Shown: positions 1 through 64,000 of the stretch, one piece after another
Numbering within the stretch: the first letter of the stretch is position 1
How the letters are laid out: the number at the start of each line of letters is the position of its first letter
NCBI GenBank assembly: GCA_050250645.1
Contig: JBFWOG010000001.1
Span: 335,274-399,273 of the forward strand
DNA from: Vicinamibacterales bacterium
GTDB taxonomy: Bacteria; Acidobacteriota; Vicinamibacteria; Vicinamibacterales; UBA2999
Length of the DNA stretch: 64,000 bases
Direction of reading: 5' to 3'
The notes under the pieces: model-generated
Databases searched by the model: none
The model's input: only the letters and a program-made list of their open reading frames with translations
Told to the model about the DNA's origin: nothing
Made by a program: the position numbers and the translations under genes

Positions 1-213
1 GGCACCGGCTTCAAGGGCCGCATGGCCATCTGCGAGCTGCTCGACCTGACCGACCACATCCGCGAGGTCATCCTCGACAAGCGGCCCATCTCGGAGATCA
101 AGCGCGCCGCCAAGGAGCAGGGCATGCGCTTCCTCCGCGAGTCGGCCGTCGAGCGGGTGATGGAAGGCCTCACCACCCTCCGCGAGATCAACAAGGTGAC
201 GTTCGTCGAATGA
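1..213 (+). CDS. GspE/PilB-family secretion/pilus assembly ATPase, C-terminal fragment (5' end outside window)
   Basis: Frame 1 is open from base 1 (GTGFKGRMAICELLDLTD...TLREINKVTFVE). This is the conserved C-terminal tail of T2SS/T4P hexameric ATPases. The stop overlaps the next start (ATGA, 210-213). Confidence 0.8.
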   Translation, partial: GTGFKGRMAICELLDLTDHIREVILDKRPISEIKRAAKEQGMRFLRESAVERVMEGLTTLREINKVTFVE

Positions 214-1160
214 ACCTCCGTGACCTCTTCGTGACCCCGCCGCCAGAGGTGGCCCTCGCGATCGACGCCGGGCGCGTCGCCGGCGCCCGGCTGGCGTGGC
301 GCGGCGCCGCCCCGGTGGTGGCCGCGCACGCCGTCGAGACGCTGCCCGAGGGCGCCGTCGTGCCCGCGCTGGCGGCGCTCAACCTGCCCGACGTCGGCGT
401 CGTCGCCGCCGCCGTCGGCCGGGTGCTCGGCACGCTCGGCCGCCCGCGCCGTGTCGCGCTCGTCGTGCCCGACGCGGTGGGCAAGGTCTCGCTGGTGCGC
501 TTCGAGCAGGTGCCGGCCAAGGATGCCGACCTCGCGGCGCTCGTCCGCTGGCAGATCAAGAAGTCGGCGCCGTTCCCGATCGACGAGGCCGTGGTCAGCT
601 TCACGGAGGGGGCCGCGGCCGCCGACGGGGGGCGCGAGTTCGTGGTGACCGCCGCGCGCGCCGACATCATCGCGCAGTACGAGGAGGCCTGCCGGGCCGC
701 CGGCGCGCACGCGGGCCTCGTGGACCTCGCCACCTGCTCGGTCATCAACGGCGTGCTGGCCGCGCCCGGGGCGGCCACGGGCGACTGGCTGCTCGTGCAC
801 CTGACGCGGGCCTCCACGACGCTCGCCGTCGTGCGCGACGGCCACCTGATCTTCTTCCGGAACCGCGCCGAGGACGCCGAGGGGACCCTGGCGGATCTCG
901 TGCACCAGACCGCCATGTACTACGAGGACCGCCTGGCGGGACACGGCTTCGGCCGGGTGCTGCTGGCCGGCGCGGCCGTGGTGCCGGGCGGGGGCGACGC
1001 GCTGCGCAAGAACCTCGAGGAGCGCCTCGGCCTGGGTGTCGAGGCGGTGGACCCCCGCGCCACCGTGAGCCTGGCGGACCGGATCGGGGCCTCGCCGGCC
1101 CTGCTGGACACGCTGGCGCCCCTCGTCGGGCTCCTCCTGCGCGAGCGGAAGGCGGCCTGA
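210..1160 (+). CDS. pilM: PilM-like pilus/secretion assembly protein (actin-like fold)
   Basis: 316 aa. Translationally coupled to the ATPase gene. The pattern VALVVPDAVGKVSLVRFEQVPAKDADLAALVRWQIKKSAPFPIDE resembles the PilM core. It is followed by PilN/O-like genes. Confidence 0.7.
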   Translation: MNLRDLFVTPPPEVALAIDAGRVAGARLAWRGAAPVVAAHAVETLPEGAVVPALAALNLPDVGVVAAAVGRVLGTLGRPRRVALVVPDAVGKVSLVRFEQVPAKDADLAALVRWQIKKSAPFPIDEAVVSFTEGAAAADGGREFVVTAARADIIAQYEEACRAAGAHAGLVDLATCSVINGVLAAPGAATGDWLLVHLTRASTTLAVVRDGHLIFFRNRAEDAEGTLADLVHQTAMYYEDRLAGHGFGRVLLAGAAVVPGGGDALRKNLEERLGLGVEAVDPRATVSLADRIGASPALLDTLAPLVGLLLRERKAA

Positions 1161-1161
1161 C

Positions 1162-1830
1162 GTGCTGCGCACGAACCTCTCGACCCGCCCCTTCTACAAC
1201 GACCGCGCGGTGACCGCGGCGCTCGCGGTGGCCGGCGCCGTCGTGGTCGCGCTGACGCTCTTCAACGTGTCCGAGGTGCTGGAACTGACGGCGCGCAACC
1301 GCGAGACCGCCGACCAGGTGGCCGCCGCCGAGACGAAGGCGGCCGAGCTCGGCCGCCAGGCGCGGGCCATCCGCGGCACCCTGGACAGCGGCGACGTCGA
1401 GTCGGTGCGCGTCGCGGCGCGCGAGGCGAACGACCTCATCGAGCGGCGCGCGTTCTCGTGGACCGAGCTCTTCAACCGCTTCGAGCAGACCCTGCCCGGG
1501 GACGTGCGCATCGCCGCCGTGCAGCCGCAGCTCGACCAGGACGGCCGGATGCTGGTGTCGGTCACCACCATCGCGCGGCGCATCGAGGACCTCGACGCGT
1601 TCCTCGACCGGCTGGAGGAGACCGGGGCGTTCCGCGGGATCCTCTCGCGCCAGGAGGAGAAGCAGGAGGACGGGACGCTGCGCTCGGTGATCCAGGGCTA
1701 CTACGGGGAGCCCGCGGCCGCCGTGCCGGCGTCGGCGCCCGCGGCCGAACCGGCCGGCCCGTCGTCTGAACCTGGGACCGGGGTGCCTGGCAACCAGACG
1801 CCACGCCCGGCGGGGGAGGCGCGGCCGTGA
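1162..1830 (+). CDS. PilN-like inner-membrane assembly protein
   Basis: 222 aa with a GTG start. It has a short cytoplasmic N-terminus (TNLSTRPFYNDR), one TM helix, a coiled coil and a periplasmic domain, and sits directly after the pilM-like gene. Confidence 0.55.
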   Translation: MLRTNLSTRPFYNDRAVTAALAVAGAVVVALTLFNVSEVLELTARNRETADQVAAAETKAAELGRQARAIRGTLDSGDVESVRVAAREANDLIERRAFSWTELFNRFEQTLPGDVRIAAVQPQLDQDGRMLVSVTTIARRIEDLDAFLDRLEETGAFRGILSRQEEKQEDGTLRSVIQGYYGEPAAAVPASAPAAEPAGPSSEPGTGVPGNQTPRPAGEARP

Positions 1831-2429
1831 GGGCGCTGTTCATGACCGCCGCGCGGGTTCCGCTCGGGCGGGTGCTCACCGAGCACCGGCGCTGGCTCTG
1901 GCCCGTCGGCGTGCTGCTGGCGGCGAACCTGGCCGTGCTGGGCTTCGTGGTGCTGCCGCTGACGCGGGCGGTCGACGCGAGCGAGACACGGGCGTCGACG
2001 GCCGAGGCCGCCCTGGTCCAGGCGGCGGCGGACTTCGAGGAGGCGCAGGCGACCCGCGACGGGAAGGCGCAGGCGACGAGTGATCTCGAGGCCTTCTACA
2101 AGGACGTGCTGCCGGCCGACATCACGGCGGCGCGGCGCATCACGCACCTGAAGATCCAGCAGCTCGCGCGGGAGCACGGGGTGGCGTACGAGCGGATGGG
2201 CGCGACGCCGGAGTCGGTGCGCGACTCGCGGCTCGACCGGCTCCGCGTGTCGATGGTCCTGTCGGGGGAGTACGACGACATCCGGGCGTTCCTCTACGAC
2301 CTCGAGACCGCGCCCGACTTCGTCGTCATCGACAACATGGTGCTGGCCGAGGGGCAGCAGGTCCAGGCGCCCCTGGCGCTGACGCTCGAGCTGTCCACCT
2401 ACTACCTGGCGGCGCCGGATGGCCGTTGA
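1827..2429 (+). CDS. PilO/GspM-like inner-membrane assembly protein
   Basis: 200 aa. 4-nt overlap with the upstream gene. TM helix plus coiled coil plus a C-terminal domain (LRVSMVLSGEYDDIRAFLYDLETAPDFVVIDNMVL) typical of PilO/GspM. Confidence 0.6.
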   Translation: MRALFMTAARVPLGRVLTEHRRWLWPVGVLLAANLAVLGFVVLPLTRAVDASETRASTAEAALVQAAADFEEAQATRDGKAQATSDLEAFYKDVLPADITAARRITHLKIQQLAREHGVAYERMGATPESVRDSRLDRLRVSMVLSGEYDDIRAFLYDLETAPDFVVIDNMVLAEGQQVQAPLALTLELSTYYLAAPDGR

Positions 2430-2979
2430 TCGCCGGACGCTGCTCGTCGGCGCGCTCGGCACGGTCGCGGTGATGGCGCTGGCGTGGAACATCTGGGGCG
2501 GGACGGCGGCCGCGCCGGTGGCGGCTACCGCCCGGCGGACGGCGGCGGCGCGCCCGGCGGCGGCCGTGAACACCGCGCCCATCGAGGTGCGCCTCGGGGC
2601 GCTGCAGGCCGCACGAGAGACGCCGGAGGGCCTCACGCGGAACCCGTTCCGCTTCGGCGCGGCGCGCCGGCCCGAGCCCGGCGGGGGCGGGGCGGGACCC
2701 GTGCCGGCGGCAGAGCCGTCGCGGCCGGCGACGTTCCAGCCGCCGCGGCCCGCGGGGCCGCCGCCGCCGGCGCCGATCGGGTTGAAGTTCTTCGGGCTGG
2801 TCGAGCGGAGCGACGGCGAGCGGGTGGCGGCGCTCAGCGACGGCCGGACGGTGTGGTACGGTCGCGAGGGCGATATCATCGAGGGTCGCTACCGGATCGT
2901 GTCGATTGGCGTGGAGTCGATCGAGATGACGTACGTGGACGGCACGGGTCGGCAGACGATCCGGCTGAGCGGGCAGTAG
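2419..2979 (+). CDS. PilP-like periplasmic protein (Pro/Ala-rich linker plus C-terminal beta domain)
   Basis: 186 aa. Signal/TM segment, low-complexity linker, then GLKFFGLVERSDGERVAALSDGRTVWYGREGDIIEGRYRIVSIG resembling the PilP beta-sandwich. It lies immediately upstream of the secretin. Confidence 0.5.
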   Translation: MAVDRRTLLVGALGTVAVMALAWNIWGGTAAAPVAATARRTAAARPAAAVNTAPIEVRLGALQAARETPEGLTRNPFRFGAARRPEPGGGGAGPVPAAEPSRPATFQPPRPAGPPPPAPIGLKFFGLVERSDGERVAALSDGRTVWYGREGDIIEGRYRIVSIGVESIEMTYVDGTGRQTIRLSGQ

Positions 2980-3013
2980 GGCCGAAGGCCAGAGAGATCG
3001 AACGGCGAACGAG

Positions 3014-5449
3014 ATGACACGAGTGGCACGAGGGGTCCTGGCCATCGGGCTGGCGATCGTGATGGCGGGTTGCGCGGCGAGCCGTGCGTTCTCGCGGGGC
3101 GAGAACGCGGCGCGCGCCGGCGACTGGGACTCGGCCGTCGAGTACTACCGGCAGGCGCTGCTCGACCAGCCGGACAAGCCCGAGTACAAGATTGCCCTCG
3201 AGCGGGCGACGGCCGCCGCCGCGAGCGTGCACGCCGACCGCGGGCGCGCCGCCGAGGAGGCCGGCCGCCTCGACGAGGCGCTGCGGGAGTACCGCCGCTC
3301 GCTGGAGTTCGATCCCACCAACCGCCAGGTCGCGTCGAAGGCCGCCGAGGCCGAGCGCACGATCCGCGACCAGATCGAGGCGGCGCAGCCGCGCTCGCAG
3401 ATCGACGAGCTCCGCGACCAGGCGCGGCGGAACAGCCCCGAGCCGGTGCTGAACCCCGCGAGCCGCGAGCCGCTCACCATCACCTTCACGAACGCCAGCA
3501 TGCGCGACGTGCTGAACTTCATCGGCAGCGCCAGCGGCATCAACATCACCTACGATCGCGACTTCCAGGACCGCTCGATCACGCTCAACCTCGACGGCGT
3601 GACGCTGGAGGACGCCCTCCAGCAGATCATGGTGACGAACCAGCTCTTCTACAAGGTGCTGAACGAGCGCACGATCCTGGTGTCCGCCGACACCGGCCAG
3701 AAGCGCGCGCAGTACGAGGAGCAGGTCATCCGGACCTTCTACATCTCGCACGCCGACGCGTCCGAGCTGGCCCAGCTCCTGACCGGCGTCATCCGCGTGC
3801 CCGGCATGGCCATCCAGCCGAGCATCGTCGCCAACAAGACGGCGAACACGGTGACCGTGCGGGCGTCGTCGTCGGTGGCGCAGATCATCGAGCGGATCGT
3901 CGCGGCCAACGACAAGCCGCGCGCCGAGGTCGTCATCGACGTCCAGATCCTCGAGGTGAGCCGCGAGCGGGCGAAGCGCTTCGGCCTGAGCCTGACCGAC
4001 TACGCGGCCGGGCTCGTGTTCTCGCCCGAGCAGTCGCCGTCGGGCACCGGCACCGGCACGACCGGCGCGAGCGGCACCGCGCCGAGCAACGTCGGGTCGC
4101 CGCCGCCGTTCAACCTGAACACCGTGTCGACCGGCGTCAGCACGGCCGACTTCTACCTCGCCGTGCCCGCGGCGGTGGTGCGGTTCCTCGAGAGCGACTC
4201 GCAGACGAAAGTGCTCGCCAAGCCGCAGCTGCGCGGGGCGGAGGGCCAGAAGGTGTCGCTCAACCTCGGCGAGGAGGTCCCGGTGCCCAGCACGACCTTC
4301 ACGCCCCTGGCGACCGGCGGCGCGTCGGCGAACCCGCTGACCTCGTACGGGTACCGCGCCATCGGCATCATCGTCTCCATGACGCCGCGGGTCACCTACG
4401 AGGGCGAGATCATCCTCGACGTCTCGCTCGAGAACAGCGCGCGCGGGCAGGACACGAACATCGCGGGCCAGAACCTGCCGGCGTTCACCTCGCGGAAGGT
4501 CGAGACGCGCCTGCGGCTCCGCGACGGCGAGTCGAACCTGATCGCGGGGCTGTTGCGCGAGGACGAGCGCCGCACGCTGCGGGGCTTCCCGGGCATCATG
4601 CGCCTGCCGATCCTGCGGCAGCTCTTCGCCGACAACGACACGAACATCCGCCAGACGGACATCGTCATGCTCCTGACGCCGCGCATCGTGCGGACGCATG
4701 AGCTGACGGCGGCCGACCTGAGTCCCATCTACATCGGGACGCAGGGCAACATGGCGCTCGGCGGACCGCCCCCGCTCATCCAGGTGGGCGGCGGTGCCGA
4801 CGCCGCCGGCGCGGCGCCCGCGGCCCAGGCGCCGGCCACGGCGCCCGGCGGCGCGCCGGCCGCGGCCGGCACCCCGCAGGTGCCGGCGGGCAGCTCGCCC
4901 GTGCCTGGCACCATCGTGGAACCGGCCGCGCCGGAGGCCCCCCGGAGCAACGTGGAAGTGTTCAATCCTCCGGCCGAGCCGGCGCCGCCGGCCGCGGCGC
5001 CCGAGCCCGCGGCCGCGCCGCCGGCGCCCGTCGCGCCCACGGCGCGGGTGGTCCTGGCGCCCCCCGCCGAGATGCGCATGGGCACCGGGCCCTACACGGT
5101 CCCCGTCTCGGTGACGGGCGCGTCCCGCCTGTCGACCATCACGCTGTCGATCACGTACGACCCGGCGGTGCTGCGCGTCCGGAGCGTGCAGGAGGGCACC
5201 CTGATGCGGCAGGGCGGCGTCGCGGCCGCCTTCACGCAGCAGGTGGACCCGGCGACGGGCCGGGTGGACATCTCGATCACGCGCACGGGGGACGAGACCG
5301 GTGTCGCTGGCTCCGGCCTGCTCGCGGCCCTGCTGCTCGAGCCGGTCGGCCCGGGTTCGTCGCCGCTCAACGTGAGCGGGGTGGCGACCCAGCCGGGCGG
5401 CGGCGCGACGGGGCTGCAGTTCGTCCCCTCCGCCGTGGTCGTGAAGTAG
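3014..5449 (+). CDS. Secretin (PilQ/GspD family) with N-terminal TPR-like region, Pro/Ala-rich linker and C-terminal cohesin-like domain
   Basis: 811 aa. Lipoprotein-like signal (IVMAGCAAS). Secretin core LAKPQLRGAEGQKVSLNLGEEVPV...FPGIMRLPILRQLF...IVMLLTPRIV. The C-terminal ~135 aa (from ~5041) have a cohesin-like pattern (YTVPVSVTGASRLSTITLSITYDPAVLRV). Confidence 0.9.
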   Translation: MTRVARGVLAIGLAIVMAGCAASRAFSRGENAARAGDWDSAVEYYRQALLDQPDKPEYKIALERATAAAASVHADRGRAAEEAGRLDEALREYRRSLEFDPTNRQVASKAAEAERTIRDQIEAAQPRSQIDELRDQARRNSPEPVLNPASREPLTITFTNASMRDVLNFIGSASGINITYDRDFQDRSITLNLDGVTLEDALQQIMVTNQLFYKVLNERTILVSADTGQKRAQYEEQVIRTFYISHADASELAQLLTGVIRVPGMAIQPSIVANKTANTVTVRASSSVAQIIERIVAANDKPRAEVVIDVQILEVSRERAKRFGLSLTDYAAGLVFSPEQSPSGTGTGTTGASGTAPSNVGSPPPFNLNTVSTGVSTADFYLAVPAAVVRFLESDSQTKVLAKPQLRGAEGQKVSLNLGEEVPVPSTTFTPLATGGASANPLTSYGYRAIGIIVSMTPRVTYEGEIILDVSLENSARGQDTNIAGQNLPAFTSRKVETRLRLRDGESNLIAGLLREDERRTLRGFPGIMRLPILRQLFADNDTNIRQTDIVMLLTPRIVRTHELTAADLSPIYIGTQGNMALGGPPPLIQVGGGADAAGAAPAAQAPATAPGGAPAAAGTPQVPAGSSPVPGTIVEPAAPEAPRSNVEVFNPPAEPAPPAAAPEPAAAPPAPVAPTARVVLAPPAEMRMGTGPYTVPVSVTGASRLSTITLSITYDPAVLRVRSVQEGTLMRQGGVAAAFTQQVDPATGRVDISITRTGDETGVAGSGLLAALLLEPVGPGSSPLNVSGVATQPGGGATGLQFVPSAVVVK

Positions 5450-5483
5450 CCGCCGGCGGGACCGGCGGGACGGGAGGAGGACC

Positions 5484-5972
5484 ATGCGGAGGATGCGGCG
5501 GCGGCTCCACGGCAGCGACGGCTACACGTTCGTCGAGCTGCTCGTGGTGACCACGATCATCCTCATCCTCGCCTCCGCGGTGCAGCCGCTCGCCAAGGTC
5601 GCCATCCAGCGGCAGCGGGAGGTCGAGCTGCGCCGCAGCCTCCGCGACATCCGGGACGCCATCGATGCGTTCAAGGACGCGGCGGACCTCGGCAACATCC
5701 CGTCGACCGAGCTCAAGCCCGGCAGCGAGAACTACCCGCCGGATCTCGAGACGCTCGTGGAGGGCGTGTCCGCGGCCAACGACGCCACCGGCCGCAAGCT
5801 GAAGTTCCTGCGCCGGATCCCGGTGGACCCGATGACCGGGGAGGCGGAGTGGGGCCTGCGCTCCTACCAGGACCGCCCGGACGCGACCACCTGGGGCGGG
5901 CAGAACGTGTACGACGTCCGGTCGCTCTCGCAGGGCACGGCGCTCGACGGAACCAAGTACAAGGACTGGTAG
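5484..5972 (+). CDS. GspG-like pseudopilin (prepilin-type N-terminal cleavage/methylation domain)
   Basis: 162 aa. Prepilin motif G/YTFVELLVVTTIILILA and GspG-like body (YPPDLETLVEG...RRIPVDPMTG). Confidence 0.8.
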   Translation: MRRMRRRLHGSDGYTFVELLVVTTIILILASAVQPLAKVAIQRQREVELRRSLRDIRDAIDAFKDAADLGNIPSTELKPGSENYPPDLETLVEGVSAANDATGRKLKFLRRIPVDPMTGEAEWGLRSYQDRPDATTWGGQNVYDVRSLSQGTALDGTKYKDW

Positions 5973-5981
5973 GCGACGCGG

Positions 5982-6395
5982 ATGATGGAACGACTGCGGG
6001 GCAGGGCGAATGCGGCCGACGGCTTCACGCTGATCGAGGTCCTGGTGGTGGTGACGCTCGTCGTCCTGCTCGCCAGCGTCGGCATGGTGCAGTACGCCAA
6101 CAGCGTGCAGCGCGCGCGCGAGGCGGTGCTGAAGGAGGACCTCTTCCGGATGCGCGACGCCATCGACCAGTACCACGCCGACAAGAACAAGTACCCGCAG
6201 AGCCTGCAGGAGCTGGTCAGCGAGAAGTACCTCCGCGAGGTGCCCATCGACCCGATGACCCAGTCGGCCGAGTCCTGGCAGACGATTCCCGCCGAGCCCG
6301 ACCCCAACAATCCCTCCGCCGAACTCGGGATCTACGACGTCCGCAGCGGCTCCGACCGCACCGCGCTCGACGGCACCCAGTACGCGGTCTGGTAG
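5982..6395 (+). CDS. GspG-like pseudopilin
   Basis: 137 aa. Motif G/FTLIEVLVVVTLVVLLA, then DAIDQYHADKNKYPQSLQELVSEKYLREVPIDPMT, typical of the T2SS major pseudopilin G. Confidence 0.85.
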   Translation: MMERLRGRANAADGFTLIEVLVVVTLVVLLASVGMVQYANSVQRAREAVLKEDLFRMRDAIDQYHADKNKYPQSLQELVSEKYLREVPIDPMTQSAESWQTIPAEPDPNNPSAELGIYDVRSGSDRTALDGTQYAVW

Positions 6396-6578
6396 CCGGT
6401 CCCCTCCCGGCACGCACGCAGCTTCACCGGACGGGCGTCCACGCCCCGTGTTCCCGGCGTCCCACCGGCGCCCGCCGTGCGTCCGGGCGCGCCCGTCGCC
6501 GTACGCGCCCGTGGCCGTACGCGCGACCGCCGGCCGGCCGCGCGATGCGACCGTCCGGCGGTGGCGTGAACGATGGCG

Positions 6579-8123
6579 CTACTGGACGGCGAGGGTCAGC
6601 TGCTGCGTCCCCGTGGCTCCGTCCGTCGTGGTCGCCGTGACGGTCACGATGAACGTGCCCCGGGAGAAGTAGACCTTGTCCACGCTGGGGTTGCTCGTCG
6701 TGCTGCTGCTGCCGTCCCCGAAGTTCCATGTGTAGCTCGCGATCGACTGCCCGGCGCCGACCGTCGCGGTCGTGGAGAACTGCAGCCTGACCTGGGGCGT
6801 GAGGAAGAACGTCTCGAGGTTGACCGTGCACGTCTTCGGGAACGTGAGCAGCGGGACGCAGTTCAGGTTCGCGACGGTCGGGGACGAGCCCACGTAGGTC
6901 GCGTCGAGCGTGACGGTGATCGCGGCCCTCGACTGGACGAGCACGGAGGTCGAGGCGGTCGCCGTCGTGCCCGCCTGGTCGGTGGCGGTCGCGCGCACGA
7001 TGTAGGTGCCCGGCGTCTGGAACGTCCGCGTGAAGGTCGAGCTGCCGGCGCCGACGGTCAGGCTCGTCCCGTCGGGGAAGGTCACGAGGACGCTGGCGAT
7101 GGGCGGGTTGCCGGCCGCCGTCGTCGCGTTCACCGAGAACACCGCCGTCGAGCCCGCGGTGATCGCCGTCGTCGGACCTGTCAGCGTCAGGGTGATGACC
7201 GGGCGCTGCACGACGATCACGACCGACGACGTGCTCGCCTGGCCGGTGGTGTCCGTGACGGTGGCCCGCACGGTGTAGCTGCCCGCGGTGTTGAAGATGT
7301 GCGAGACCCCCGTCGCGGCCGTGATGGCGCCGAGGCTGGTCGCCGCCGACCCGTCGCCGAAGTCGACCGTGACGTTCTGGATCGGGTTGCCGGTCGCCGT
7401 CACGCCCGGGGTCACGGTGAACGGGATGGGCGAGCCCACGGCCGGCGACGTGGCGGACGTGGTCACCGTGACGGTGGGCAGGTCGACGGTGTTCACCGTG
7501 ACCGTCCCGTCCTTGGCGGCCACGGTGGCATGCACGACCGTCTGGCGGTTCGTGGTCAGGGTGGTGGTGACGACGCCGTTCTGGTTGGTGACGCCGCTGT
7601 TCGAGGCGAGCGTCCCGTTGTCGGCCGTGAAGATCACCGGGGCCCCGGGCAGCGGGTTCCCCGCGGCGTCGGTGACGATGGCGATGAGCTCGACCGTGCC
7701 GCCGGTCTTGGGCACGGTGGCGGGTTCGGCGCGCACCGCGATGCGCTCGGCGGCGGCGCCGCCGACCAGCAGGTCGACCTCGGTGGCCCGGGTGGCGCCC
7801 GAGAAGGCGCCGATCTTGGCGGTGCCCGACTGCGTGCTGGCCCGGAAGATGGCCGTGGCCTTCCCGCCCTCGGTCCTAGCCTCCGACGGCTCCATCGTCC
7901 CGAACGAGGAGGTGAAGGTCACCACCGTCCCGTTCTGGGTCGGCGTCCCGGCCGACTCGGTGACCGAGGCCGTGACCGTCGCCGTCCCATTGATGGGCAC
8001 GCTCGTCGTATTCACCGTGAGGGTGATCGTCGACGAGGTGGGCGCGAGCAGCGGGACCTTGTCGCAGGCGGTCGCCGTCGCCAGCAGGCAGCAGATCAGG
8101 AAGGTACGGGCGGGACGTGACAC
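6579..8123 (-). CDS. Lipoprotein with tandem Ig-like (Big_1-type) and PKD-like domains
   Basis: 514 aa. Lipobox LLATATAC. Thr/Val/Ser/Gly-rich repeated ~90-aa beta-sandwich modules. The C-terminal YTWNFGDGSSSTT...GTFIVTVTATTTDG is a PKD signature. The fully overlapping plus-strand ORF is Arg/Gly/Asp-rich shadow sequence. Confidence 0.8.
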   Translation of the reverse strand: MSRPARTFLICCLLATATACDKVPLLAPTSSTITLTVNTTSVPINGTATVTASVTESAGTPTQNGTVVTFTSSFGTMEPSEARTEGGKATAIFRASTQSGTAKIGAFSGATRATEVDLLVGGAAAERIAVRAEPATVPKTGGTVELIAIVTDAAGNPLPGAPVIFTADNGTLASNSGVTNQNGVVTTTLTTNRQTVVHATVAAKDGTVTVNTVDLPTVTVTTSATSPAVGSPIPFTVTPGVTATGNPIQNVTVDFGDGSAATSLGAITAATGVSHIFNTAGSYTVRATVTDTTGQASTSSVVIVVQRPVITLTLTGPTTAITAGSTAVFSVNATTAAGNPPIASVLVTFPDGTSLTVGAGSSTFTRTFQTPGTYIVRATATDQAGTTATASTSVLVQSRAAITVTLDATYVGSSPTVANLNCVPLLTFPKTCTVNLETFFLTPQVRLQFSTTATVGAGQSIASYTWNFGDGSSSTTSNPSVDKVYFSRGTFIVTVTATTTDGATGTQQLTLAVQ

Positions 8124-8151
8124 GATGGAATCCGTTAACGATAATAGAGTT

Positions 8152-8904
8152 ATGGAGTTAGCGGGTCAAGGCAGCCGCGGGGACGCCCGGCGACGGCCCC
8201 GCCCGGAGGCCGGATACGCGATGGCCGCGCTGCTGGTCGGCCTGAGCGTGATGGCGGTCCTCATGGCCGCCGCCCTGCCGGTCTGGACGCACGCCGCCCG
8301 GCGCGAGAAGGAGACCGAGCTCGTCTGGCGGGGCGAGCAGTACGCCCGGGCGCTGGCGCTCTTCCAGCGGAAGTTCGCCAACAGCTATCCGCCGACGATC
8401 GATGTGCTCGTGGAGCAGAAGTTCCTCCGCAAGAAGTACAAGGACCCGATTACCGGCGACGACTTCCAGCCCATCTACCTCACCGCCAACCAGCAGGTGA
8501 CGGCGCCGACGGGATCGGCGCAGCCGGGCCAGATCGCGCGGCCCACGTCACAGCCGGGCCAGTCGACCCAGACGGGCATGGGGGGCGCGACCGGCACGAC
8601 CGGCGGATTGGGGGGCGCGGCGGCCGGTCCGATCGTGGGCGTGACCTCCAAGAGCACCGAGGAGTCCATCCGGCTCTACAACGGCCGCAACCACTACAAC
8701 GAGTGGCAATTCGTCCACGTCCAGACGCAGCAGCGGGTCGGTCCCGGCCAGGGGACCCAGCAGCCCGGCCTGTTCCAGCCGGGCGGCGCCGGTCAGCCGC
8801 AGCGGCCCCCGGTGATCGGTCCTGGCGGGGTGCCGCGGCCGCCCGCCATCGGGCCGCCACCCCCCGGCGGCGACCGCCGGCCCGCGAGGCGCCCGCCGGG
8901 GTAG
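8152..8904 (+). CDS. GspG-like pseudopilin paralog with long Gly/Gln/Pro-rich insert and tail
   Basis: Only the 3' part of ORF 7288-8904 is plausible; the rest is antisense to the lipoprotein gene. It has a hydrophobic N-terminal helix (GYAMAALLVGLSVMAVLMAAALPVW) and GspG-like YPPTIDVLVEQKFLRKKYKDPITGDDF. The start is uncertain (ATG at 8125 or 8152). Confidence 0.6.
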   Translation: MELAGQGSRGDARRRPRPEAGYAMAALLVGLSVMAVLMAAALPVWTHAARREKETELVWRGEQYARALALFQRKFANSYPPTIDVLVEQKFLRKKYKDPITGDDFQPIYLTANQQVTAPTGSAQPGQIARPTSQPGQSTQTGMGGATGTTGGLGGAAAGPIVGVTSKSTEESIRLYNGRNHYNEWQFVHVQTQQRVGPGQGTQQPGLFQPGGAGQPQRPPVIGPGGVPRPPAIGPPPPGGDRRPARRPPG

Positions 8905-8940
8905 GGCAGGCAAGGGGGACAGACCTCCTGTTCTGCCTTT
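8905..8940 (+). terminator. Candidate intrinsic terminator after the pseudopilin gene
   Basis: GGCAGGCAAGGGGG-ACAGA-CCTCCTGTTCTGCC imperfect hairpin followed by TTTCC, directly after the TAG at 8902-8904. Confidence 0.35.
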
Positions 8941-8965
8941 CCATTCAGACGTCGCGGCGCCTGGG

Positions 8966-10702
8966 TCAGCCGGTCACGGTCTTCCAGCCGCGGCGCCCGA
9001 CGTCGCGGGCGACCAGCCATCCGGCCGCCGCGGCGACGGCGAAGAACGGGGCGGCGGCCAGCCAGCCCGAGAAGAGCACCCGCCCCATCCCGAAGAGGAC
9101 CGCGTAGATCAGCACCCAGCCGGCCACCCAGTCGAGGAGCAGGCCGAGGACGGGCTCGGGCGGGGGCTCGCCCGCGCGCGCCGCGACCCCGCGCCAGCCC
9201 GGGCCGCCCGGCCGGCATCGGCGGTAGAACCGCTCGAGGTGGGCCTCCGGTTCCGGCGGGGTGAGGAGCGTCACCGCGAGCCAGCAGGTAGTCGTCCAGG
9301 CCACGAGGGCGAAGAGGGTGGCCGGAAACGCGAGGTCGGTCAGGAACTTCAGGCCCGCATAGCCGACCGCCGCCGCGACCATGGCGCTGATCTCGGACCA
9401 GGCGTTCACGCGCCACCAGTACCAGCGCAGGATCAGGACGAGGCCGATTCCGGCGCCCGACTCGAGCACGAACTCCCACGCCTGCCGCACGCTGTCGAGG
9501 TAGAGCGTGACCACGCCGCTCAGCACCATCAGGGCAACCGTGGTCACGCGCGACACGCTCACGTAGTGGCGTTCGGGAGCGTCCGCGCGGACGAACCGGC
9601 GGTACACGTCGTTGACGAGGTACGACGTGCCCCAGTTGAGCTGCGTCGAGATGGTGGACATGTATGCCGCGAAGAAGGCTCCGAGCAGCAGGCCGCGCCA
9701 GCCCGGTGGCAGGTAGTCGCGCAGCACGAGGACGTAGCCGGCCTCCTTGTCGGTGAGCCCCGGATACAGGATGACCGAGGCGAGCCCGACGAGGATCCAC
9801 GGCCACGGCCGCAGGCAGTAGTGCGCGACGGTGAACCAGAGCGTGGCCAGGAAGGCATGGCGCTCGTCCTTCGCCGACATCATGCGCTGCGCCACGTAGC
9901 CGCCGCCCCCCGGCTCCTGTCCCGGGTACCAGCTCGCCCACCACTGGACGGTGACGTAGGCGAGGAAGGCGGTGAGGGGCAGGGACGCCGCCCCGGCGAC
10001 GCCGCCCGCCCCGAACGCGGGGACGAAGTCGAGCGAGCCGGCGGGGAGGCGCTCGGCGAGGCCGGCAAGGCCGCCGACCTCCGGGGCCCGGAGCGCGAAC
10101 CACGCGAGCGCGACCGAGCCGGTCATCGCGAGGGCGAACTGCGCCATGTCGGTCACGACCACGCCCCACAGGCCGCCGAGCGCGCTGTAGATGCCGGTGA
10201 CGGCGAGGCTGACGAACACCGCGGTCAGCCGGTCCCACCCGAGCGTGACCGCCAGGACCTTCGCCATCGCGAGGTTCACCCAGCCCATCACGACGCAGTT
10301 GATGGGGAGGCCGAGGTACACCGCGCGAAAGGCCCGGAGCAGGGCGGCCGGCCGGCCGCTGTAGCGCAGCTCGGCGAGCTCGACGTCGGTCAGGATGCCG
10401 GCGCGGCGCCAGAGGCGCGCGAAGAAGAACACGGTCAGCGCGCTGCCGAGCGCCGCGCTCCACCAGATCCAGTTGCCCGAGATGCCGTTGGCGGCCACCA
10501 GCCCCGCGACGGCGAGGGGCGTGTCGGCGGCGAAGGTGGTGGCCACCATCGAGGTGCCGGCCAGCCACCAGGGCAGCCGCCGGCCGCCGAGGAAGAAGTC
10601 GGTCACGCTGCGGCCGCCGCGCCTGGCGAGCAGCAGGCCGATGGCCGCGGCGCCGGCAAAGGTGGCCGCGATGATCGCCCAGTCGATGGGAGCGAGGCTC
10701 AC
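8966..10702 (-). CDS. Sodium:solute symporter (SSS) family transporter
   Basis: 578 aa polytopic protein. N-terminus DFFLGGRRLPWWLAGTSMVATTFAADTPL is the SSS signature region. Confidence 0.85.
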   Translation of the reverse strand: MSLAPIDWAIIAATFAGAAAIGLLLARRGGRSVTDFFLGGRRLPWWLAGTSMVATTFAADTPLAVAGLVAANGISGNWIWWSAALGSALTVFFFARLWRRAGILTDVELAELRYSGRPAALLRAFRAVYLGLPINCVVMGWVNLAMAKVLAVTLGWDRLTAVFVSLAVTGIYSALGGLWGVVVTDMAQFALAMTGSVALAWFALRAPEVGGLAGLAERLPAGSLDFVPAFGAGGVAGAASLPLTAFLAYVTVQWWASWYPGQEPGGGGYVAQRMMSAKDERHAFLATLWFTVAHYCLRPWPWILVGLASVILYPGLTDKEAGYVLVLRDYLPPGWRGLLLGAFFAAYMSTISTQLNWGTSYLVNDVYRRFVRADAPERHYVSVSRVTTVALMVLSGVVTLYLDSVRQAWEFVLESGAGIGLVLILRWYWWRVNAWSEISAMVAAAVGYAGLKFLTDLAFPATLFALVAWTTTCWLAVTLLTPPEPEAHLERFYRRCRPGGPGWRGVAARAGEPPPEPVLGLLLDWVAGWVLIYAVLFGMGRVLFSGWLAAAPFFAVAAAAGWLVARDVGRRGWKTVTG

Positions 10703-10712
10703 TGACGGCGGA

Positions 10713-11750
10713 TTATACGGCCAGGTCCGCCACGACGGCGTCGTGGAAGGCGCGGCGCAGCGCCTGGATGCCCTCGCCCGCCCGCGTCGGATGGACGCGG
10801 TTGGTGAGCAGCACGACGTAGAGGTCCTGCTCGGGGTCGATCCAGACCGACGTCCCGGTGAACCCGGTGTGCCCGATGGCGGCTGGCGAGAGGCGCGTGC
10901 CGCACGACGAGGTGGGCAGCATCGTGTCCCAGCCGAGGGCGCGCGAGCTGCCTGGCACCAGCGATCGCCGGAGGAACCGCTCCGTCAGGGGATCGGGGCG
11001 GCGCGCCAGCTCCAGCCACCACCGCGCGGCGAGGCCCGTCGCCGCGGCCGTCCCGAAGAGGCCGGCGTGGGCGGCGACGCCGCCGAGCGCCCACGCATTC
11101 TCGTCGTGCACCTCGCCCGTGAGCAGGCGCGCCCGCCACGGGTCGTCCTCGGTGGCGGCGGTGCGGGGCCGCCAGGCGTCCGGGCAGCCGTAGCGGACCT
11201 CGCGGTCCTCGCCGATCGTGCGCGCGCGCCACGCGTCGAACTGCCGATCGAGGGGCGCGCCGCCGGCGTCCTCGAGGACGAACCCGAGGAGCATGAAGCC
11301 CAGGTCCGAGTACACCGAGGCCGACCGCGGCGCGTAATCGAGGGGCTCCACGCAGATGGCGCCCTCGAAGGCCGGCCGCGCGCGAAGCGTGAGGTAGTAC
11401 GGGCGGTGCGCGGGGAGTCCCGAGGCGTGCGCGAGGAGATCGGCCACCGTGACGGCGCGCCGGTCCGCGCCGGACCAGCCCGGGATGAGGCTCGCGACGG
11501 GCGCGTCGAGGTCGAGCCGGCCCGCCCCCGCCAGCTCGCGGGCGATCGCCGTCGTCGCGAGCACCTTCGTGAGCGACGCCAGGTCGAAGACCGTGTCGGC
11601 CGCCGCGCGCGGCGCGCCACGGGTGGCGGCCAGGTGGCCGGCGGCGTGGGTCCAGACCGGCCCGGCCGAGCGGCCGACCTCCGCCGTGGCGGCGCTGGCC
11701 ACCCCGTCGGCGAGCGCCCGGTCGATCAGCGTCGCGGCGCCAGCACGCAT
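10713..11750 (-). CDS. Serine hydrolase, beta-lactamase/PBP-like family
   Basis: SxxK motif (FDLASLTKVLATT) and YSD motif (SVYSDLGF). I place the start at the ATG giving MRAGAATLIDRAL (11750). The longer ORF to 12026 overlaps the upstream transporter gene. Confidence 0.8.
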   Translation of the reverse strand: MRAGAATLIDRALADGVASAATAEVGRSAGPVWTHAAGHLAATRGAPRAAADTVFDLASLTKVLATTAIARELAGAGRLDLDAPVASLIPGWSGADRRAVTVADLLAHASGLPAHRPYYLTLRARPAFEGAICVEPLDYAPRSASVYSDLGFMLLGFVLEDAGGAPLDRQFDAWRARTIGEDREVRYGCPDAWRPRTAATEDDPWRARLLTGEVHDENAWALGGVAAHAGLFGTAAATGLAARWWLELARRPDPLTERFLRRSLVPGSSRALGWDTMLPTSSCGTRLSPAAIGHTGFTGTSVWIDPEQDLYVVLLTNRVHPTRAGEGIQALRRAFHDAVVADLAV

Positions 11751-13153
11751 GTGATCCACGCCACGCCGCAGGTGGTGGCGGCCCCGATGAAGACGTACCA
11801 GGTCCACGCGACGTCGGTCCAGCCCCAGACGACGGTCATCGTCGCGAGGCCGGCGGCCATGCCGGCGAGGGCGTCGCGGCTCGTCACGCGCGGGACGAGC
11901 GTGCCGAGCAGGAACGCGCCGAGGACCGCGCCGGACGCGAACGACAGCACGGCGAGTCCCGCGTCGAGGACGGAGCGGTCCATCAGTTGCGCGGCGAGCG
12001 CGACGCCCACCTGTGCGACGCCCCACCCGATGGTCGCCAGCCGCGAGACGCGCATCTCGGTCGCCGGGTCAGCGCCGGGCCGCACGTACGGCAGGTAGAA
12101 GTCCTTCACCGTCGTCGCCGCCATCGCGTTCAGCGAAGGGGACAGGGCCGCCGCGACGATGGCGGCCACGATGAAGCCGGCCGGGCCGTGCGAGAGGGAC
12201 GTCACGACGAACAGCGGCAGGATCTCGTCGGTGCGCCCGAGCGGCGCGGGGAGCGGCGTGTGCTGGTAGTAGACGAAGAGCATCACGCCGATCAGGAGGA
12301 ACACGATGAACTGGGCGAAGACGATGACGCCGCTGAGCACGAGGCCGCGCGACGCCTCGCGCGCGTTGCGGGCCGAGAGCAGGCGCTGCACGAGGAACTG
12401 GTCGGTGCCGTGCGTGGCGAGCGTGAGCGCGATGCCGCCGATCACCCCGGCCCAGAGCGTGTAGACGCGGGACGGGTCGAGCGAGAGGTCGAGGACCGCG
12501 AACTTGCCGGCCGCCGCGCCGGCGGTGATCACCTCGTGCCAGCCGCCGGGAATCCGCTGGAGCAGGGCGGCCGCCACCGCGGCGGCGCCCGCGATGTAGA
12601 CGAACATCTGGATCACGTCCGTCCAGATCACGGCGGCGGCGCCGCCGCGGACGGTGTAGACGATCATCGCGGCGCCGAGCACCACGACGACCCAGCTCAC
12701 GGGCACCTGGGTCACGACGGCGATGACGAGCGCCGTGGCGAAGAGCCTGACCCCGTCGGCGAGCGTGCGGGTGACCAGGAAGATGCCGGCCGAGAGGGCC
12801 GTCACCGGCCCGCCGAACCGCCGGGTCAGCAGCTCGTACGACGTGTAGAGTTCCCCGCGGAAGTACGCAGGGATGAAGAGGACGCTCACGAGCAGCCGGC
12901 CCAGCACGTAGCCGAGCGCCAGCTGCAGGAACGTCATGTCACCCGCGTACGCGGCCGCCGGGATGCCGATGAAGGTCAGCGTGCTCGTCTCGGTCGCGAC
13001 GATGGTGAAGCAGATCGCCCACCACGGCACCGAGTGGCCGGTGAGGAAGTAGTCGCGGGTCGTCTTCTGGAACCGGCCGAACCAGGAGCCGAAGGCGGTG
13101 ATGGCGGCCAGGTAGCCGCCGATGACCAGGTAGTCCGCCCAGCTCAGGACCAT
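11726..13153 (-). CDS. Sodium:solute symporter (SSS) family transporter
   Basis: 475 aa polytopic protein. DYFLTGHSVPWWAICFTIVATETSTLTFIGIPAAAY is the SSS signature. Confidence 0.85.
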   Translation of the reverse strand: MVLSWADYLVIGGYLAAITAFGSWFGRFQKTTRDYFLTGHSVPWWAICFTIVATETSTLTFIGIPAAAYAGDMTFLQLALGYVLGRLLVSVLFIPAYFRGELYTSYELLTRRFGGPVTALSAGIFLVTRTLADGVRLFATALVIAVVTQVPVSWVVVVLGAAMIVYTVRGGAAAVIWTDVIQMFVYIAGAAAVAAALLQRIPGGWHEVITAGAAAGKFAVLDLSLDPSRVYTLWAGVIGGIALTLATHGTDQFLVQRLLSARNAREASRGLVLSGVIVFAQFIVFLLIGVMLFVYYQHTPLPAPLGRTDEILPLFVVTSLSHGPAGFIVAAIVAAALSPSLNAMAATTVKDFYLPYVRPGADPATEMRVSRLATIGWGVAQVGVALAAQLMDRSVLDAGLAVLSFASGAVLGAFLLGTLVPRVTSRDALAGMAAGLATMTVVWGWTDVAWTWYVFIGAATTCGVAWITCVLAPRR

Positions 13154-13165
13154 GCCGGGCGCCGG

Positions 13166-14428
13166 CTACTCCGACCCGGTGCCGAAGGCGGCGCGCCCGA
13201 GCTCGGTGAGCGTGGCCGCGCTGTTCGGCGGGCTCACCAGCGCATCGTACGAGAAGAGGATGGTGCCGCTCGCGCCCAGCCGGCGCGCGGCGTTCACGTG
13301 CCTGACGGTCTCCGCCGGCGACAGGCGGTACGCGCCGACGCCGGCCCAGACCGGCGTGCCCGCGGCGAGGTCCCGCGCCGCCGCGACCTGGCGGCTGAAC
13401 TCGGCCGCGTCCTGCGTGTAGGCCATCGGGCAGAGGACGTCGATGAGCGACTGGTCGAGCCAGGTCCGCCAGTCCTGCAGCTTCTCGCTCGCCGCAGCCG
13501 CCGCGTCGGGCACGACGGCCGCGCTCAGGGCCGCATCCGGCCGCACCGCCTTGACCACCGTCCGCAGGCGCATCACGAGCGCCGTCAGGCGCGACCGGCG
13601 GAACGCGTCCCAGCGCCGCGGGTAGAGGTCGGTGTAGGCGGCGGGGTCGAGCCGCTCGCGCGCGTCGGCGGCCTGGCGCTGCGGCTCGGTCAGGTCGGGC
13701 AGGACCGAGGCCCGGAAGGCGGCGAGCGTCGCCCGGCTGTAGTCGAAGTTGGCGTTCGGGTACCGCACGTAATCGAGGTGGACGCCGTCCACCGCGTACC
13801 GCTCGACGATGTCGCGCACGACGTCGGCCGTGTACTGCGCGGCACCGGGGTGGACGGGGGAGAGGAAGAGGCCCTCCACGGCGGCCGAGTGCGCGCGCGT
13901 CCAGCGGGCGATGCGGCCCACGTAGGTGGGGCTCCGGGGGTCGGCGTCCTTCAGCTCCACCGCGAGATCGCGGGGGACCATCAGCCACTCGGGCTCCCGG
14001 TAGACGATGTGCTCACGCGAGGCCGGCAGGTCGTAGGCGCTCGACACCAGGTTGACGGCGAGCCATGCGTGGACCCGCAGGCCCGCGGCGTGCGCCTGGC
14101 GCAGCACCTCGGCCAGCGGATCGAAGTCCGGGTGGGCCGCCAGCTCGCTGGCCCGCGGCTCCAGGCCGCCGGCGTAGTAGGCATCCCCCCGTCCCCGCAC
14201 CTGGACGAGCAGCGTGTTGAATCCGCCCGCCTCGGCCGACCGCACCATGTCGGCGACGGCCTCCGGCGAGACCAGGCTGTAGCGCGTCACCCACAGGGCG
14301 CGCACCTCCGCGTCGGGCTGCGTCCACGGACGCGCCGCGGGCAGGCTCGCCGCCGCGGCGACGAGCGCCAGGACGGTCACGAGGACCAGGCGGGAGAGCG
14401 GCCAGGAGGATGCTGGGGCTAGACGCAT
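13166..14428 (-). CDS. Secreted glycoside-hydrolase-like family 10 (GHL10 / YngK-type) protein
   Basis: RALWVTRYSL...GFNTLLVQVRGRGDAYYAGGLEPRA...HAAGLRVHAWLAVN matches the GHL10 (DUF187) TIM-barrel pattern. The start is taken at MRLAPASSWPLSRLVLVTVLALVAAAA, which gives a signal peptide. The ORF track extends to 14626. Confidence 0.65.
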   Translation of the reverse strand: MRLAPASSWPLSRLVLVTVLALVAAAASLPAARPWTQPDAEVRALWVTRYSLVSPEAVADMVRSAEAGGFNTLLVQVRGRGDAYYAGGLEPRASELAAHPDFDPLAEVLRQAHAAGLRVHAWLAVNLVSSAYDLPASREHIVYREPEWLMVPRDLAVELKDADPRSPTYVGRIARWTRAHSAAVEGLFLSPVHPGAAQYTADVVRDIVERYAVDGVHLDYVRYPNANFDYSRATLAAFRASVLPDLTEPQRQAADARERLDPAAYTDLYPRRWDAFRRSRLTALVMRLRTVVKAVRPDAALSAAVVPDAAAAASEKLQDWRTWLDQSLIDVLCPMAYTQDAAEFSRQVAAARDLAAGTPVWAGVGAYRLSPAETVRHVNAARRLGASGTILFSYDALVSPPNSAATLTELGRAAFGTGSE

Positions 14429-14657
14429 GTCGAACACATAAATGTAACATGGGGGCCGGCGCGCCGGTGAATCTCCGGGCGAGCCCATCTCGTCATTAGA
14501 ATGGAGATCTGTCCCGGTGCGGGCGTGGCCCGCTCGCGTCCGGCCTCGCCCCTGGCGACGGCCGGCACGGGACACCGACCGGGGTGGCGCGCCCCCCTGT
14601 CGGACCACTGGCCTTGAGACATCCAACCGGCGTCGACCGATTCACTCGAAATTCCAC

Positions 14658-15389
14658 GTGCACATTTCTGTTTTCGACCACGAAGGCGCCCTGGCGGCTG
14701 CCCTGGCCACCCGCGTCGCGGACCTGGTCGCCGCCCGTCCGGCGACGGTCCTGGGGCTGCCCACCGGGCGCACGCCCCTTCCGTTCTACGAGCAGCTCGT
14801 CGCCCTCAGCCGCGCGCGGGGGCTGGACTGGAGCGAGGTGAGGACCTTCAACCTCGACGAGTTCGTGGGCCTGGGCGCTGGCGACCCCGGGAGCTACCGC
14901 CGCTTCATGGAGGAGCGGCTGTTCGCGCCTCTCGGCATCGCGCCGGGGCAGGTGGGCTTCCTCGACGGCCGCGCCGGCGATCTCGAGGCCGAGTGCGCGC
15001 GCTACGAGGCGGCGATCGCGGCCGCCGGCGGCATCGACCTGCAGTTGCTGGGTATTGGCGCCAACGGCCACATCGGCTTCAACGAGCCGGGGGACCACCT
15101 GGAGGCGCCGACGCACGTCGTCACCCTCCTCGCTCGCTCGCGCGCGGCGAACGCGCTCTGGTTCGGGGGCGAGCTCGCGCGGGTGCCCGGACAGGCGCTG
15201 TCGATGGGGATGGCGGCGATCCTGCGCAGCCGCGAGATCATCCTGCTGGCGACCGGGGCCGAGAAGGCCGAGGCCGTGCAGGCCGCCGTGCGGGGGCCGC
15301 TGACGACGCGGGTGCCGGCGTCGTTCCTCCAGCTGCATCCGCGCGTGTCGCTCTTCCTCGACGCGGAGGCAGCCGAGCGGCTGGGGTGA
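14658..15389 (+). CDS. nagB: Glucosamine-6-phosphate deaminase
   Basis: LGLPTGRTPLPFY, FNLDEFVGL and GIGANGHIGFNEPG motifs. I place the start at GTG 14658 (MHISVFDHEG). The upstream part of the ORF is Arg-rich and non-homologous. Confidence 0.85.
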   Translation: MHISVFDHEGALAAALATRVADLVAARPATVLGLPTGRTPLPFYEQLVALSRARGLDWSEVRTFNLDEFVGLGAGDPGSYRRFMEERLFAPLGIAPGQVGFLDGRAGDLEAECARYEAAIAAAGGIDLQLLGIGANGHIGFNEPGDHLEAPTHVVTLLARSRAANALWFGGELARVPGQALSMGMAAILRSREIILLATGAEKAEAVQAAVRGPLTTRVPASFLQLHPRVSLFLDAEAAERLG

Positions 15390-15510
15390 GCCGTGCGGCC
15401 GCCTGGCGCGCCGCATCGACCGATTCAGTAATTATGGATGGCGGTGTCGAACCGCGGACCGACGGCCGCGACAACGGAGCGGCCGGCAGTGACTCGGGGC
15501 GGACACGCCA

Positions 15511-16494
15511 CTAGCCCTGCCCGGGGTGCTGCTCGAGGAGCTCGCGGAGCCGCGGCTCGATGTCCTCGCCGATGGCCTCGCGCACCTGGTCGCCGGCCTG
15601 GCGGAGGCGGACAGACGCCTTCTGGAAGTTCAGGCCCGTCTTCTGCATCACGATCGCGATCTTGACGTTGCCGCGGGCCCGCTTGAGCAGCTTGTCGGCC
15701 TCGTCGTAGTCGAGGCCCGTCACGATGTGCAGGATGCGCCGTGCCCGGTCCCACAGCTTCGCCGACCCGGTCTGCACGTCCACCATCAGGTTGCCGTAGG
15801 TCTTCCCGATGAGGATCATCGCGCCCGTCGTCAGCATGTTCAGGACGAGCTTGGTGGCGGTGCCCGCCTTGAGGCGGGTGGAGCCGGCGATGACCTCGGG
15901 ACCGACCGACGGCGCGATGGTGAGGTCGACGAAGTTCTGCAGCTCGGTCCGGGGGTCGCACGTGACGAAGATGATGCGGGCGCCGGCCTGGCGCGCCCGG
16001 GTGAGCGCCCCCCGCACGAACGGCGTCATCCCGCTCGCCGAGACGCCGATCACGACGTCGCGCTTGGTCGGCGTCAGCCGGTTCACCTGCCGCGCCCCCT
16101 CCTCGTAGTTGTCCTCGGCCCCCTCGCGCGTCTGGACGAGCGCCGCGCGCCCGCCCGCCATCACCGCCTGGACGACGGACGACTCGGTGCCGAAGGTCGG
16201 GGGCATCTCGGCCGACTCGAGCACGCCGAGCCGGCCGCTCGTGCCGGCCCCGACGAAGATCATGCGGCCGTGCTTCCTGAGCGCCTTCGCGATCATGTCC
16301 GCGCCGAGGGCGATCCGCTCGCGCTCCCGCTGGACCGCGGTGAGGACCTTGCGGTCCTCGGCGAGCATCAGGTCGATGATGCCGCTCGCCGGCAGCTTGT
16401 CGATGGCGAGCGTCGAGGGGTTGATCGCCTCGGTGGGGAGGGACTGCCACTTCGAATGTGCGGGCATAGGACCGAAACTCCCGGTACTGGCCAA
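15511..16494 (-). CDS. murQ: N-acetylmuramic acid 6-phosphate etherase
   Basis: SIS domain FVGAGTSGRLGVLESAEMPPTFG and an N-terminal SLPTEAINPSTLAIDKL pattern typical of MurQ. An alternative start is at 16467. Confidence 0.85.
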   Translation of the reverse strand: MASTGSFGPMPAHSKWQSLPTEAINPSTLAIDKLPASGIIDLMLAEDRKVLTAVQRERERIALGADMIAKALRKHGRMIFVGAGTSGRLGVLESAEMPPTFGTESSVVQAVMAGGRAALVQTREGAEDNYEEGARQVNRLTPTKRDVVIGVSASGMTPFVRGALTRARQAGARIIFVTCDPRTELQNFVDLTIAPSVGPEVIAGSTRLKAGTATKLVLNMLTTGAMILIGKTYGNLMVDVQTGSAKLWDRARRILHIVTGLDYDEADKLLKRARGNVKIAIVMQKTGLNFQKASVRLRQAGDQVREAIGEDIEPRLRELLEQHPGQG

Positions 16495-16517
16495 ACGGTG
16501 ATGCTAGCACAAGGGGG

Positions 16518-17417
16518 TTGTATGCTGGCGCCATGAGCCTCGTCGACGGGTACCTGACCCACCTGGCGGTCGAGCGGCGCCTGTCTCCCCACAGCGTGGA
16601 CAGCTACGGCCGCGACCTCCAGGCGCTGGCCCTCTTTGCCGGGGAGCGGCCGCCGGAGGCCCTGAGCCGGCAGGAGCTCGAGCAGTTCATCCGCGACCGG
16701 ATGGCCGAGGGCCGGGCGCCGAGCTCGGTGGCCCGCCTGGTCGCCTGCCTCCGCGGCTTCTACCGGTACCTCGTCGTCCACCAGCATCGCCCCGACAACC
16801 CGGCGGCCGACCTGGCCGCGCCGCGAGCCTTCAAGATCCTCCCGAAGTACCTGACGCCGGGCGAGGTCGACCGGTTGCTCGCGGCGCCCGACGTGTCGAC
16901 CCCGCGCGGCATCCGCGACCGGGCCCTCATCGAGCTCCTGTACGCGACGGGCCTCCGCGTGTCCGAGCTGGTCGGTCTCCGCGCGCAGGACGTCAACCTC
17001 GAGGGGGGCTACCTGACGACGACGGGGAAGGGGCGCAAGGAACGGCTCGTGCCCTTTGGCGACGAGGCCGGCAGCTGGGTGTCGCGGTACCTCCGCGAGG
17101 CCCGGCCGGCGCTGCTCGGGCGCCGCAGCTCGGCCCGCCTGTTCGTCAACCAGCGGGGCGGGGGCGCGGGGCTCTCGCGGATCGGCTTCTGGAAGATCCT
17201 GAAGGCGTACGGCGCGGCCGCGGGGATCACGCGGGATCTGAGCCCGCACGTCCTCCGGCACTCCTTCGCGACCCACCTCCTGGACCGCGGCGCCGACCTG
17301 CGGGCAATCCAGATGATGCTCGGGCACGCCGACCTGTCCACGACCCAGATCTACACGCATGTCCTCGACGAGCGCATGCGGACGGTCTACGACCGGTTCC
17401 ACCCGAGGGCGGAGTAG
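16518..17417 (+). CDS. xerD: Tyrosine recombinase XerC/XerD family
   Basis: 299 aa. Catalytic region LRHSFATHLLDRGADLRAIQMMLGHADLSTTQIYTHV and an N-terminal SAM-like domain (YLTHLAVERRLSPHSVDSYGRDL). Confidence 0.8.
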   Translation: MYAGAMSLVDGYLTHLAVERRLSPHSVDSYGRDLQALALFAGERPPEALSRQELEQFIRDRMAEGRAPSSVARLVACLRGFYRYLVVHQHRPDNPAADLAAPRAFKILPKYLTPGEVDRLLAAPDVSTPRGIRDRALIELLYATGLRVSELVGLRAQDVNLEGGYLTTTGKGRKERLVPFGDEAGSWVSRYLREARPALLGRRSSARLFVNQRGGGAGLSRIGFWKILKAYGAAAGITRDLSPHVLRHSFATHLLDRGADLRAIQMMLGHADLSTTQIYTHVLDERMRTVYDRFHPRAE

Positions 17418-17440
17418 GGCCGGCGTCGGATTCCCCCCGC

Positions 17441-17530
17441 CCGTATCCCTTCCCGTATCTGTGTAATCTGTGTCATCTGTGGCTCCTGTGGCTCCTGTGG
17501 CTCCTCTGGCATCTCTGGCATCCGTGGCCC
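17441..17530. repeat. Tandem 9-bp-unit repeat tract (element A), single arm with no inverted partner nearby
   Basis: CCGTATC x2, ATCTGTGT(A/C) x2, CTGTGGCTC x3, CTCTGGCAT x2, ending CATCCGTGGCC. It resembles the right arm of element E (44034-44098). Confidence 0.8.
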
Positions 17531-19248
17531 GTAGACTCGCGCTCGTCCTCATCGCGCTCGCGCTGCTCGCCGTCGCGGCCGTCGTGGCCGGCCGCCGGCT
17601 CGCGCCGCCCCCGGCCGAAGCCGTCGCGGCCGCCTCCTGGCCCCCCGGTCGCGCCGAGGTGCGCGGCGCGTATCACGTGCACTCGCGGCTGTCCGACGGC
17701 ACGGGCACGCGGGCGGAGATCGCGGCGGCCGCGGCACGCGCGGGCCTCGACTTCGTCATCCTCACCGACCACGGCAACGCCCTGCGGCGCGCCGACCCCC
17801 CGGCGTACCTCGACGGTGTCCTCGTCGCCGATGGCGTCGAGATCAGCACGTCCGGCGGGCACTACGTCGCGCTCGGGCTGGACCGGCCCGCGCCGTACCC
17901 GCTGGCCGGCGCGCCGCGCGCGGTCGTCGAGGACGTCCGCCGCCTGGGTGGCTTCGGCATCGCCGCGCACCCGGACTCGGCGAAGGCCGCGCTCGCGTGG
18001 CGCGGCTGGGACCTGCCGTTCGACGGCCTCGAGTGGCTGAACGCCGACAGCGCGTGGCGCGACGAGCTGCTGGCCGGCCTCGGCCGCATCCTGCTGACCT
18101 ATCCCGTCCGCCCGGTCGAGACGCTGGCGTCGATCCTCGACAGGCCTGTGGCGGAACTCGACCGGTGGGATCGGCTGACGGCGACCCGCCGGGTGCCGGC
18201 GCTCGCCGGCGCCGACGCGCATGCGCGCCTCGGCTACCGGGAGGGGCAGGACCCGTACGAGGACCGGGTCCTCGCGCGGGTGCCCCCCTACGACGTGTCG
18301 TTCCGCGCGTTCAGTAACCACGTGCTGCTCGAGCGCCCCTGGACGGGAGACGCGGCGGAGGACTGGGCGCTGCTGCTCGACGGCATCGAGCGGGGCCGGG
18401 TGTACACGTCAATCGACGGCCGGGCCGCGCCGGGCCGCCTCGACTTCGTCGCCCGCTCGGGCGCGGGCGCCGCCTGGATGGGGGACTACCTGGCGCCGGC
18501 CGGCCCGGTGACGCTCGACGCCCGGGTCCAGGCGCCGCCGGGAACGACGCTGGTGCTGCTGCGCGACGGCGCGCCGGTCTACGACACACGCGAGAACGAG
18601 TTGCGCATCGACGTCGGCTCCGAGCCGGCGGCCTACCGGATGGAGGCGCGGCTGCCCGGGGATACCGGCGCGCCCTGGCTGCTGAGCAACCCCATCTACG
18701 TCGGCCTCGAGCCGCGGCACCTCGCGGCCGCGGCCGACGCGAGCGCGCCGCCGCCGGCGGCGACCACGCGCACCCCGGTGGCGACGAGCGCCTGGGTGGC
18801 CGAGGCGAGTGACGGATCGTCGAGTTCGCTCGGGCCGGGCCGGCTCGACGACGGCACGCCGGCCCTCGAGTGGCGCTACGCGCTCGGCGGCGACCGCGCG
18901 ACAGCGCCGTATGCCGCGATGCTGTTCCCGGTGGACGGGGCCCTGCCCGGGCACGACCGGCTCCGGATCCGGGCCCGGGCGTCGCGGCCCATGCGGGCGT
19001 GGGTGCAGGTCCGCGCGCGCGACGCCGCCGGCGGCCGGCGCTGGGGCGCCTCCTTCTACCTGGACGGCGAGCTGAGCGAGCAGGACGTCTTCTTCGCCGG
19101 CCTCGCGCCCCTCGACGGCCAGGCCGACGCGAGCCCGGACCTCGCCGCCATCGACGCCCTCCTCATCGTGGTCGACACCGTGAACACCCTCCCGGGCACC
19201 GCGGGCACGATCCAGATAGGAGAGCTCTGGCTCGAAGGGGGCCGCTGA
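17470..19248 (+). CDS. PHP-domain metallohydrolase (CehA/McbA-like) with a large C-terminal domain
   Basis: PHP motif YHVHSRLSDGTG...DFVILTDHGN plus HPDS and DAHA motifs. The first 18 codons (SSVAPVAPVAPLASLAS) are encoded by repeat A, so the real start may be GTG 17524 (VARRLALVLIALALLAV, a signal/TM segment). Confidence 0.65.
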   Translation: MSSVAPVAPVAPLASLASVARRLALVLIALALLAVAAVVAGRRLAPPPAEAVAAASWPPGRAEVRGAYHVHSRLSDGTGTRAEIAAAAARAGLDFVILTDHGNALRRADPPAYLDGVLVADGVEISTSGGHYVALGLDRPAPYPLAGAPRAVVEDVRRLGGFGIAAHPDSAKAALAWRGWDLPFDGLEWLNADSAWRDELLAGLGRILLTYPVRPVETLASILDRPVAELDRWDRLTATRRVPALAGADAHARLGYREGQDPYEDRVLARVPPYDVSFRAFSNHVLLERPWTGDAAEDWALLLDGIERGRVYTSIDGRAAPGRLDFVARSGAGAAWMGDYLAPAGPVTLDARVQAPPGTTLVLLRDGAPVYDTRENELRIDVGSEPAAYRMEARLPGDTGAPWLLSNPIYVGLEPRHLAAAADASAPPPAATTRTPVATSAWVAEASDGSSSSLGPGRLDDGTPALEWRYALGGDRATAPYAAMLFPVDGALPGHDRLRIRARASRPMRAWVQVRARDAAGGRRWGASFYLDGELSEQDVFFAGLAPLDGQADASPDLAAIDALLIVVDTVNTLPGTAGTIQIGELWLEGGR

Positions 19249-19333
19249 GGAATCAAGAATCAAGAAGTAAGAATCAAGAAACGAAGACCGGTGAACAGCA
19301 TTTCTTGATTCTTGATTCTAGATTCTTGATTCC
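19249..19333. repeat. AT-rich long hairpin of AAGAATC heptamer units (element B)
   Basis: Arms are GGAATCAAGAATCAAGAAGTAAGAATCAAGAAA (19249-19281) and TTTCTTGATTCTTGATTCTAGATTCTTGATTCC (19301-19333). About 30 of 33 positions are complementary, with a 19-nt loop. It lies between convergent genes. Confidence 0.85.
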
Positions 19334-19344
19334 TCACTCCGTCA

Positions 19345-19560
19345 TCACTTCCTGGCTCCTATCCGGTTCGCGATCTCCCAGATGAGCAGGGAGATGCCGG
19401 TGCCCAGGGAGGCGCCGGCGAGCCCCATGTAGACGAGGGCGTTGCGGACCTCCACCGAGCCGTAGCCGGCGGTGACCAGCGAGTCCATCAGGTCCTTGAG
19501 GCCGAGGGCGGAGCCCACCAGGCCGATGATGGTCAGCGCGACCGCCGTCGCCATCAGCAT
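19345..19560 (-). CDS. Small hypothetical membrane protein (two predicted TM helices)
   Basis: 71 aa: MLMATAVALTIIGLVGSALGL...ALVYMGLAGASLGTGISLLIWEIANRIGARK. It is the only non-shadow part of the 1131-aa ORF and lies 29 bp downstream of lptFG on the same strand. Confidence 0.4.
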   Translation of the reverse strand: MLMATAVALTIIGLVGSALGLKDLMDSLVTAGYGSVEVRNALVYMGLAGASLGTGISLLIWEIANRIGARK

Positions 19561-19589
19561 GTGGGAGCCGAAGCTGCGCTCGCCGGCGC

Positions 19590-21977
19590 TCACGTCCGCA
19601 CCGTCAGGAGCAGGTAGAGGGCCACGGCGCCGAACAGCAGGTTGGGTGCCCAGGCCGCCAGCCACGGCGCCATCAGGCCGCCGGCGCCGAACGCGGCGAA
19701 GACGCTGATCATCGTCCAGTAGACGAGCGCGAGCACGATGCCGACGCCGACGCCGTACATCGCTCCGCGCCGGCCGGTCGTGACCGCGAACGGGACGGCG
19801 ATGAGCGTCATGACGAGGGTCACGAGCGGGAAGGCGAGCTTGCGTTGCAGGGCGACCTCCTTGCCGAGCACGTTGTAGCCGCTGGCGCTCAGCTCGTCGA
19901 TGTAGCGCTTGAGCTGGGCGTAGTTCATCCGGTCGGGCTCCGGTGCCTCGGTCACGAAGTAGTCCGCCGGCTCGAGCGCGAGGCGGCGCGTGTCGAACGG
20001 CGTGAACCGGGGAGCCTCGGCGCCGGCGGGGAAGTCGCGAATCCAGCCGCCGCCGGTCGCCTCCCACGCCGTGGACGGGTCGCCCGCGCCGGAGGCCGGC
20101 TGCCAGGTGGCGCGCGTCGCGTAGACCCGCCGGCTGAGCGCGTGGGTCTCCGGGGCGAACTGGAACACCGACAGCCCGTTCAGCTCCCGCAGCCGGGGGT
20201 CGAAATACTGGTAGTGGTAGATCGCGCCGTCGCGCCCGACCAGCCACTTGCGGTTCAGGACGTCGAAGGTCTGGGGCGAGCCCCCGCGAATGACGTGCCG
20301 GAGCTGCTCGGCCCGCCGGTTCGACACCGCCAGGACCCGCTCCTCGAGGCCGAACAGCGTGGCGCTCGCCAGGATCGCGAAGACCAGCAGCGGCACCGCC
20401 GTGCGGTAGAGGCTGATCCCGCACGCCCGCATCACGATGAGCTCGCTGTTCTTCGTCAGCAGGCCGATGGTGACGAGCGCCGAGAGGAGCACCGCGATGG
20501 CGATGATGTAGTAGAGGAACTGCGGCGTCGCCCACGCCAGGTACGACAGCAGCATCGCCGCCGTCGTCTCGCCCTTGAAGAGCTTGTCGGACAGGTCGAT
20601 GAAGGTGGAGATGTAGAAGAGGCCGGCCATGCCGAGCGCGGCCATCCCGAGAATCCGCAGGTAGAGCTTGCCGACGTAGATGTCGAGCAGGTTCGGACGC
20701 CAGAGGTTGAACTGCGGGACCCGGATGACGAGCACGACCCGGCGGCGGCCGGCGGCGGCGCCGGGGCGCGCCGGCCCGGCCACGGCGGGCGCCGGGACCT
20801 CCGCCTCGGAACCGCGCCGCGCGAGCCGGGTAAGCCAGGCGGGGAGGGCGGGCAGCGCGATACGGATGGGCTGGTCGGCGCTGCGGCTCCGTGACGCCAG
20901 CAGGAGGACCCCGACCCCGCCCAGCACCACGTTCGGAATCCACATGGCCAGCCAGGCGGGCACCATCTGCCCCTTCGTCATCGACTGGGCCGTGAACATG
21001 ACGACGTAGTAGGCGAAGATGACCCCGATCCCCAGGACGAAGCTCGCCAGCTTGCCGTCCTTCCGGTTCGTGAGGCCGAGCCCGAATCCGACGAGCCCGA
21101 AGACGAGACAGGCGACCGGGATGGAGAACTTCTTGTGGATCTCCATGACCTGGTTGTGGGGCGAGATGCCCTGGGCCTCGAACTCGGCAATGCGCGCCCG
21201 GAGCTCGGCAATGGACAGCTCGCGGTCGCCGCGGGCCGGGCCCTCCCGGGGGAAGACCGAGGTCGGGTCCAGCGTCACGATCATGCTGTCGAACCGCAGC
21301 ACCTCGTAGGCCGACGCATCGTCGAGCCGTGTCGTGTGGCGCGCCCCGTCCTGGAGCGCCATGTGGATCGTCTTGGCCTCCCGGTCCACGACCATCCGGC
21401 CCCGGCGGGCGACGTACAGGACCGGCTGGTTCGGGATGCGGGTGTCGGCCGCGACCACGTCCTCCCAGCCGGCGCCGCCAGCCGCGACCTCGCCGACGTA
21501 CAGGACGATGTTCGGGAAGTCCTCGAAGAAGACGCGGGGGCGCACCTCCTGCTCGGCCCGGTCCTGGACGATCCGGAGGGTGGTCTCCCGGAACGACTGG
21601 TTGGCGTCGGGGATGGCGTCGAGCATGACCCAGGCCGTGGCTGCGCAGGCCACCGCCGCCAGGATGGCAATCGGCCGGAGCAGCCGGAAGGGGCTGACGC
21701 CGCAGGCCATCATGACGACCGTCTCGCGGTCGCTCGAGAGCCGCCCGAGGGCGACCAGGATCCCGATGAGGAGCGCCATCGGGATGGTGAGCCCGAGCGC
21801 CTGCGGCAGCAGGGTCACCATCAGCACGAGCAGGGTCTGCCACGGGACGCCCTTGGCGATCATCTGCTCGGCGAGGTCGATGATGAACGGGATGATGAGG
21901 ATGAAGGTGAAGACCAGCAGCGCGATCAGGAACGGCGGGATGATCTCCCTGATGATGTAGCGGTCGAGGGTGCGCAT
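19590..21977 (-). CDS. Fused LptF-LptG LPS export permease (two YjgP/YjgQ modules in one polypeptide)
   Basis: Module 1 is MRTLDRYIIREIIPPFLIALLVFTFILII...SSDRETVVMMACGVSPFRLL. Module 2 is LLDIYVGKLYLRILGMAALGMAGLFYI...KNSELIVMRACGISLYRTAV. There is no stop between the modules. The start is taken at 21977. Confidence 0.8.
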   Translation of the reverse strand: MRTLDRYIIREIIPPFLIALLVFTFILIIPFIIDLAEQMIAKGVPWQTLLVLMVTLLPQALGLTIPMALLIGILVALGRLSSDRETVVMMACGVSPFRLLRPIAILAAVACAATAWVMLDAIPDANQSFRETTLRIVQDRAEQEVRPRVFFEDFPNIVLYVGEVAAGGAGWEDVVAADTRIPNQPVLYVARRGRMVVDREAKTIHMALQDGARHTTRLDDASAYEVLRFDSMIVTLDPTSVFPREGPARGDRELSIAELRARIAEFEAQGISPHNQVMEIHKKFSIPVACLVFGLVGFGLGLTNRKDGKLASFVLGIGVIFAYYVVMFTAQSMTKGQMVPAWLAMWIPNVVLGGVGVLLLASRSRSADQPIRIALPALPAWLTRLARRGSEAEVPAPAVAGPARPGAAAGRRRVVLVIRVPQFNLWRPNLLDIYVGKLYLRILGMAALGMAGLFYISTFIDLSDKLFKGETTAAMLLSYLAWATPQFLYYIIAIAVLLSALVTIGLLTKNSELIVMRACGISLYRTAVPLLVFAILASATLFGLEERVLAVSNRRAEQLRHVIRGGSPQTFDVLNRKWLVGRDGAIYHYQYFDPRLRELNGLSVFQFAPETHALSRRVYATRATWQPASGAGDPSTAWEATGGGWIRDFPAGAEAPRFTPFDTRRLALEPADYFVTEAPEPDRMNYAQLKRYIDELSASGYNVLGKEVALQRKLAFPLVTLVMTLIAVPFAVTTGRRGAMYGVGVGIVLALVYWTMISVFAAFGAGGLMAPWLAAWAPNLLFGAVALYLLLTVRT

Positions 21978-22331
21978 GCGGTCTCGCACCATTATGCCGT
22001 GCGGCCGCGCCAGCACCAACCGCGGCCGGCGCCAACCGCGGCGCCTGCCAGCCGGCGCGGCGTTCGCTGGCCGCCGCCAGGGACCGATGCCGCCGGCGCC
22101 GAGGCCCGTCCTGGGCTAGGGCAAGAGCCCCCAGAACATTGCGCGATCCATCAACAGGCGCCTTGCGTTGCCTTTTTTCATTGGGTCTGATAATACATGT
22201 TATGTTAACTAATCTCGTCCGGACGGATGAAATATGGCCGTCAATGCCTCGAAGTCCGGGGCGTCCGCGACGGCCGCTTCCCCCCGTGTGCCGCGCGCCG
22301 GAGCCGTCGCCCGGTTCCGGCGCGTGGCGGT

Positions 22332-23156
22332 CTACTTCGCGTTGCGGAGTTCTTCGAGGATGCTCTCGAGGGTCGAGATGATCTCGTCCTTCGAGGCGTT
22401 CTTCTTGCTGAAGCTGAGACGCAGGCTGAACGCCTTGCTCGGCGGGCGGAAGTTGAACGTGTAGGCCTTCGGACGTCCCGGCTTGGCCTTCTGCGCCTGC
22501 TGGCGGACCTGCTCGCGGGTGGCGCCGCCGCCGGCCTTGGCAATCTTCTCGACGAGCGCGAGCATCTTCTGCGGGTCGCCCTGGCGGACCACCTGCAGGA
22601 GGACCGACTTGGTGTTGATCCCGGCGAGCCGGCAGACCTTGCGGACGTCGCCCGGCATCTGGTTGAGGGCGAGTGACTCGGTAATCGCCGTGCGCGACTT
22701 CCCCAGGCGCTTCGCGAGGTCCTCGTGGGTGTAGCCGCACTTGTGCGCGAGGCTGTGGAGCGCCTCGGCCTCTTCGAAGGCGGTCAGGTCCTTGCGCTGG
22801 ATGTTCTCGACGAGCGCGAGCTCCAGCATCTCGGTGTCGTCCACGTCGCGGACGACCGCCGGCAGCTCGTGGAGGCCGGCCTGGACGGCGGCCTGGTAGC
22901 GGCGCTCGCCGGCGATGATCTGGTAGCGCTGGCCGCGCTGGCGGACGACGAGCGGCTCGATGATCCCCTTCTCGCCGATGGATGCAATCAGCTCCGACAG
23001 GTCGCCCATGGCCTGGCGCGGCTGGTCGGGATTGGGGTCGATCTGCTCGATGGGGACGACGCGGCCGATGGGGGTCGCGGCCGAGGCGGCCAGCGTCTCC
23101 ACGTAGTGGGCGTCGTGACGCATCCGGAGGGTCGTGGGCAGGCCTCGCTTAGCCAC
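22332..23156 (-). CDS. parB: Chromosome partitioning protein ParB
   Basis: IEQIDPNPDQPRQ, IIEPLVVRQ and IIAGERRYQAA motifs plus an HTH. 8-nt overlap with parA. Confidence 0.9.
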   Translation of the reverse strand: MAKRGLPTTLRMRHDAHYVETLAASAATPIGRVVPIEQIDPNPDQPRQAMGDLSELIASIGEKGIIEPLVVRQRGQRYQIIAGERRYQAAVQAGLHELPAVVRDVDDTEMLELALVENIQRKDLTAFEEAEALHSLAHKCGYTHEDLAKRLGKSRTAITESLALNQMPGDVRKVCRLAGINTKSVLLQVVRQGDPQKMLALVEKIAKAGGGATREQVRQQAQKAKPGRPKAYTFNFRPPSKAFSLRLSFSKKNASKDEIISTLESILEELRNAK

Positions 23157-23904
23157 GGTCGATGACCTCCTCGCTCAAGCGGTAGTACTCGGTGGCGCCG
23201 CTCGAGTCCGGCGCGAAGGTGAAGATGGACTCCCGGTAGGCCGGGCTTTCCTCGAGCCGGACGCTCTTGCTGATCACGGTCTTGAACACCTTGTCGCCGA
23301 AGACCCGCTCGATCTGCTCGCGGATGTCACGGCCGAGCGACGTGCGCTTGTCGTGCATGGTGATGACGACGCCCAGGATCCGCAGCTCCGGGTTCGGGCG
23401 CTGGCGGACCTTCTCGATGGTCTCGAGGAGGTCGTCGGTGCCCTCCAGGGCGAAGTAGGAGGACTGGATCGGGATGAGCAGGTGCGTGGCGGCCACGAGG
23501 GCGTTGACCGTGAGCAGGCCGAGCGCCGGGGGGCAGTCGATGACGACCTGGGGGAACCGCTCCCGGAGCGGGGCGAGTTCGTCCTTGAGGCGGAACGGGG
23601 CGTCGAGCTCCCCTGTCATCCGTGCCTCGAGCTTGGCCAGGGCGATGCGGCCCGGGGCCACGAAGAGGTTCTCGATCGACGTGGGCAGCACGATGTCGGG
23701 CACGTGCACGGCGGGGTCGACGAGCACGTCGTACATCGAGCGCTCGACCTCGCGGAGGTCGACGTACGACATGGTGCTGTTGGCCTGTGGGTCCAGGTCG
23801 ATGAGCAGCGTGGGCCTGCCGCGCATGGCCAGCGCCGCCGCGAGATTGATGGCCGTCGTCGTCTTTCCGACGCCGCCCTTTTGGTTGGCGATAGCGAGAA
23901 TCAT
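23149..23904 (-). CDS. parA: Chromosome partitioning ATPase ParA/Soj
   Basis: Deviant Walker A MILAIANQKGGVGKTTTAINLAAAL. 251 aa. Confidence 0.9.
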   Translation of the reverse strand: MILAIANQKGGVGKTTTAINLAAALAMRGRPTLLIDLDPQANSTMSYVDLREVERSMYDVLVDPAVHVPDIVLPTSIENLFVAPGRIALAKLEARMTGELDAPFRLKDELAPLRERFPQVVIDCPPALGLLTVNALVAATHLLIPIQSSYFALEGTDDLLETIEKVRQRPNPELRILGVVITMHDKRTSLGRDIREQIERVFGDKVFKTVISKSVRLEESPAYRESIFTFAPDSSGATEYYRLSEEVIDRG

Positions 23905-24053
23905 CGGCAGGTGCTGGGTGTCGGCATTCTAGGGTCGTGGGTGGCGGCGGTCAAGGCGACGACGTCGGCCGGGACGCGGACGACGGGAAATTGTTGCGGA
24001 CAACTGGTTGCAGACGAGTGAGTTAGGGGAATTGTCGGCCGGCAGACAATCAT

Positions 24054-24225
24054 CAAATCTCAGATTGCAGATTGAAGATTGCAGATTGAGACGGCCTCGG
24101 AACGCGGGCACCGGGCGATGCTGTCAATCCGGCCGTTCCAGGGGGCTGGCCCACTGACCGACCCCGCGCGCATTCGAGTGAGGGCCCCGCAATCTTCAAT
24201 CTGAGATCTGCAATCTTACATCTTG
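24054..24225. repeat. Inverted heptamer-repeat arms enclosing a ~98-bp GC-rich insert (element C)
   Basis: Left arm is CAAATCTCAGATTGCAGATTGAAGATTGCAGATTGAG (24054-24090). Right arm is GCAATCTTCAATCTGAGATCTGCAATCTTACATCTTG (24189-24225). The right arm contains the TAA stop and last codons of the downstream-strand gene. Confidence 0.8.
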
Positions 24226-24701
24226 TACTTGCCCATGTCGTCCGGGTCGAGCGACTCGAGCCACTGCTGCAGCCGGTCTGCGTCCTGCTTCTCGTTGGTG
24301 AAGTCCACGGTCTTCGCGTTGTCGATCACCGACTCGTCCACCAGGATCGGCGCCCGCGTCCGGAGGGCCAGCGCGATGGCGTCGCTCGGCCGCGCGTCGA
24401 CCGCCACGGGGCCACCGGCGGTCTGCAGGTGGATGCGCGCGTAGAAGGTGTTGTCCTGGAGGTCGCAGACGACGATCTTCTCGACCGCCGCCCGGAGGTC
24501 CTGGATGACGTTGCGGAGCAGGTCGTGGGTCATCGGCCGCGGCGGCTGCACGTTCTCGATCTGGAGTGCGATGGCGTTGGCCTCGAACACGCCCACCCAG
24601 ATCGGCAGCACCTTCTCCCCCGCCTCGTCGCGCAGGATGATGATGGGCATGTTGGTGATGGGGTCCACCATCAGCCCCTTGATGGTCATCTCGATCAACA
24701 T
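24216..24701 (-). CDS. Bifunctional nuclease domain (DUF151/BFN) protein
   Basis: 161 aa: MLIEMTIKGLMVDPITNMPIIILRDEAGEKVLPIWVGVFEANAIA...RPMTHDLL...ARPSDAIALALR is the BFN domain signature. It is the 3' portion of the 540-aa ORF. Confidence 0.75.
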   Translation of the reverse strand: MLIEMTIKGLMVDPITNMPIIILRDEAGEKVLPIWVGVFEANAIALQIENVQPPRPMTHDLLRNVIQDLRAAVEKIVVCDLQDNTFYARIHLQTAGGPVAVDARPSDAIALALRTRAPILVDESVIDNAKTVDFTNEKQDADRLQQWLESLDPDDMGKYKM

Positions 24702-24736
24702 CGCGCTCCCGTCCGTCCCCGGCCCGCTGCCGGGGC

Positions 24737-26077
24737 TCACTGCTCCGCCGCCGCCGGCCGGCCCCACAGGCTGTGGGGACCCGCCCGCTCGACGTCGACC
24801 CGCACCAGGCGGCCCAGCCACGACGGGTCGCCCGGAAAGTTCACCACCGTGTTCCCCGTCGTCCGCCCCGACAGCTCCCAGTCGCGGCGCCGGCTCGTCG
24901 CGTCCACCAGCACCTCGACCCGCTGGCCGACCGCCCGCTCGTGGAGGGCGTGCTGGATGCGCCGCTGCATCCGCTGCAGGGCCGTGATGCGCCGCGTCTT
25001 GTCCGCCTCGCTCACGTCGTCCGGCATGCGCCGGGACGCGAGGGTGTTCGGCCGCTCCGAATACTTGAACGAGAACATGCTGTGGTAGCCCACGGCCTCG
25101 GTCAGGCTCAGCGTGTCCGCGAAGTCGGCCTCCGTCTCCCCCGGGAAGCCAACGATCATATCGGTCGATAGCTGCAGGTTCGGGATAGCCGCGCGCAGCT
25201 TCCCGACGAGCTCGAGATAGTCCTCCCGGGTGTGCCGGCGCCGCATGCGGGCGAGCACCGCGTTCGACCCGGACTGCACCGGCAGGTGGACGTGCTTGGC
25301 CACCCGTGGCAGGTCGCGGATGGCGGCAATCAACCGGTCGGAGGCGTGCCGCGGATGGGGGCTCGCGAAGCGGATCCGCTCCACGCCGGGCACCTCGTGC
25401 ACGGCCTCGAGGAGGGCCGCGAAGTCGCACGCCGGGTCGTCGGGCGCCTGGTAGTGGTTCACGATCTGCCCGAGCAGCTGGATCTCCTTCTGCCCCGCTG
25501 CCACCGCCCGCCGGGTGTCCTCGAGGATCTCCGCCTTCGACCGCATGCGCTCGTGCCCCCTGGTGTACGGGACGACGCAGAAGGCGCAGAAGTCGTTGCA
25601 GCCCTCGATGATGGTGACGTAGGCCTTGACCGGATCGCCGCGGCGCATCAGGCCGAGCGGGAACGAAGGCTCGTCGTACGGGGTGCTGATGTCGACGAGG
25701 GGCTGGCGGGCGGCGGCCGGCGTCGTGCGCGCCTCCTCGACGAGCAGGGGCAGCATCTTCACGCGCTGGGTGCCGACGACGACGTCGATCAGGTTGGAGC
25801 GTCCGAGGAGCTTGTCGCCCTCCTGCTGGGCGACGCACCCGGCCACCGCCACCATGGGTTCGCGACCGGCCTGCCGGGCGGCCCAGCGGATCTCGTCCAG
25901 GCGGTGGTACAGCTTGTCCTCCGCCTTCTCGCGCACGCTGCAGGTGTTGATGACCACGAGGTCGGCATCCGCCTGCTCCTCGGCCCGGTCGTAGCCCGAG
26001 GCCTCCAGGAGCCCGGCCATCCGCTCCGAGTCGTGGACGTTCATCTGGCAGCCGTAGGTCTCGATGAAGTACTTCAT
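24737..26077 (-). CDS. miaB: tRNA-2-methylthio-N6-dimethylallyladenosine synthase
   Basis: MKYFIETYGCQMNVHDSE N-terminus, radical-SAM CNDFCAFCVVP motif and a TRAM C-terminus. The start is taken at 26077. Confidence 0.9.
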   Translation of the reverse strand: MKYFIETYGCQMNVHDSERMAGLLEASGYDRAEEQADADLVVINTCSVREKAEDKLYHRLDEIRWAARQAGREPMVAVAGCVAQQEGDKLLGRSNLIDVVVGTQRVKMLPLLVEEARTTPAAARQPLVDISTPYDEPSFPLGLMRRGDPVKAYVTIIEGCNDFCAFCVVPYTRGHERMRSKAEILEDTRRAVAAGQKEIQLLGQIVNHYQAPDDPACDFAALLEAVHEVPGVERIRFASPHPRHASDRLIAAIRDLPRVAKHVHLPVQSGSNAVLARMRRRHTREDYLELVGKLRAAIPNLQLSTDMIVGFPGETEADFADTLSLTEAVGYHSMFSFKYSERPNTLASRRMPDDVSEADKTRRITALQRMQRRIQHALHERAVGQRVEVLVDATSRRRDWELSGRTTGNTVVNFPGDPSWLGRLVRVDVERAGPHSLWGRPAAAEQ

Positions 26078-26113
26078 TGGGGATCGTTGATTTTGCGAGC
26101 GTCTGATAATCCG

Positions 26114-26131
26114 ATGTCGGAACGCCGACAT
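26114..26131 (-). terminator. Short hairpin downstream of recN (possible terminator, no U-tract)
   Basis: ATGTCGG-AACG-CCGACAT, a perfect 7-bp stem 44 bp after the recN stop. It is followed on the minus strand by CGGATTATCAG rather than a T-run. Confidence 0.3.
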
Positions 26132-26174
26132 TGTCAATCCGGATCGAGAAGGTCGCCGCCGGGTGGAACGCGCC

Positions 26175-27860
26175 CTAGCTTCGCTTTCGCCTGTCGGGAC
26201 TTTCGCCTTTCGCTTTCGCCTTGGGCGGCACTTTCGCTTTCGCCGCGGCGAGCAGTTCCCGGGCGCCGGCCCTCGCCTGCTCCCCGGCGTCGCCGCCGGC
26301 GATCATGCGCGAGAGCTCCTCGACCCGGCCCGTCTCGTCGAGGCGGCTGACGGAGGTCATGGTCCGGGCGCCCCGGACCTGCTTCTCGATGTGGAAGTGC
26401 ACGGCCCCCGCGGCAGCAATCTGGGGCAGGTGCGTGATGCACAGGACCTGGAAGCGCTCGCCCAGCCGCCGGAGCTTCTGCCCCACCACCGTCGCGACCC
26501 GCCCGCCGATGCCGGCGTCCACCTCGTCGAAGATCAGGGTCCGGCCGGGCTGGTCGCCGACGGCGAGCGTCTTGAGGGCGAGCATCACGCGCGACAGCTC
26601 GCCGCCCGAGACGATGCGGGCCAGGGGGCGGAGCTCTTCCCCGGGGTTCGGCGAGAGGTAGAACTCCCCCTGGTCGATCCCCTGCGCCGACCAGCGGTCC
26701 TCTCCCCCGCGGGGGCCGAGGCGGACCTCGAAGCGGGTGCGCTCCATGGCGAGGTCGGCCAGCTCGGCCTCGAGCGCCCGGGCGAATCGCGGGGCGGCGC
26801 TCCGCCTGGCGTCCGACAGGGCCCCCGCCGCCGCCAGGTAGGCCGCAGACGCCGAGGCCAGGTCGCGCTCGATGGAGGCCTGGTCGGCGGTGCCCCCCGT
26901 GAGCGCCTCGCGCTCCGACCGGAGCGCCTCCCGCGTGGTGATGACGTCGTCGAGCGTCGGGCCATGCTTCCGCTTGAGCCGCTCGATGAGGGCGAGCCGC
27001 TCCTCGACCTCCTGGAGCCGCCCCGGTGACGCGTCGATGCCGTCGCCGAAGTCCCGAAGCGTCGACGCCAGGTCCTCGAGCTCGGCCTTGATGCCGTCGC
27101 GGGCGGCGAGGTAGGGGGCGAACCGCCCGTCCATGGCGGCCAGCTCCCCCACGTTCTTCCAGACGTGCGCGAGGGCGGCCAGGACCGAGGCCTCGGCCTC
27201 GTAGAGCTCGCCGTAGCTCTCCTGGCAGAGGCGCTGGATGCGGTCGGCGTTGCGGAGCACCTGGCGGAGCGCGCCGAGTTCCTCGTCCTCGCCGGCCACG
27301 GGGGCAGCCTTGTCGAGCTCGGCGAGCTGGAACTCGACCAGCTCGAGCCGGGCGCCGCGCTCCCGGTCGTCCATGCGCAGGCGGTCGAGGCTGTCGCGCA
27401 GGCGGCGGACGCGGTCGAAGGCGGCGGCCACCTCGTCTCGCGCGGGCGTGAGGCCGGCCCAGGCGTCGAGCAGCGGCAGGTGCTGCTCCGGGTCGAGCAG
27501 CTGCTGGTGTTCGTGCTGGCCGTGCAACTCGACCAGCCGCGCCGAGAGGTCCTTGAGGGCGCCGGCCGTGGCGAGGGCGCCGTTGATGAACGCGCGGCTG
27601 CGACCCTGGCTCGTGATCTCGCGGCGCACGACGACCTCGGCGCCGGTCTCGTCCTCGAAGATGGCCTCGACGCTGGCGAGGTCCTCGCCGGTCCGGAGCA
27701 GTTCCTGCGAGGCGCGGCCGCCGAGCAGGAGTCCCACGGCCTCGACGAGGATGGACTTGCCGGCCCCGGTCTCGCCGGTCAGGATATTGAACGCTTGTTC
27801 AAACTCGACGGCCACCGACTCGATGACCGCCAGGTTGCGGATGGCGAGGTAGCGGATCAT
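26175..27860 (-). CDS. recN: DNA repair protein RecN
   Basis: MIRYLAIRNLAVIESVAVEF...LTGETGAGKSILVEA Walker A, long coiled coil, and C-terminal SGGELSRVMLALK with LIFDEVDAGIGG. The start is taken at 27860. Confidence 0.9.
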   Translation of the reverse strand: MIRYLAIRNLAVIESVAVEFEQAFNILTGETGAGKSILVEAVGLLLGGRASQELLRTGEDLASVEAIFEDETGAEVVVRREITSQGRSRAFINGALATAGALKDLSARLVELHGQHEHQQLLDPEQHLPLLDAWAGLTPARDEVAAAFDRVRRLRDSLDRLRMDDRERGARLELVEFQLAELDKAAPVAGEDEELGALRQVLRNADRIQRLCQESYGELYEAEASVLAALAHVWKNVGELAAMDGRFAPYLAARDGIKAELEDLASTLRDFGDGIDASPGRLQEVEERLALIERLKRKHGPTLDDVITTREALRSEREALTGGTADQASIERDLASASAAYLAAAGALSDARRSAAPRFARALEAELADLAMERTRFEVRLGPRGGEDRWSAQGIDQGEFYLSPNPGEELRPLARIVSGGELSRVMLALKTLAVGDQPGRTLIFDEVDAGIGGRVATVVGQKLRRLGERFQVLCITHLPQIAAAGAVHFHIEKQVRGARTMTSVSRLDETGRVEELSRMIAGGDAGEQARAGARELLAAAKAKVPPKAKAKGESPDRRKRS

Positions 27861-27916
27861 GGGCGGCCCCGTGGCCCCGGCCGGAACGGCAGAGGCAGGC
27901 AGAACTTCCATCGTAT

Positions 27917-27953
27917 CATGGGTTTGACAGAATTTCCCATGGTGTGTTAGGTT
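27917..27953 (+). promoter_or_regulatory. Candidate sigma70-type promoter for tolQ with an overlapping inverted repeat
   Basis: TTGACA (27924-27929), an 18-bp spacer, then TGT-TAGGTT (extended -10, 27945-27953), 55 nt upstream of the tolQ start. CATGGG-N13-CCCATG (27917-27941) brackets the -35. Identified by eye only. Confidence 0.35.
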
Positions 27954-28008
27954 TGCACAACCGCGCTATCCCAGCAGCGCACTCCCCAATGGAACGGAAC
28001 CGGAGGCT

Positions 28009-28758
28009 TTGTTGCCGACGCCTGGATTGTCTGTCCTGGCACTGCAACTCGAAGGCAGTGCTACGCCTGCTCGGGGGGCTGCGGGAGACTTCCTCTCGCT
28101 GATCTCCGAGTCGAGCCCTGTCGCGAAAGCGGTGCTCGTCATCCTGCTCATCTTCTCGGTGGTGTCCTGGGCCATCATTCTCTACAAGGCCTGGGCGTTT
28201 CGCCGCATCGAGCGGCAGAGCAAGACCTTCATCGACGTCTTCCGGAAGAGCACGAAGTTCTCGGAAGTCCAAGCCGTCTGCAAGTCGCTCGCGGAGAGTC
28301 CGCTGGTCGGCTTGTTCCAGGCGGGCTACGCGGAGCTCAACCAGCAGCTCCGCCACCCGGCCAGTCCCGAGGGCGCTCCGTCGCGTCCAACTCTCAGGAG
28401 CCTCGCGTCGATTGACCGCGCGCTGCTCCGCGCCTCGTCCGTCGAGGTGAACAAGCTCGAGACGCGGGTGACGTTCCTCGCCACGACGGCGAGCATCGCG
28501 CCCTTCATCGGGTTGTTCGGGACCGTGTGGGGGATCATGGCGGCCTTCCAGAACATCGGCGGCCAGGGCTCGACCGACCTGGCCGTGGTCGCGCCCGGCA
28601 TCGCCGAGGCGCTCGTTGCGACGGCCGCGGGCCTCTTCGCGGCGATCCCTGCCGTCTATTTCTACAACCACCTCTCGACGAAGGTGAAGCTCTACGCGTC
28701 GGAGATGGACGACTTCGCGCTGGAGTTCCTGAACATCTGCGAAAGGAACTTCACCTAA
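28009..28758 (+). CDS. tolQ: Tol-Pal system proton channel TolQ (MotA/TolQ/ExbB family)
   Basis: VLVILLIFSVVSWAIILYK...APFIGLFGTVWGIMAAF...PGIAEALVATAAGLFAAIPAVYFYN. TTG start 28009/28012 after a GGAGG. It is the first gene of a tolQRA-B-pal-cpoB array. Confidence 0.8.
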   Translation: MLPTPGLSVLALQLEGSATPARGAAGDFLSLISESSPVAKAVLVILLIFSVVSWAIILYKAWAFRRIERQSKTFIDVFRKSTKFSEVQAVCKSLAESPLVGLFQAGYAELNQQLRHPASPEGAPSRPTLRSLASIDRALLRASSVEVNKLETRVTFLATTASIAPFIGLFGTVWGIMAAFQNIGGQGSTDLAVVAPGIAEALVATAAGLFAAIPAVYFYNHLSTKVKLYASEMDDFALEFLNICERNFT

Positions 28759-29219
28759 TGCCGAAGGTGATGGCCCTGCCCGACAGCGGGCCCGGCCGCG
28801 GGCGGCGGCGGCGCGTGCAGTCCACGCTGTCGGAGATCAACGTGATCCCGCTCGTGGACGTCATGCTCGTCCTCCTCATCATCTTCATGGTCGCGGCCCC
28901 GATGCTGCAGCGGGGGGTGGAGGTCAACCTCCCCGTCGCAAGGCGGGCGCAGCGACTGTCGGAAGAGCGCCTGTACGTGACCGTCCCGCTCTCCTACCGC
29001 CAGGACCACCGCGTCTGGATCGACGACGAGGCCGTCCCGGTGGACGCGCTGGCGGAGCGGATGCGCCAGGCCATGGAGCCGCTCGAGCAGAAAGAGGTGT
29101 TCCTCCGCGGCGACGGCGCGGTGGAGTTCCAGGAGCTGCTCGAGGTGATGGACTACCTCAAGGACGGCGGCGTCGAGCGGGTCGGGCTCGTCGCCCAGCC
29201 GGCGGGCCAGGGCCGGTAG
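28758..29219 (+). CDS. tolR: TolR (ExbD/TolR family)
   Basis: SEINVIPLVDVMLVLLIIFMVAAP signature. The start overlaps the tolQ stop (TAATG). Confidence 0.8.
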   Translation: MPKVMALPDSGPGRGRRRRVQSTLSEINVIPLVDVMLVLLIIFMVAAPMLQRGVEVNLPVARRAQRLSEERLYVTVPLSYRQDHRVWIDDEAVPVDALAERMRQAMEPLEQKEVFLRGDGAVEFQELLEVMDYLKDGGVERVGLVAQPAGQGR

Positions 29220-29223
29220 GCGG

Positions 29224-30006
29224 ATGGACACGGTCAGCCAGGTCCTCGCCGGCCGGGCCCGCGACGCCGCGGGCCTCGACCGCATGCTCGGGGCGTCGAT
29301 CGCGGCGCACGTGGTGCTGCTCGTGCTCGTCGCGATCAGCCCGTCGTTCTCGGTGCCGCAGGCCGAGCCCGAGGCGGTGATGACGATCAGCCTCGGCGGC
29401 GCCCCCGGTCCCCGGAACGGCGGCATGACCCCGATGGGCGGGCGTCCCGTGCAGCAGGTCCGCCCGCCCGAGGCCACGCCGGTCCGCGAGGCCGTCCGCG
29501 CGCCCGCGGCCCGCGAGCCGGAAATGGTCGAGCCGACGAAGACGGCGCCGCGCAAGACCGAGACGAAGGTGCCGACGGCGCCGGTCCAGAAGCGGACGCC
29601 CGTCAGCCGCACGCCCACGAAGGGCGACCAGGTGCAGGCGGGCAACGCCGTGGCCGACACCGGCGGCAAGGGCCAGGGCTTCGGCCTGACCCAGGGGGGC
29701 GGCGGCACCGGCGCGACCGTCGACGTGGGCGACTTCTGCTGCCCCGACTACCTGACGACGATGCTCGACCTGATCAACCGGAACTGGAGCTCCAAGCAGC
29801 AGGTCGCCGGGCTGGCGCTCATGCAGTTCACCATCCAGCGCGACGGGACGATCACGGGCATCACGACCGAGCGGTCGAGCGGCTACGCCGCGCTCGACCT
29901 CCTGGCGCAGCGGGCCCTGGTCCTGACGCGGCAGTTCCCGCCGCTCCCGGCGCAGTTCACCCAGCCGTCCCTGACGGTGCATCTCCGATTCGAGTACGAG
30001 CGTTGA
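29224..30006 (+). CDS. TolA-position protein with a TonB C-terminal-type domain
   Basis: N-terminal TM helix, Pro/Thr/Lys-rich spacer, and a C-terminal domain (YLTTMLDLINRNWS...MQFTIQRDGTITGI...SSGYAALDLLAQRAL) like TonB_C. It occupies the tolA slot. Confidence 0.65.
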   Translation: MDTVSQVLAGRARDAAGLDRMLGASIAAHVVLLVLVAISPSFSVPQAEPEAVMTISLGGAPGPRNGGMTPMGGRPVQQVRPPEATPVREAVRAPAAREPEMVEPTKTAPRKTETKVPTAPVQKRTPVSRTPTKGDQVQAGNAVADTGGKGQGFGLTQGGGGTGATVDVGDFCCPDYLTTMLDLINRNWSSKQQVAGLALMQFTIQRDGTITGITTERSSGYAALDLLAQRALVLTRQFPPLPAQFTQPSLTVHLRFEYER

Positions 30007-31385
30007 TGATTCACCCGACCAGAGCCCTGCCCCTCCTGGCCCTCCTCGCGGCCGCCGTCGTCGTGACGGCGCAGGAGCCCCAGGCCCCGGCCAGCCAGCA
30101 GCCCGCGCCCCAGCAGCCCGCCTCGATCGGGTTGAGCCTGCGCGGCGACTCCGGCACCCCGCCCCGGCTGGCGGTCCCCGACTTCCTGGTCGCCGCCGGC
30201 GACCGCGAGGCGGAGGCCGCGGCGAAGACGATTGCCGAGGTGCTGTGGGCCGACCTCGACTTCGAGCGGGAGTTCTACATGATCCCGCGCGACACCTACC
30301 GCAGCATCCCGAAGGCCCCCTCGGTGGGCGCGCCGCCGTTCGACCGCTGGCGCGAGCTCGGCGCCGACGGCGTCGTGATCGGCCTGGTCCAGAAGACGGG
30401 CGGGTCGATCCGCGTCGAGGTCCGGCTGTTCAACATCCGGGCGCGGCAGGAGATCCTCGCGCGGGAGTACACGGGGTCGGCCTCGAACCCGCGGCTCTAC
30501 GCCCACACGATCTCGGACGAGATCCACCAGACACAGCGGTCGCTGGCCGGGGTGGCCCGCACCCGGCTCACCTTCTCGTCCGACCGCAACCGCGAGCGCG
30601 TCACCGGCACGGTCGAGAACCGCGACGTCAAGGAGGTCTACATCTCCGACTACGACGGCGCGAACCAGCGGCGGGTCACCGTGAACCGCCAGCTCAACAT
30701 CTTCCCGTCGTGGTCGCCCGACGGCCGGTCGATCGCGTACACCTCCTACCGGACGGGCTTCCCCGACATCCTCATCTCGAACATCTTCGAGGGGACGCTC
30801 GAGCACCCGACCGACGGGAAGACGCAGAACTCCCTCCCGGTGTTCTCGCCCGACGGGACGAAGATTGCCTTCATGTCCACGCGGGACGGGGCGGGCAACA
30901 CCGAGATCTACGTCATGGACCGGGACGGCTCGAACGTGCGCCGCCTCACGAACAACCCGGCGGCCGACGCGACGCCGACCTGGTCGCCGACCGGCACCCA
31001 GATCGCCTTCACGTCCGACCGCTCGGGCTCCCCGCAGATCTGGGTCATCGGGGCCGACGGCCTGGGGCTGCGCCGCCTGACCTACGAGTCGTACGCGGAC
31101 CGCGCGACCTGGTCGCCGGCCCCCTACAACGAGATCGCCTTCGCATCGCGGACCGGGCCCGGCTACGACATCAAGATCCTGGCCGTGGCCACGGGCGAAA
31201 TCCGGCAGATCACCTTCGGCGAGGGCACCAACGAGAGCCCGGCCTGGGCCCCGAACGGGCGCCACCTGGCGTTCATGTCGACGCGCGCGGGCCGGAGCCA
31301 GATCTTCACCGTCGACCGGGACGGCCGGAACGTCCGGCAACTCACCCGCGACGGGAACAACTTCACGCCGAACTGGTCAAAGTAG
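30003..31385 (+). CDS. tolB: Tol-Pal system beta-propeller protein TolB
   Basis: Repeated WSPDG / FSPDGTKIAF / WSPTGTQIAFTSDRSG blades and an N-terminal TolB domain. The start is TTG 30003 or ATG 30006, overlapping the upstream stop. Confidence 0.9.
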   Translation: MMIHPTRALPLLALLAAAVVVTAQEPQAPASQQPAPQQPASIGLSLRGDSGTPPRLAVPDFLVAAGDREAEAAAKTIAEVLWADLDFEREFYMIPRDTYRSIPKAPSVGAPPFDRWRELGADGVVIGLVQKTGGSIRVEVRLFNIRARQEILAREYTGSASNPRLYAHTISDEIHQTQRSLAGVARTRLTFSSDRNRERVTGTVENRDVKEVYISDYDGANQRRVTVNRQLNIFPSWSPDGRSIAYTSYRTGFPDILISNIFEGTLEHPTDGKTQNSLPVFSPDGTKIAFMSTRDGAGNTEIYVMDRDGSNVRRLTNNPAADATPTWSPTGTQIAFTSDRSGSPQIWVIGADGLGLRRLTYESYADRATWSPAPYNEIAFASRTGPGYDIKILAVATGEIRQITFGEGTNESPAWAPNGRHLAFMSTRAGRSQIFTVDRDGRNVRQLTRDGNNFTPNWSK

Positions 31386-31394
31386 GGAGACGGT

Positions 31395-31441
31395 GGTGCG
31401 CCACGGCGGTGCGGCACGAAGGTGCCGCCCCCTGGCGCACC
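31395..31441 (+). promoter_or_regulatory. GC-rich nested stem-loop between tolB and pal
   Basis: Outer stem GGTGCGCCA/TGGCGCACC (9 bp) encloses inner stem GCGGCAC-GAAG-GTGCCGC (7 bp). It starts 10 nt after the tolB stop and has no T-tract. Confidence 0.5.
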
Positions 31442-31478
31442 GGCGCGACCCACCGACGTGCGCAGCACTGGATAGGAT

Positions 31479-32066
31479 ATGAACATGAACGATATGCGCA
31501 GACTCATGAGCCTGGCGGCCGTCGCCGTGGTGGTGATGCTGACCGTGGCGGCGTGCGCGAAGAAGCAGCCGCCGGTCGCGCGGCCGATGCCGCCGCCCGC
31601 CGCGACCAATGCCGCCCCGCCGCCGCCGCCCACGCCGCCGCAGCCGGTCTCCGAGCCGGTGCCGGTGCCGCCGGAGCCGCTGGCCGAGGACACGATCGGG
31701 TCGCGGTCGCTCGACGACCTCAACCGCGACTCCCCGCTCGCGCCCGTCTTCTACGATCTCGACAGCTCCGAGGTGTCGGCCGAGGGCCAGGCGGTCCTCC
31801 AGGAGTCGGCCGAGGTGCTCCGCCGCTACCCCACCTGGCAGGTGACCATCGAGGGCCACTGTGACGAGCGCGGCACCGCCGAGTACAACCTCGCCCTGGG
31901 CGAGCGCCGGGCGGTCTCGGCCCGCGACTACCTCGTGTCGCTCGGCATCGCCGCCGACCGGCTCCGGGTGGTGAGCTACGGCAAGGAGTTCCCGTTCGAC
32001 CCCGGCCACGACGACGCGGCCTGGGCCCAGAACCGGCGGGCGCACTTCGTCATCACGGCCAAGTGA
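31479..32066 (+). CDS. pal: Peptidoglycan-associated lipoprotein Pal (OmpA family)
   Basis: Lipobox LTVAAC, Pro-rich linker, and OmpA-C domain [22 protein letters not shown]...NRRAHFV. Confidence 0.85.
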
Positions 32067-32995
32067 GCCGGGAGATAATGGGCACCATGCCCAGACTCGA
32101 TCGAGGAGCCATGAGCCGACGCTTCCTGCAGGCCGCGCTGGTGACGGCCGCGCTGCTGGCCGCCGCGCCGCCGGCGGCCGCGCAGTCGCGCCGTGAGATG
32201 CAGATGATGGCGGACATCCGCATGCTGCAGGAGCAGACGCAACAGCTGCAGCAGCAGCTCGACGCGGCGCTCGCGCGCATCGGTGACGCCCTCACGACGA
32301 TCTCGGGACGGCTGGACGAGCAGACCGAGGTCAACCGGAAGGCCTTCGCCGACCAGAAGCTGGTCGTGGACCAGCTCGGCAGCGACCTCCGGGTCGTCCG
32401 CGAACGCGTGGACGAGACCAACGTCCGCATCACGTCGCTCTCGCAGGAGGTCGAGGCGCTGCGCCTCTCCATCCCCCAGTACCCCACGGCGATGGACCCG
32501 GCGGCCGGGGGCGACACGCCGCCCGCGCCGGTGGCCCCCGGGGTCGATCCCGCGGCGGCCCCGCCGCCGGCCGCCCCGCCCGTGGCCGCGGCCCCCGGGA
32601 TCTCGCCCCAGCGGCTGTACGACACGGCGTGGGCCGACTACACCGCCGGGCAGTGGACGCTCTGCATCGAGGGGTTCAACACCTACCTGCGCACGTTCCC
32701 GCGCTCGGAGCTCGCCGACGAGGCGCAGTACTACATCGGCGAGTGCTACTTCGCCGACGGCAAGTTCACCGACGCGGTGGACGCCTACACCCGGGTCGCC
32801 GCGAGCTACCCGACCGGCGAGGCCGTGCCCAACGCCTACTACAAGCGGGGCATCGCCTTCGACCGGCTCGGCCAGCCGGACCAGGCGAAGGAGTCCTTCG
32901 AGTTCGTGATCAAGAATTACCCGGACAGCGACGCCGCGCGGCTGGCGAAGCAGAACCTGGACCGCCTCAGCCGGGGACGGCCACCGGGCGCCTGA
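32063..32995 (+). CDS. cpoB: Tol-Pal system protein CpoB/YbgF (coiled coil plus TPR)
   Basis: N-terminal coiled coil ([14 protein letters not shown]). C-terminal TPR block [14 protein letters not shown]...[15 protein letters not shown]...AYYKRGIAF...[17 protein letters not shown]. It is the last gene of the tol-pal array. Confidence 0.75.
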
Positions 32996-33052
32996 GCACC
33001 GCCGCGGACACCGAAACGACGTGACGAGGTCAGAGAAAGCGAGACGAGTCGA

Positions 33053-33487
33053 ATGGGCAGCGTGAACAAGGTGATTCTGGTGGGCAACCTCGGGCGCGAC
33101 GCGGAAGTGCGCGTGACCCCCTCTGGCGCGTCGGTCGCCAGCTTCAGCATCGCGACCACCGAGAACTGGACGTCGAAGGACGGCGAGAAGCACGAGCAGA
33201 CCGAGTGGCACCGCATCGTGCTCTGGGGCCGCAGCGCCGAGGCCCTGCAGCCGTACCTGACCAAGGGCAAGCAGATCTACGTGGAGGGCCGCCTCCAGAC
33301 CCGCCAGTGGGAGAAGGACGGCCAGAAGCACTACACCACCGAGATCAAGTCCGACCGGATCGTCCTGCTCGGCGGCGGCGGCGGCCGCGGCGGCGGCGAC
33401 CGCCAGCTCGATCGCGGCGACCAGGGCGGCTACGGCGACCCGATGAAGGAAGCCTCGCCCATCACGGACGACGATATTCCATTTTAG
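33053..33487 (+). CDS. ssb: Single-stranded DNA-binding protein
   Basis: OB fold [20 protein letters not shown]...[10 protein letters not shown], Gly-rich tail and the canonical C-terminal DDDIPF. Confidence 0.95.
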
Positions 33488-33724
33488 ATTTCAGATCTCA
33501 GATCTCAGATTGCGAGGGAGGCGTATTGGTGCGCTCCTGAAACAGAGTGCAGTCGGGGATCGACTCGATCGAAAAGGGGGACCACGCGGGAGGCGGCAGC
33601 CTCTTCCGGGGTCCCCTTTTCGATGTACGCCTGGTCGCTGGCCGCGTCACCCGGGCAATGGGCGGAAATCCCGGCGCGGCGTCCCAATCTGAGATCTGAA
33701 ATCTGAGATCTGAAATCCGAGATG
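33484..33724. repeat. Inverted heptamer-repeat arms enclosing a ~167-bp insert (element D)
   Basis: Left arm is TTAGATTTCAGATCTCAGATCTCAGATTGCGAG (33484-33516, includes the ssb TAG). Right arm is CCAATCTGAGATCTGAAATCTGAGATCTGAAATCCGAGATG (33684-33724), ending 5 bp before the cupin gene stop. Confidence 0.85.
33568..33624. terminator. Bidirectional intrinsic terminator between ssb and the cupin gene
   Basis: ATCGAAAAGGGGGACC...GGGGTCCCCTTTTCGAT. This is a long, nearly continuous GC-rich stem with an A-run on one side and a T-run on the other, so either strand reads as stem plus U-tract. Confidence 0.7.
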
Positions 33725-33728
33725 GGTC

Positions 33729-34079
33729 CTACGTCCGGTTGTACCGGTCCTCGAGCCGCACCACGTCGTCGACCTGCGGGGTCGAGACCTCGTACACGTC
33801 CGTGTCCTCGATGGCCGTCATGCGGTGCACGGTCAGCGGCGTCACGTGGACGGCCTCGCCCGGGCCCATCTCCCGGCTCGTCAGCGTCTCCCCCACCTTC
33901 ATCTCGAAGAGGATGCGGCCGCTCGCCACGAAGATCGTCTCGTCCTTCTGGTTGTGGTACTGCAGGCTCAGGGCGTGGCCCTTGTTGATGTGGATCAGCT
34001 TCCCCACGTACTGCGGGGTGTGCGCCCACCAGAGCTCGTAGCCCCACGGCTTCTCGACACGATGTAGCGGCTCACTCAC
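33729..34079 (-). CDS. Cupin domain protein (mannose-6-phosphate isomerase type II C-terminal-like)
   Basis: 116 aa: KPWGYELWWAHTPQYVGKLIHINKGHALSLQYHNQKDETIFVASG, a typical two-His cupin motif. Confidence 0.7.
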   Translation of the reverse strand: MSEPLHRVEKPWGYELWWAHTPQYVGKLIHINKGHALSLQYHNQKDETIFVASGRILFEMKVGETLTSREMGPGEAVHVTPLTVHRMTAIEDTDVYEVSTPQVDDVVRLEDRYNRT

Positions 34080-34137
34080 GGTCGAACACTCCTCTCGCCG
34101 GGATGCCCGGCATCACGAACAGGGGACATGGCGCGGG

Positions 34138-35877
34138 TCAGGGGCGGGGCTCGCCCGCCGACGCCGCCAGCGCCTCGAACAGGTGCTCCTCGATCTCGGC
34201 CGCGGTCGACAGGCGGAGGGCATGGCTCGCGTGGATCCGCGCCTCGCCCGCGTGGACGCCGGCGACCACGCGCCTGGCCACCGGAATCGCCGCGGGCGTC
34301 ATGCTGAAGTCGGTCAGGCCGAGGCCGATGAGCAGCCCCAGCAGCGCCGGGTCGGCCGCCATCTCGCCGCAGAGCGAAACGGGAATCCGGTGCCGGGCCG
34401 CCGCCCGCCGGACCTGCCGGATGAGCCGCAGGACCGCCGGGTGCAGCGGCTCGTACAGGTCCGAGACGCGGTCGTCCGTCCGGTCGACGGCCAGCGTGTA
34501 CTGGATGAGGTCGTTGGTCCCGATGGTGAAGAAGTCGACTTCCGTCGCCAGCAGGTCCGCCGCGAGCGCCGCCGCCGGCACCTCGATCATCACACCCACC
34601 GGGATCCGCCCGACGACGCCCACCTCCGCGGCGACCTCGCCGAGCATCGCACGCGCCTGCCGGACCTCCTCCACGCTCGTGACGAACGGGAACATGATCC
34701 GCAGGCGTCCCGCGGTCGAGGCGCGGACGAGCGCGCGCAGCTGCGTGCGCAGGAGGTCCGGGTGCGCCAGGCCCAGCCGCAGCCCCCGCAGGCCCGGCCG
34801 GCCGCGCTGGCGGTCCATGCGGCCCGCGGCCGCGGGCACCTGCCGCTCGTCGAGGTCGAACGTGCGGATCGTCACCGCGTGGGGCGCCATGCCATCGAGC
34901 AGGCTCGCGTACTGCCGGAACTGCGCCTCCTCGGTGGCGGCCTCGGGGCCGCGCACCGTCAGCATGAACTCCGAGCGGTACAGCCCGATGCCCTCCGCCC
35001 CCCGGTCGGCGAGCGCCGAGAGGTCCTCGAGCAGCTCGATGTTCGCCTCGATCCGCACGCGCACGCCGTCGAGCGTCATGGCCGGGCCCGGCGCGAGGGC
35101 GGGGCGCCGGACCGGCGACTGGTGACGGTGGCGCGCGAGCCGCCGCTCGGCCTCCTCGAGGGTCGCCGGAGACGGCGACACGATCAGCTCCCCCGTCGAC
35201 CCGTCGACGACGACGGTCGTGCCGGCCGTGATGCGGAGTGACGCGTCGTGCAGGCCCACGACCGCAGGGATCTTGAGCGACCGCGCCAGGATGGCGGTGT
35301 GGTACGTGCGGCTGCCGGCGTCGGTCGCGAAGCCCTGGATCCGGCTCCAGTCGAGCTGGGCCGCCATCGACGCCGTCAGCTCGTCGGCGACCAGGACCGA
35401 CGGGCCGTCGAGGTCGTTCAGCAGGTCGCGCGGCCCCCGGAGGCCGTGGCGCAGGTTGAGCTGCAGGCGGCCGGCCACGTCGGCGACGTCGCTCTCCCGC
35501 TCGCGCAGGTACGGGTCGGCGACCGTCTGGAAGACCTGGCAGAGTTCCTCGTAGGCGCGGTGCACGGCCCAGGCGGCGTTCACCTGCTCGGTCCGCACGA
35601 TCTCCTCGGCCCGGCCGACGAACAGCGTGTCGTCGAGCATCAGGAGCTGCGCGTCGAACAACGCCGCGAGGTCGGGGCCGTGGGCCTCGCGGATGCGGTC
35701 GCGAATCTCGGCGACCTGCGCCTTCGACACCTCGCGCGCCCGGGCGAGGGCGGCCAGCTCGCGCGGCACGCGGCTGGGCGGGATCGGGAACCGCAGCACC
35801 TCGGCGCGCTCGGTCAGCACGACCGCCCGGCCGATGGCGAGGCCCGGCGAGACGGGGATACCGGTCAGGCGTTCCAC
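34138..35877 (-). CDS. ptsI: Phosphoenolpyruvate-protein phosphotransferase (PTS Enzyme I)
   Basis: 579 aa. Phospho-His region GSRTYHTAILARSLKIPAVVG, PEP-utilising TIM barrel GIGLYRSEF, FFTIGTNDLIQY and CGEMAADP. No N-terminal GAF domain. Confidence 0.9.
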   Translation of the reverse strand: MERLTGIPVSPGLAIGRAVVLTERAEVLRFPIPPSRVPRELAALARAREVSKAQVAEIRDRIREAHGPDLAALFDAQLLMLDDTLFVGRAEEIVRTEQVNAAWAVHRAYEELCQVFQTVADPYLRERESDVADVAGRLQLNLRHGLRGPRDLLNDLDGPSVLVADELTASMAAQLDWSRIQGFATDAGSRTYHTAILARSLKIPAVVGLHDASLRITAGTTVVVDGSTGELIVSPSPATLEEAERRLARHRHQSPVRRPALAPGPAMTLDGVRVRIEANIELLEDLSALADRGAEGIGLYRSEFMLTVRGPEAATEEAQFRQYASLLDGMAPHAVTIRTFDLDERQVPAAAGRMDRQRGRPGLRGLRLGLAHPDLLRTQLRALVRASTAGRLRIMFPFVTSVEEVRQARAMLGEVAAEVGVVGRIPVGVMIEVPAAALAADLLATEVDFFTIGTNDLIQYTLAVDRTDDRVSDLYEPLHPAVLRLIRQVRRAAARHRIPVSLCGEMAADPALLGLLIGLGLTDFSMTPAAIPVARRVVAGVHAGEARIHASHALRLSTAAEIEEHLFEALAASAGEPRP

Positions 35878-36143
35878 GCCTCTTCCCCGAATCCGCCGTC
35901 GACGAGGGAGCCGAGCGCCGCGAGCGCCTCGGCCTCGTCCGGGCCGTCCGCCGTGATCGTGATCGTGGTCCCGCGCGACGCGGCCAGCAGGAGGATGCCC
36001 ATGATGCTCTTGCCGTCCATCACGCGGCCGTCCCGCGCGACACGCACCTGTGCCCGGAAGCGGGTGGCCACGTGCACGAACTTCGCCGCCGCGCGGGCGT
36101 GCAGCCCGAGCTGGTTGCAGATCCGCACCTCGCGGCTCGTCAT
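35865..36143 (-). CDS. ptsH: Phosphocarrier protein HPr/NPr
   Basis: 92 aa with His15 context NQLGLHARAAAKF and Ser46 context DGKSIMGILLL. It overlaps the ptsI start by 13 nt. Confidence 0.85.
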   Translation of the reverse strand: MTSREVRICNQLGLHARAAAKFVHVATRFRAQVRVARDGRVMDGKSIMGILLLAASRGTTITITADGPDEAEALAALGSLVDGGFGEEAWNA

Positions 36144-36583
36144 CGCTCGCCCTCCCCCGACCCCTCCCCTGCCGCCGTGTCGGCGTTCCTGGCCAGCAGG
36201 TCGGACGCCACCCAGATCGCGTTCCGGCCGTGCTCGCGCAGCGCCCGCGCGACCGCCGTCAGCCCGGCGGGCTCCTGCATCGTCGCCGCCTTGATCAGCA
36301 TCGGGAGGTTCACGCCCGTCACGACCTCGACGACGTCGCCCTCCAGGAACGTGATCCCGAGGTTCGACGGCGTGCCGCCGAACATGTCGGTCAGGACGAG
36401 GACGCCGTCGCCGGCCTGGACGCGGGCGATCGCGCCGGCGATGTCGTCACGGGCGTCCTGCACGTCCTCGTGCCAGCCGATGGACACGGCGGTGAAGGCC
36501 GGCAGGTCGCCGACGATGGTCTCGGCGGCGTTCACGAGCTCGGTGGCCAGCTGGCCGTGGGTCACGACGACGACTCCGATCAT
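36140..36583 (-). CDS. PTS EIIA component, mannose/fructose family
   Basis: MIGVVVVTHGQLATELVNAAETIVG...VLVLTDMFGGTPSN is the EIIA-Man fold signature. 4-nt overlap with HPr. Confidence 0.8.
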   Translation of the reverse strand: MIGVVVVTHGQLATELVNAAETIVGDLPAFTAVSIGWHEDVQDARDDIAGAIARVQAGDGVLVLTDMFGGTPSNLGITFLEGDVVEVVTGVNLPMLIKAATMQEPAGLTAVARALREHGRNAIWVASDLLARNADTAAGEGSGEGER

Positions 36584-36598
36584 GGGGCAGCCTCCGGC

Positions 36599-37507
36599 TC
36601 ACGCCTCGCGCGACATGTCGCGATGGCGCACGCGCGTGGTCACGTTCTTCAGGTCGGCGAGTTCCCGCTTGAGCGTCTCCGCGAGGTACACGGAGCGGTG
36701 GCGGCCGCCGGTGCAGCCGATCGCGATCGTCAGGTACGCCTTGCCCTCCCCCACGTACTGCGGCACGAGGTAGCGGAGGAAGGCCGACAGGCGGCGGATG
36801 AAGGTGCGCGTCGCCGGCTGTCGCCGGATGTACGCCGCCACCGCCGCGTCGCGGCCCGTCTTGGGGCGCAGCGTGGGCACGAAGTGGGGGTTCGGCAGGA
36901 ACCGGACGTCGAACACCAGGTCGGCCTCGAGCGGCACGCCGTGCTTGAAGCCGAAGCTCTCGAACGTCAGGACCATCCGCGCCCGCTCGCGCTGGTTCTC
37001 GGCGAGCCCCAGGAACGCCTGCCGCAGCTCGTGGACCGTCAGGTCGGACGTGTCGACGATGCGATCGGCGAGCCGGCGGATCTTCGCGAGCGCCTTGCGC
37101 TCGGTCTTGAGGCCCTCCGACACCGGCCGGTCCGGCGCGAGGGGGTGCGGGCGCCGCGTCTCGCTGTAGCGGCGCAGCAGCACCGCGTCGGACGCCTCGA
37201 GGAAGATCAGCGTCGGGTTGAGCCCCGGCATCGCGCGGAGCCGGCGCCAGAGCGGCGGGAAGTCCTCGAGGAACCGGCTCTCGCGGATGTCGACGACGAC
37301 CGCGACTTTCGGGTTGTCGGCGCCCTCGTGCAGCGACAGGTTGGCGAGCACGGGGATGAGCGGCGTGGGCAGGTTGTCCACGCAGTAGTAGCCCAGGTCC
37401 TCGAGCGCGCGGATCGCGTGCGACTTGCCCGCGCCCGAGAGGCCCGTGAGGACGATGAAGCCGGTGCTGGCCGGGTTGACGCCGGCGCGGCGCGCGCGGG
37501 CGCTCAT
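36599..37507 (-). CDS. rapZ: RNase adapter / nucleotide-binding protein RapZ (YvcJ family)
   Basis: FIVLTGLSGAGKSHAIRALEDLGYYCVDNLP and C-terminal IAIGCTGGRHRSV. The start is at 37507 (MSARARR), overlapping the hprK stop (ATGA). Confidence 0.9.
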   Translation of the reverse strand: MSARARRAGVNPASTGFIVLTGLSGAGKSHAIRALEDLGYYCVDNLPTPLIPVLANLSLHEGADNPKVAVVVDIRESRFLEDFPPLWRRLRAMPGLNPTLIFLEASDAVLLRRYSETRRPHPLAPDRPVSEGLKTERKALAKIRRLADRIVDTSDLTVHELRQAFLGLAENQRERARMVLTFESFGFKHGVPLEADLVFDVRFLPNPHFVPTLRPKTGRDAAVAAYIRRQPATRTFIRRLSAFLRYLVPQYVGEGKAYLTIAIGCTGGRHRSVYLAETLKRELADLKNVTTRVRHRDMSREA

Positions 37508-38508
37508 GGATGGCCTCCGCCGTCGAAGTCGTCGTCCGGCTCGTCGTGCACGTCGGGCTCGACGGCGCCGGCGAGCCGGGCGTCGAGGCGCGCGACGAGG
37601 GCGCGGGCCGCGTGGATGCCGCGCGAGCGCAGCAGCTGGTTGCGGGCGGCGACCTCGACGAGGATGGCGAGGTTGCGCCCCGGGGCCACCGGCATGCGGA
37701 CGTGCGGCACCCGCAGGCCCAGCAGCTCGTGGAACTCGTCGTCGATCCCGAGCCGGTCGTACGCCCGCTCCTCGTCCCACCGCTCGAGGTGCACGACCAG
37801 CTCGATGCGCTTCGAGGCGCGGGTGGACGCGATCCCGAAGAGGTCGCGGATGTTGATGAGGCCGATGCCCCGCACCTCCATGTGGTTGCGCGTCAGCTCG
37901 GGCGACGTCCCGATGATGATCGACTCGGCGCGCCGGCGGATCTCCACCGCGTCGTCGGCCACCAGTCGGTGGCCCCGGACGATGAGGTCGAGCGCGCACT
38001 CGCTCTTGCCGATGCCGCTGTCGCCGACCAGGAGGACGCCGAGCCCGAGGACGTCGAGCAGCACGCCGTGGATCGTCTCGCGCACGGCGAGCCGGTCCTC
38101 GAGCAGCGCCGTCAGCTTGCCGATCGCCGTGGCGGTGGGCACGGGCGTCACGAGGACCGGCACGCCGGCCTCCTCCGCCGCCACCGCGACCTCGGGCGGG
38201 AGGGTCGCGCCGTGCGTGACGAGCAGGCACGGGATGGCCGTGTGGAAGGTGCGCCCCAGCACCTCGAGGCGGGCCTCCGGCTCGAGGGTCTCGAGGAAGC
38301 GGAGCTCGCTCTCGCCGTAGATCAGGACGCGCCCCGGCTGCAGGTACCCGTGGTACCCCGCCAGGGCGAGCCCCGTCTTCTGGATGTACGGGCTGGTGAT
38401 CGGCCGCCCGAGCCCGCGGCCGCCCGCGATCAGGTCGAGGGCGAGGCCGAGGGCGTCGGGGCGGGCGTCGAGCAGGCCGCCGACGGTGACCGCCGGGACT
38501 GTTGACAT
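37504..38508 (-). CDS. hprK: HPr kinase/phosphorylase
   Basis: 334 aa. P-loop GVLLVGDSGIGKSECALDLIVRGHRLVADD and GIGLINIRDLFG. Confidence 0.9.
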   Translation of the reverse strand: MSTVPAVTVGGLLDARPDALGLALDLIAGGRGLGRPITSPYIQKTGLALAGYHGYLQPGRVLIYGESELRFLETLEPEARLEVLGRTFHTAIPCLLVTHGATLPPEVAVAAEEAGVPVLVTPVPTATAIGKLTALLEDRLAVRETIHGVLLDVLGLGVLLVGDSGIGKSECALDLIVRGHRLVADDAVEIRRRAESIIIGTSPELTRNHMEVRGIGLINIRDLFGIASTRASKRIELVVHLERWDEERAYDRLGIDDEFHELLGLRVPHVRMPVAPGRNLAILVEVAARNQLLRSRGIHAARALVARLDARLAGAVEPDVHDEPDDDFDGGGHP

Positions 38509-38518
38509 GGCCTCGAGG

Positions 38519-38541
38519 CGGGCCCGCGCGGTGCGGGCCCG
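38519..38541 (-). promoter_or_regulatory. Perfect 9-bp GC hairpin between hpf and hprK
   Basis: CGGGCCCGC-GCGGT-GCGGGCCCG in the 36-bp hpf-hprK spacer. No U-tract, so the function (processing, attenuation or stability) is unknown. Confidence 0.4.
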
Positions 38542-38544
38542 GGG

Positions 38545-39093
38545 CTAGGCGTCCGGCTCGATCAGGCCGAACTGGCCGCTCTTGCGGCGGTACAGGACGT
38601 TGACCGCGTCGGTGACGGCGTCGCGGAACACGAGGAACTCGGCGTCGCGGCCCTCGAGCTCGAGCGCGGCCTCGTCGGCCGTCATCGGCTTCACCGCGTA
38701 GCGCGACGCGCGGACGATCCGGCGCACCGGCGCCTCGGGCGCCGGCTCGGGCGGCGCGAGGGCGGCGGCACGGGCCGCCTTCGACCCGGCGCTGCGCCGG
38801 GTCTTCGCCGTCGACTTGCTCTTCATCTTGCGCGCCTGCTGCTCGAGCTTCTCGGCGGCGGCGTTCACCGCCAGCTCCCAGGAGTCCGCGCGGGCGACGG
38901 CGTGCAGGAAGCGCTCGCCCTTCGCGTGGAGGGCGACTTCGACGACCTTGTGGAACTTCTCCTTGCTCACCGTCACGGTGGCGGAGATCCCGCGGTCGTT
39001 CACCTGGCGGAGCACGCGGGCGAGCTTGTCGTTGACCAGGGCGCGGAGCCCTGGCGAGATGGTCACTTGCCGGCCGGTCAGTTCGAGACGCAT
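38545..39093 (-). CDS. hpf: Ribosome hibernation promoting factor, long form
   Basis: N-terminal RaiA/HPF domain (MRLELTGRQVTISPGLRALVNDKL...), Lys/Ala-rich linker, and C-terminal dimerisation domain (FLVFRDAVTDAVNVLYRRKSGQFGLIEP). Confidence 0.85.
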   Translation of the reverse strand: MRLELTGRQVTISPGLRALVNDKLARVLRQVNDRGISATVTVSKEKFHKVVEVALHAKGERFLHAVARADSWELAVNAAAEKLEQQARKMKSKSTAKTRRSAGSKAARAAALAPPEPAPEAPVRRIVRASRYAVKPMTADEAALELEGRDAEFLVFRDAVTDAVNVLYRRKSGQFGLIEPDA

Positions 39094-39097
39094 GGGA

Positions 39098-40540
39098 TCA
39101 GAACAACACTTTCCGCTGGTTGGAGGTCGGGATCTTGAGCTCCTCGCGGTACTTCGCGATGGTGCGGCGCGCCAGCATCAGACCCTCGCGCTGCAGGATG
39201 CTCACGATCTTGGAATCGGAGAGGGGCTTGCGCGGATCCTCGGCCTCGATGATCTTCCGGATCCGCTGCTTGATGGTCACCGACGACACCGCGTCCCCGT
39301 AGGAGCTGCTGATGCCGCTGTGGAAGAAGTACTTCATCTCGTACACGCCCTGCGGGGTGTGCATGTACTTGTTCGTCACGACGCGGCTGACCGTCGACTC
39401 GTGCATGCCGATGTCGTTGGCGACGTCGCGCAGGACGAGGGGACGGAGGTGCTCGATGCCGTGATCGAGGAAGTCGCGCTGGAAGTTGATGATGCTCGTG
39501 GCGACCTTGTGGATCGTCTTCTGCCGCTGCTCCACCGACTTGATGAGCCAGAGGGCCGAGCGGAACTTGTCCTTCACGTAGGCGCGCGTCTCGTCGGTGT
39601 TCTCCGACGCGCTCTTGTCGAGCAGCCGCCGGTAGGTCGGGCTGATGCGCAGCTGCGGCAGCCCGTCCTCGTTGAGGACCGCGACGTACTGGTCCTCGAC
39701 CTTCACGACGTACACGTCCGGGATGACGTACTGCGACTGCGTCGGGTTGTAGCGGCTCCCGGGCTTCGGGTCGAGGTGCTTGATGACCTCGACGTGCTCC
39801 TTCAGCTCCTCCAGCGTCACGCCGAGCTTCTTCGCCAGCTCCGGCACCTGGTGGTTCTGGAGCAGCCGGAGGTGCTCGGTCACGATCTTCTCGGTCGGCG
39901 TGCCCTCGAGGCCGACGTGGCGGATCTGGAGCGTGAGGCACTCCTGGAGATCCCGCGCGGCGACGCCGATCGGGTCGAACCCCTGGATGAGGCGCAAGGT
40001 CGCCTCCACCGCCTCGACCGGCCACGGGCCCATGGCCGCCAGCTCGTCGACCGACGCCACCAGGTACCCGTCGTCGTCCAGGTTGCCGATGATGGCCTCG
40101 CCGATCGCGCGGACCTGCTCGTCGTCGGTCTGGATGGAGAGCTGCCAGCTCAGGTGGTCCGTGAGCGACGCCATCGTCGAGAGCGTGTTCTCGATGGGCG
40201 GCAGTTCCTTGACTTCCTGCGGCGCACGCGGGCGGTAGCCGTCGTCGAGGTAGTCGCCGAAGAAGTACTCGTAGTCGGCGTCGTCCCAGGCCTCGGGCTT
40301 GGTCTCGGCGGCCGGCGGCGGGGCCTCCTCGGACTCCTTCTCGGAGGCGGGCTGCTGGTCGGTGGCCTGCAGGTCCTCGGTCGGGACCTCCTCGAGAAGC
40401 GGGTTCTCGACGATCTCGTTGTTCAGCAGATCGGCAAGCTCCAGCGTCGACATCGGCAGGAGCTTGATCGCCTGCTGCAGCGAGGGCGTCAGGATTAGCT
40501 TCTGCGCCAGCCGGGTCTGAAGCTTCTGCTGGATGGCCAT
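39098..40540 (-). CDS. rpoN: RNA polymerase sigma-54 factor
   Basis: N-terminal LILTPSLQQAIKLLPMSTLEL, HTH, and the RpoN box ARRTIAKYR near the C-terminus. Confidence 0.95.
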   Translation of the reverse strand: MAIQQKLQTRLAQKLILTPSLQQAIKLLPMSTLELADLLNNEIVENPLLEEVPTEDLQATDQQPASEKESEEAPPPAAETKPEAWDDADYEYFFGDYLDDGYRPRAPQEVKELPPIENTLSTMASLTDHLSWQLSIQTDDEQVRAIGEAIIGNLDDDGYLVASVDELAAMGPWPVEAVEATLRLIQGFDPIGVAARDLQECLTLQIRHVGLEGTPTEKIVTEHLRLLQNHQVPELAKKLGVTLEELKEHVEVIKHLDPKPGSRYNPTQSQYVIPDVYVVKVEDQYVAVLNEDGLPQLRISPTYRRLLDKSASENTDETRAYVKDKFRSALWLIKSVEQRQKTIHKVATSIINFQRDFLDHGIEHLRPLVLRDVANDIGMHESTVSRVVTNKYMHTPQGVYEMKYFFHSGISSSYGDAVSSVTIKQRIRKIIEAEDPRKPLSDSKIVSILQREGLMLARRTIAKYREELKIPTSNQRKVLF

Positions 40541-40578
40541 GACCGTCTCAGGCGCGGGTGTCCGCCGCCTGTTTCATC

Positions 40579-41304
40579 TTAGTCCAGCCGGAAGTCGGCC
40601 CCCAGATAAATCCGGCGGACGTCCTCGTCCGCGGCAAGCTGGTCGGGGGTGCCGTTCCGGAAAATCACGCCGTCGGTGACGATGTAGGCGCGGTCGGTGA
40701 TGCGGAGCGTCTCGCGCACGTTGTGATCGGTGATGAGCACGCCGATGCCCCGTTCCTTCAGGTGGAAGATGATCTTCTGGATGTCCGTGAGGGCGATCGG
40801 GTCGATGCCGGCGAACGGCTCATCGAGCAGGATGAACCGCGGCGACATCACGAGCGCCCGGGTAATCTCCGCCCGCCGCCGCTCCCCGCCCGAGAGCGTG
40901 TAGGCGGGCGACCCCGCCAGGGCCGTCAGGTTGAGCTCCGAGAGCAGCTCGGCCAGCTTCGCCTTGCGCGCCGCGTGGTCGAGGTCGAGCGTCTCGAGGA
41001 TGGCGAGGATGTTCTGCTCGACCGAGAGCCCGCGGAAGATCGACGGCTCCTGCGGCAGGTACCCGATGCCCTTGCGGGCCCGGATGTACATCGGGTCGTC
41101 GGTGACGTCCTGCCCGTCCAGCGTGACGCGACCGGAGTCGGGCGCCGTCAGCCCGACGGTCATGTAGAACGTCGTGGTCTTGCCGGCGCCGTTCGGCCCC
41201 AGCAACCCGACGACCTCCCCCGAGGCCACCTCGAGGCTGACGCCGCGCACCACCGTGCGCCCGCCGTACGACTTGGTGAGTTCGTGCGTCCGGAGCGTCG
41301 ACAT
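40579..41304 (-). CDS. lptB: LPS export ABC transporter ATP-binding protein LptB
   Basis: 241 aa. [16 protein letters not shown] Walker [16 protein letters not shown] signature, [12 protein letters not shown] Walker B. It lies between an LptC/A-like gene and rpoN, as in the classical lpt-rpoN operon. Confidence 0.9.
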
Positions 41305-43377
41305 TCACTCGACCCGCGTCCCCGGGCACTTGCCTCCGCCCTTCGTTTGCGTGCGCGTCTCCTCGTTGCCGTCGATGAGAATCCTATCCGAGCCCCTGAA
41401 GAAGGTCAAGGTTCGGCCCGTCGTTTCGCGGCATTCCTCGACGAGCGACACGGGCGATCCGGACAGCTGGTAGCGCGCCTCGTCCGGCTCGTACACCATC
41501 GTCGTGCCGGTCGCCTCGCGGCCGTCGACCTTCATGCGCACCGCGTCCTTCGCGTCGAGCCGCGCGACCGCGTTGGAGGTCGGCGCCAGCGTCACCTGGA
41601 TGCGGCCGGCGCTCAGCTCGCCGTCGGGCCCGTTGAGCTGCGCGGACGTCTCGTACACGGCCCGCCGCGCCCCGTGGTCGTAGGCGAACGTCGCGCCTCG
41701 CCCGATGGTCGGCTTCGGCCGCGCGCCGTCGTCGCCGGGCTCGCCGAAGAGGAGCGCCGTGATCACCTTGCCGGACGCGGACAGGTCGCCCGCCTGGTCG
41801 TCCATGGTGATCGTCTCCGCCTGGATGGACGTGTCGCCCTGCCAGAGCCGCGCGTCGCCCTCGCAGACGATCCTGCCGCCGTCCTCCTCGAAGACCAGCG
41901 ACTTCGCGATCACGTTGATCGCCTGCCCGGCCGCGAGGAGGGTCGGCGCGCCGCCCGCGTCACGGGCGCCGGGCTGCAGGACGGTCCGCACGGTGCCCCG
42001 CGCCTCGAGCCGGCGCGGGTCGAGGGTGATGTCGATGGCCTCCGCGTCGATCCGCACGCGCGCGTCCTCGACGTGCGGCGGCGTCGCGCCGCCCGCGAGC
42101 GCGAGCGTGCCGTCGGCGACCGCGTAGACCGCGTCGGCGCTCGTCGCCCGCATCGGCCCGTCGGCGAAGCGGAAGTCGCCGGCGAAGCGCGCCTCGCCGA
42201 GCGCCCCGCCCGTGCCCGACAGCGCCACGTCGAGCCGGTTCGCCCGCGCGACGCGCGTGGCGCCGCCCGACGCCTCGCGGAACTCGACCGCCCCGTCGAA
42301 GCGCATGGCCGTCAGCCCCGCCCCCGCCTCACCCGTGCCCGCCAGCTCGCGCGCCCGGATCGTGCGCGCCGGCGCGCCCCCGGCCGCCGGGAGCGTCACC
42401 TCCACCTGGTCGCGGCTCGCGAGCGCGGTGACCGCGCCGTCGGGCGCCAGCACGACGTCGATCCACTCGGCGCCGAGCTGCTGCCCCCCGCCGCCGGCCG
42501 CCCCCGCCAGGTCGATCGCCGCGCCGCCGGCCAGCGTGGCCTGGCGCAGCGTCCGGCCGTCCTCCGCGTACGCGAGCGTGATGTCGCGCGCCTGCATCGC
42601 GCGCAGGGAGCCCACGCCGGCCGCCCCGGCGATGCGCGAGTTGCCCTTCAGCTCGATCCGCTCGGGCTCGTCGCGATCCGGCAGGAGGTGGACGGTGGCC
42701 TCGTCGGCATCCACCACCTGCCCGTCGCGCTCGAGGTGCACGTCGCCCTCGAAGCGCATGTAGCGGTCCTGGCGGGCGAAGCCGGCGGTGCGCGCGGAGA
42801 CCGACAGGCCCCCGCCCTCCTCGTCACCGGCCATTTGGATGACGGCCTGGTCGAGCAGCCACAGCGTGTCGCGCTGGCGGTCGTAGGTGAAGCCGACGCC
42901 CGACCCCGAGAGCCGGCCGCTGTCGAAGGTGATGGCCGACGGGGCGCGGACGATGCCCTCCGCGTCGACGTAGTGCGCCTCGCTGGTCTGGGCGACGAGG
43001 CCGTCGCTCGCCGTCAGCGTGACATTGCCTTCGAGGTCGATGTTGCTCTGGTTGGGGCCGATCTGCCCCTCGTCGCCGGTGATGGTGAACGTCCGCCCGG
43101 CGCGGTTGTCGATCGTGGCCTTGAGCCCCTTCAGCCGGTTCTGGCCATCGTCGTACGTGACCTGCCCGGCGAACTCGATGCGCACGTCGCGCTCGGCGCC
43201 CTTCAGCTGGATGATGTCCCCGCCGCGGGTCTCGGCGATCGCCCGCGGATCGAGCCGCGCCACGGGCTCGGCCGGCGCCGGCGCCTGCCGCTCGCCGATC
43301 GCGAAGTACAGGGCGGCCGCGAAGCCCAGGGCAAAGATGCCCACCCCCACCCGCGCGCGACGCTGCCAGGACGCCAT
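41305..43377 (-). CDS. Large membrane-anchored LptC/LptA (OstA)-like protein with several tandem beta-jellyroll-like modules
   Basis: About 690 aa from MASWQRRARVGVGIFALGFAAALYFAI (TM anchor as in LptC). It has repeated ...GNVTLT... / ...A(D/E)xxxY... segments and an LptA-like C-terminus (ATGTTMVYEPDEARYQLSGSPVSL). It abuts the lptB start. The domain count was judged by eye only. Confidence 0.6.
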   Translation of the reverse strand: MASWQRRARVGVGIFALGFAAALYFAIGERQAPAPAEPVARLDPRAIAETRGGDIIQLKGAERDVRIEFAGQVTYDDGQNRLKGLKATIDNRAGRTFTITGDEGQIGPNQSNIDLEGNVTLTASDGLVAQTSEAHYVDAEGIVRAPSAITFDSGRLSGSGVGFTYDRQRDTLWLLDQAVIQMAGDEEGGGLSVSARTAGFARQDRYMRFEGDVHLERDGQVVDADEATVHLLPDRDEPERIELKGNSRIAGAAGVGSLRAMQARDITLAYAEDGRTLRQATLAGGAAIDLAGAAGGGGQQLGAEWIDVVLAPDGAVTALASRDQVEVTLPAAGGAPARTIRARELAGTGEAGAGLTAMRFDGAVEFREASGGATRVARANRLDVALSGTGGALGEARFAGDFRFADGPMRATSADAVYAVADGTLALAGGATPPHVEDARVRIDAEAIDITLDPRRLEARGTVRTVLQPGARDAGGAPTLLAAGQAINVIAKSLVFEEDGGRIVCEGDARLWQGDTSIQAETITMDDQAGDLSASGKVITALLFGEPGDDGARPKPTIGRGATFAYDHGARRAVYETSAQLNGPDGELSAGRIQVTLAPTSNAVARLDAKDAVRMKVDGREATGTTMVYEPDEARYQLSGSPVSLVEECRETTGRTLTFFRGSDRILIDGNEETRTQTKGGGKCPGTRVE

Positions 43378-43397
43378 GGCAACGATTGTACCAGTAA

Positions 43398-44098
43398 CGC
43401 AGATGCACAGATGGGGCCGGAGATGCGCAGATTGACTTGAAGGGACGCCCCCGGCCTGGAATCGACTACGCAAGGCAGAATCTGCACTGGCACCCACGCA
43501 TGAGTACGCAGGAACCGCACAGGCCATTCCCGGAGTGGGAAACAACAGGCCTATTCTGTCGCGGCTTGGCGCTTGCGTCTGTCTCCCGTCGATGTTGCGA
43601 TCCGACGACCTCGGTGACCGGCGGACCTACGCGATCATTGGCGCAGCAATGGAGGTGCACGGGACCCTGGGCAGGGGGTTGCTGGAGGAGCACTATCGCC
43701 AGGCGCTGGCAATCGAGCTCGGGCTGAGGAAGATACCGTTCGAGCGGGAAGTTGGGTGCCCCGTGTCGTACAAGGGCGTCCGACTGGGAGGGACGGCGAG
43801 GATGGACTTCGTCTGTTTCGATGCGGTCGTCGTCGAGGTCAAGGCGCGAGCCATCGTTGGCCCCGCCGAGCGCGCCCAGTTGCTCAACTACCTCTCATCG
43901 AGCGGCCTTCTCTGCGGCCTGCTCCTCAACTTCGGGACGCCACGGCTCGACTACCACCGGCTGATCGGCCCCTCGGTGTCCCGCCTTCCGTGACCGAAGA
44001 GAGCCACTGTGCCCTGGCTGGAGCCGACCCAGTCCATCTGTGCATCTGTGCTCATCTGCGCATCTGTGTCTATCTGCGTTCATCCTCTGCCTTCATCC
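43398..44098. mobile_element. IVS-like cassette (element E): inverted CAGATG-type repeat arms flanking a ~600-bp insert with a GxxExxY ORF
   Basis: Left arm is CGCAGATGCACAGATGGGGCCGGAGATGCGCAGATTGA (43398-43435). Right arm is CCATCTGTGCATCTGTGCTCATCTGCGCATCTGTGTCTATCTGCGTTCATCCTCTGCCTTCATCC (44034-44098). The cargo ORF is on the strand opposite to all neighbours. Mobility is inferred, not shown. Confidence 0.55.
43592..43993 (+). CDS. GxxExxY family protein (PD-(D/E)XK nuclease-like fold)
   Basis: 133 aa from MLRSDDLGDRRTYAIIGAAMEVHGTLGRGLLEEHYRQAL. It has a G-LL-E-EH-Y motif and a D...EVK motif (MDFVCFDAVVVEVKA). The ORF track start (GTG 43535) adds a non-homologous leader. Confidence 0.75.
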   Translation: MLRSDDLGDRRTYAIIGAAMEVHGTLGRGLLEEHYRQALAIELGLRKIPFEREVGCPVSYKGVRLGGTARMDFVCFDAVVVEVKARAIVGPAERAQLLNYLSSSGLLCGLLLNFGTPRLDYHRLIGPSVSRLP

Positions 44099-45810
44099 GT
44101 GCCCCGGAAGTCCTCCACGCGCAGCTCGACGTATCGGTTGCCCTGCCACTCGTTCTCCTCGAGCGTGTAGGCCAGTTCCACGCCCGCCTTGCGGGCGGCG
44201 AGGGCGTCCTCGCGCTCGGCGGCGTTCCAGGCGACGGCGCGGAAGGTGCGCTTGTCCTGGCGGAAGCTCATCTTGAGGTGGCGGTCCTTCAGCCGGCGCG
44301 GGCCGTCGACGACCTCCACCGGGCTGGCGTGGAAGACGGGCCGCGGGTTGCCGGCCCCGAAGGGGGCGAGGGTGTTCAACTCGGCGACCATCTGCGGCGT
44401 GATGTCGGCGAAGCCGAGCGGGCCGTCCAGCCAGAGCCGCGGGCGCAGGTCGTCGGGGCCGAGCCGCTCTTCCGCGTACTCGTTGACCGCCTGCCGGAAC
44501 TCGCGGATCCGCGCCGCCTCGATCTGCAGGCCGGCCGCCTGCTTGTGGCCGCCGAAGCGCAGCATGAGGGGCGCCGCGCTCTCGAGCGCGGCCAGCATGT
44601 CGAAGCCGGGGATGCTGCGGCACGACCCGTGCGCGACGCCGTCCTCGATCGACAGCACGATCGTCGGCCGGTAGAAGGCGTCCACGATCTTCGACGCGAC
44701 GATGCCGATGACCCCGCGGTGCCAGCCCTCCCCCGCCACCACCAGGACGCTCCGCGAGCCGACCTCGGGGTCCGACTCGATCGCCTTCCTGGCCTTCTGG
44801 ACGATGTCCGCCTCCTCGGCCCGGCGGCGCGTGTTCTCGGTGTCGAGCTGCTCGGCGAGCGCGCGCGCCTCGGCCGCCATCGACTCGTCGCTGGCCAGCA
44901 GCAGCCGCATCGCGATGTCCGGCGTGCTCATCCGTCCCGCGGCGTTCATGCGCGGCGCCACCATGAAGGCGATGTGGTAGCTGTCGATCGCCTTGCCGGT
45001 CAGGCCCGACACCTCGAGCAGCGAGCGCAGCCCCACCTTGTGGGGACCCTTCGTCAGCATGCCCAGCCCGAGCTTGGCGATCACGCGGTTCTCGCCGACG
45101 AGCGGGACGACGTCGGCCAGGGTGCCGATGGCGGCGATCTTGACGAAGGCGGGCAGCCACGCGTCGCGGCCCGCGCGGCCGCAGAGCGCCTGCACGAGCT
45201 TCAGCGCGACGCCGACCCCCGCCAGGTTCTTGTCCGGGTACGGGCAGTCGTGCCGCTTCGGGTTCACGACGGCCAGGGCCGCGGGCAGCGTCTCGTCCGG
45301 CTCGTGGTGGTCGGTGATGATCAGGTCGAGCCCGATGGCGCGGGCCCGGGCGGCGGCCTCGGCGCCGCGGATGCCGCAGTCGACCGAGACCACGACGCGC
45401 ACGCCCTCGGCGTGCAGGCGCTCGAGCGTCTCGGGCTGCAGGCCGTACCCGTCCTTGAGCCGGTCCGGGATGAAGTGGACGACGTTGCCGCCGAGCAGCT
45501 CGAGCGCGCGCCGGAGGATGACGGTGGACGTGATGCCGTCGACGTCGTAGTCGCCGTGGACCGCGATGCGCTCCCCGCGCGCGATGGCCGCCTCGAGCCG
45601 CTCGACGGCCACCGCCATGTCGGTCAGGCGCATCGGGTCGAGCAGGTGCGCGAGCGAGGGGTGCAGGAAGCGCTCGGCCTCGTCCGGGTCCGCGAGCCCG
45701 CGAATCGCCAGCAGGCGCGCCACCGCCGGCGTCAGCCCCGCCGCCCGCGCCAGGCGCACCGCTCCCGCATCGTCGCAGGCATGGGTGCTCCAGATTTTCG
45801 GGGGCCTCAT
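44080..45810 (-). CDS. recJ: Single-stranded-DNA-specific exonuclease RecJ
   Basis: 576 aa. DHH motifs (VHGDYDVDGITS, ITDHHEP) and DHHA1 GGHKQAAG. Confidence 0.9.
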   Translation of the reverse strand: MRPPKIWSTHACDDAGAVRLARAAGLTPAVARLLAIRGLADPDEAERFLHPSLAHLLDPMRLTDMAVAVERLEAAIARGERIAVHGDYDVDGITSTVILRRALELLGGNVVHFIPDRLKDGYGLQPETLERLHAEGVRVVVSVDCGIRGAEAAARARAIGLDLIITDHHEPDETLPAALAVVNPKRHDCPYPDKNLAGVGVALKLVQALCGRAGRDAWLPAFVKIAAIGTLADVVPLVGENRVIAKLGLGMLTKGPHKVGLRSLLEVSGLTGKAIDSYHIAFMVAPRMNAAGRMSTPDIAMRLLLASDESMAAEARALAEQLDTENTRRRAEEADIVQKARKAIESDPEVGSRSVLVVAGEGWHRGVIGIVASKIVDAFYRPTIVLSIEDGVAHGSCRSIPGFDMLAALESAAPLMLRFGGHKQAAGLQIEAARIREFRQAVNEYAEERLGPDDLRPRLWLDGPLGFADITPQMVAELNTLAPFGAGNPRPVFHASPVEVVDGPRRLKDRHLKMSFRQDKRTFRAVAWNAAEREDALAARKAGVELAYTLEENEWQGNRYVELRVEDFRGTDEGRG

Positions 45811-45823
45811 TGGGGGGATTACT

Positions 45824-45903
45824 GAGAAATCAAGAATTTAGAATCAAGAATCAAGAAAACAGGGGCAGATTCTAAATTCTTGATTCTTGATTCTTGATTA
45901 CTC
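45824..45903. repeat. AT-rich long hairpin of AAGAATC heptamer units (element F), same unit as element B
   Basis: Arms are GAGAAATCAAGAATTTAGAATCAAGAATCAAGAAAAC (45824-45860) and ATTCTAAATTCTTGATTCTTGATTCTTGATTACTC (45869-45903), with an 8-nt loop. It lies between the accA stop and the recJ start. Confidence 0.85.
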
Positions 45904-45953
45904 AAAGCATCGCTCTTGATTACTCACCCGTTTCGCTCGCGACGACTCACCGT

Positions 45954-46910
45954 CTACTCCTCAATGATTCCCACCTGGCCCATCTTGCGGAACTTCTGGT
46001 AGCGCTGTTCCAGGCGGGCGTCGGGGGTGAGGGCGCTGACGGCGGACAGGGTGCGCTGGAGGACGGCGTCGACGAGCTGCATCGCGTCGTCGGGACGGGT
46101 GTGGGCGCCGCCGACGGGCTCGGGGACGATCTCGTCGATGATCCCGAAGCCGAGCAGGTCCGGGGCGGTCAGCTTGAGGGCCTCGGCGGCCTCCACCTTG
46201 CGCGCCGAGTCGCGCCAGAGGATCGCCGCGCAGCCCTCGGGCGGGATCACGCTGTAGATGGCGTGCTCGAGCATCAGGATGCGGTCGCCGATCGCCAGGC
46301 CGAGCGCGCCGCCGCTGCCGCCCTCGCCGTGGACGATGATGATGAGGGGCACGTCGAGCACCGCCATCTCGCGGAGGTTGAGGGCGATGGCCTCGGCGAC
46401 GCCACGCTCCTCGGACTCGATGCCCGGGTAGGCCGCGGGCGTGTCCACGAAGCAGATGACCGGGCGGCGGAACTTCTCCGCCATCTTCATCAGCCGGAGC
46501 GCCTTCCGGTAGCCCTCGGGGCGCGCGTAGCCGAAGTTCCTGTAGATCTTCTGCTTCGTGTCGCGGCCCTTCTGGTGGCCGATGACGAGCACGGGGTCGC
46601 CCTTGTAGCGCGCGATGCCGGCAACGATCGCGTGGTCGTCGGCGAAGCGGCGGTCCCCGTGGATCTCGACGAAGTCCTCGAAGAGGCGCTCGAAGTAGTC
46701 GAGCGAGGTCGGGCGCGACGGGTGGCGGGCGACCAGCACCCGCTGCCACGGCGTCAGGCCGCGGTACAGCTCGGCGCGGATCGACTCGATCCGGCGCTCG
46801 AGCCGCCCGATCTCGCGGCCGCGCTCCGCCGTGGCGGGCAGCATCGAGAGCGCCTCGATCTCCTTGAGGAGGACACCAATCGGCTCTTCGAATTCCAGCA
46901 GTTCAGGCAT
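45954..46910 (-). CDS. accA: Acetyl-CoA carboxylase carboxyltransferase subunit alpha
   Basis: 318 aa from MPELLEFEEPIGVLLKEIEAL, with RPVICFVDTPAAYPGIESEERG and IVHGEGGSGGALG. It is the 3' part of a 1308-aa shadow-extended ORF. Confidence 0.9.
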   Translation of the reverse strand: MPELLEFEEPIGVLLKEIEALSMLPATAERGREIGRLERRIESIRAELYRGLTPWQRVLVARHPSRPTSLDYFERLFEDFVEIHGDRRFADDHAIVAGIARYKGDPVLVIGHQKGRDTKQKIYRNFGYARPEGYRKALRLMKMAEKFRRPVICFVDTPAAYPGIESEERGVAEAIALNLREMAVLDVPLIIIVHGEGGSGGALGLAIGDRILMLEHAIYSVIPPEGCAAILWRDSARKVEAAEALKLTAPDLLGFGIIDEIVPEPVGGAHTRPDDAMQLVDAVLQRTLSAVSALTPDARLEQRYQKFRKMGQVGIIEE

Positions 46911-46963
46911 CGATCTCCGTCCACTATGGCCGACCGGCCGGGGCCGGGGCAAGCCGCGCGCGG

Positions 46964-49900
46964 CTAGCGCAGGGTCACCGACCCGGCGCCGCAGAGCCGC
47001 TCGACGTCGGCGAGGAGCTGCTCGCTGGGGCGCACGCGGATCTGCGACGTCACGTCGGCCCGGACCCGGAGCCGCCGCCGCGGCCCCTGCACTTCCATCT
47101 CGAAGGCGACCGGGCGGTCGCCCTGGTTCTGCGCGAAGAGGTCCCACAGCGCCTCGATCGCCTCGCGGGGCATGTCGGGGGTCAGGCGGATGCTGACGGC
47201 CTTCGACAGGCGCTCGCGCAGCGTCTCGAGCGGGAAGAGCTCCGCCGCCTGCATGCGCGACGACTCGTCGTCGCGCTCGAACTTGCCCCGGACGACCACC
47301 AGGCGGCCGTTCTCGATGACCGACCCGTGGCGGCCGAAGGCCTCGGGGAACACGACGACCTCGACCGATCCGTGGTGGTCCTCGAGGGTGAAGACGCCCA
47401 TGCGGTCGCCCTTCTTCGTCTTGAGCGGCCGGTAGCCCGAGATGATGCCGCCGACGTGCACGTCCTCGAGGAGGATCCGCGACGGCGTGCCGTCGTCGGT
47501 CGCCGGCAGTTCCTGGCCCGTGAGGTCGGAGACCGCCCGGGCGCCGAAGAGGCGCAGGTCGTCGCCGTAGCGGTCGATGGGATGGCCGCTCAGGTAGAGG
47601 CCGAGCGCCTCGCGCTCGAAGCCGAGCAGGTCGAGCTCGCCCCAGGGCTCGGCGGCGGGCAGCCGGATGACGGTGAGGCCGCCCTCCTCGCCGTCGCCCC
47701 CGAACAGGTCGGCCTGGCCGCGGTCGCGGTCGCGCTGGACGCGGTTGCCGTGCTCGATCGCGCCGTCGATGGCGCCGAAGAGCATGGCGCGCCCGGCGGC
47801 GATGCTCACGCCCTGCGGCAGCAGCCCGTCGCACGCGCCCGACTTGACGAGGGCCTCGAAGACCCGCTTGTTGACGAGCCGCAGGTCCAGCTCCTCGCAG
47901 AGCTGCGGCAGCGAGGTGATGCGCCCGAGGCGCGCCCGCACGTCGAGCAGCGAGAGGATCGCGCCCTCGCCGAGCCCCTTGATGGCCGTGAGGCCGAACC
48001 GCACGCCCTCGGGCACGACGGTGAAGTGGAGCTGGCTCTCGTTGATGTCCGGCGGCAGCACCGGGATGCCGCGCTCGCGGCCCTCGCTGATGTACAGCGC
48101 GAGCTTGTCGGTGTTGGCCGCCTCGATCGTCAGCAGCGCGGCGGCGAAGTGCCGCGGGTAGTTCGCCTTGAGGTACGCCGTCTGGTAGGCCAGGTAGGCG
48201 TAGGCGGTCGAGTGCGACTTGTTGAAGCCGTACCCGGCGAAGTACTCCATCAGCTCGAAGATCTTCGCGGCCTTCTTCTCGTTGACGCCCTTGGCCTCGG
48301 CGCCGGCCATGAAGGCCTCGCGCTGCTTGGCCATGACCGCGGGGTCCTTCTTCCCCATGGCCTTGCGGAGGACGTCGGACTGCCCCAGGCTGAACCCGGC
48401 CAGGACCGCGGCGATCCGCATGACCTGCTCCTGGTACGCGATGACGCCGTAGGTGTCCGAGAGGATCGGCTCGAGCGCGGCCAGCTCGTACTTGACCGCG
48501 CTGCGGCCCGCCTTGCGGTTGATGTAGTCGTCGACCATGCCGCTCTTGAGCGGGCCCGGCCGGTAGAGCGCGTTCAGCGCGATCAGGTCGTCGAGGCGCT
48601 GGGGCTTCGCCTTGCGGAGGATCTCGCGCATGCCCGAGCTCTCGAACTGGAAGATCCCGTAGGTCTGCCCGTCGCAGAACAGCTGGTAGGTCTTCTCGTC
48701 GTCGAGCGGGATCGCGTCGATGTCGAGGTCGACCCCCTCGGTGCGCTTGATCTCGGCGAGCGCGTCGCGGATGAGCGTGAGCGTGCTGAGGCCCAGGAAG
48801 TCCATCTTGAGGAGGCCGACGCGCTCGACCTCCTTCATGGCCCACTGGGTCGTGATTTCGTCGCGGTTGCTCTTGTAGAGCGGCGCGTAGTCGGTGATGG
48901 GGCCGGGGGCGATTACGACGCCGGCGGCGTGGACGCCGGCGTTCCGGGACATGCCCTCCAGGCGCTTGCCCATGGTGAGCAGGTCCTTCACGCGCGGGTC
49001 GCCGTCCTGCATCTGCTTGAGCGCGGGGTTCTCGGCGAGCGCCTTCTCCAGCGTCATGTCGAGCGCGGGCGGGATCTGCTTGGCGATCCGGTCCACCTCC
49101 GCGTACGGCATGTCCATCGCCCGGCCGACGTCGCGGACCACGGCCTTCGCCTTCATGGTGCCGAAGGTGATGATCTGGGACACGTTCTCGCGGCCGTACT
49201 TCCGCGTGACGTACTCGATGACCTCGCCGCGCCGCCGCTCGCAGAAGTCGACGTCGATATCCGGCAGCGACACGCGCTCGGGGTTCAGGAAGCGCTCGAA
49301 CAGCAGGTCGTAGTGCAGCGGGTCGACGTCCGTGATGCGCATCGCCCACGCCACGAGGCTCCCCGCCGCGGAGCCGCGGCCGGGGCCGACCGGGATGCCC
49401 GTCTCCCGCGCGTAGCGGATGAAGTCCCAGACGATGAGGAAGTACCCCGGGTACCCCATCTGCTTGATGACGTCGATCTCGTAGTTCAGCCGCACCTCGT
49501 AGTCGGCCAGCGGGTGCCGCAGCGTGTCGTCCGCCTCCATCTCCCGCAGCCGCGCCAGGCGCTCCGCGAAGCCCTCGCGCGCCACGTGCTCGAAGTAGCC
49601 GTCGAGCGTGAAGCCCTCCGGCACCTCGAACTTGGGCAGGTGGTTCGTGCCCTTCGGGATCTCGACGTGGCAGCGCTCGGCGATCGCCAGCGTGTTCCGC
49701 AGCGCGTCGGGGTGGTCCTTGAAGACCTCGGCCATCTGCGCCGCCGTCTTCAGGAAGAACTGGTCGCCGTGGTACTTCAGGCGGCGCTCGTCGTGGACCG
49801 ACTTCCCCGTCCCGATGCACAGGAGGATGTCGTGCGGCTTCGAGTCGTCCTGCTGCAGGTAGTGGACGTCGTTGGTGCACACGAGCGGCATCCCGAGGTC

Positions 49901-50485
49901 CGCCGCGATCGGCAGCAGGCCCGTGTTGACGATGCGCTGCTCGTCGATGCCCTGGTACTGCATCTCCAGGAAGAAGTTGCCCGCGCCGAGGATGTCCCGG
50001 TAGGTCGCCGCCGCCGCGAGCGCCTGCTTCGCCTGGTCCGTGCGGATGGCCGTCGCCACCTCGCCCTTCAGGCAGCTGCTCAGGCCGATGAGGCCCTCGC
50101 TGTGCGCCGCCAGCAGCTCCTTGTCGATGCGCGGCTTGTAGTAGAACCCCTCGGTGTAGCCCGACGACACGAGCTTGATGAGGTTCTGGAACCCCGTCAT
50201 GTTCTCGGCCAGCAGCACCAGGTGGTTCGCCGTCTCCCCCGGCGTGCCCGTCTTGTCGAGCCGGCTGCCCGGCGCCACGTAGACCTCGCAGCCGAGGATG
50301 GGGTTGATGCCGCGCTTGCGCGCCTGGTCGTGGAACACGACCGACGAGAACATGTTGCCGTGCTCGGTGACCGCGAGCGACGTCATGCCGAGCTTCTGTG
50401 CCTGGTCCAGCAGCTCCTCGATGCGGCAGGCGCCGTCGAGCAGCGAGTACTCGGTGTGCAGGTGCAGGTGGACGAACTCAGACAT
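46964..50485 (-). CDS. dnaE: DNA polymerase III subunit alpha
   Basis: 1173 aa. PHP N-terminus FVHLHLHTEYSLLDGA, polymerase core (PDIDVDF, GLLKMDFLGL) and a C-terminal OB fold. Confidence 0.95.
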   Translation of the reverse strand: MSEFVHLHLHTEYSLLDGACRIEELLDQAQKLGMTSLAVTEHGNMFSSVVFHDQARKRGINPILGCEVYVAPGSRLDKTGTPGETANHLVLLAENMTGFQNLIKLVSSGYTEGFYYKPRIDKELLAAHSEGLIGLSSCLKGEVATAIRTDQAKQALAAAATYRDILGAGNFFLEMQYQGIDEQRIVNTGLLPIAADLGMPLVCTNDVHYLQQDDSKPHDILLCIGTGKSVHDERRLKYHGDQFFLKTAAQMAEVFKDHPDALRNTLAIAERCHVEIPKGTNHLPKFEVPEGFTLDGYFEHVAREGFAERLARLREMEADDTLRHPLADYEVRLNYEIDVIKQMGYPGYFLIVWDFIRYARETGIPVGPGRGSAAGSLVAWAMRITDVDPLHYDLLFERFLNPERVSLPDIDVDFCERRRGEVIEYVTRKYGRENVSQIITFGTMKAKAVVRDVGRAMDMPYAEVDRIAKQIPPALDMTLEKALAENPALKQMQDGDPRVKDLLTMGKRLEGMSRNAGVHAAGVVIAPGPITDYAPLYKSNRDEITTQWAMKEVERVGLLKMDFLGLSTLTLIRDALAEIKRTEGVDLDIDAIPLDDEKTYQLFCDGQTYGIFQFESSGMREILRKAKPQRLDDLIALNALYRPGPLKSGMVDDYINRKAGRSAVKYELAALEPILSDTYGVIAYQEQVMRIAAVLAGFSLGQSDVLRKAMGKKDPAVMAKQREAFMAGAEAKGVNEKKAAKIFELMEYFAGYGFNKSHSTAYAYLAYQTAYLKANYPRHFAAALLTIEAANTDKLALYISEGRERGIPVLPPDINESQLHFTVVPEGVRFGLTAIKGLGEGAILSLLDVRARLGRITSLPQLCEELDLRLVNKRVFEALVKSGACDGLLPQGVSIAAGRAMLFGAIDGAIEHGNRVQRDRDRGQADLFGGDGEEGGLTVIRLPAAEPWGELDLLGFEREALGLYLSGHPIDRYGDDLRLFGARAVSDLTGQELPATDDGTPSRILLEDVHVGGIISGYRPLKTKKGDRMGVFTLEDHHGSVEVVVFPEAFGRHGSVIENGRLVVVRGKFERDDESSRMQAAELFPLETLRERLSKAVSIRLTPDMPREAIEALWDLFAQNQGDRPVAFEMEVQGPRRRLRVRADVTSQIRVRPSEQLLADVERLCGAGSVTLR

Positions 50486-50560
50486 GCCCGGTCTCTCCGG
50501 CCGCGCGGGGCACCGACCGTACCCCCGACTGTACCACTCTCCCGTCCCGCGCCGCCGCGG

Positions 50561-52105
50561 CTACTCCCACTCGATCGTCGACGGGGGCTTCGAGCTCACG
50601 TCGTACACGACGCGGTTGATGCCCTTGACCTCGTTGACGATGCGCGAGGAGATCGCGGCGAGCAACTCGTGCGGCAGGCGCGCCCAGTCGGCCGTCATGC
50701 CGTCGAGGCTCTCCACCGCGCGGATGGCCACCGTCCACTCGTAGGTGCGCGCGTCGCCCATCACGCCGACGCTCTGCACGGGCAGCAGCACCGCGAAGCT
50801 CTGCCAGAGCCGCTCGTACCACCCCGCGCGCCGCACCTCGTCGGCCACGATCGCGTCGGCGCGCCGCAGCAGGTCGAGCCGCTCGCGCGTGAGCGCCCCG
50901 AGCAGCCGCACGGCCAGGCCCGGCCCCGGGAAGGGCTGGCGGACCAGGAACTCCTTGTCGATGCCGAGGTCGCGCCCGACCGCCCGCACCTCGTCCTTGA
51001 ACAGCTCGCGCAGCGGCTCGACCAGCGTGAACCGCATCCGCTCCGGCAGCCCGCCCACGTTGTGGTGGCTCTTGATCGTCACCGACGGGCCGCCCCGCAC
51101 CGACACCGACTCGATCACGTCCGGATAGAGCGTGCCCTGCGCCAGGAAGTCGAAGTGCCCCAGGCCGCGGGCTTCCGCCTCGAAGATGTCGATGAACGTC
51201 GCGCCGATGATCTTGCGCTTCTGCTCGGGGTCGACCACCCCCGCCAGCCGGTCCAGGAACGTGTCGGTCGCGTCCACGAAGTGGACCGGCAGCGCCAGCT
51301 TCTTGTACCGCTCGACGACCTGCGCCGCCTCGTTCAGCCGCAGCAGGCCGTTGTCCACGAACACGCACTGCAGGCGGTCGCCCACCGCCTTGTGGATCAG
51401 CGTCGCCGCCACCGTCGAGTCCACGCCGCCCGACAGCGCGCAGACCACCCGCCCCTCGCCCACCTGCTCGCGGATCCGCGCCGTCGACTCCTCGATGAAC
51501 GAGCGGATCGTCCAGTCGCCGGTGCAGCCGCAGACGTCGAACGCGAAGTTCCGGAGGATCTCGCTCCCCCGCTCGGTGTGCGCGACCTCCGGGTGGAACA
51601 GCAGCGCGTAGTACCCGCGGTCCGGCGCTTCCATCGCCGCCACCGGCGCGTTGCTGCTCGTGGCCGAGACGACGAATCCGGGCGGCGCGGCGCTCACGAG
51701 ATCGCCGTGGCTCGCCCAGACGCGCAGGTCGGCCGGGACGTCGCGGAACATGCGCGGGGCGCCCGCCTGCTCCACCGTGATGCGCGCCAGGCCGTACTCC
51801 CGGTGCGGCGCGCCGCCCACCTGTCCCCCGAGCAGCTCCGTCATGAGCTGCATCCCGTAGCAGATGCCGAGCGTCGGGAGCCCGAGCTCGAGCACGCCGG
51901 GGTCGCACTTCGGGGCGTCCGGTTCCGACACGCTCTTCGGCCCGCCCGACAGGATGATGCCCACCGGCGCCTTGGCCCGGATGGTCTCGATCGGCGTGTT
52001 GTATGGGAGGATCTCGGAGTAGACCGACAGCTCGCGCAGCCGCCGCGCGATGAGCTGCGTGAACTGCGAACCGAAGTCGAGGACGAGCAGTGTTTGATGT
52101 GCCAC
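50561..52105 (-). CDS. guaA: GMP synthase (glutamine-hydrolysing)
   Basis: GATase [22 protein letters not shown]-PPase SGGVDS, and C-terminal [11 protein letters not shown] start at 52105. The longer ORF adds a non-homologous leader. Confidence 0.9.
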
Positions 52106-52239
52106 GGGGTCCGGAGGCGAAAGAGGTCGGTGACCGGTCCGGCGGAAGGGATTCCGCGGGCCGGGCGCGACCGGCGAACCGCTATTATAACGGTGTGCCA
52201 CACCGATGCACCACAAGATGTTGTGGCGTCTGCCCTAGG

Positions 52240-53373
52240 ATGACCGCCGCCGTCGCCGCCGTCGTGATCCTGTTCCTCGCCGTGCTGACGCCCGCGCCGG
52301 CCGCGGCGCAGGCCGACGCGGCCAAGACCGACCCGCTGGCCGCCCTGACCGCCCTCGACCAGCGGTGGCAGCGCCACCTCGACGAACCGGCGTCCGCGCC
52401 GGCCGGCTTCGACGCGGCCCGGGCATTCATTCCGCTCAAGGACGGCGGCATCGTCGCGCTCGCCCTCGACGATGGCGCGGTGAGCTGGCGCCGCGACCTG
52501 TCCACGCCCTTCACCCCCGCCGCGGGTGATGGCCTGGTGTTCGTGGTCTCGGGCAGCGAGGTCCAGGCGCTCGACGCCGTGAGCGGCCGCACGAAGTGGC
52601 GGGCGGAGACCGGCACGGCCGTGGCCGCCCCGCCCTACTGGGACACCGGATGGCTCATCATCTCGACGATGGACGGGACGCTGCTTGCCTACAGGGCGGC
52701 CGACGGCGTCGAGGTGTGGCGGCAGGGGCTGGGCACGCCGCTCGCCGTCCGGCCGGCGCCGGCGCTCGACCGGCTGTATCTCGGCCTGACGGACGGCCGG
52801 CTGGTCTCGGCGTCGCTCGCGACCGGCGTGACCGACTGGGAGTACGCGGTGCGCGGCCGCATGACGGGCATCCTCGGGCTCGACGACCAGGTCGTGATCG
52901 GCAGCACGGAGAACTTCCTGATCAGCCTCGACCCGCGGACCGGGCGCGAGCGCTGGCGCTGGCGGCTGGGCGGCGACCCGGCCGGCGCGCCGTCGGCGGA
53001 CGACGATCGCATCTACGTCGCCGCGCTCGACAACGTCCTGCGCGCGCTCGACCGGCGCAGCGGCAATCTCCGGTGGACGCGGTCGCTCACCGCGCGTCCC
53101 GGCGCGAGCCCGCTGCGCGTCGGCAACCTCCTGCTCGTGCCCTACGTGTCGGCGGAAATCGGCGTGTTCGACCCCGAGGCCGGCACGCCCGCCTTCGTGA
53201 TCGCCGCGGCCGGCGAGGTCGGCGCGCGCCCCTACCTGCGCGCCGGCGCCCGGCCCACGGCCGCCCAGGTGTTCACGCTCAGCCGCGACGGCACCATCCA
53301 GGGCTTCGCGGCCCGCTTCGAGCCGCCGCCCGTGGCCCTGGCGGAACTGCCGGGCAAGAAGGTGGAGCCCTAA
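52240..53373 (+). CDS. Secreted PQQ-like beta-propeller repeat protein (BamB-family-like, no lipobox)
   Basis: Signal peptide MTAAVAAVVILFLAVLTPAPAAAQA. Repeated ...DG.L.A.D...G...W... blades (ALDAVSGRTKWR, AYRAADGVEVWRQ, SLDPRTGRERWRW, ALDRRSGNLRWT). Confidence 0.6.
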   Translation: MTAAVAAVVILFLAVLTPAPAAAQADAAKTDPLAALTALDQRWQRHLDEPASAPAGFDAARAFIPLKDGGIVALALDDGAVSWRRDLSTPFTPAAGDGLVFVVSGSEVQALDAVSGRTKWRAETGTAVAAPPYWDTGWLIISTMDGTLLAYRAADGVEVWRQGLGTPLAVRPAPALDRLYLGLTDGRLVSASLATGVTDWEYAVRGRMTGILGLDDQVVIGSTENFLISLDPRTGRERWRWRLGGDPAGAPSADDDRIYVAALDNVLRALDRRSGNLRWTRSLTARPGASPLRVGNLLLVPYVSAEIGVFDPEAGTPAFVIAAAGEVGARPYLRAGARPTAAQVFTLSRDGTIQGFAARFEPPPVALAELPGKKVEP

Positions 53374-53398
53374 GGGCCTCGCTGGACACCCGGTCGGT

Positions 53399-53536
53399 GG
53401 GACTCGTCGCTCTCGCGACTCGCCGGGACTCGCCGCTACGCGGCTCGCTCGGACTCGGCTTTCGCCTCGCTGGGATCCCAGCGAGCGCAGCGAGTCCTAG
53501 CGAGCGAGCGAGTCCTAGCGAGCGCAGCGAGTCCTA
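53399..53536. repeat. GC-rich long imperfect palindrome of GGACTCGC / GCGAGTCC units (element G)
   Basis: The left half has GGGACTCGTCGCTCTCGCGACTCGCCGGGACTCGCC...GGACTCGG. The centre is CTGGGATCCCAG (53470-53481). The right half is CAGCGAGCGCAGCGAGTCCTAGCGAGCGAGCGAGTCCTAGCGAGCGCAGCGAGTCCTA. It lies between convergent genes, and the right end includes the aminotransferase stop codon. Confidence 0.75.
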
Positions 53537-54754
53537 CTTCCCCCGAGCGGCCCCGATCGCCGCCGCCAGGCGCTGCACGCCCTCGGCGATTCGCCCGGGT
53601 GTCGGCGAGCTGAAGGACAGGCGGATGCGGTCGTGTCCGGCGCCGTCGACGTGGAACGCGCTGCCCATCACGAAGCTCACCTTCGCCTCGAGCGCCCGCT
53701 CGAAGAGCACACGGTCGTCGACACCGTCCGGCAGGCGCAGCCACAGGAAGAAGCCGCCGCGTGGCGGCTGCCACCCGACCTGCCCCCCGAGGGCGGCCCC
53801 GAGCGCGGCCTCCATGGCGTCCCGGCGCTCGCGGTAGTGCGCCCGCAGGGTGGGCGCGAGGCGGTCGACCACGCCGTCGGCGAGCGCGCGGTGCACGACG
53901 CGCTGGTCGAAGACGCCGCTGCACAAGTCGGCTGCCTGCTTGACCATCTCGACGCGCGAGGCGATGGCCTCGGGGGCCACGAGCCAGCCCACGCGGAAGC
54001 CCGGCACGAGGGTCTTCGACATCGTGCCGAGATAAATCACCCGGCCATCCTCGTCGTCCGCCTTGATGGGGCGGGTGCCGGCCCCGGCCGCCTCGTCGAA
54101 ATACAGCGTCCCGTAGGGGTCGTCCTCGATGATGAGCAGGTCGTGGCGGCGGGCGGTCTCGACGAGCGCCCGCCGCCGCGCCGGGCTCATCAGCAGGCCC
54201 GCGGGGTTCTGGAAGTTGGGCGTCAGGTACATCGCCCGCAGCCGTCGCCCTTCGCCGGCCAGCCGCGCGGCGGCCCGATCGACCGCCTCGGGCACCATCC
54301 CCTCGTCGTCCATCTCGACGCCCACGAGGGCGGCCTGCAGGTTGTGGAAGGCCGCCACCGCCCCGCTGTAGGCCGGCAACTCCACGAGGACGACGTCGCC
54401 CGGGTCGAACAGGACGCGCGCGGCGAGGTCGAGCCCCTGCTGGGAGCCGGTCGTGATCACCAGCTCCTCGAACCGCGCGCCGATGCCGCGCTGGCCCAGG
54501 GCCCCGATGACGGCCTCGATGAGCGGCCGGTAGCCCCGCGTGGCCCCGTACTGGAAGGTGCTCTCGGAGCGGCGTTCGAGCAGCGCGCCGGTGATGCGCG
54601 CGAGGTCGTCCCAGGGGAACGTCTCGGCGGACGGGTAGCCCGGGGCGAACGAGATGATGTCGGGCACCGCGGCGGCGAGCGCGCCGGCGCGGCGGATGGC
54701 GGACTCGTGGAGGTTGCGCGCGGACGCCGAGAGGTGCTGGGTGTAGTCGATCAT
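53534..54754 (-). CDS. PLP-dependent aminotransferase, class I/II (2-aminoadipate/aromatic aminotransferase-like)
   Basis: 406 aa from MIDYTQHLSASARNLHESAIRR, with FAPGYPSAETFP, YLTPNFQNPAG and LGTMSKTLVPGFRVGW (PLP lysine). Confidence 0.8.
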   Translation of the reverse strand: MIDYTQHLSASARNLHESAIRRAGALAAAVPDIISFAPGYPSAETFPWDDLARITGALLERRSESTFQYGATRGYRPLIEAVIGALGQRGIGARFEELVITTGSQQGLDLAARVLFDPGDVVLVELPAYSGAVAAFHNLQAALVGVEMDDEGMVPEAVDRAAARLAGEGRRLRAMYLTPNFQNPAGLLMSPARRRALVETARRHDLLIIEDDPYGTLYFDEAAGAGTRPIKADDEDGRVIYLGTMSKTLVPGFRVGWLVAPEAIASRVEMVKQAADLCSGVFDQRVVHRALADGVVDRLAPTLRAHYRERRDAMEAALGAALGGQVGWQPPRGGFFLWLRLPDGVDDRVLFERALEAKVSFVMGSAFHVDGAGHDRIRLSFSSPTPGRIAEGVQRLAAAIGAARGK

Positions 54755-55776
54755 GCCGGCCTCGGGTAGGTGGTATCGGATTCCGCGGGGGGCGGCGGCT
54801 CGTCGCCGCGCAGGATCCGCAGGTAGGCGACAAGCGCCGTCAGCTCGATGAACTGGAACACGGCGCCGCGGACGGCCCACGCGATGAGCTGCAGCGGCAG
54901 CGCCACGAGACCGACCAGGGGCACGAAGGCGATGAGCCCGAGGGCCGCCGTGGCCAGCACGCTGCCGGCGGTGGCCAGCACGACGAGGACCAGGATGGCG
55001 CCGAAGACCCGCCAGGCCGCGCCGCCGCGCGCGGTGAGCAGCCGCCACACCTCGCCGGCGGCCGCGCGCACGCCGCAGTCCGACCGCCCGATCACGACCT
55101 GGAACAACAGGTAGACGAAGTTGACGAGCGTGAACCACGCGACGAGCGCGAGCGAGGCCGCGCCGGCCATGAACGGCCAGTCGGGCGCCACCGGGCTGGC
55201 GCCGAGGATCAGCACCAGGTAGCCGCCCATCGACGCGGCGTAGACGGCCGCCAGGCCGAGTCCGAGCGCGACGTAGCGCCGGAACAGGTGCTCGCTGCCC
55301 TGGGTGAAGCGCTCGAGCGAGAAGCGGGCGGCCCGTGACAGCGCGCCGAACCGGAGCGGCGGCTCCTCGATGTCCCCCGCCGACCGCTCGCCGGCAACGA
55401 GGACCGCGACCGCGCCGCCGCGCGCGATCAGCATCAGGAACGCGCCGCCGGCGAGCACGAGCGCGACCGACACCAGGAAGGCGCCGAACGCACCGGCGTG
55501 CGCCAGCAGCACCTGCGCCATCGCCGCGAGCCCTTCCGACGGGCTCGCGCTCAGCAGATCCACCGGGTCCCCGCCGACGAGCAGCACGACCAGCAGGACG
55601 CCGCCCGCGACGGGAACGAGCAGCAGCGCCTTGAACAGCGCGTCCGCGACGAACATCGCGACGACGACCTGCCAGTTGGCAGCGGTGACGAGGGCGCCCC
55701 GCTTGATGAGCGGCTTGAGGGTGAAGGCGGCGCTCATCGACGAGAGCTCGCGCGAGTGGACCGTATCGGCATGCAT
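54751..55776 (-). CDS. Hypothetical polytopic membrane protein
   Basis: Multiple hydrophobic helices (VVVAMFVADALFKALLLVPVAGGVLLVVLLVGG ...). The stop overlaps the aminotransferase start (ATGA). The start is uncertain (55860, 55776 or 55737). No family recognised. Confidence 0.5.
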   Translation of the reverse strand: MHADTVHSRELSSMSAAFTLKPLIKRGALVTAANWQVVVAMFVADALFKALLLVPVAGGVLLVVLLVGGDPVDLLSASPSEGLAAMAQVLLAHAGAFGAFLVSVALVLAGGAFLMLIARGGAVAVLVAGERSAGDIEEPPLRFGALSRAARFSLERFTQGSEHLFRRYVALGLGLAAVYAASMGGYLVLILGASPVAPDWPFMAGAASLALVAWFTLVNFVYLLFQVVIGRSDCGVRAAAGEVWRLLTARGGAAWRVFGAILVLVVLATAGSVLATAALGLIAFVPLVGLVALPLQLIAWAVRGAVFQFIELTALVAYLRILRGDEPPPPAESDTTYPRPA

Positions 55777-55862
55777 GGCGCCGCGGGGCGCGGGCTCGTC
55801 GCCCGGGGGGCGCGTGGCGCTCCCCGCCTGGAGCCCCACTAGCATGGCACAATGAGCCACTG

Positions 55863-58800
55863 GTGATGCCTTCCCTCGTCCGGCGGGCGGTCTGGCGGGT
55901 CCTGGCCGGCGGCCTCCTCGTCGCCGTCGTGGCCTGGGGCCTCGGCCTCGGGGCCGAGCGCGCGCGCTTCGGCGCGACGCCCGAGGCGGCGCGCGAGCGC
56001 ATCGACGCCGACGTCCGCGCCACCTTCGATGACCTCGCGGCCCGGCTCGAGCGCGCCGTCGACCCCCTCCGGCAGGCCGCCCCGCTCGTCGACGGGGCGG
56101 AGCTCACCGACCAGGCCGGCCCGCGAGCCCTCTTCGACGCGGTCGACCAGGCCACCGCCGGCGCCGGGCTGGACGGGCTGGCCGTCACGGTCTACGGCGC
56201 CAGCGGCCGCCCGGCGGCCTGGAGCGGGCGGCCGGGCAGCGTGCCCGCCGAGCGCCTGGCGGGCCCCTCGGCGGTCTTCCTCGCGCCCTCACCGGGCGGC
56301 CTGCGGCTGATCCAGGTCGAGCCCGTGCTCGCCGGCGAGCGGCGCGCCGGCACCATCGTGGCCGAGGCCCCGCTGCCGCTGGTCACCGAGGTCGCCGCCG
56401 ACGCGGGGTTCGTGCTCCAGACCTCGGTGGTGCCCGTGCGGCTCCGGCCGCAGTTCGAGGGCGGCGCCGACCGGGGCGCCGGCGACCTGGTGGTCGAGAC
56501 GCGCCCGGGCGAGCCCCTGGCGTCGGTCGCCGTCCCCGGCGACGCCGTGGCGGAGGCCCGCAGCCGGGCGCGCGCCCGGCTGGTCGGCCTGGAACTGGCG
56601 GTGCTCGGCGCGACGCTCCTGCTGCTGCTCGGCCCGCTGCTCGACTGGCGGCGGCTCGTGCGGTCGCCGCAACCGTTCGTGCTGCTCAGCCTCGGCGCGC
56701 TCCTCCTGCTCGTGGCCGCCCGTGGCCTCTTCTGGCTGGCGGTGCGCCAGGCCGGCCTCGACACGCTGGAGCTCGTGCCGCCGGGCGAGCTGAGCCCCAT
56801 CGTCCAGACGCTGCTGCTCGCCTCGCCCGCCGACTTCCTCTGCTCGGCGTTCCTGGCGGGCGCGGCGGTGGCCCTGGCCGGGTCGACCTACGACCTGTGG
56901 CGGACGGGCCGGTGGATTTCCGTGCGCGTCGTGCCGGACGGCGGCACGGGCCGGCTCCTCGCCTACGTCTCCTCGGCGATCGCGGCGGGCCTGGCCGTCG
57001 GCACCCTGCTCGTGTCGTACGAGGCGCTGCTGCGCGAGCGCCTCTCGCAGGCGCCCGTCGACATCCTGCACTTCGCGCTGCACCCGTGGGACCCCGACCG
57101 CCTGGCGGTCGCCTCCGGGCTCGTCCTGCTCCACGCGAGCGTCCTCGGCCTGGGCATCCTCGTGTTCCGCCTCTCGCTGATGCCCTGGGTCGTGTCGGCC
57201 TCGGCCCGCTGGCTGCGGGGGCTCGTCCCGGTGCTCTGGGCGGTGGCCGGCGCGGTCCCGATCGTGACGGCCCGGGCGTTCGGGGAGGCCGTGCCGCCGG
57301 TGCCCGCCGCGCTCGCCGTGGCGTTCGCGGTGGCCGGCGCGTGGTCGGTTGGCCGCTACCGGGCCTGGCTGCGCCACGCCTCGCAGGCGACCCGGCTGCT
57401 CGTCTTCTTCATCGCCCTTGCGCTGCCCGCGATCGTCTTCTACCCGTCGCTCGTCGACGCGGCCAACCGCGCGCGGCGCCAGCTCGTGGAGACGCGCTAC
57501 GCGCCGGAGGTGGCCAACCAGCGCCGGTCGCTCCAGCTCCGGCTGCTGGCCGCCCTCGGCGAGATCGACGGGCTGGTCAGCCTGCCCGACCTCGTCGAGG
57601 CGGGCGAGCCCGCGCCGTCCGGGCCACCGCCGACGGACGCGGCCTTCCTCGTGTGGTCCAAGACCACGCTGGCAACCGAGCGGCTCACGTCGTCGGTGGA
57701 GCTGTACAACCGATCCGGCGACCTCGTCTCGCGCTTCTCGCTGAAGCTGCCCGAGCCGGCCAGCACGCAGAGCTGGCAGGAAGCGTCGTGCCAGTGGGAG
57801 GTCTTCGAGGAGGTCTCGCCGTTCTTCGCGGAGGAGCGCCGGCTCCTGCACGCGGGCCGCGCGGTCTGCGTGCCGGGGCCGGATGGCACGCCGGTCTATG
57901 TCGGCTCCATCGTCGTGCACGTGACGCTCGACTACGGCAACCTGTCGTTCATCTCGGGCCAGAACCCCTACGTCGCCCTGCTCGCCCAGAACGCGGAGCG
58001 TCCGGAGCCGACGCCGCGGGAGCAGGTGGAGTTCGCGGTCTACGGCTGGAGCCGCCGGCCGCTCTACATGTCGGGCCGCACCGCGTGGCCGCTCGACCGG
58101 GCGGTGTTCGACCGCGCCTATGCCTCGCGCGAACCGTTCTGGGCGCAGGCGACGCGCGGCGACACCCGCTACGACGTCTACTACCTGAACGACCGGGGCG
58201 CGATCTACGCGCTCGGCTACCCCGTCGTCTCGCCGTTCGGGCACATGGTGTCGCTCGCCGAGCTGGTGACGCTCGTCGGCGTGACGTTCGTGGCCCTGCT
58301 GCTCGGCGGGGCGGTGTTCGGCCTCGTGGCGGCGCGCACGCCGGCATCGGGCCGGGCCCTGCTGCGCGAGGTGCGCGCGAGCTTCTACCGCAAGCTGTTC
58401 CTCGCGTTCGTCTTCGCGGCGGTGGTGCCGGTGCTCGCGCTGGCGTTCGTGACGCGCGCGTACGTGGCGTCGCTGATGCGCGCCGACGTCGAGATGGAGG
58501 CCACGCGGATGGCCGGGTCGGCCAGCCGCGTCGTCGAGGACTTCGGCAGCCTCCAGACCCGGGGCGCGGCCACGTTCCCCTCCCTCGACGACAACCTGAT
58601 GGTGTGGCTGAGCCGCATCATCGCGCAGGACGTGAACGTCTTCGACGGGACCGCGCTGCTCGCGTCGAGCGAGCGGAACCTGTTCGCGTCGGGCCTGCTG
58701 CCCACCCGGACGCCGGGCGACGTCTACCAGGCCGTGCTGCTCGAGGGCCGCCCGTCGTACGTGGCGCAGGAGACCGTCGGCGACTACCAGTACCTCGTCG

Positions 58801-59819
58801 CGGCCGCCCCGGTGCGGGTGCAGGGCCGCGAGATGATCCTCACGGTGCCGCTGACGCTCCGGCAGCAGGAGATCGAGGGCCAGATCGACGAGCTGGACCG
58901 GCGGGTGCTGCTCGCGGCGCTCGCGTTCATCCTGCTGGGCGCGGCGATCGGCTACTCGATGGCCGAGCGTATCGCCGACCCGGTGAACCGCCTCACCCGC
59001 GCTACCCAGCGCATCGCGCGCGGCGACCTCGACGCCCGCATCGTGGCCACCTCGTCGGACGAGCTGCGGCGGCTGGTGGACGCGTTCAACAAGATGGCCG
59101 CCGACCTGCAGCGCCAGCGCGGGGAGCTCGAGCGGACCAACCGGCTGGCGGCCTGGGCCGACATGGCGCGGCAGGTGGCGCACGACATCAAGAACCCGCT
59201 GACGCCCATCCAGCTGAACGCCGAGCACCTGCGCCGCGTCCACGCCGACCGGGGGCTGCCGCTCGGCGACGTGCTCGACGAGTGCATCGGCAACATCCTG
59301 CTGCAGGTGCGGCTGCTGCGGCAGATCGCCGGGGAGTTCTCGAGCTTCGCCTCCTCGCCGGACCCGCGCCCCACCCGCACGTCCCTGGCGGGCATCGTCG
59401 GCGAGGTCGTCGAGCCGTACATCACGGGCCTCGCCGGACGGGTCGTCATGGACGTCCATGTGCCGGACACCCTGCCCGACGTCTTCGTCGATCGGACGCT
59501 CGTCGGCCGGGCGGTGACGAACATCATCGAGAACGCCCTGCACGCCATGCCTGGAGGCGGCACGCTCCACATCACCGCGACGCCGGCGGACGACGGGGTG
59601 AGCCTGGCGATTCGGGACACGGGCGTAGGCATGGACGCCGACGCCGTCGCGCGGATCTTCGAGCCCTACTTCTCCACCAAGGCCAGCGGCACGGGCCTCG
59701 GCCTGACCATCGCCCGCCGCAACGTCGAGCTGAACGGCGGCCGGATCGCCGTCGCGAGCGAGCGAGGCGCCGGCACGACGGTCACGCTCTGGCTGCCGAT
59801 CGCCGGCCCCGAGCAGTAG
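55863..59819 (+). CDS. Very large NtrY-like sensor histidine kinase (polytopic N-terminal ~800 aa, HAMP, HisKA, HATPase_c)
   Basis: 1318 aa. HAMP (PVNRLTRATQRIARGDLDARI...LVDAFNKMAADL), H-box QVAHDIKNPLTPIQL, and N/G boxes (NIIENALHAM, RDTGVGMD, GTGLGLTIARR). Confidence 0.85.
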   Translation: MMPSLVRRAVWRVLAGGLLVAVVAWGLGLGAERARFGATPEAARERIDADVRATFDDLAARLERAVDPLRQAAPLVDGAELTDQAGPRALFDAVDQATAGAGLDGLAVTVYGASGRPAAWSGRPGSVPAERLAGPSAVFLAPSPGGLRLIQVEPVLAGERRAGTIVAEAPLPLVTEVAADAGFVLQTSVVPVRLRPQFEGGADRGAGDLVVETRPGEPLASVAVPGDAVAEARSRARARLVGLELAVLGATLLLLLGPLLDWRRLVRSPQPFVLLSLGALLLLVAARGLFWLAVRQAGLDTLELVPPGELSPIVQTLLLASPADFLCSAFLAGAAVALAGSTYDLWRTGRWISVRVVPDGGTGRLLAYVSSAIAAGLAVGTLLVSYEALLRERLSQAPVDILHFALHPWDPDRLAVASGLVLLHASVLGLGILVFRLSLMPWVVSASARWLRGLVPVLWAVAGAVPIVTARAFGEAVPPVPAALAVAFAVAGAWSVGRYRAWLRHASQATRLLVFFIALALPAIVFYPSLVDAANRARRQLVETRYAPEVANQRRSLQLRLLAALGEIDGLVSLPDLVEAGEPAPSGPPPTDAAFLVWSKTTLATERLTSSVELYNRSGDLVSRFSLKLPEPASTQSWQEASCQWEVFEEVSPFFAEERRLLHAGRAVCVPGPDGTPVYVGSIVVHVTLDYGNLSFISGQNPYVALLAQNAERPEPTPREQVEFAVYGWSRRPLYMSGRTAWPLDRAVFDRAYASREPFWAQATRGDTRYDVYYLNDRGAIYALGYPVVSPFGHMVSLAELVTLVGVTFVALLLGGAVFGLVAARTPASGRALLREVRASFYRKLFLAFVFAAVVPVLALAFVTRAYVASLMRADVEMEATRMAGSASRVVEDFGSLQTRGAATFPSLDDNLMVWLSRIIAQDVNVFDGTALLASSERNLFASGLLPTRTPGDVYQAVLLEGRPSYVAQETVGDYQYLVAAAPVRVQGREMILTVPLTLRQQEIEGQIDELDRRVLLAALAFILLGAAIGYSMAERIADPVNRLTRATQRIARGDLDARIVATSSDELRRLVDAFNKMAADLQRQRGELERTNRLAAWADMARQVAHDIKNPLTPIQLNAEHLRRVHADRGLPLGDVLDECIGNILLQVRLLRQIAGEFSSFASSPDPRPTRTSLAGIVGEVVEPYITGLAGRVVMDVHVPDTLPDVFVDRTLVGRAVTNIIENALHAMPGGGTLHITATPADDGVSLAIRDTGVGMDADAVARIFEPYFSTKASGTGLGLTIARRNVELNGGRIAVASERGAGTTVTLWLPIAGPEQ

Positions 59820-59843
59820 CCCCTGGCGTCCACGAAAGACAAC

Positions 59844-60095
59844 GATCCGCGGACGGACGCGGATGGACGCGGAACTGTCCACAGGGCGTCGGCTGGGCGC
59901 GCCGCCGGCGCGCATTACCGGGACGAGGGCGCCACCGGACACGAGACGTCCAGACACGGAAATCGACGCTTCGTGTCCGGCGGCGTCCTCGCCCCGGCGG
60001 CTGCATCCACGATGCAGCCGGCCGACGTGGGGTGAACGATGATCAGCGGGACGCTGAGGGGTATCGGCGTTGATCCGCGTCCATCCGCGGATGCC
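59844..60095. repeat. Inverted GGACGCGGAT-unit arms enclosing a ~197-bp insert (element H)
   Basis: Left arm is GATCCGCGGACGGACGCGGATGGACGCGGA (59844-59873). Right arm is TGATCCGCGTCCATCCGCGGATGCC (60071-60095). The insert holds two further hairpins (CCGGACACGA...TCGTGTCCGG and GGCTGCATC-CAC-GATGCAGCC). It lies between convergent genes. Confidence 0.75.
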
Positions 60096-60100
60096 TTTGA

Positions 60101-60865
60101 CTACTCGGAGGCGGCGGGGGGCTCCGCGCCGCCTCGCCGCACGCGCTGCAGGGCGAGGCCGATGAGACCAGAGGAGAGGTACGCGTAGGCCATCAGCAGC
60201 AGCACCTCGTGCGGGTAGGTCACGATGAGGGCGAGGAACGCCGCCAGGCCGATGAGCACCGTGTAGTTGCGCCGGGCCCGCAGGTCGATCGACTTGAAGC
60301 TGCGGAACTTGATCGTGCTGACCATCAGCAGCGCCGGCAGCAGCAGCACGAAGAGCCCGATCAGCCCCTCGCCGCGCGTCATCAGCCCCATCGGGTAGTA
60401 GAACACCGTGGCGGCCGGCACGCCGGCGGCCGCCGGGCTCGGCATCCCCACGAAATACCGCTTGTCGGAGTGGGTCTGGATGTTGAACCGCGCCAGCCGC
60501 AGCGCCGCCGCGGTCACGAAGAGGAACCCCGTCGCCCAGCCGAGCCGCCCGAGCGGCTGCAGGCCCCAGGCGTAGGCCAGGACGGCCGGCGCCATGCCGA
60601 ACGAGATCAGGTCGGCCAGCGAGTCGAGCTGGACGCCGAAGTCGCTCGACGTGCCGGTCAGCCGCGCGATCCGCCCGTCCAGCATGTCGAGCACGATCGC
60701 CACGCCGATGAACGGCGCCGCCGTCGTCAGCTCGCCCCGCATGGCGTACACCACGCACGACCACCCGCAGAACAGGTTGGCGAGCGTGAAGAGGCTGGGC
60801 AGCAGCGACACGCCACGCCGCAGGCCGCGGCGCGGGGGCTGCTGCTCGGATGCGGGTGGGGTCAC
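60101..60865 (-). CDS. pssA: CDP-diacylglycerol--serine O-phosphatidyltransferase
   Basis: CDP-alcohol phosphatidyltransferase motif DMLDGRIARLTGTSSDFGVQLDSLADLISF. 254 aa polytopic protein. Confidence 0.85.
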   Translation of the reverse strand: MTPPASEQQPPRRGLRRGVSLLPSLFTLANLFCGWSCVVYAMRGELTTAAPFIGVAIVLDMLDGRIARLTGTSSDFGVQLDSLADLISFGMAPAVLAYAWGLQPLGRLGWATGFLFVTAAALRLARFNIQTHSDKRYFVGMPSPAAAGVPAATVFYYPMGLMTRGEGLIGLFVLLLPALLMVSTIKFRSFKSIDLRARRNYTVLIGLAAFLALIVTYPHEVLLLMAYAYLSSGLIGLALQRVRRGGAEPPAASE

Positions 60866-60869
60866 CGTC

Positions 60870-61499
60870 TCAGCGCTCCAGGGTTGCCAGGATCGTCTCG
60901 CCGGCGACCACGCGGTCGCCGCGGGCGACCGAGATCGGCGTGCCCGGCGGCAGGAACAGGTCGATGCGCGACCCGAACTTCATGACGCCGAACCGCTGTC
61001 CGCGCGTCACCTCGTCGCCCGGCTCGAGCCGGGTCACGATGCGCCGCGCGAGGATGCCGACGATCTGCCGGCACACGACCGGGATGCCGTCGTGATCGAA
61101 CCAGACCTCCGACCACTCGTTCAGCGAGCCGGCCTCGGGCTTGTAGGCCGGCAGGAACGTGCCGGGATGATACTCCACGCGCGTCACCCGGCCGTCCACG
61201 GGCGCCCGGTTGACGTGGACGTCGAGCGGCGAGAGGAAGATCGTGATGACCTGCCAGTCGCCCTCGGGTGCGCCCGCCGCCGGCGCGCCCCCCGCCACCA
61301 TCACCCGGCCGTCGGCCGGCGACACCACCACGCCCGCGCCCGCCGGCGGTGTCCGGCCGGGATCGCGGAAGAAGAAGAGGAAGAACGCGGCCAGGACCAG
61401 GAAGGGCACGGCGCCGTTCCGGCCGAACCACCATCCCGCCGCGAGGGACAGGACCAGGGCGCCAAGGACGAAGGGCCATCCGGCCCGATCGATGAACAT
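60870..61499 (-). CDS. psd: Phosphatidylserine decarboxylase (short, Psd-related type)
   Basis: 209 aa. FLSPLDVHVNRAP and the self-cleavage site context MKFGSRIDLFLP. It lies adjacent to pssA. Confidence 0.8.
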   Translation of the reverse strand: MFIDRAGWPFVLGALVLSLAAGWWFGRNGAVPFLVLAAFFLFFFRDPGRTPPAGAGVVVSPADGRVMVAGGAPAAGAPEGDWQVITIFLSPLDVHVNRAPVDGRVTRVEYHPGTFLPAYKPEAGSLNEWSEVWFDHDGIPVVCRQIVGILARRIVTRLEPGDEVTRGQRFGVMKFGSRIDLFLPPGTPISVARGDRVVAGETILATLER

Positions 61500-61551
61500 G
61501 GGTGGAACGATGATAGACGGCGAGGCGGGGGGAAATCGAGGGGTGTTCCGG

Positions 61552-61592
61552 GGGAGCGGATGGAGCCCGCGGATCCGGGCTCCTCCGCTCCC
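61552..61592. repeat. GC-rich hairpin related to element H (element I)
   Basis: GGGAGCGGATGGAGCCC (61552-61568) pairs with GGGCTCCTCCGCTCCC (61577-61592), giving a 16-bp stem with one bulge around CGGATC. It shares GCGGATGGA and CGCGGATC with element H and lies between the DUF465 stop and the psd start. Confidence 0.65.
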
Positions 61593-61612
61593 GAAGGTAC
61601 AGCAGCGTCTGG

Positions 61613-61858
61613 CTAGGCGGACACGACCGCGCTCGACATGCCGCTCAGGTAATCACGCAGGATCTCTTCCATCCTGTCCTTGAGGTGGAGTTTCTTCTTC
61701 TTGAGGCTGACTTCCAACAGCTGTTCGTCGTCGGAGAGGTAGGGCTTGCCGGTGAGCGCGTGCAGGCGATCGTCCAACTCGTGATGCTGGTCCGCGAGCT
61801 GGCGGTACTCCTCGTTGGTCTCGAGGAGCAGGTGCTTCACTTCCTGTGCCTCCGCCAT
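61613..61858 (-). CDS. DUF465 (YdcH-like) small coiled-coil protein
   Basis: 81 aa from MAEAQEVKHLLLETNEEYRQLADQHHELDDRLHAL...LSDDEQLLEVSLKKKKLHLKDRME, the typical DUF465 pattern. Confidence 0.7.
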   Translation of the reverse strand: MAEAQEVKHLLLETNEEYRQLADQHHELDDRLHALTGKPYLSDDEQLLEVSLKKKKLHLKDRMEEILRDYLSGMSSAVVSA

Positions 61859-61948
61859 CGTGTTCCGCCTCCCTTCCGGAGTCGGGTGCGGGATGCGACC
61901 CGCTCCTGAGGCCGACTTTACCACCCTGTCCTGGGCGTTTCAACACCG

Positions 61949-62416
61949 TTACAGGGGGCTCTCCGGCGGGTCCCGCCACAGGATGAGGGCGTCCTCGATG
62001 GGCTCGCTGTAGTAGGCGGGCCGCACCCCCGAGAGCCGGAATCCGGCGGCGGTGTACAGGCGCTGGGCCGCCGTGTTCGACCGCCGCACCTCCAGCGTGG
62101 CCCGCGGCGCGCCCATCGCGTCAGCCGCTGCCAGGACGCCTGCCAGGAGCCGTCCCCCCAGGCCCTGCCCCCGCAGTTCGGGCCGCACCGCCAGGTTGTT
62201 GATGTGAATCTGGTCGACGACCCGCCAGAAGGCGCAGAAGCCCGCGACCGGCTGCGCCGCCGTGCGGATGACGTAGACGAAGCACACGTCCGGCCGAGCC
62301 AGTTCGGCCTCGTACCAGGCGCGGGTCGTGGGGTTGTGGAAGGACTGGTCCTCGATCTCGATGACCGCGTCCAGGTCGGCCGGCCCGCGGAGCGGCTCCA
62401 CGACGAGGCCCGTCAT
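61949..62416 (-). CDS. rimI: Ribosomal-protein-alanine N-acetyltransferase (GNAT)
   Basis: 155 aa from MTGLVVEPLR, with the GNAT acetyl-CoA motif LAVRPELRGQGLGGRLL. It overlaps the tsaB stop, the usual tsaB-rimI pairing. Confidence 0.8.
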   Translation of the reverse strand: MTGLVVEPLRGPADLDAVIEIEDQSFHNPTTRAWYEAELARPDVCFVYVIRTAAQPVAGFCAFWRVVDQIHINNLAVRPELRGQGLGGRLLAGVLAAADAMGAPRATLEVRRSNTAAQRLYTAAGFRLSGVRPAYYSEPIEDALILWRDPPESPL

Positions 62417-63141
62417 GACGGCTGCCGGCGCTCCCGCTCGATGACGACATCGGGACGACGGATGTAGAGGGGCTGCAGCGCATGGGGCGGCCCCGCCTGG
62501 CCGTCGGCCGCCAGCCGCCGGCCGATGCGCCCGATGGCCGGCGCCAGCGCCGGCACCCCCGTGACCACCCGCCGCCCCGTGCCCTGGAGGTAGCGGATGG
62601 CGCCCTCGCCGGTGAAGCAGGCCCCGGCGGGCACGAGGCCCTCCCACGCGGCGAGCGTGTCGGCGGGCGTCATCGCGGTCGGCCCGGCGACCTCCACGCA
62701 GACCGCGCCCCCGGCGCGCGGCTCCGCGACGCGGTACAGCGCGGCGAAGACCTCGCCCCGCGCCGCGTCCATCCAGGCGCCGACGATGGTGCCCGGGGGC
62801 AGCGCCGCGTGCGCGGCCGCCGTCTCGGCCAGCGCCTCGAGCGCCGGGACGCCGACGACCGGCAGGCCGAGCGTGAGGGCGAGCCCCTGGGCGGTGGCGA
62901 GCCCGATCCGGAGGCCGGTGAACGCGCCAGGTCCCCGCGCGACGGCGATGAGGTCCATGGCCGCCGCGGCCTGGCCCGCCGCGTCGAGCGCGGCGGCGAT
63001 CTCGGGGGGCAGGCGTTCGCCGTGCGTGCGCGTGGCGTCCCCGTCGACAACGGCGAGCGCGCGGTCGTCGTGGAGCACGGCGGTGCTGCCGCCACGCGTG
63101 GTGGTGTCGAGGGCGAGGATCAGCACGGGTGTGCCGAACAT
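62413..63141 (-). CDS. tsaB: tRNA threonylcarbamoyladenosine biosynthesis protein TsaB
   Basis: From MFGTPVLILALDTTTRGGSTAVL, with ARGPGAFTGLRIGLATAQGLAL, the YeaZ/TsaB signature. The ORF track start (63276) adds a leader. Confidence 0.8.
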   Translation of the reverse strand: MFGTPVLILALDTTTRGGSTAVLHDDRALAVVDGDATRTHGERLPPEIAAALDAAGQAAAAMDLIAVARGPGAFTGLRIGLATAQGLALTLGLPVVGVPALEALAETAAAHAALPPGTIVGAWMDAARGEVFAALYRVAEPRAGGAVCVEVAGPTAMTPADTLAAWEGLVPAGACFTGEGAIRYLQGTGRRVVTGVPALAPAIGRIGRRLAADGQAGPPHALQPLYIRRPDVVIERERRQPS

Positions 63142-63217
63142 CGTATACTCGAAGGTGTCCCGACCGCCTGAATCCGCGCCGGCCGTCCCGCCTTCCGGCG
63201 CGTCCCTCACGCCCGCC

Positions 63218-64000
63218 ATGCGCCAGTATTTCGACGCGAAGCGGCAGTACAAGAACGCCATCGTGTTCTTCCGCATGGGGGACTTCTACGAGATGTTCTA
63301 CGAGGACGCGCTCGTCGCGGCGCGCGCCCTCGAGCTGACGCTCACCTCGCGGTCCAAGGACGCCTCGGGCACGCCGGTGCCGATGTGCGGCCTGCCCTAC
63401 CACGCCGCCGACGGCTACATCGGGCGCCTCGTGCGCAAGGGCTACCGGGTCGCCATCTGCGAGCAGGTCGAGGACCCGAAGAAGGCCAAGGGGGTCGTCA
63501 AACGCGAGGTGGTGCGCGTCGTGTCGCCGGGCACCCTCACCGACGCCAGCTACCTCGAGGCGCGCGAACCCGCCTACCTCATGGCCCTCGTCGCCACGGC
63601 GGCCCCGGGCGGGGGCGCCGGGACCTTCGGCGTCGCCCTCATCGACCTGTCCACCGGCCAGTTCGACGTCGCGGAGTACGGCGGCCCGGAGGGCCGGCAG
63701 GCGCTGGCCGACGAGATTGCCGTGATCCGGCCGCGCGAGATCGTGCTGCCCGCGGGCCAGGACCTCGCGGCGCTGCTGCCGGAGGCCTCCGCGGCGAGCG
63801 TGCCGGTCACGGAGGTCGAGGGGTGGCACTTCGAGCTGGAGACCGCGCGCCAGACGCTGCTCGAGCAGTTGCGCGCGGGCGGGCTCGAGGGCTTCGGCCT
63901 CGAGCGCCGCCAGGCGGCCGTCTGCGCGGCGGGCGCCCTGCTCCGCTACCTGCGCGACACCCAGAAGGCCGACCTCGCGCACGTGCGGGCCGTCCGCCTC
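63218..64000 (+). CDS. mutS: DNA mismatch repair protein MutS, N-terminal fragment (3' end outside window)
   Basis: ATG 63218 gives MRQYFDAKRQYKNAIVFFRMGDFYEMFYEDALVAARALELTLTSR...GYRVAICEQVEDP. The frame is open to the window end, which is why it is absent from the ORF track. Confidence 0.9.
   Translation, partial: MRQYFDAKRQYKNAIVFFRMGDFYEMFYEDALVAARALELTLTSRSKDASGTPVPMCGLPYHAADGYIGRLVRKGYRVAICEQVEDPKKAKGVVKREVVRVVSPGTLTDASYLEAREPAYLMALVATAAPGGGAGTFGVALIDLSTGQFDVAEYGGPEGRQALADEIAVIRPREIVLPAGQDLAALLPEASAASVPVTEVEGWHFELETARQTLLEQLRAGGLEGFGLERRQAAVCAAGALLRYLRDTQKADLAHVRAVRL

Follow-up and report, generated by a model that had tools for sequence, protein, structure and literature searches.

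A gene for a GxxExxY protein, enclosed by two inverted arrays of short repeat units, occupies the spacer between recJ and an lptC-like gene in the Vicinamibacterales DNA analysed here (a stretch of 64 kb, called the window below). The cassette block covers positions 43397-44103, ~700 bp. We favour the view that it is a selfish, sporadically acquired mini-cassette, in which a GxxExxY nuclease gene probably travels with its two inverted unit arrays. The cassette is widespread and, as far as the literature that we found shows, undescribed: no paper on the arms or their sequences was found, mentions of GxxExxY were incidental, and the sole classification found gives the function of the family as 'Unknown' (PMC3424549). 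The family is large, with 3,762 matches at E ≤1e-5 and 7,684 at E ≤1e-20 in two separate searches. The parts of the cassette, its boundaries and the related arrays of the window are listed in Table 1.

Table 1. Coordinates of the cassette, its borders and related repeat arrays in the window
Feature	Position	Strand	Details
Solo 3'-arm-type array	17457-17528	.	TATCTGTG TAATCTGTG TCATCTGTG, then GCTCCTGTG x3
ORF-less hairpin D	24061-24216	.	CAGATTG x4, 100-nt loop, GCAATCT x4; adjoins stop codon
ORF-less hairpin	33481-33723	.	AGAT(C/T)TC units, 175-nt loop, between two convergent genes
CTGGTACAAT box upstream of lptC	43384-43393	-	promoter -10-like; conserved in close relatives
Left (5') arm	43397-43436	.	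ACGCAGATGCACAGATGG...GAGATGCGCAGATTGA; CRCAGATG-type 8-nt units ACGCAGATG CACAGATGG ... GAGATGCG CAGATTGA
5' leader of ORF	43437-43591	+	~155 nt
GxxExxY protein gene	43592-43993	+	133 aa, PF13366 / TIGR04256, predicted minimal PD-(D/E)XK nuclease fold
3' trailer, stop codon to right arm	43994-44033	+	sequence
Right (3') arm	44034-44079	.	reverse complement of left-arm units
Stop codon and seven extra C-terminal recJ codons (GTDEGRG, then stop)	44080-44103	-	degenerate arm-like 13-nt repeats

The encoded protein

The first-pass annotation had read the ORF as a GxxExxY / PD-(D/E)XK protein, and HMM searches bear this out with matches above cut-off for both PF13366 (PDDEXK_3; E 9.9e-34, 116.6 bits, cut-off 22) and TIGR04256 (GxxExxY; E 3.3e-36, 124.2 bits, cut-off 35). 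PF13366 is the only Pfam family on the ORF, which matches neither HUH/Y1 (IS200-like) transposases nor PF05635. An alternative GTG start is possible at 43535. The motif reads G29-L-L-E32-E-H-Y35, followed by D72 and E82-V-K84; an alignment of 34 homologs shows no variation at G29, E32, E82 and K84, and conservation of at least 90% at Y35 and D72. The putative catalytic residues are intact in this alignment. The AlphaFold model (pLDDT 87.7) has the predicted PD-(D/E)XK alpha/beta fold, and its best Foldseek matches, weak at E ~6e-4, are Cas4 SSO0001, lambda exonuclease, MGME1 and tRNA-splicing endonuclease. PADLOC returned a weak Cas4b match alone (E 1.5e-3), and searches of PHROGs and of PDB sequences with the ORF gave no match. 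The ratio dN/dS is 0.21 between the window ORF and its ortholog in L174, a sister species, and 0.1-0.2 overall; purifying selection has kept the cassette ORF since its acquisition.

Insertion between recJ and lptC

The ORF is antisense to both neighbours, recJ (stop codon at 44080-44082, minus strand) and the lptC-like gene (start at 43377, minus strand), with the operon order lptC/A-lptB-rpoN-hpf-hprK according to gene calls on L001. Among 33 Vicinamibacterales relatives with accA-recJ-lptC-lptB synteny, none has a GxxExxY (PF13366) gene in the recJ-lptC spacer, which measures ≤100 bp in 24 and ≤260 bp in 31. The comparison shows the block of ~700 bp to be an insertion between recJ and the lpt-rpoN operon, as had been proposed from the window alone, with replacement of the recJ stop codon.

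Both borders can be followed. RecJ ends in VEDFRGTDEGRG here and in VEDFR in its closest relatives, and degenerate arm-like 13-nt repeats (44073-44098) stand immediately beside the last canonical unit. Since the extra codons and the stop codon lie in such repeats, the earlier statement that the right arm gives recJ its end is essentially correct. On the lptC side, most close relatives have the CTGGTACAAT box a few nucleotides ahead of the lptC start, and here it is immediately next to the left arm; it marks the host-side boundary of the insertion.

The ortholog in L174 is 71% identical at the ORF and has the same orientation; its RecJ, 87% identical at the C-terminus, reads 23 codons into the L174 arms. 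The common ancestor of the window species and this sister probably gained the cassette, at the stop codon of recJ. Inheritance has been stable in at least two lineages, so the cassette is not very mobile.

Arms and gene across loci and phyla

Arms made of tandem units in inverted order had been described around the ORF, and they were confirmed as arrays of CRCAGATG units. Those of the right arm are CCATCTGTGCATCTGTG CTCATCTGCG CATCTGTG TCTATCTGCG, itemised also as CCATCTGTG CATCTGTG CTCATCTGCG CATCTGTG TCTATCTGCG, and a repeat finder gave arm pairs of 15, 17 and 12 nt with complementarity of 100%, 88% and 100%, respectively. The sequence CATCTGYGCATCTG has three copies in the window, every one in the arms (expectation 0.02). 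A promoter and terminator scan of the cassette found none, including no consensus promoter in the leader; when the leaders of five Vicinamibacterales cassettes were aligned, a weakly conserved TTGCGTCTG block was seen just 5' of the start codon.

The unit type and polarity of the left arm are also found upstream of homologous ORFs. Of the related GxxExxY loci from metagenomes, 70 have complete flanks; two or more (ATCC)RCAGAT units lie upstream in 55 of these, and the complement lies downstream in 49. Forward units reach a density of 8.2 per kb upstream and reverse units 6.3 per kb downstream, against 0.5-0.7 per kb in far flanks. An inverted-repeat score of at least 30 was obtained for the flanks of 24 of 52 loci versus 1 of 135 shifted controls (p = 8e-15); homologs elsewhere thus carry like tandem-unit inverted arms, and on this point the first-pass annotation is supported. 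The ends of the cassette are defined, with a terminal consensus of (A/G)TCC-RCAGAT and complementarity at background beyond ATCC. Insertion into pre-existing palindromes, with locus-specific extension of the repeat, was rejected for most loci, where complementarity stops at ATCC.

Clade B proteins are accompanied by (T)CACC-CGGAGGAC-type or CACAGAGA-type units (also written GCNGAGGAC / CGGAGGAC), at loci that differ in site and in MAGs attributed to Acidobacteriota, Planctomycetota and Chloroflexota; further protein clades carry other units. Across these loci the type of repeat unit is seen to follow the protein clade, and arms and gene are inherited jointly, across loci and across phyla. The three close relatives examined for the L024 protein proved to be orthologs that share its accA-recJ site; their loci are therefore not independent evidence on the arms, and such evidence was taken from L181 and L183. 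Architectures vary (f-ORF-r, hairpin-ORF, hairpin-ORF-r and hairpin-ORF-hairpin). No consistent direct repeat that could be a target-site duplication was found at 25 compact cassettes, nor is any apparent at the insertion site in the window; classical cut-and-paste transposition is therefore unsupported.

Pairing of the arms

The duplex between the two arms has an energy of -58.9 kcal/mol, compared with -27.4 ± 4.2 for 1000 shuffles of the right arm (z = -7.5). No site other than the cognate one pairs that strongly in a 25-nt scan that covered all 64 kb. When 43390-44105 is folded, the arms are paired in the minimum-energy and centroid structures of either strand. The arms described in the first-pass annotation are real and pair far better than chance. 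The z-scores of the 716-nt fold, -0.9 and -0.2, are not significant; they carry no information, since the fold is dominated by 600 nt of GC-rich coding sequence, and the arm-arm duplex test was used in their place.

This pairing bears on an alternative that we consider possible although rather unlikely, an RNA element resembling an intervening sequence. Its arms would mainly form a long dsRNA stem, the protein would be cargo, RNase III or the stem alone would cut, insulate or stabilise the cassette RNA, and spread would occur via recombination or horizontal transfer. The model is the 23S intervening sequence of Coxiella and Leptospira, in which an S23p / PF05635 ORF is enclosed by a terminal 28-bp stem that RNase III cleaves (PMC4990558); these sequences are sporadic, which suggests horizontal acquisition, the function of their ORF is unknown and their origin has been described as unclear (PMC4990558). 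Like the cassette, they combine a size of ~430-750 nt, a small ORF within long-stem terminal inverted repeats and a sporadic distribution. This bacterial order also has PF05635 cassettes with the same tandem-unit-arm design, which occupy intergenic spacers of the very genomes compared here. Where the cassette is compact, only 20-30 nt separate the 5' arm from the start codon, and the 3' arm is fused to the stop codon. At 43 of 56 loci the gene next upstream has the orientation of the ORF, a hint of read-through expression.

Against an RNA element stands the absence of any G:U (wobble) bias among the arm mismatches, of which 28 are sense-compatible, 31 antisense-compatible and 64 transversions. 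Moreover, different loci have the unit sequence in common and it varies with the protein clade, neither of which a pure stem needs, and the window ORF is antisense to its neighbours. Rfam was searched with the block, the full window and 80 loci; no relevant family came up, and the window contains no rRNA. Unlike the 23S intervening sequences, the cassette occupies an intergenic spacer instead of an rRNA helix (all 80 GxxExxY loci searched are outside rRNA genes), its ORF belongs to PF13366 and not to PF05635, and its arms are arrays of 8-nt units of conserved sequence. The likeness to intervening sequences drawn in the first-pass annotation is apt, given the PF05635 cassettes of identical design, with the correction that the ORFs in Coxiella and Leptospira are S23p / PF05635 and not GxxExxY.

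Hairpins without an ORF

Three further elements of the window, C, D and H, had been suggested to be empty or decayed copies of the cassette (element E). The suggestion gained no support: C and H have the unit GAATCAA, unlike that of E, whose AGAT core is shared only by D and the hairpin at 33481-33723, and in a search of the loops of all four for traces of a PF13366 or PF05635 ORF only the positive control, L072, scored. In the latter hairpin a stop codon adjoins each arm, and the solo array has no inverted partner nearby. Besides the cassette, the window contains three AGAT-type arrays (0 in 200 shuffles); such arrays, four in the window in all, are rare in most other Vicinamibacterales loci.

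Loss of the ORF was encountered in a PF05635 cassette, where L072 equals L010 minus 321 bp at the orthologous site, leaving a short-loop hairpin. This comparison shows directly that an ORF-less hairpin arose from a PF05635 cassette by internal deletion. Truncated ORFs are present in L027 and L036.

The hairpins could also be the older partner. They would then be native 3'-end terminators or mRNA stabilisers, and the ORF a lodger trapped in a loop, with no tie between arms and gene. Pairs of inverted tandem arrays, about 45 of them in the 884 kb of Vicinamibacterales DNA analysed and mostly with loops of 4-125 nt, are consistent with such an origin, as are the stop codons that adjoin every hairpin of the window and the ORF-less arrays in the recJ-lptC spacer of the relatives L010, L012, L013, L028 and L039. 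However, homologous ORFs at loci that are unrelated, and in more than one phylum, have one unit type with one set of ends on either side, a different protein clade brings a different unit, and PF05635 and GxxExxY cassettes do not use the same units; we regard a lodger as improbable.

Orientation and probable independent acquisition

The recJ-lptC spacer of L087 also contains a cassette, on the opposite strand. The encoded protein shares 64% identity with that of the window and 66-73% with proteins at other sites, and the cassette appears to be an independently acquired copy in opposite orientation. At an FG-GAP/amidase site the ORF is flipped in L085 relative to L088 and L090, with proteins 77-82% identical. 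An invertible switch, with the inverted arms as recombination sites that flip the ORF in the style of phase variation, would account for the different orientations at these two sites, but no recombinase gene is nearby, the recJ-lptC proteins of opposite orientation are not each other's closest relatives and an outward promoter is not evident at the cassette, and we give this possibility very little credence.

Proposed mechanism and implications

In the selfish mini-cassette that we favour, the arms may be the sites of action of the encoded nuclease, serving as transposon-like ends, much as REP sequences flank RAYT genes. Under the same analogy they might alternatively provide homology and cleavage sites in a homing-type copy mechanism. 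The palindromic nature of the arms would allow either orientation. Once transcribed, they could close a stem of ~45 bp around the ORF, as in the 23S-rRNA intervening sequences, and this stem may make insertion tolerable inside operons. PF05635 cassettes of like architecture encode no nuclease, and the role of the arms may therefore be independent of the cargo. More tentatively, GxxExxY proteins could be the nucleases of an unrecognised class of bacterial selfish elements, in which every protein clade would recognise a 7-9-nt unit of its own, placed in inverted arrays at the ends of the cassette and in hairpins that lack an ORF; these elements together with the PF05635 cassettes would be the free-living source of the 23S-rRNA intervening sequences; we consider this broader proposal doubtful.

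The clade-specific repeat architecture offers a directly testable hypothesis on the substrate of GxxExxY proteins, and the shared architecture connects their genes with the PF05635 genes that rRNA intervening sequences carry. For annotation, the cassette accounts for small genes that interrupt conserved operons, for C-terminal extensions of neighbouring proteins such as RecJ, and for short tandem-repeat arrays at gene ends in Acidobacteriota.

Relation to other repeat-associated systems

The REP/REPIN-RAYT system consists of a small nuclease gene between inverted short repeats whose type tracks the protein clade; the RAYT protein is an HUH/Y1 transposase, the REP is ~35 nt long, and ORF-less REPIN doublets are intergenic, beside gene ends. 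The cassette is similar in that the GxxExxY gene is flanked by inverted cognate repeats, with a repeat type for each clade, and in that ORF-less hairpins lie beside gene ends. It differs in its enzyme, PD-(D/E)XK and not HUH/Y1, and in having tandem arrays of 7-9-nt units in place of one REP of ~35 nt. Cyanobacterial STRR are intergenic tandem arrays of 7-nt units, also reported inside a structural RNA helix. We know of no association of these with a flanked gene; the intergenic tandem 7-nt units are alike, whereas phylum and units differ.

Free-standing homing endonuclease genes share with the cassette a small nuclease gene between housekeeping genes, sporadic distribution and insertion in either orientation; to our knowledge they do not usually have inverted repeat arrays on either side. 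Insertion sequences and MITEs likewise have defined terminal inverted repeats and are present or absent among relatives. Unlike insertion sequences, the cassette (~450-700 bp) shows neither a target-site duplication nor a recognised transposase family, and the PF05635 cassette of L010 and L072 provides a MITE-like case of internal deletion in which the ends are kept.

The GxxExxY gene and its inverted arms

The cassette encodes a conserved nuclease-fold protein. The first-pass annotation had read the ORF, which lies in the order hprK-hpf-rpoN-lptB-lptC / ORF / recJ-accA-dnaE (gene calls on the identical public contig), as a GxxExxY, PD-(D/E)XK-like gene, and HMM searches agreed (PF13366, E 9.9e-34; TIGR04256, GxxExxY, E 3.3e-36). 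In an alignment of 34 homologues, G29, E32, E42, E82, K84, Q96 and Y100 are invariant, while 90% or more retain Y35 and D72, which indicates an intact PD-(D/E)XK catalytic set. The AlphaFold model has the expected alpha/beta core (pLDDT 87.7); its nearest solved folds, all weak matches (E ~6e-4), are Cas4, lambda exonuclease, MGME1 and tRNA-splicing endonuclease, and no sequence relative was found among solved structures. With dS ~1 and saturated in both comparisons, dN/dS was 0.21 between the window ORF and that of L174 (a sister species) and 0.10-0.13 among three orthologues at another site, arguing that selection maintains the protein. G+C content is 64% in the cassette block versus 72% in the window, and GC3 is 0.84 in the ORF versus 0.9-0.98 in neighbouring genes.

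A repeat finder paired the arms over a perfect 15-nt, a 17-nt (88%) and a perfect 12-nt stretch, and the 64 kb contain three copies of the 14-mer CATCTGYGCATCTG, all within the arms (0.02 expected). The proposed pairing beyond shuffled sequence was borne out: the duplex reaches -58.9 kcal/mol versus -27.4 ± 4.2 for shuffles, and the left arm has no equally good partner elsewhere in the window. The whole 716-nt fold is not more stable than shuffles; its minimum-energy and centroid structures both pair the arms with each other, whichever strand is folded.

Coordinates and repeat units of the features (L-numbers denote compared loci from other genomes or metagenomes)
Feature	Locus	Position	Strand	Units or remarks
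GxxExxY ORF	window	43592-43993	+	133 aa; within 700-bp gap between two minus-strand genes
lptC/lptA-like gene	window	start 43377	-	neighbour of ORF
recJ	window	stop codon 44080-44082	-	other neighbour of ORF
Left (5') arm	window	43397-43436		array of 8-nt CRCAGATG units
Right (3') arm	window	44034-44079		array of 8-nt units complementary to CRCAGATG
CTGGTACAAT box	window	43384-43393	-	
Inverted arrays	window	19250-19332; 45828-45899		GAATCAA / TTCTTGA, ~4.4 copies per arm
Inverted array	window	24061-24216		CAGATTG
Inverted array	window	33481-33723		AGAT(C/T)TC
Solo array	window	17457-17528		outside inverted pairs
Palindrome	window	53399-53536		centred on GGGATCCC
Spacer insertions	L009; L037	11705-14860; 11711-12770		
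GxxExxY arm	L024		 	CACC-GCAGAGGAC-GCCGAGGTC-ACAGAGG
GxxExxY arm, L024 clade	L179			GTCACC-GCCGAGGAC-GCCAAGGAC-GCCGAGG
L024 clade, unrelated locus	Paludisphaera MAG			perfect 35-nt repeat TTCACC-ACGGAGGAC-TCGGAGGAC-ACGGAGGGGAA
L024 clade	Anaerolineae MAG			CACAGAGA-unit hairpins flanking ORF both sides
PF05635 cassette arms	L006/L010	L010 1920-2526		ATTGGGTG x13 + AATCACCC x9
PF05635 cassette arms	L090			CAGTTT x10 + AAACTG x9
PF05635 arms	L036			GTCCTTG + AGGACCA; truncated ORF between
PF05635 cassette	L027			truncated ORF
PF05635-like ORF	L052 (Kiritimatiellales)			between inverted unit arrays
PF05635 cassette	L080; L059 (Flavobacteriaceae)	9381-9854; 9441-9839		CAAGTT-unit arms; directly upstream of recJ
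Solo array	L010	~11711-11790		AATCACCC
CCAGTT-unit hairpins	L006; L010; L014; L027; L072	9845-9979; 9910-9983; 5341-5474; -; 9632-9698		
ORF-less hairpin	L018	18490-19118		AGAACGA / CGTTCTT outer units
Acido-Lenti-1 RNA (RF01687)	L122	2692-2736	-	40.8 bits (gathering score 37)

Insertion between recJ and lptC

A RecJ scan with one genome per species gave ~40 Vicinamibacterales (Acidobacteriota) loci in accA-recJ-lptC-lptB order, 33 of them with a measurable recJ-lptC spacer. The ~700-bp block is an insertion, as the first-pass annotation supposed: the spacer is at most 100 bp in 24/33 of these relatives and at most 260 bp in 31/33, and none of the 33 holds a PF13366 gene. RecJ ends in VEDFR and a stop in the closest relatives; in the window this stop is lost and the reading frame goes on through degenerate arm-like repeats for seven codons (GTDEGRG), while at the other end the left arm adjoins a conserved CTGGTACAAT box before lptC. 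L174 carries the cassette at the same site and orientation (RecJ C-terminus 87%, ORF 71% identical; RecJ extended 23 codons into the arms), so that it predates the split of the two species. L087 (RecJ 79% identical) also has a GxxExxY cassette between its recJ stop and the CTGGTACAAT box, here on the recJ strand. The protein encoded there shares 64% identity with that of the window and 66-73% with those from other sites, so the two proteins found in this spacer are not nearest relatives of one another. At a second site, flanked by FG-GAP and amidase genes, orthologous cassettes (77-82% identical) are flipped between genomes, and a different GxxExxY clade occupies the accA-recJ spacer in one sublineage only (L024, L022, truncated L036 and the orthologues P0123, P0133 and P0134). 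The cassette has been gained sporadically and is tolerated where genes end.

The CTGGTACAAT box stands ~6-10 nt before the lptC start in many Vicinamibacterales and resembles an extended -10 element, in which case the lptC mRNA would be leaderless or very short-leader. Unrelated insertions of 3.1 kb (L009) and 1.1 kb (L037) suggest that the recJ-lptC spacer tolerates or attracts them.

The arms travel with the gene

Flanking inverted tandem-unit arms, predicted for homologues, were seen at other loci. All five Vicinamibacterales homologues elsewhere carry (GGGCC)GCAGATGAC-type units on the upstream side and their complement on the downstream side, and a metagenome scan added 80 loci with proteins 50-62% identical. 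In a set of 82 non-redundant loci, upstream flanks hold the forward unit [ACG][AG]CAGAT at 8.2/kb and downstream flanks its complement at 6.3/kb, versus 0.67/kb and 0.46/kb more than 400 nt away. Where both flanks are complete (n=70), 55 loci have at least two upstream units, 49 at least one downstream and 2 neither. The flank inverted-repeat score reaches 30 in 24/52 loci versus 1/135 control intervals displaced 1.3-2 kb (Fisher p = 8e-15). In its compact form the cassette runs ATCC-RCAGATTN-CRCAGATTN-CRCAGATTA, 20-30 nt, the ORF, and a stop codon fused to TCTGYGNAATCTGYGGAT; complementarity stops at the ATCC/GGAT terminus, which defines the cassette ends. No target-site duplication was found at 25 compact cassettes. 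The cassette, arms included, is a unit of inheritance.

The reverse-unit pattern ATCTG[CT][CGT] also occurs about once per GxxExxY coding sequence (2.9/kb versus 0.5/kb in far flanks; 82 ORFs). In L101, L102, L104 and L105, CAGATGA-unit arms enclose a conserved ~110-nt non-coding loop directly 5' of the ORF, and the 3' arm is absent; this loop could represent a small RNA or what is left of a cassette. In a single case, L122, an Acido-Lenti-1 RNA lies ~270 nt upstream of the cassette.

Arm units, protein clades and proposed mode of action

Arm unit type follows the GxxExxY protein clade. The second clade, that of L024 (42% identity to the protein of the window; 7,684 database matches at E <=1e-20), has its own units. 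Distant homologues have others: CGCGGAT in Gemmatirosa, GGATT in Persicobacter, a 24-nt inverted repeat in Treponema saccharophilum pTS1, and AATGAAAC, CCAGATGAA, AACGGAATA, CGCAGAAA and ACACGAA in viral-collection contigs. Architectures also differ (arm-ORF-arm, hairpin-ORF, hairpin-ORF-arm, hairpin-ORF-hairpin).

That the unit is conserved and differs by clade speaks for recognition of its sequence, and the nuclease is the only protein inherited with it. We therefore favour a model in which GxxExxY would act on the arrays at its flanks, these serving as transposon-like ends or as sites of homing-type cleavage and homology; palindromic arms would permit either orientation.

The chief alternative is that the element works in RNA, as an intervening sequence (IVS) does. 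Coxiella and Leptospira 23S rRNA IVSs are ~430 nt long, with a 28-bp terminal stem cut by RNase III, and their ORFs are S23p/PF05635 (PMC4990558). All seven PF05635-like ORFs in the examined DNA are flanked by inverted tandem-unit arrays, so the likeness to IVSs in design, drawn in the first-pass annotation, stands; conversely, 0/80 GxxExxY loci lie in an rRNA gene. An RNA role would fit the identical design of these nuclease-free cassettes, the way the arms closely enclose the translation unit, and the frequent placement of the upstream neighbour on the same strand as the ORF (43/56 loci; antisense to both neighbours, as in the window, is the rarest class at 2/35, strand calls being crude in both counts). 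Against it, arm mismatches show no wobble bias (28 versus 31, with 64 transversions) and the unit sequence itself is conserved. Action on DNA and a role in RNA are not exclusive, and both may hold.

The cassette resembles known kinds of element, namely IVSs, REP/RAYT systems (transposase genes flanked by REP sequences) and MITEs. No family in Rfam, PADLOC or PHROGs covers it. A full-text literature search found only incidental mentions of GxxExxY/PF13366, with function given as 'Unknown', and no paper containing the arm sequences; PF05635 reports concern rRNA insertions and genes within cas operons, with no description of flanking arrays.

Hairpins without an ORF

A cassette can decay to an ORF-less hairpin, as seen for one of the PF05635 type. 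L072 carries the orthologue of the L010 PF05635 cassette minus a clean 321-bp internal stretch, retaining the arms and a 124-nt loop, which shows that an ORF cassette can give rise to a hairpin with a short loop. The same origin had been proposed for window hairpins C, D and H; in their loops and in that of 33481-33723 no remnant of either ORF family (PF13366 or PF05635) was detectable.

Tandem-repeat and pair scans found four inverted arrays in the window besides the cassette, and every window array and hairpin adjoins a stop codon. Three loci (17457, 24062-24223, 33486-33711) hold arrays of three AGAT-type units, against none in 200 shuffles, a count that leaves out the GxxExxY cassette, whose arm spacing is outside the search pattern. 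Of the two GAATCAA hairpins (loops of 21 and 10 nt; 29-35% G+C versus 72% for the genome), one separates a convergent gene pair and one separates accA from recJ; finding a single unit at both loci points to a dispersed repeat family apart from the AGAT type. In 884 kb of Vicinamibacterales DNA there are ~45 inverted tandem-array pairs.

The window palindrome, between two convergent genes, follows the same design principle with long GC-rich units of 19-25 nt (for example GCGAGCGCAGCGAGTCCTA), and the ~630-bp L018 hairpin nests GGAACGAC-type inner arrays in both arms. In the recJ-lptC spacer of L010 a solo AATCACCC array follows the recJ stop; this unit also makes up the arms of the PF05635 cassette 10 kb from there, so that several L010 loci share a unit type. 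One clade has orthologous CCAGTT-unit hairpins in the accA-recJ spacer; in relatives without the hairpin the accA stop overlaps the recJ start (ATGA). ATGAG flanks the hairpin on both sides in L006, L010 and L072, and may be a 5-bp target duplication.
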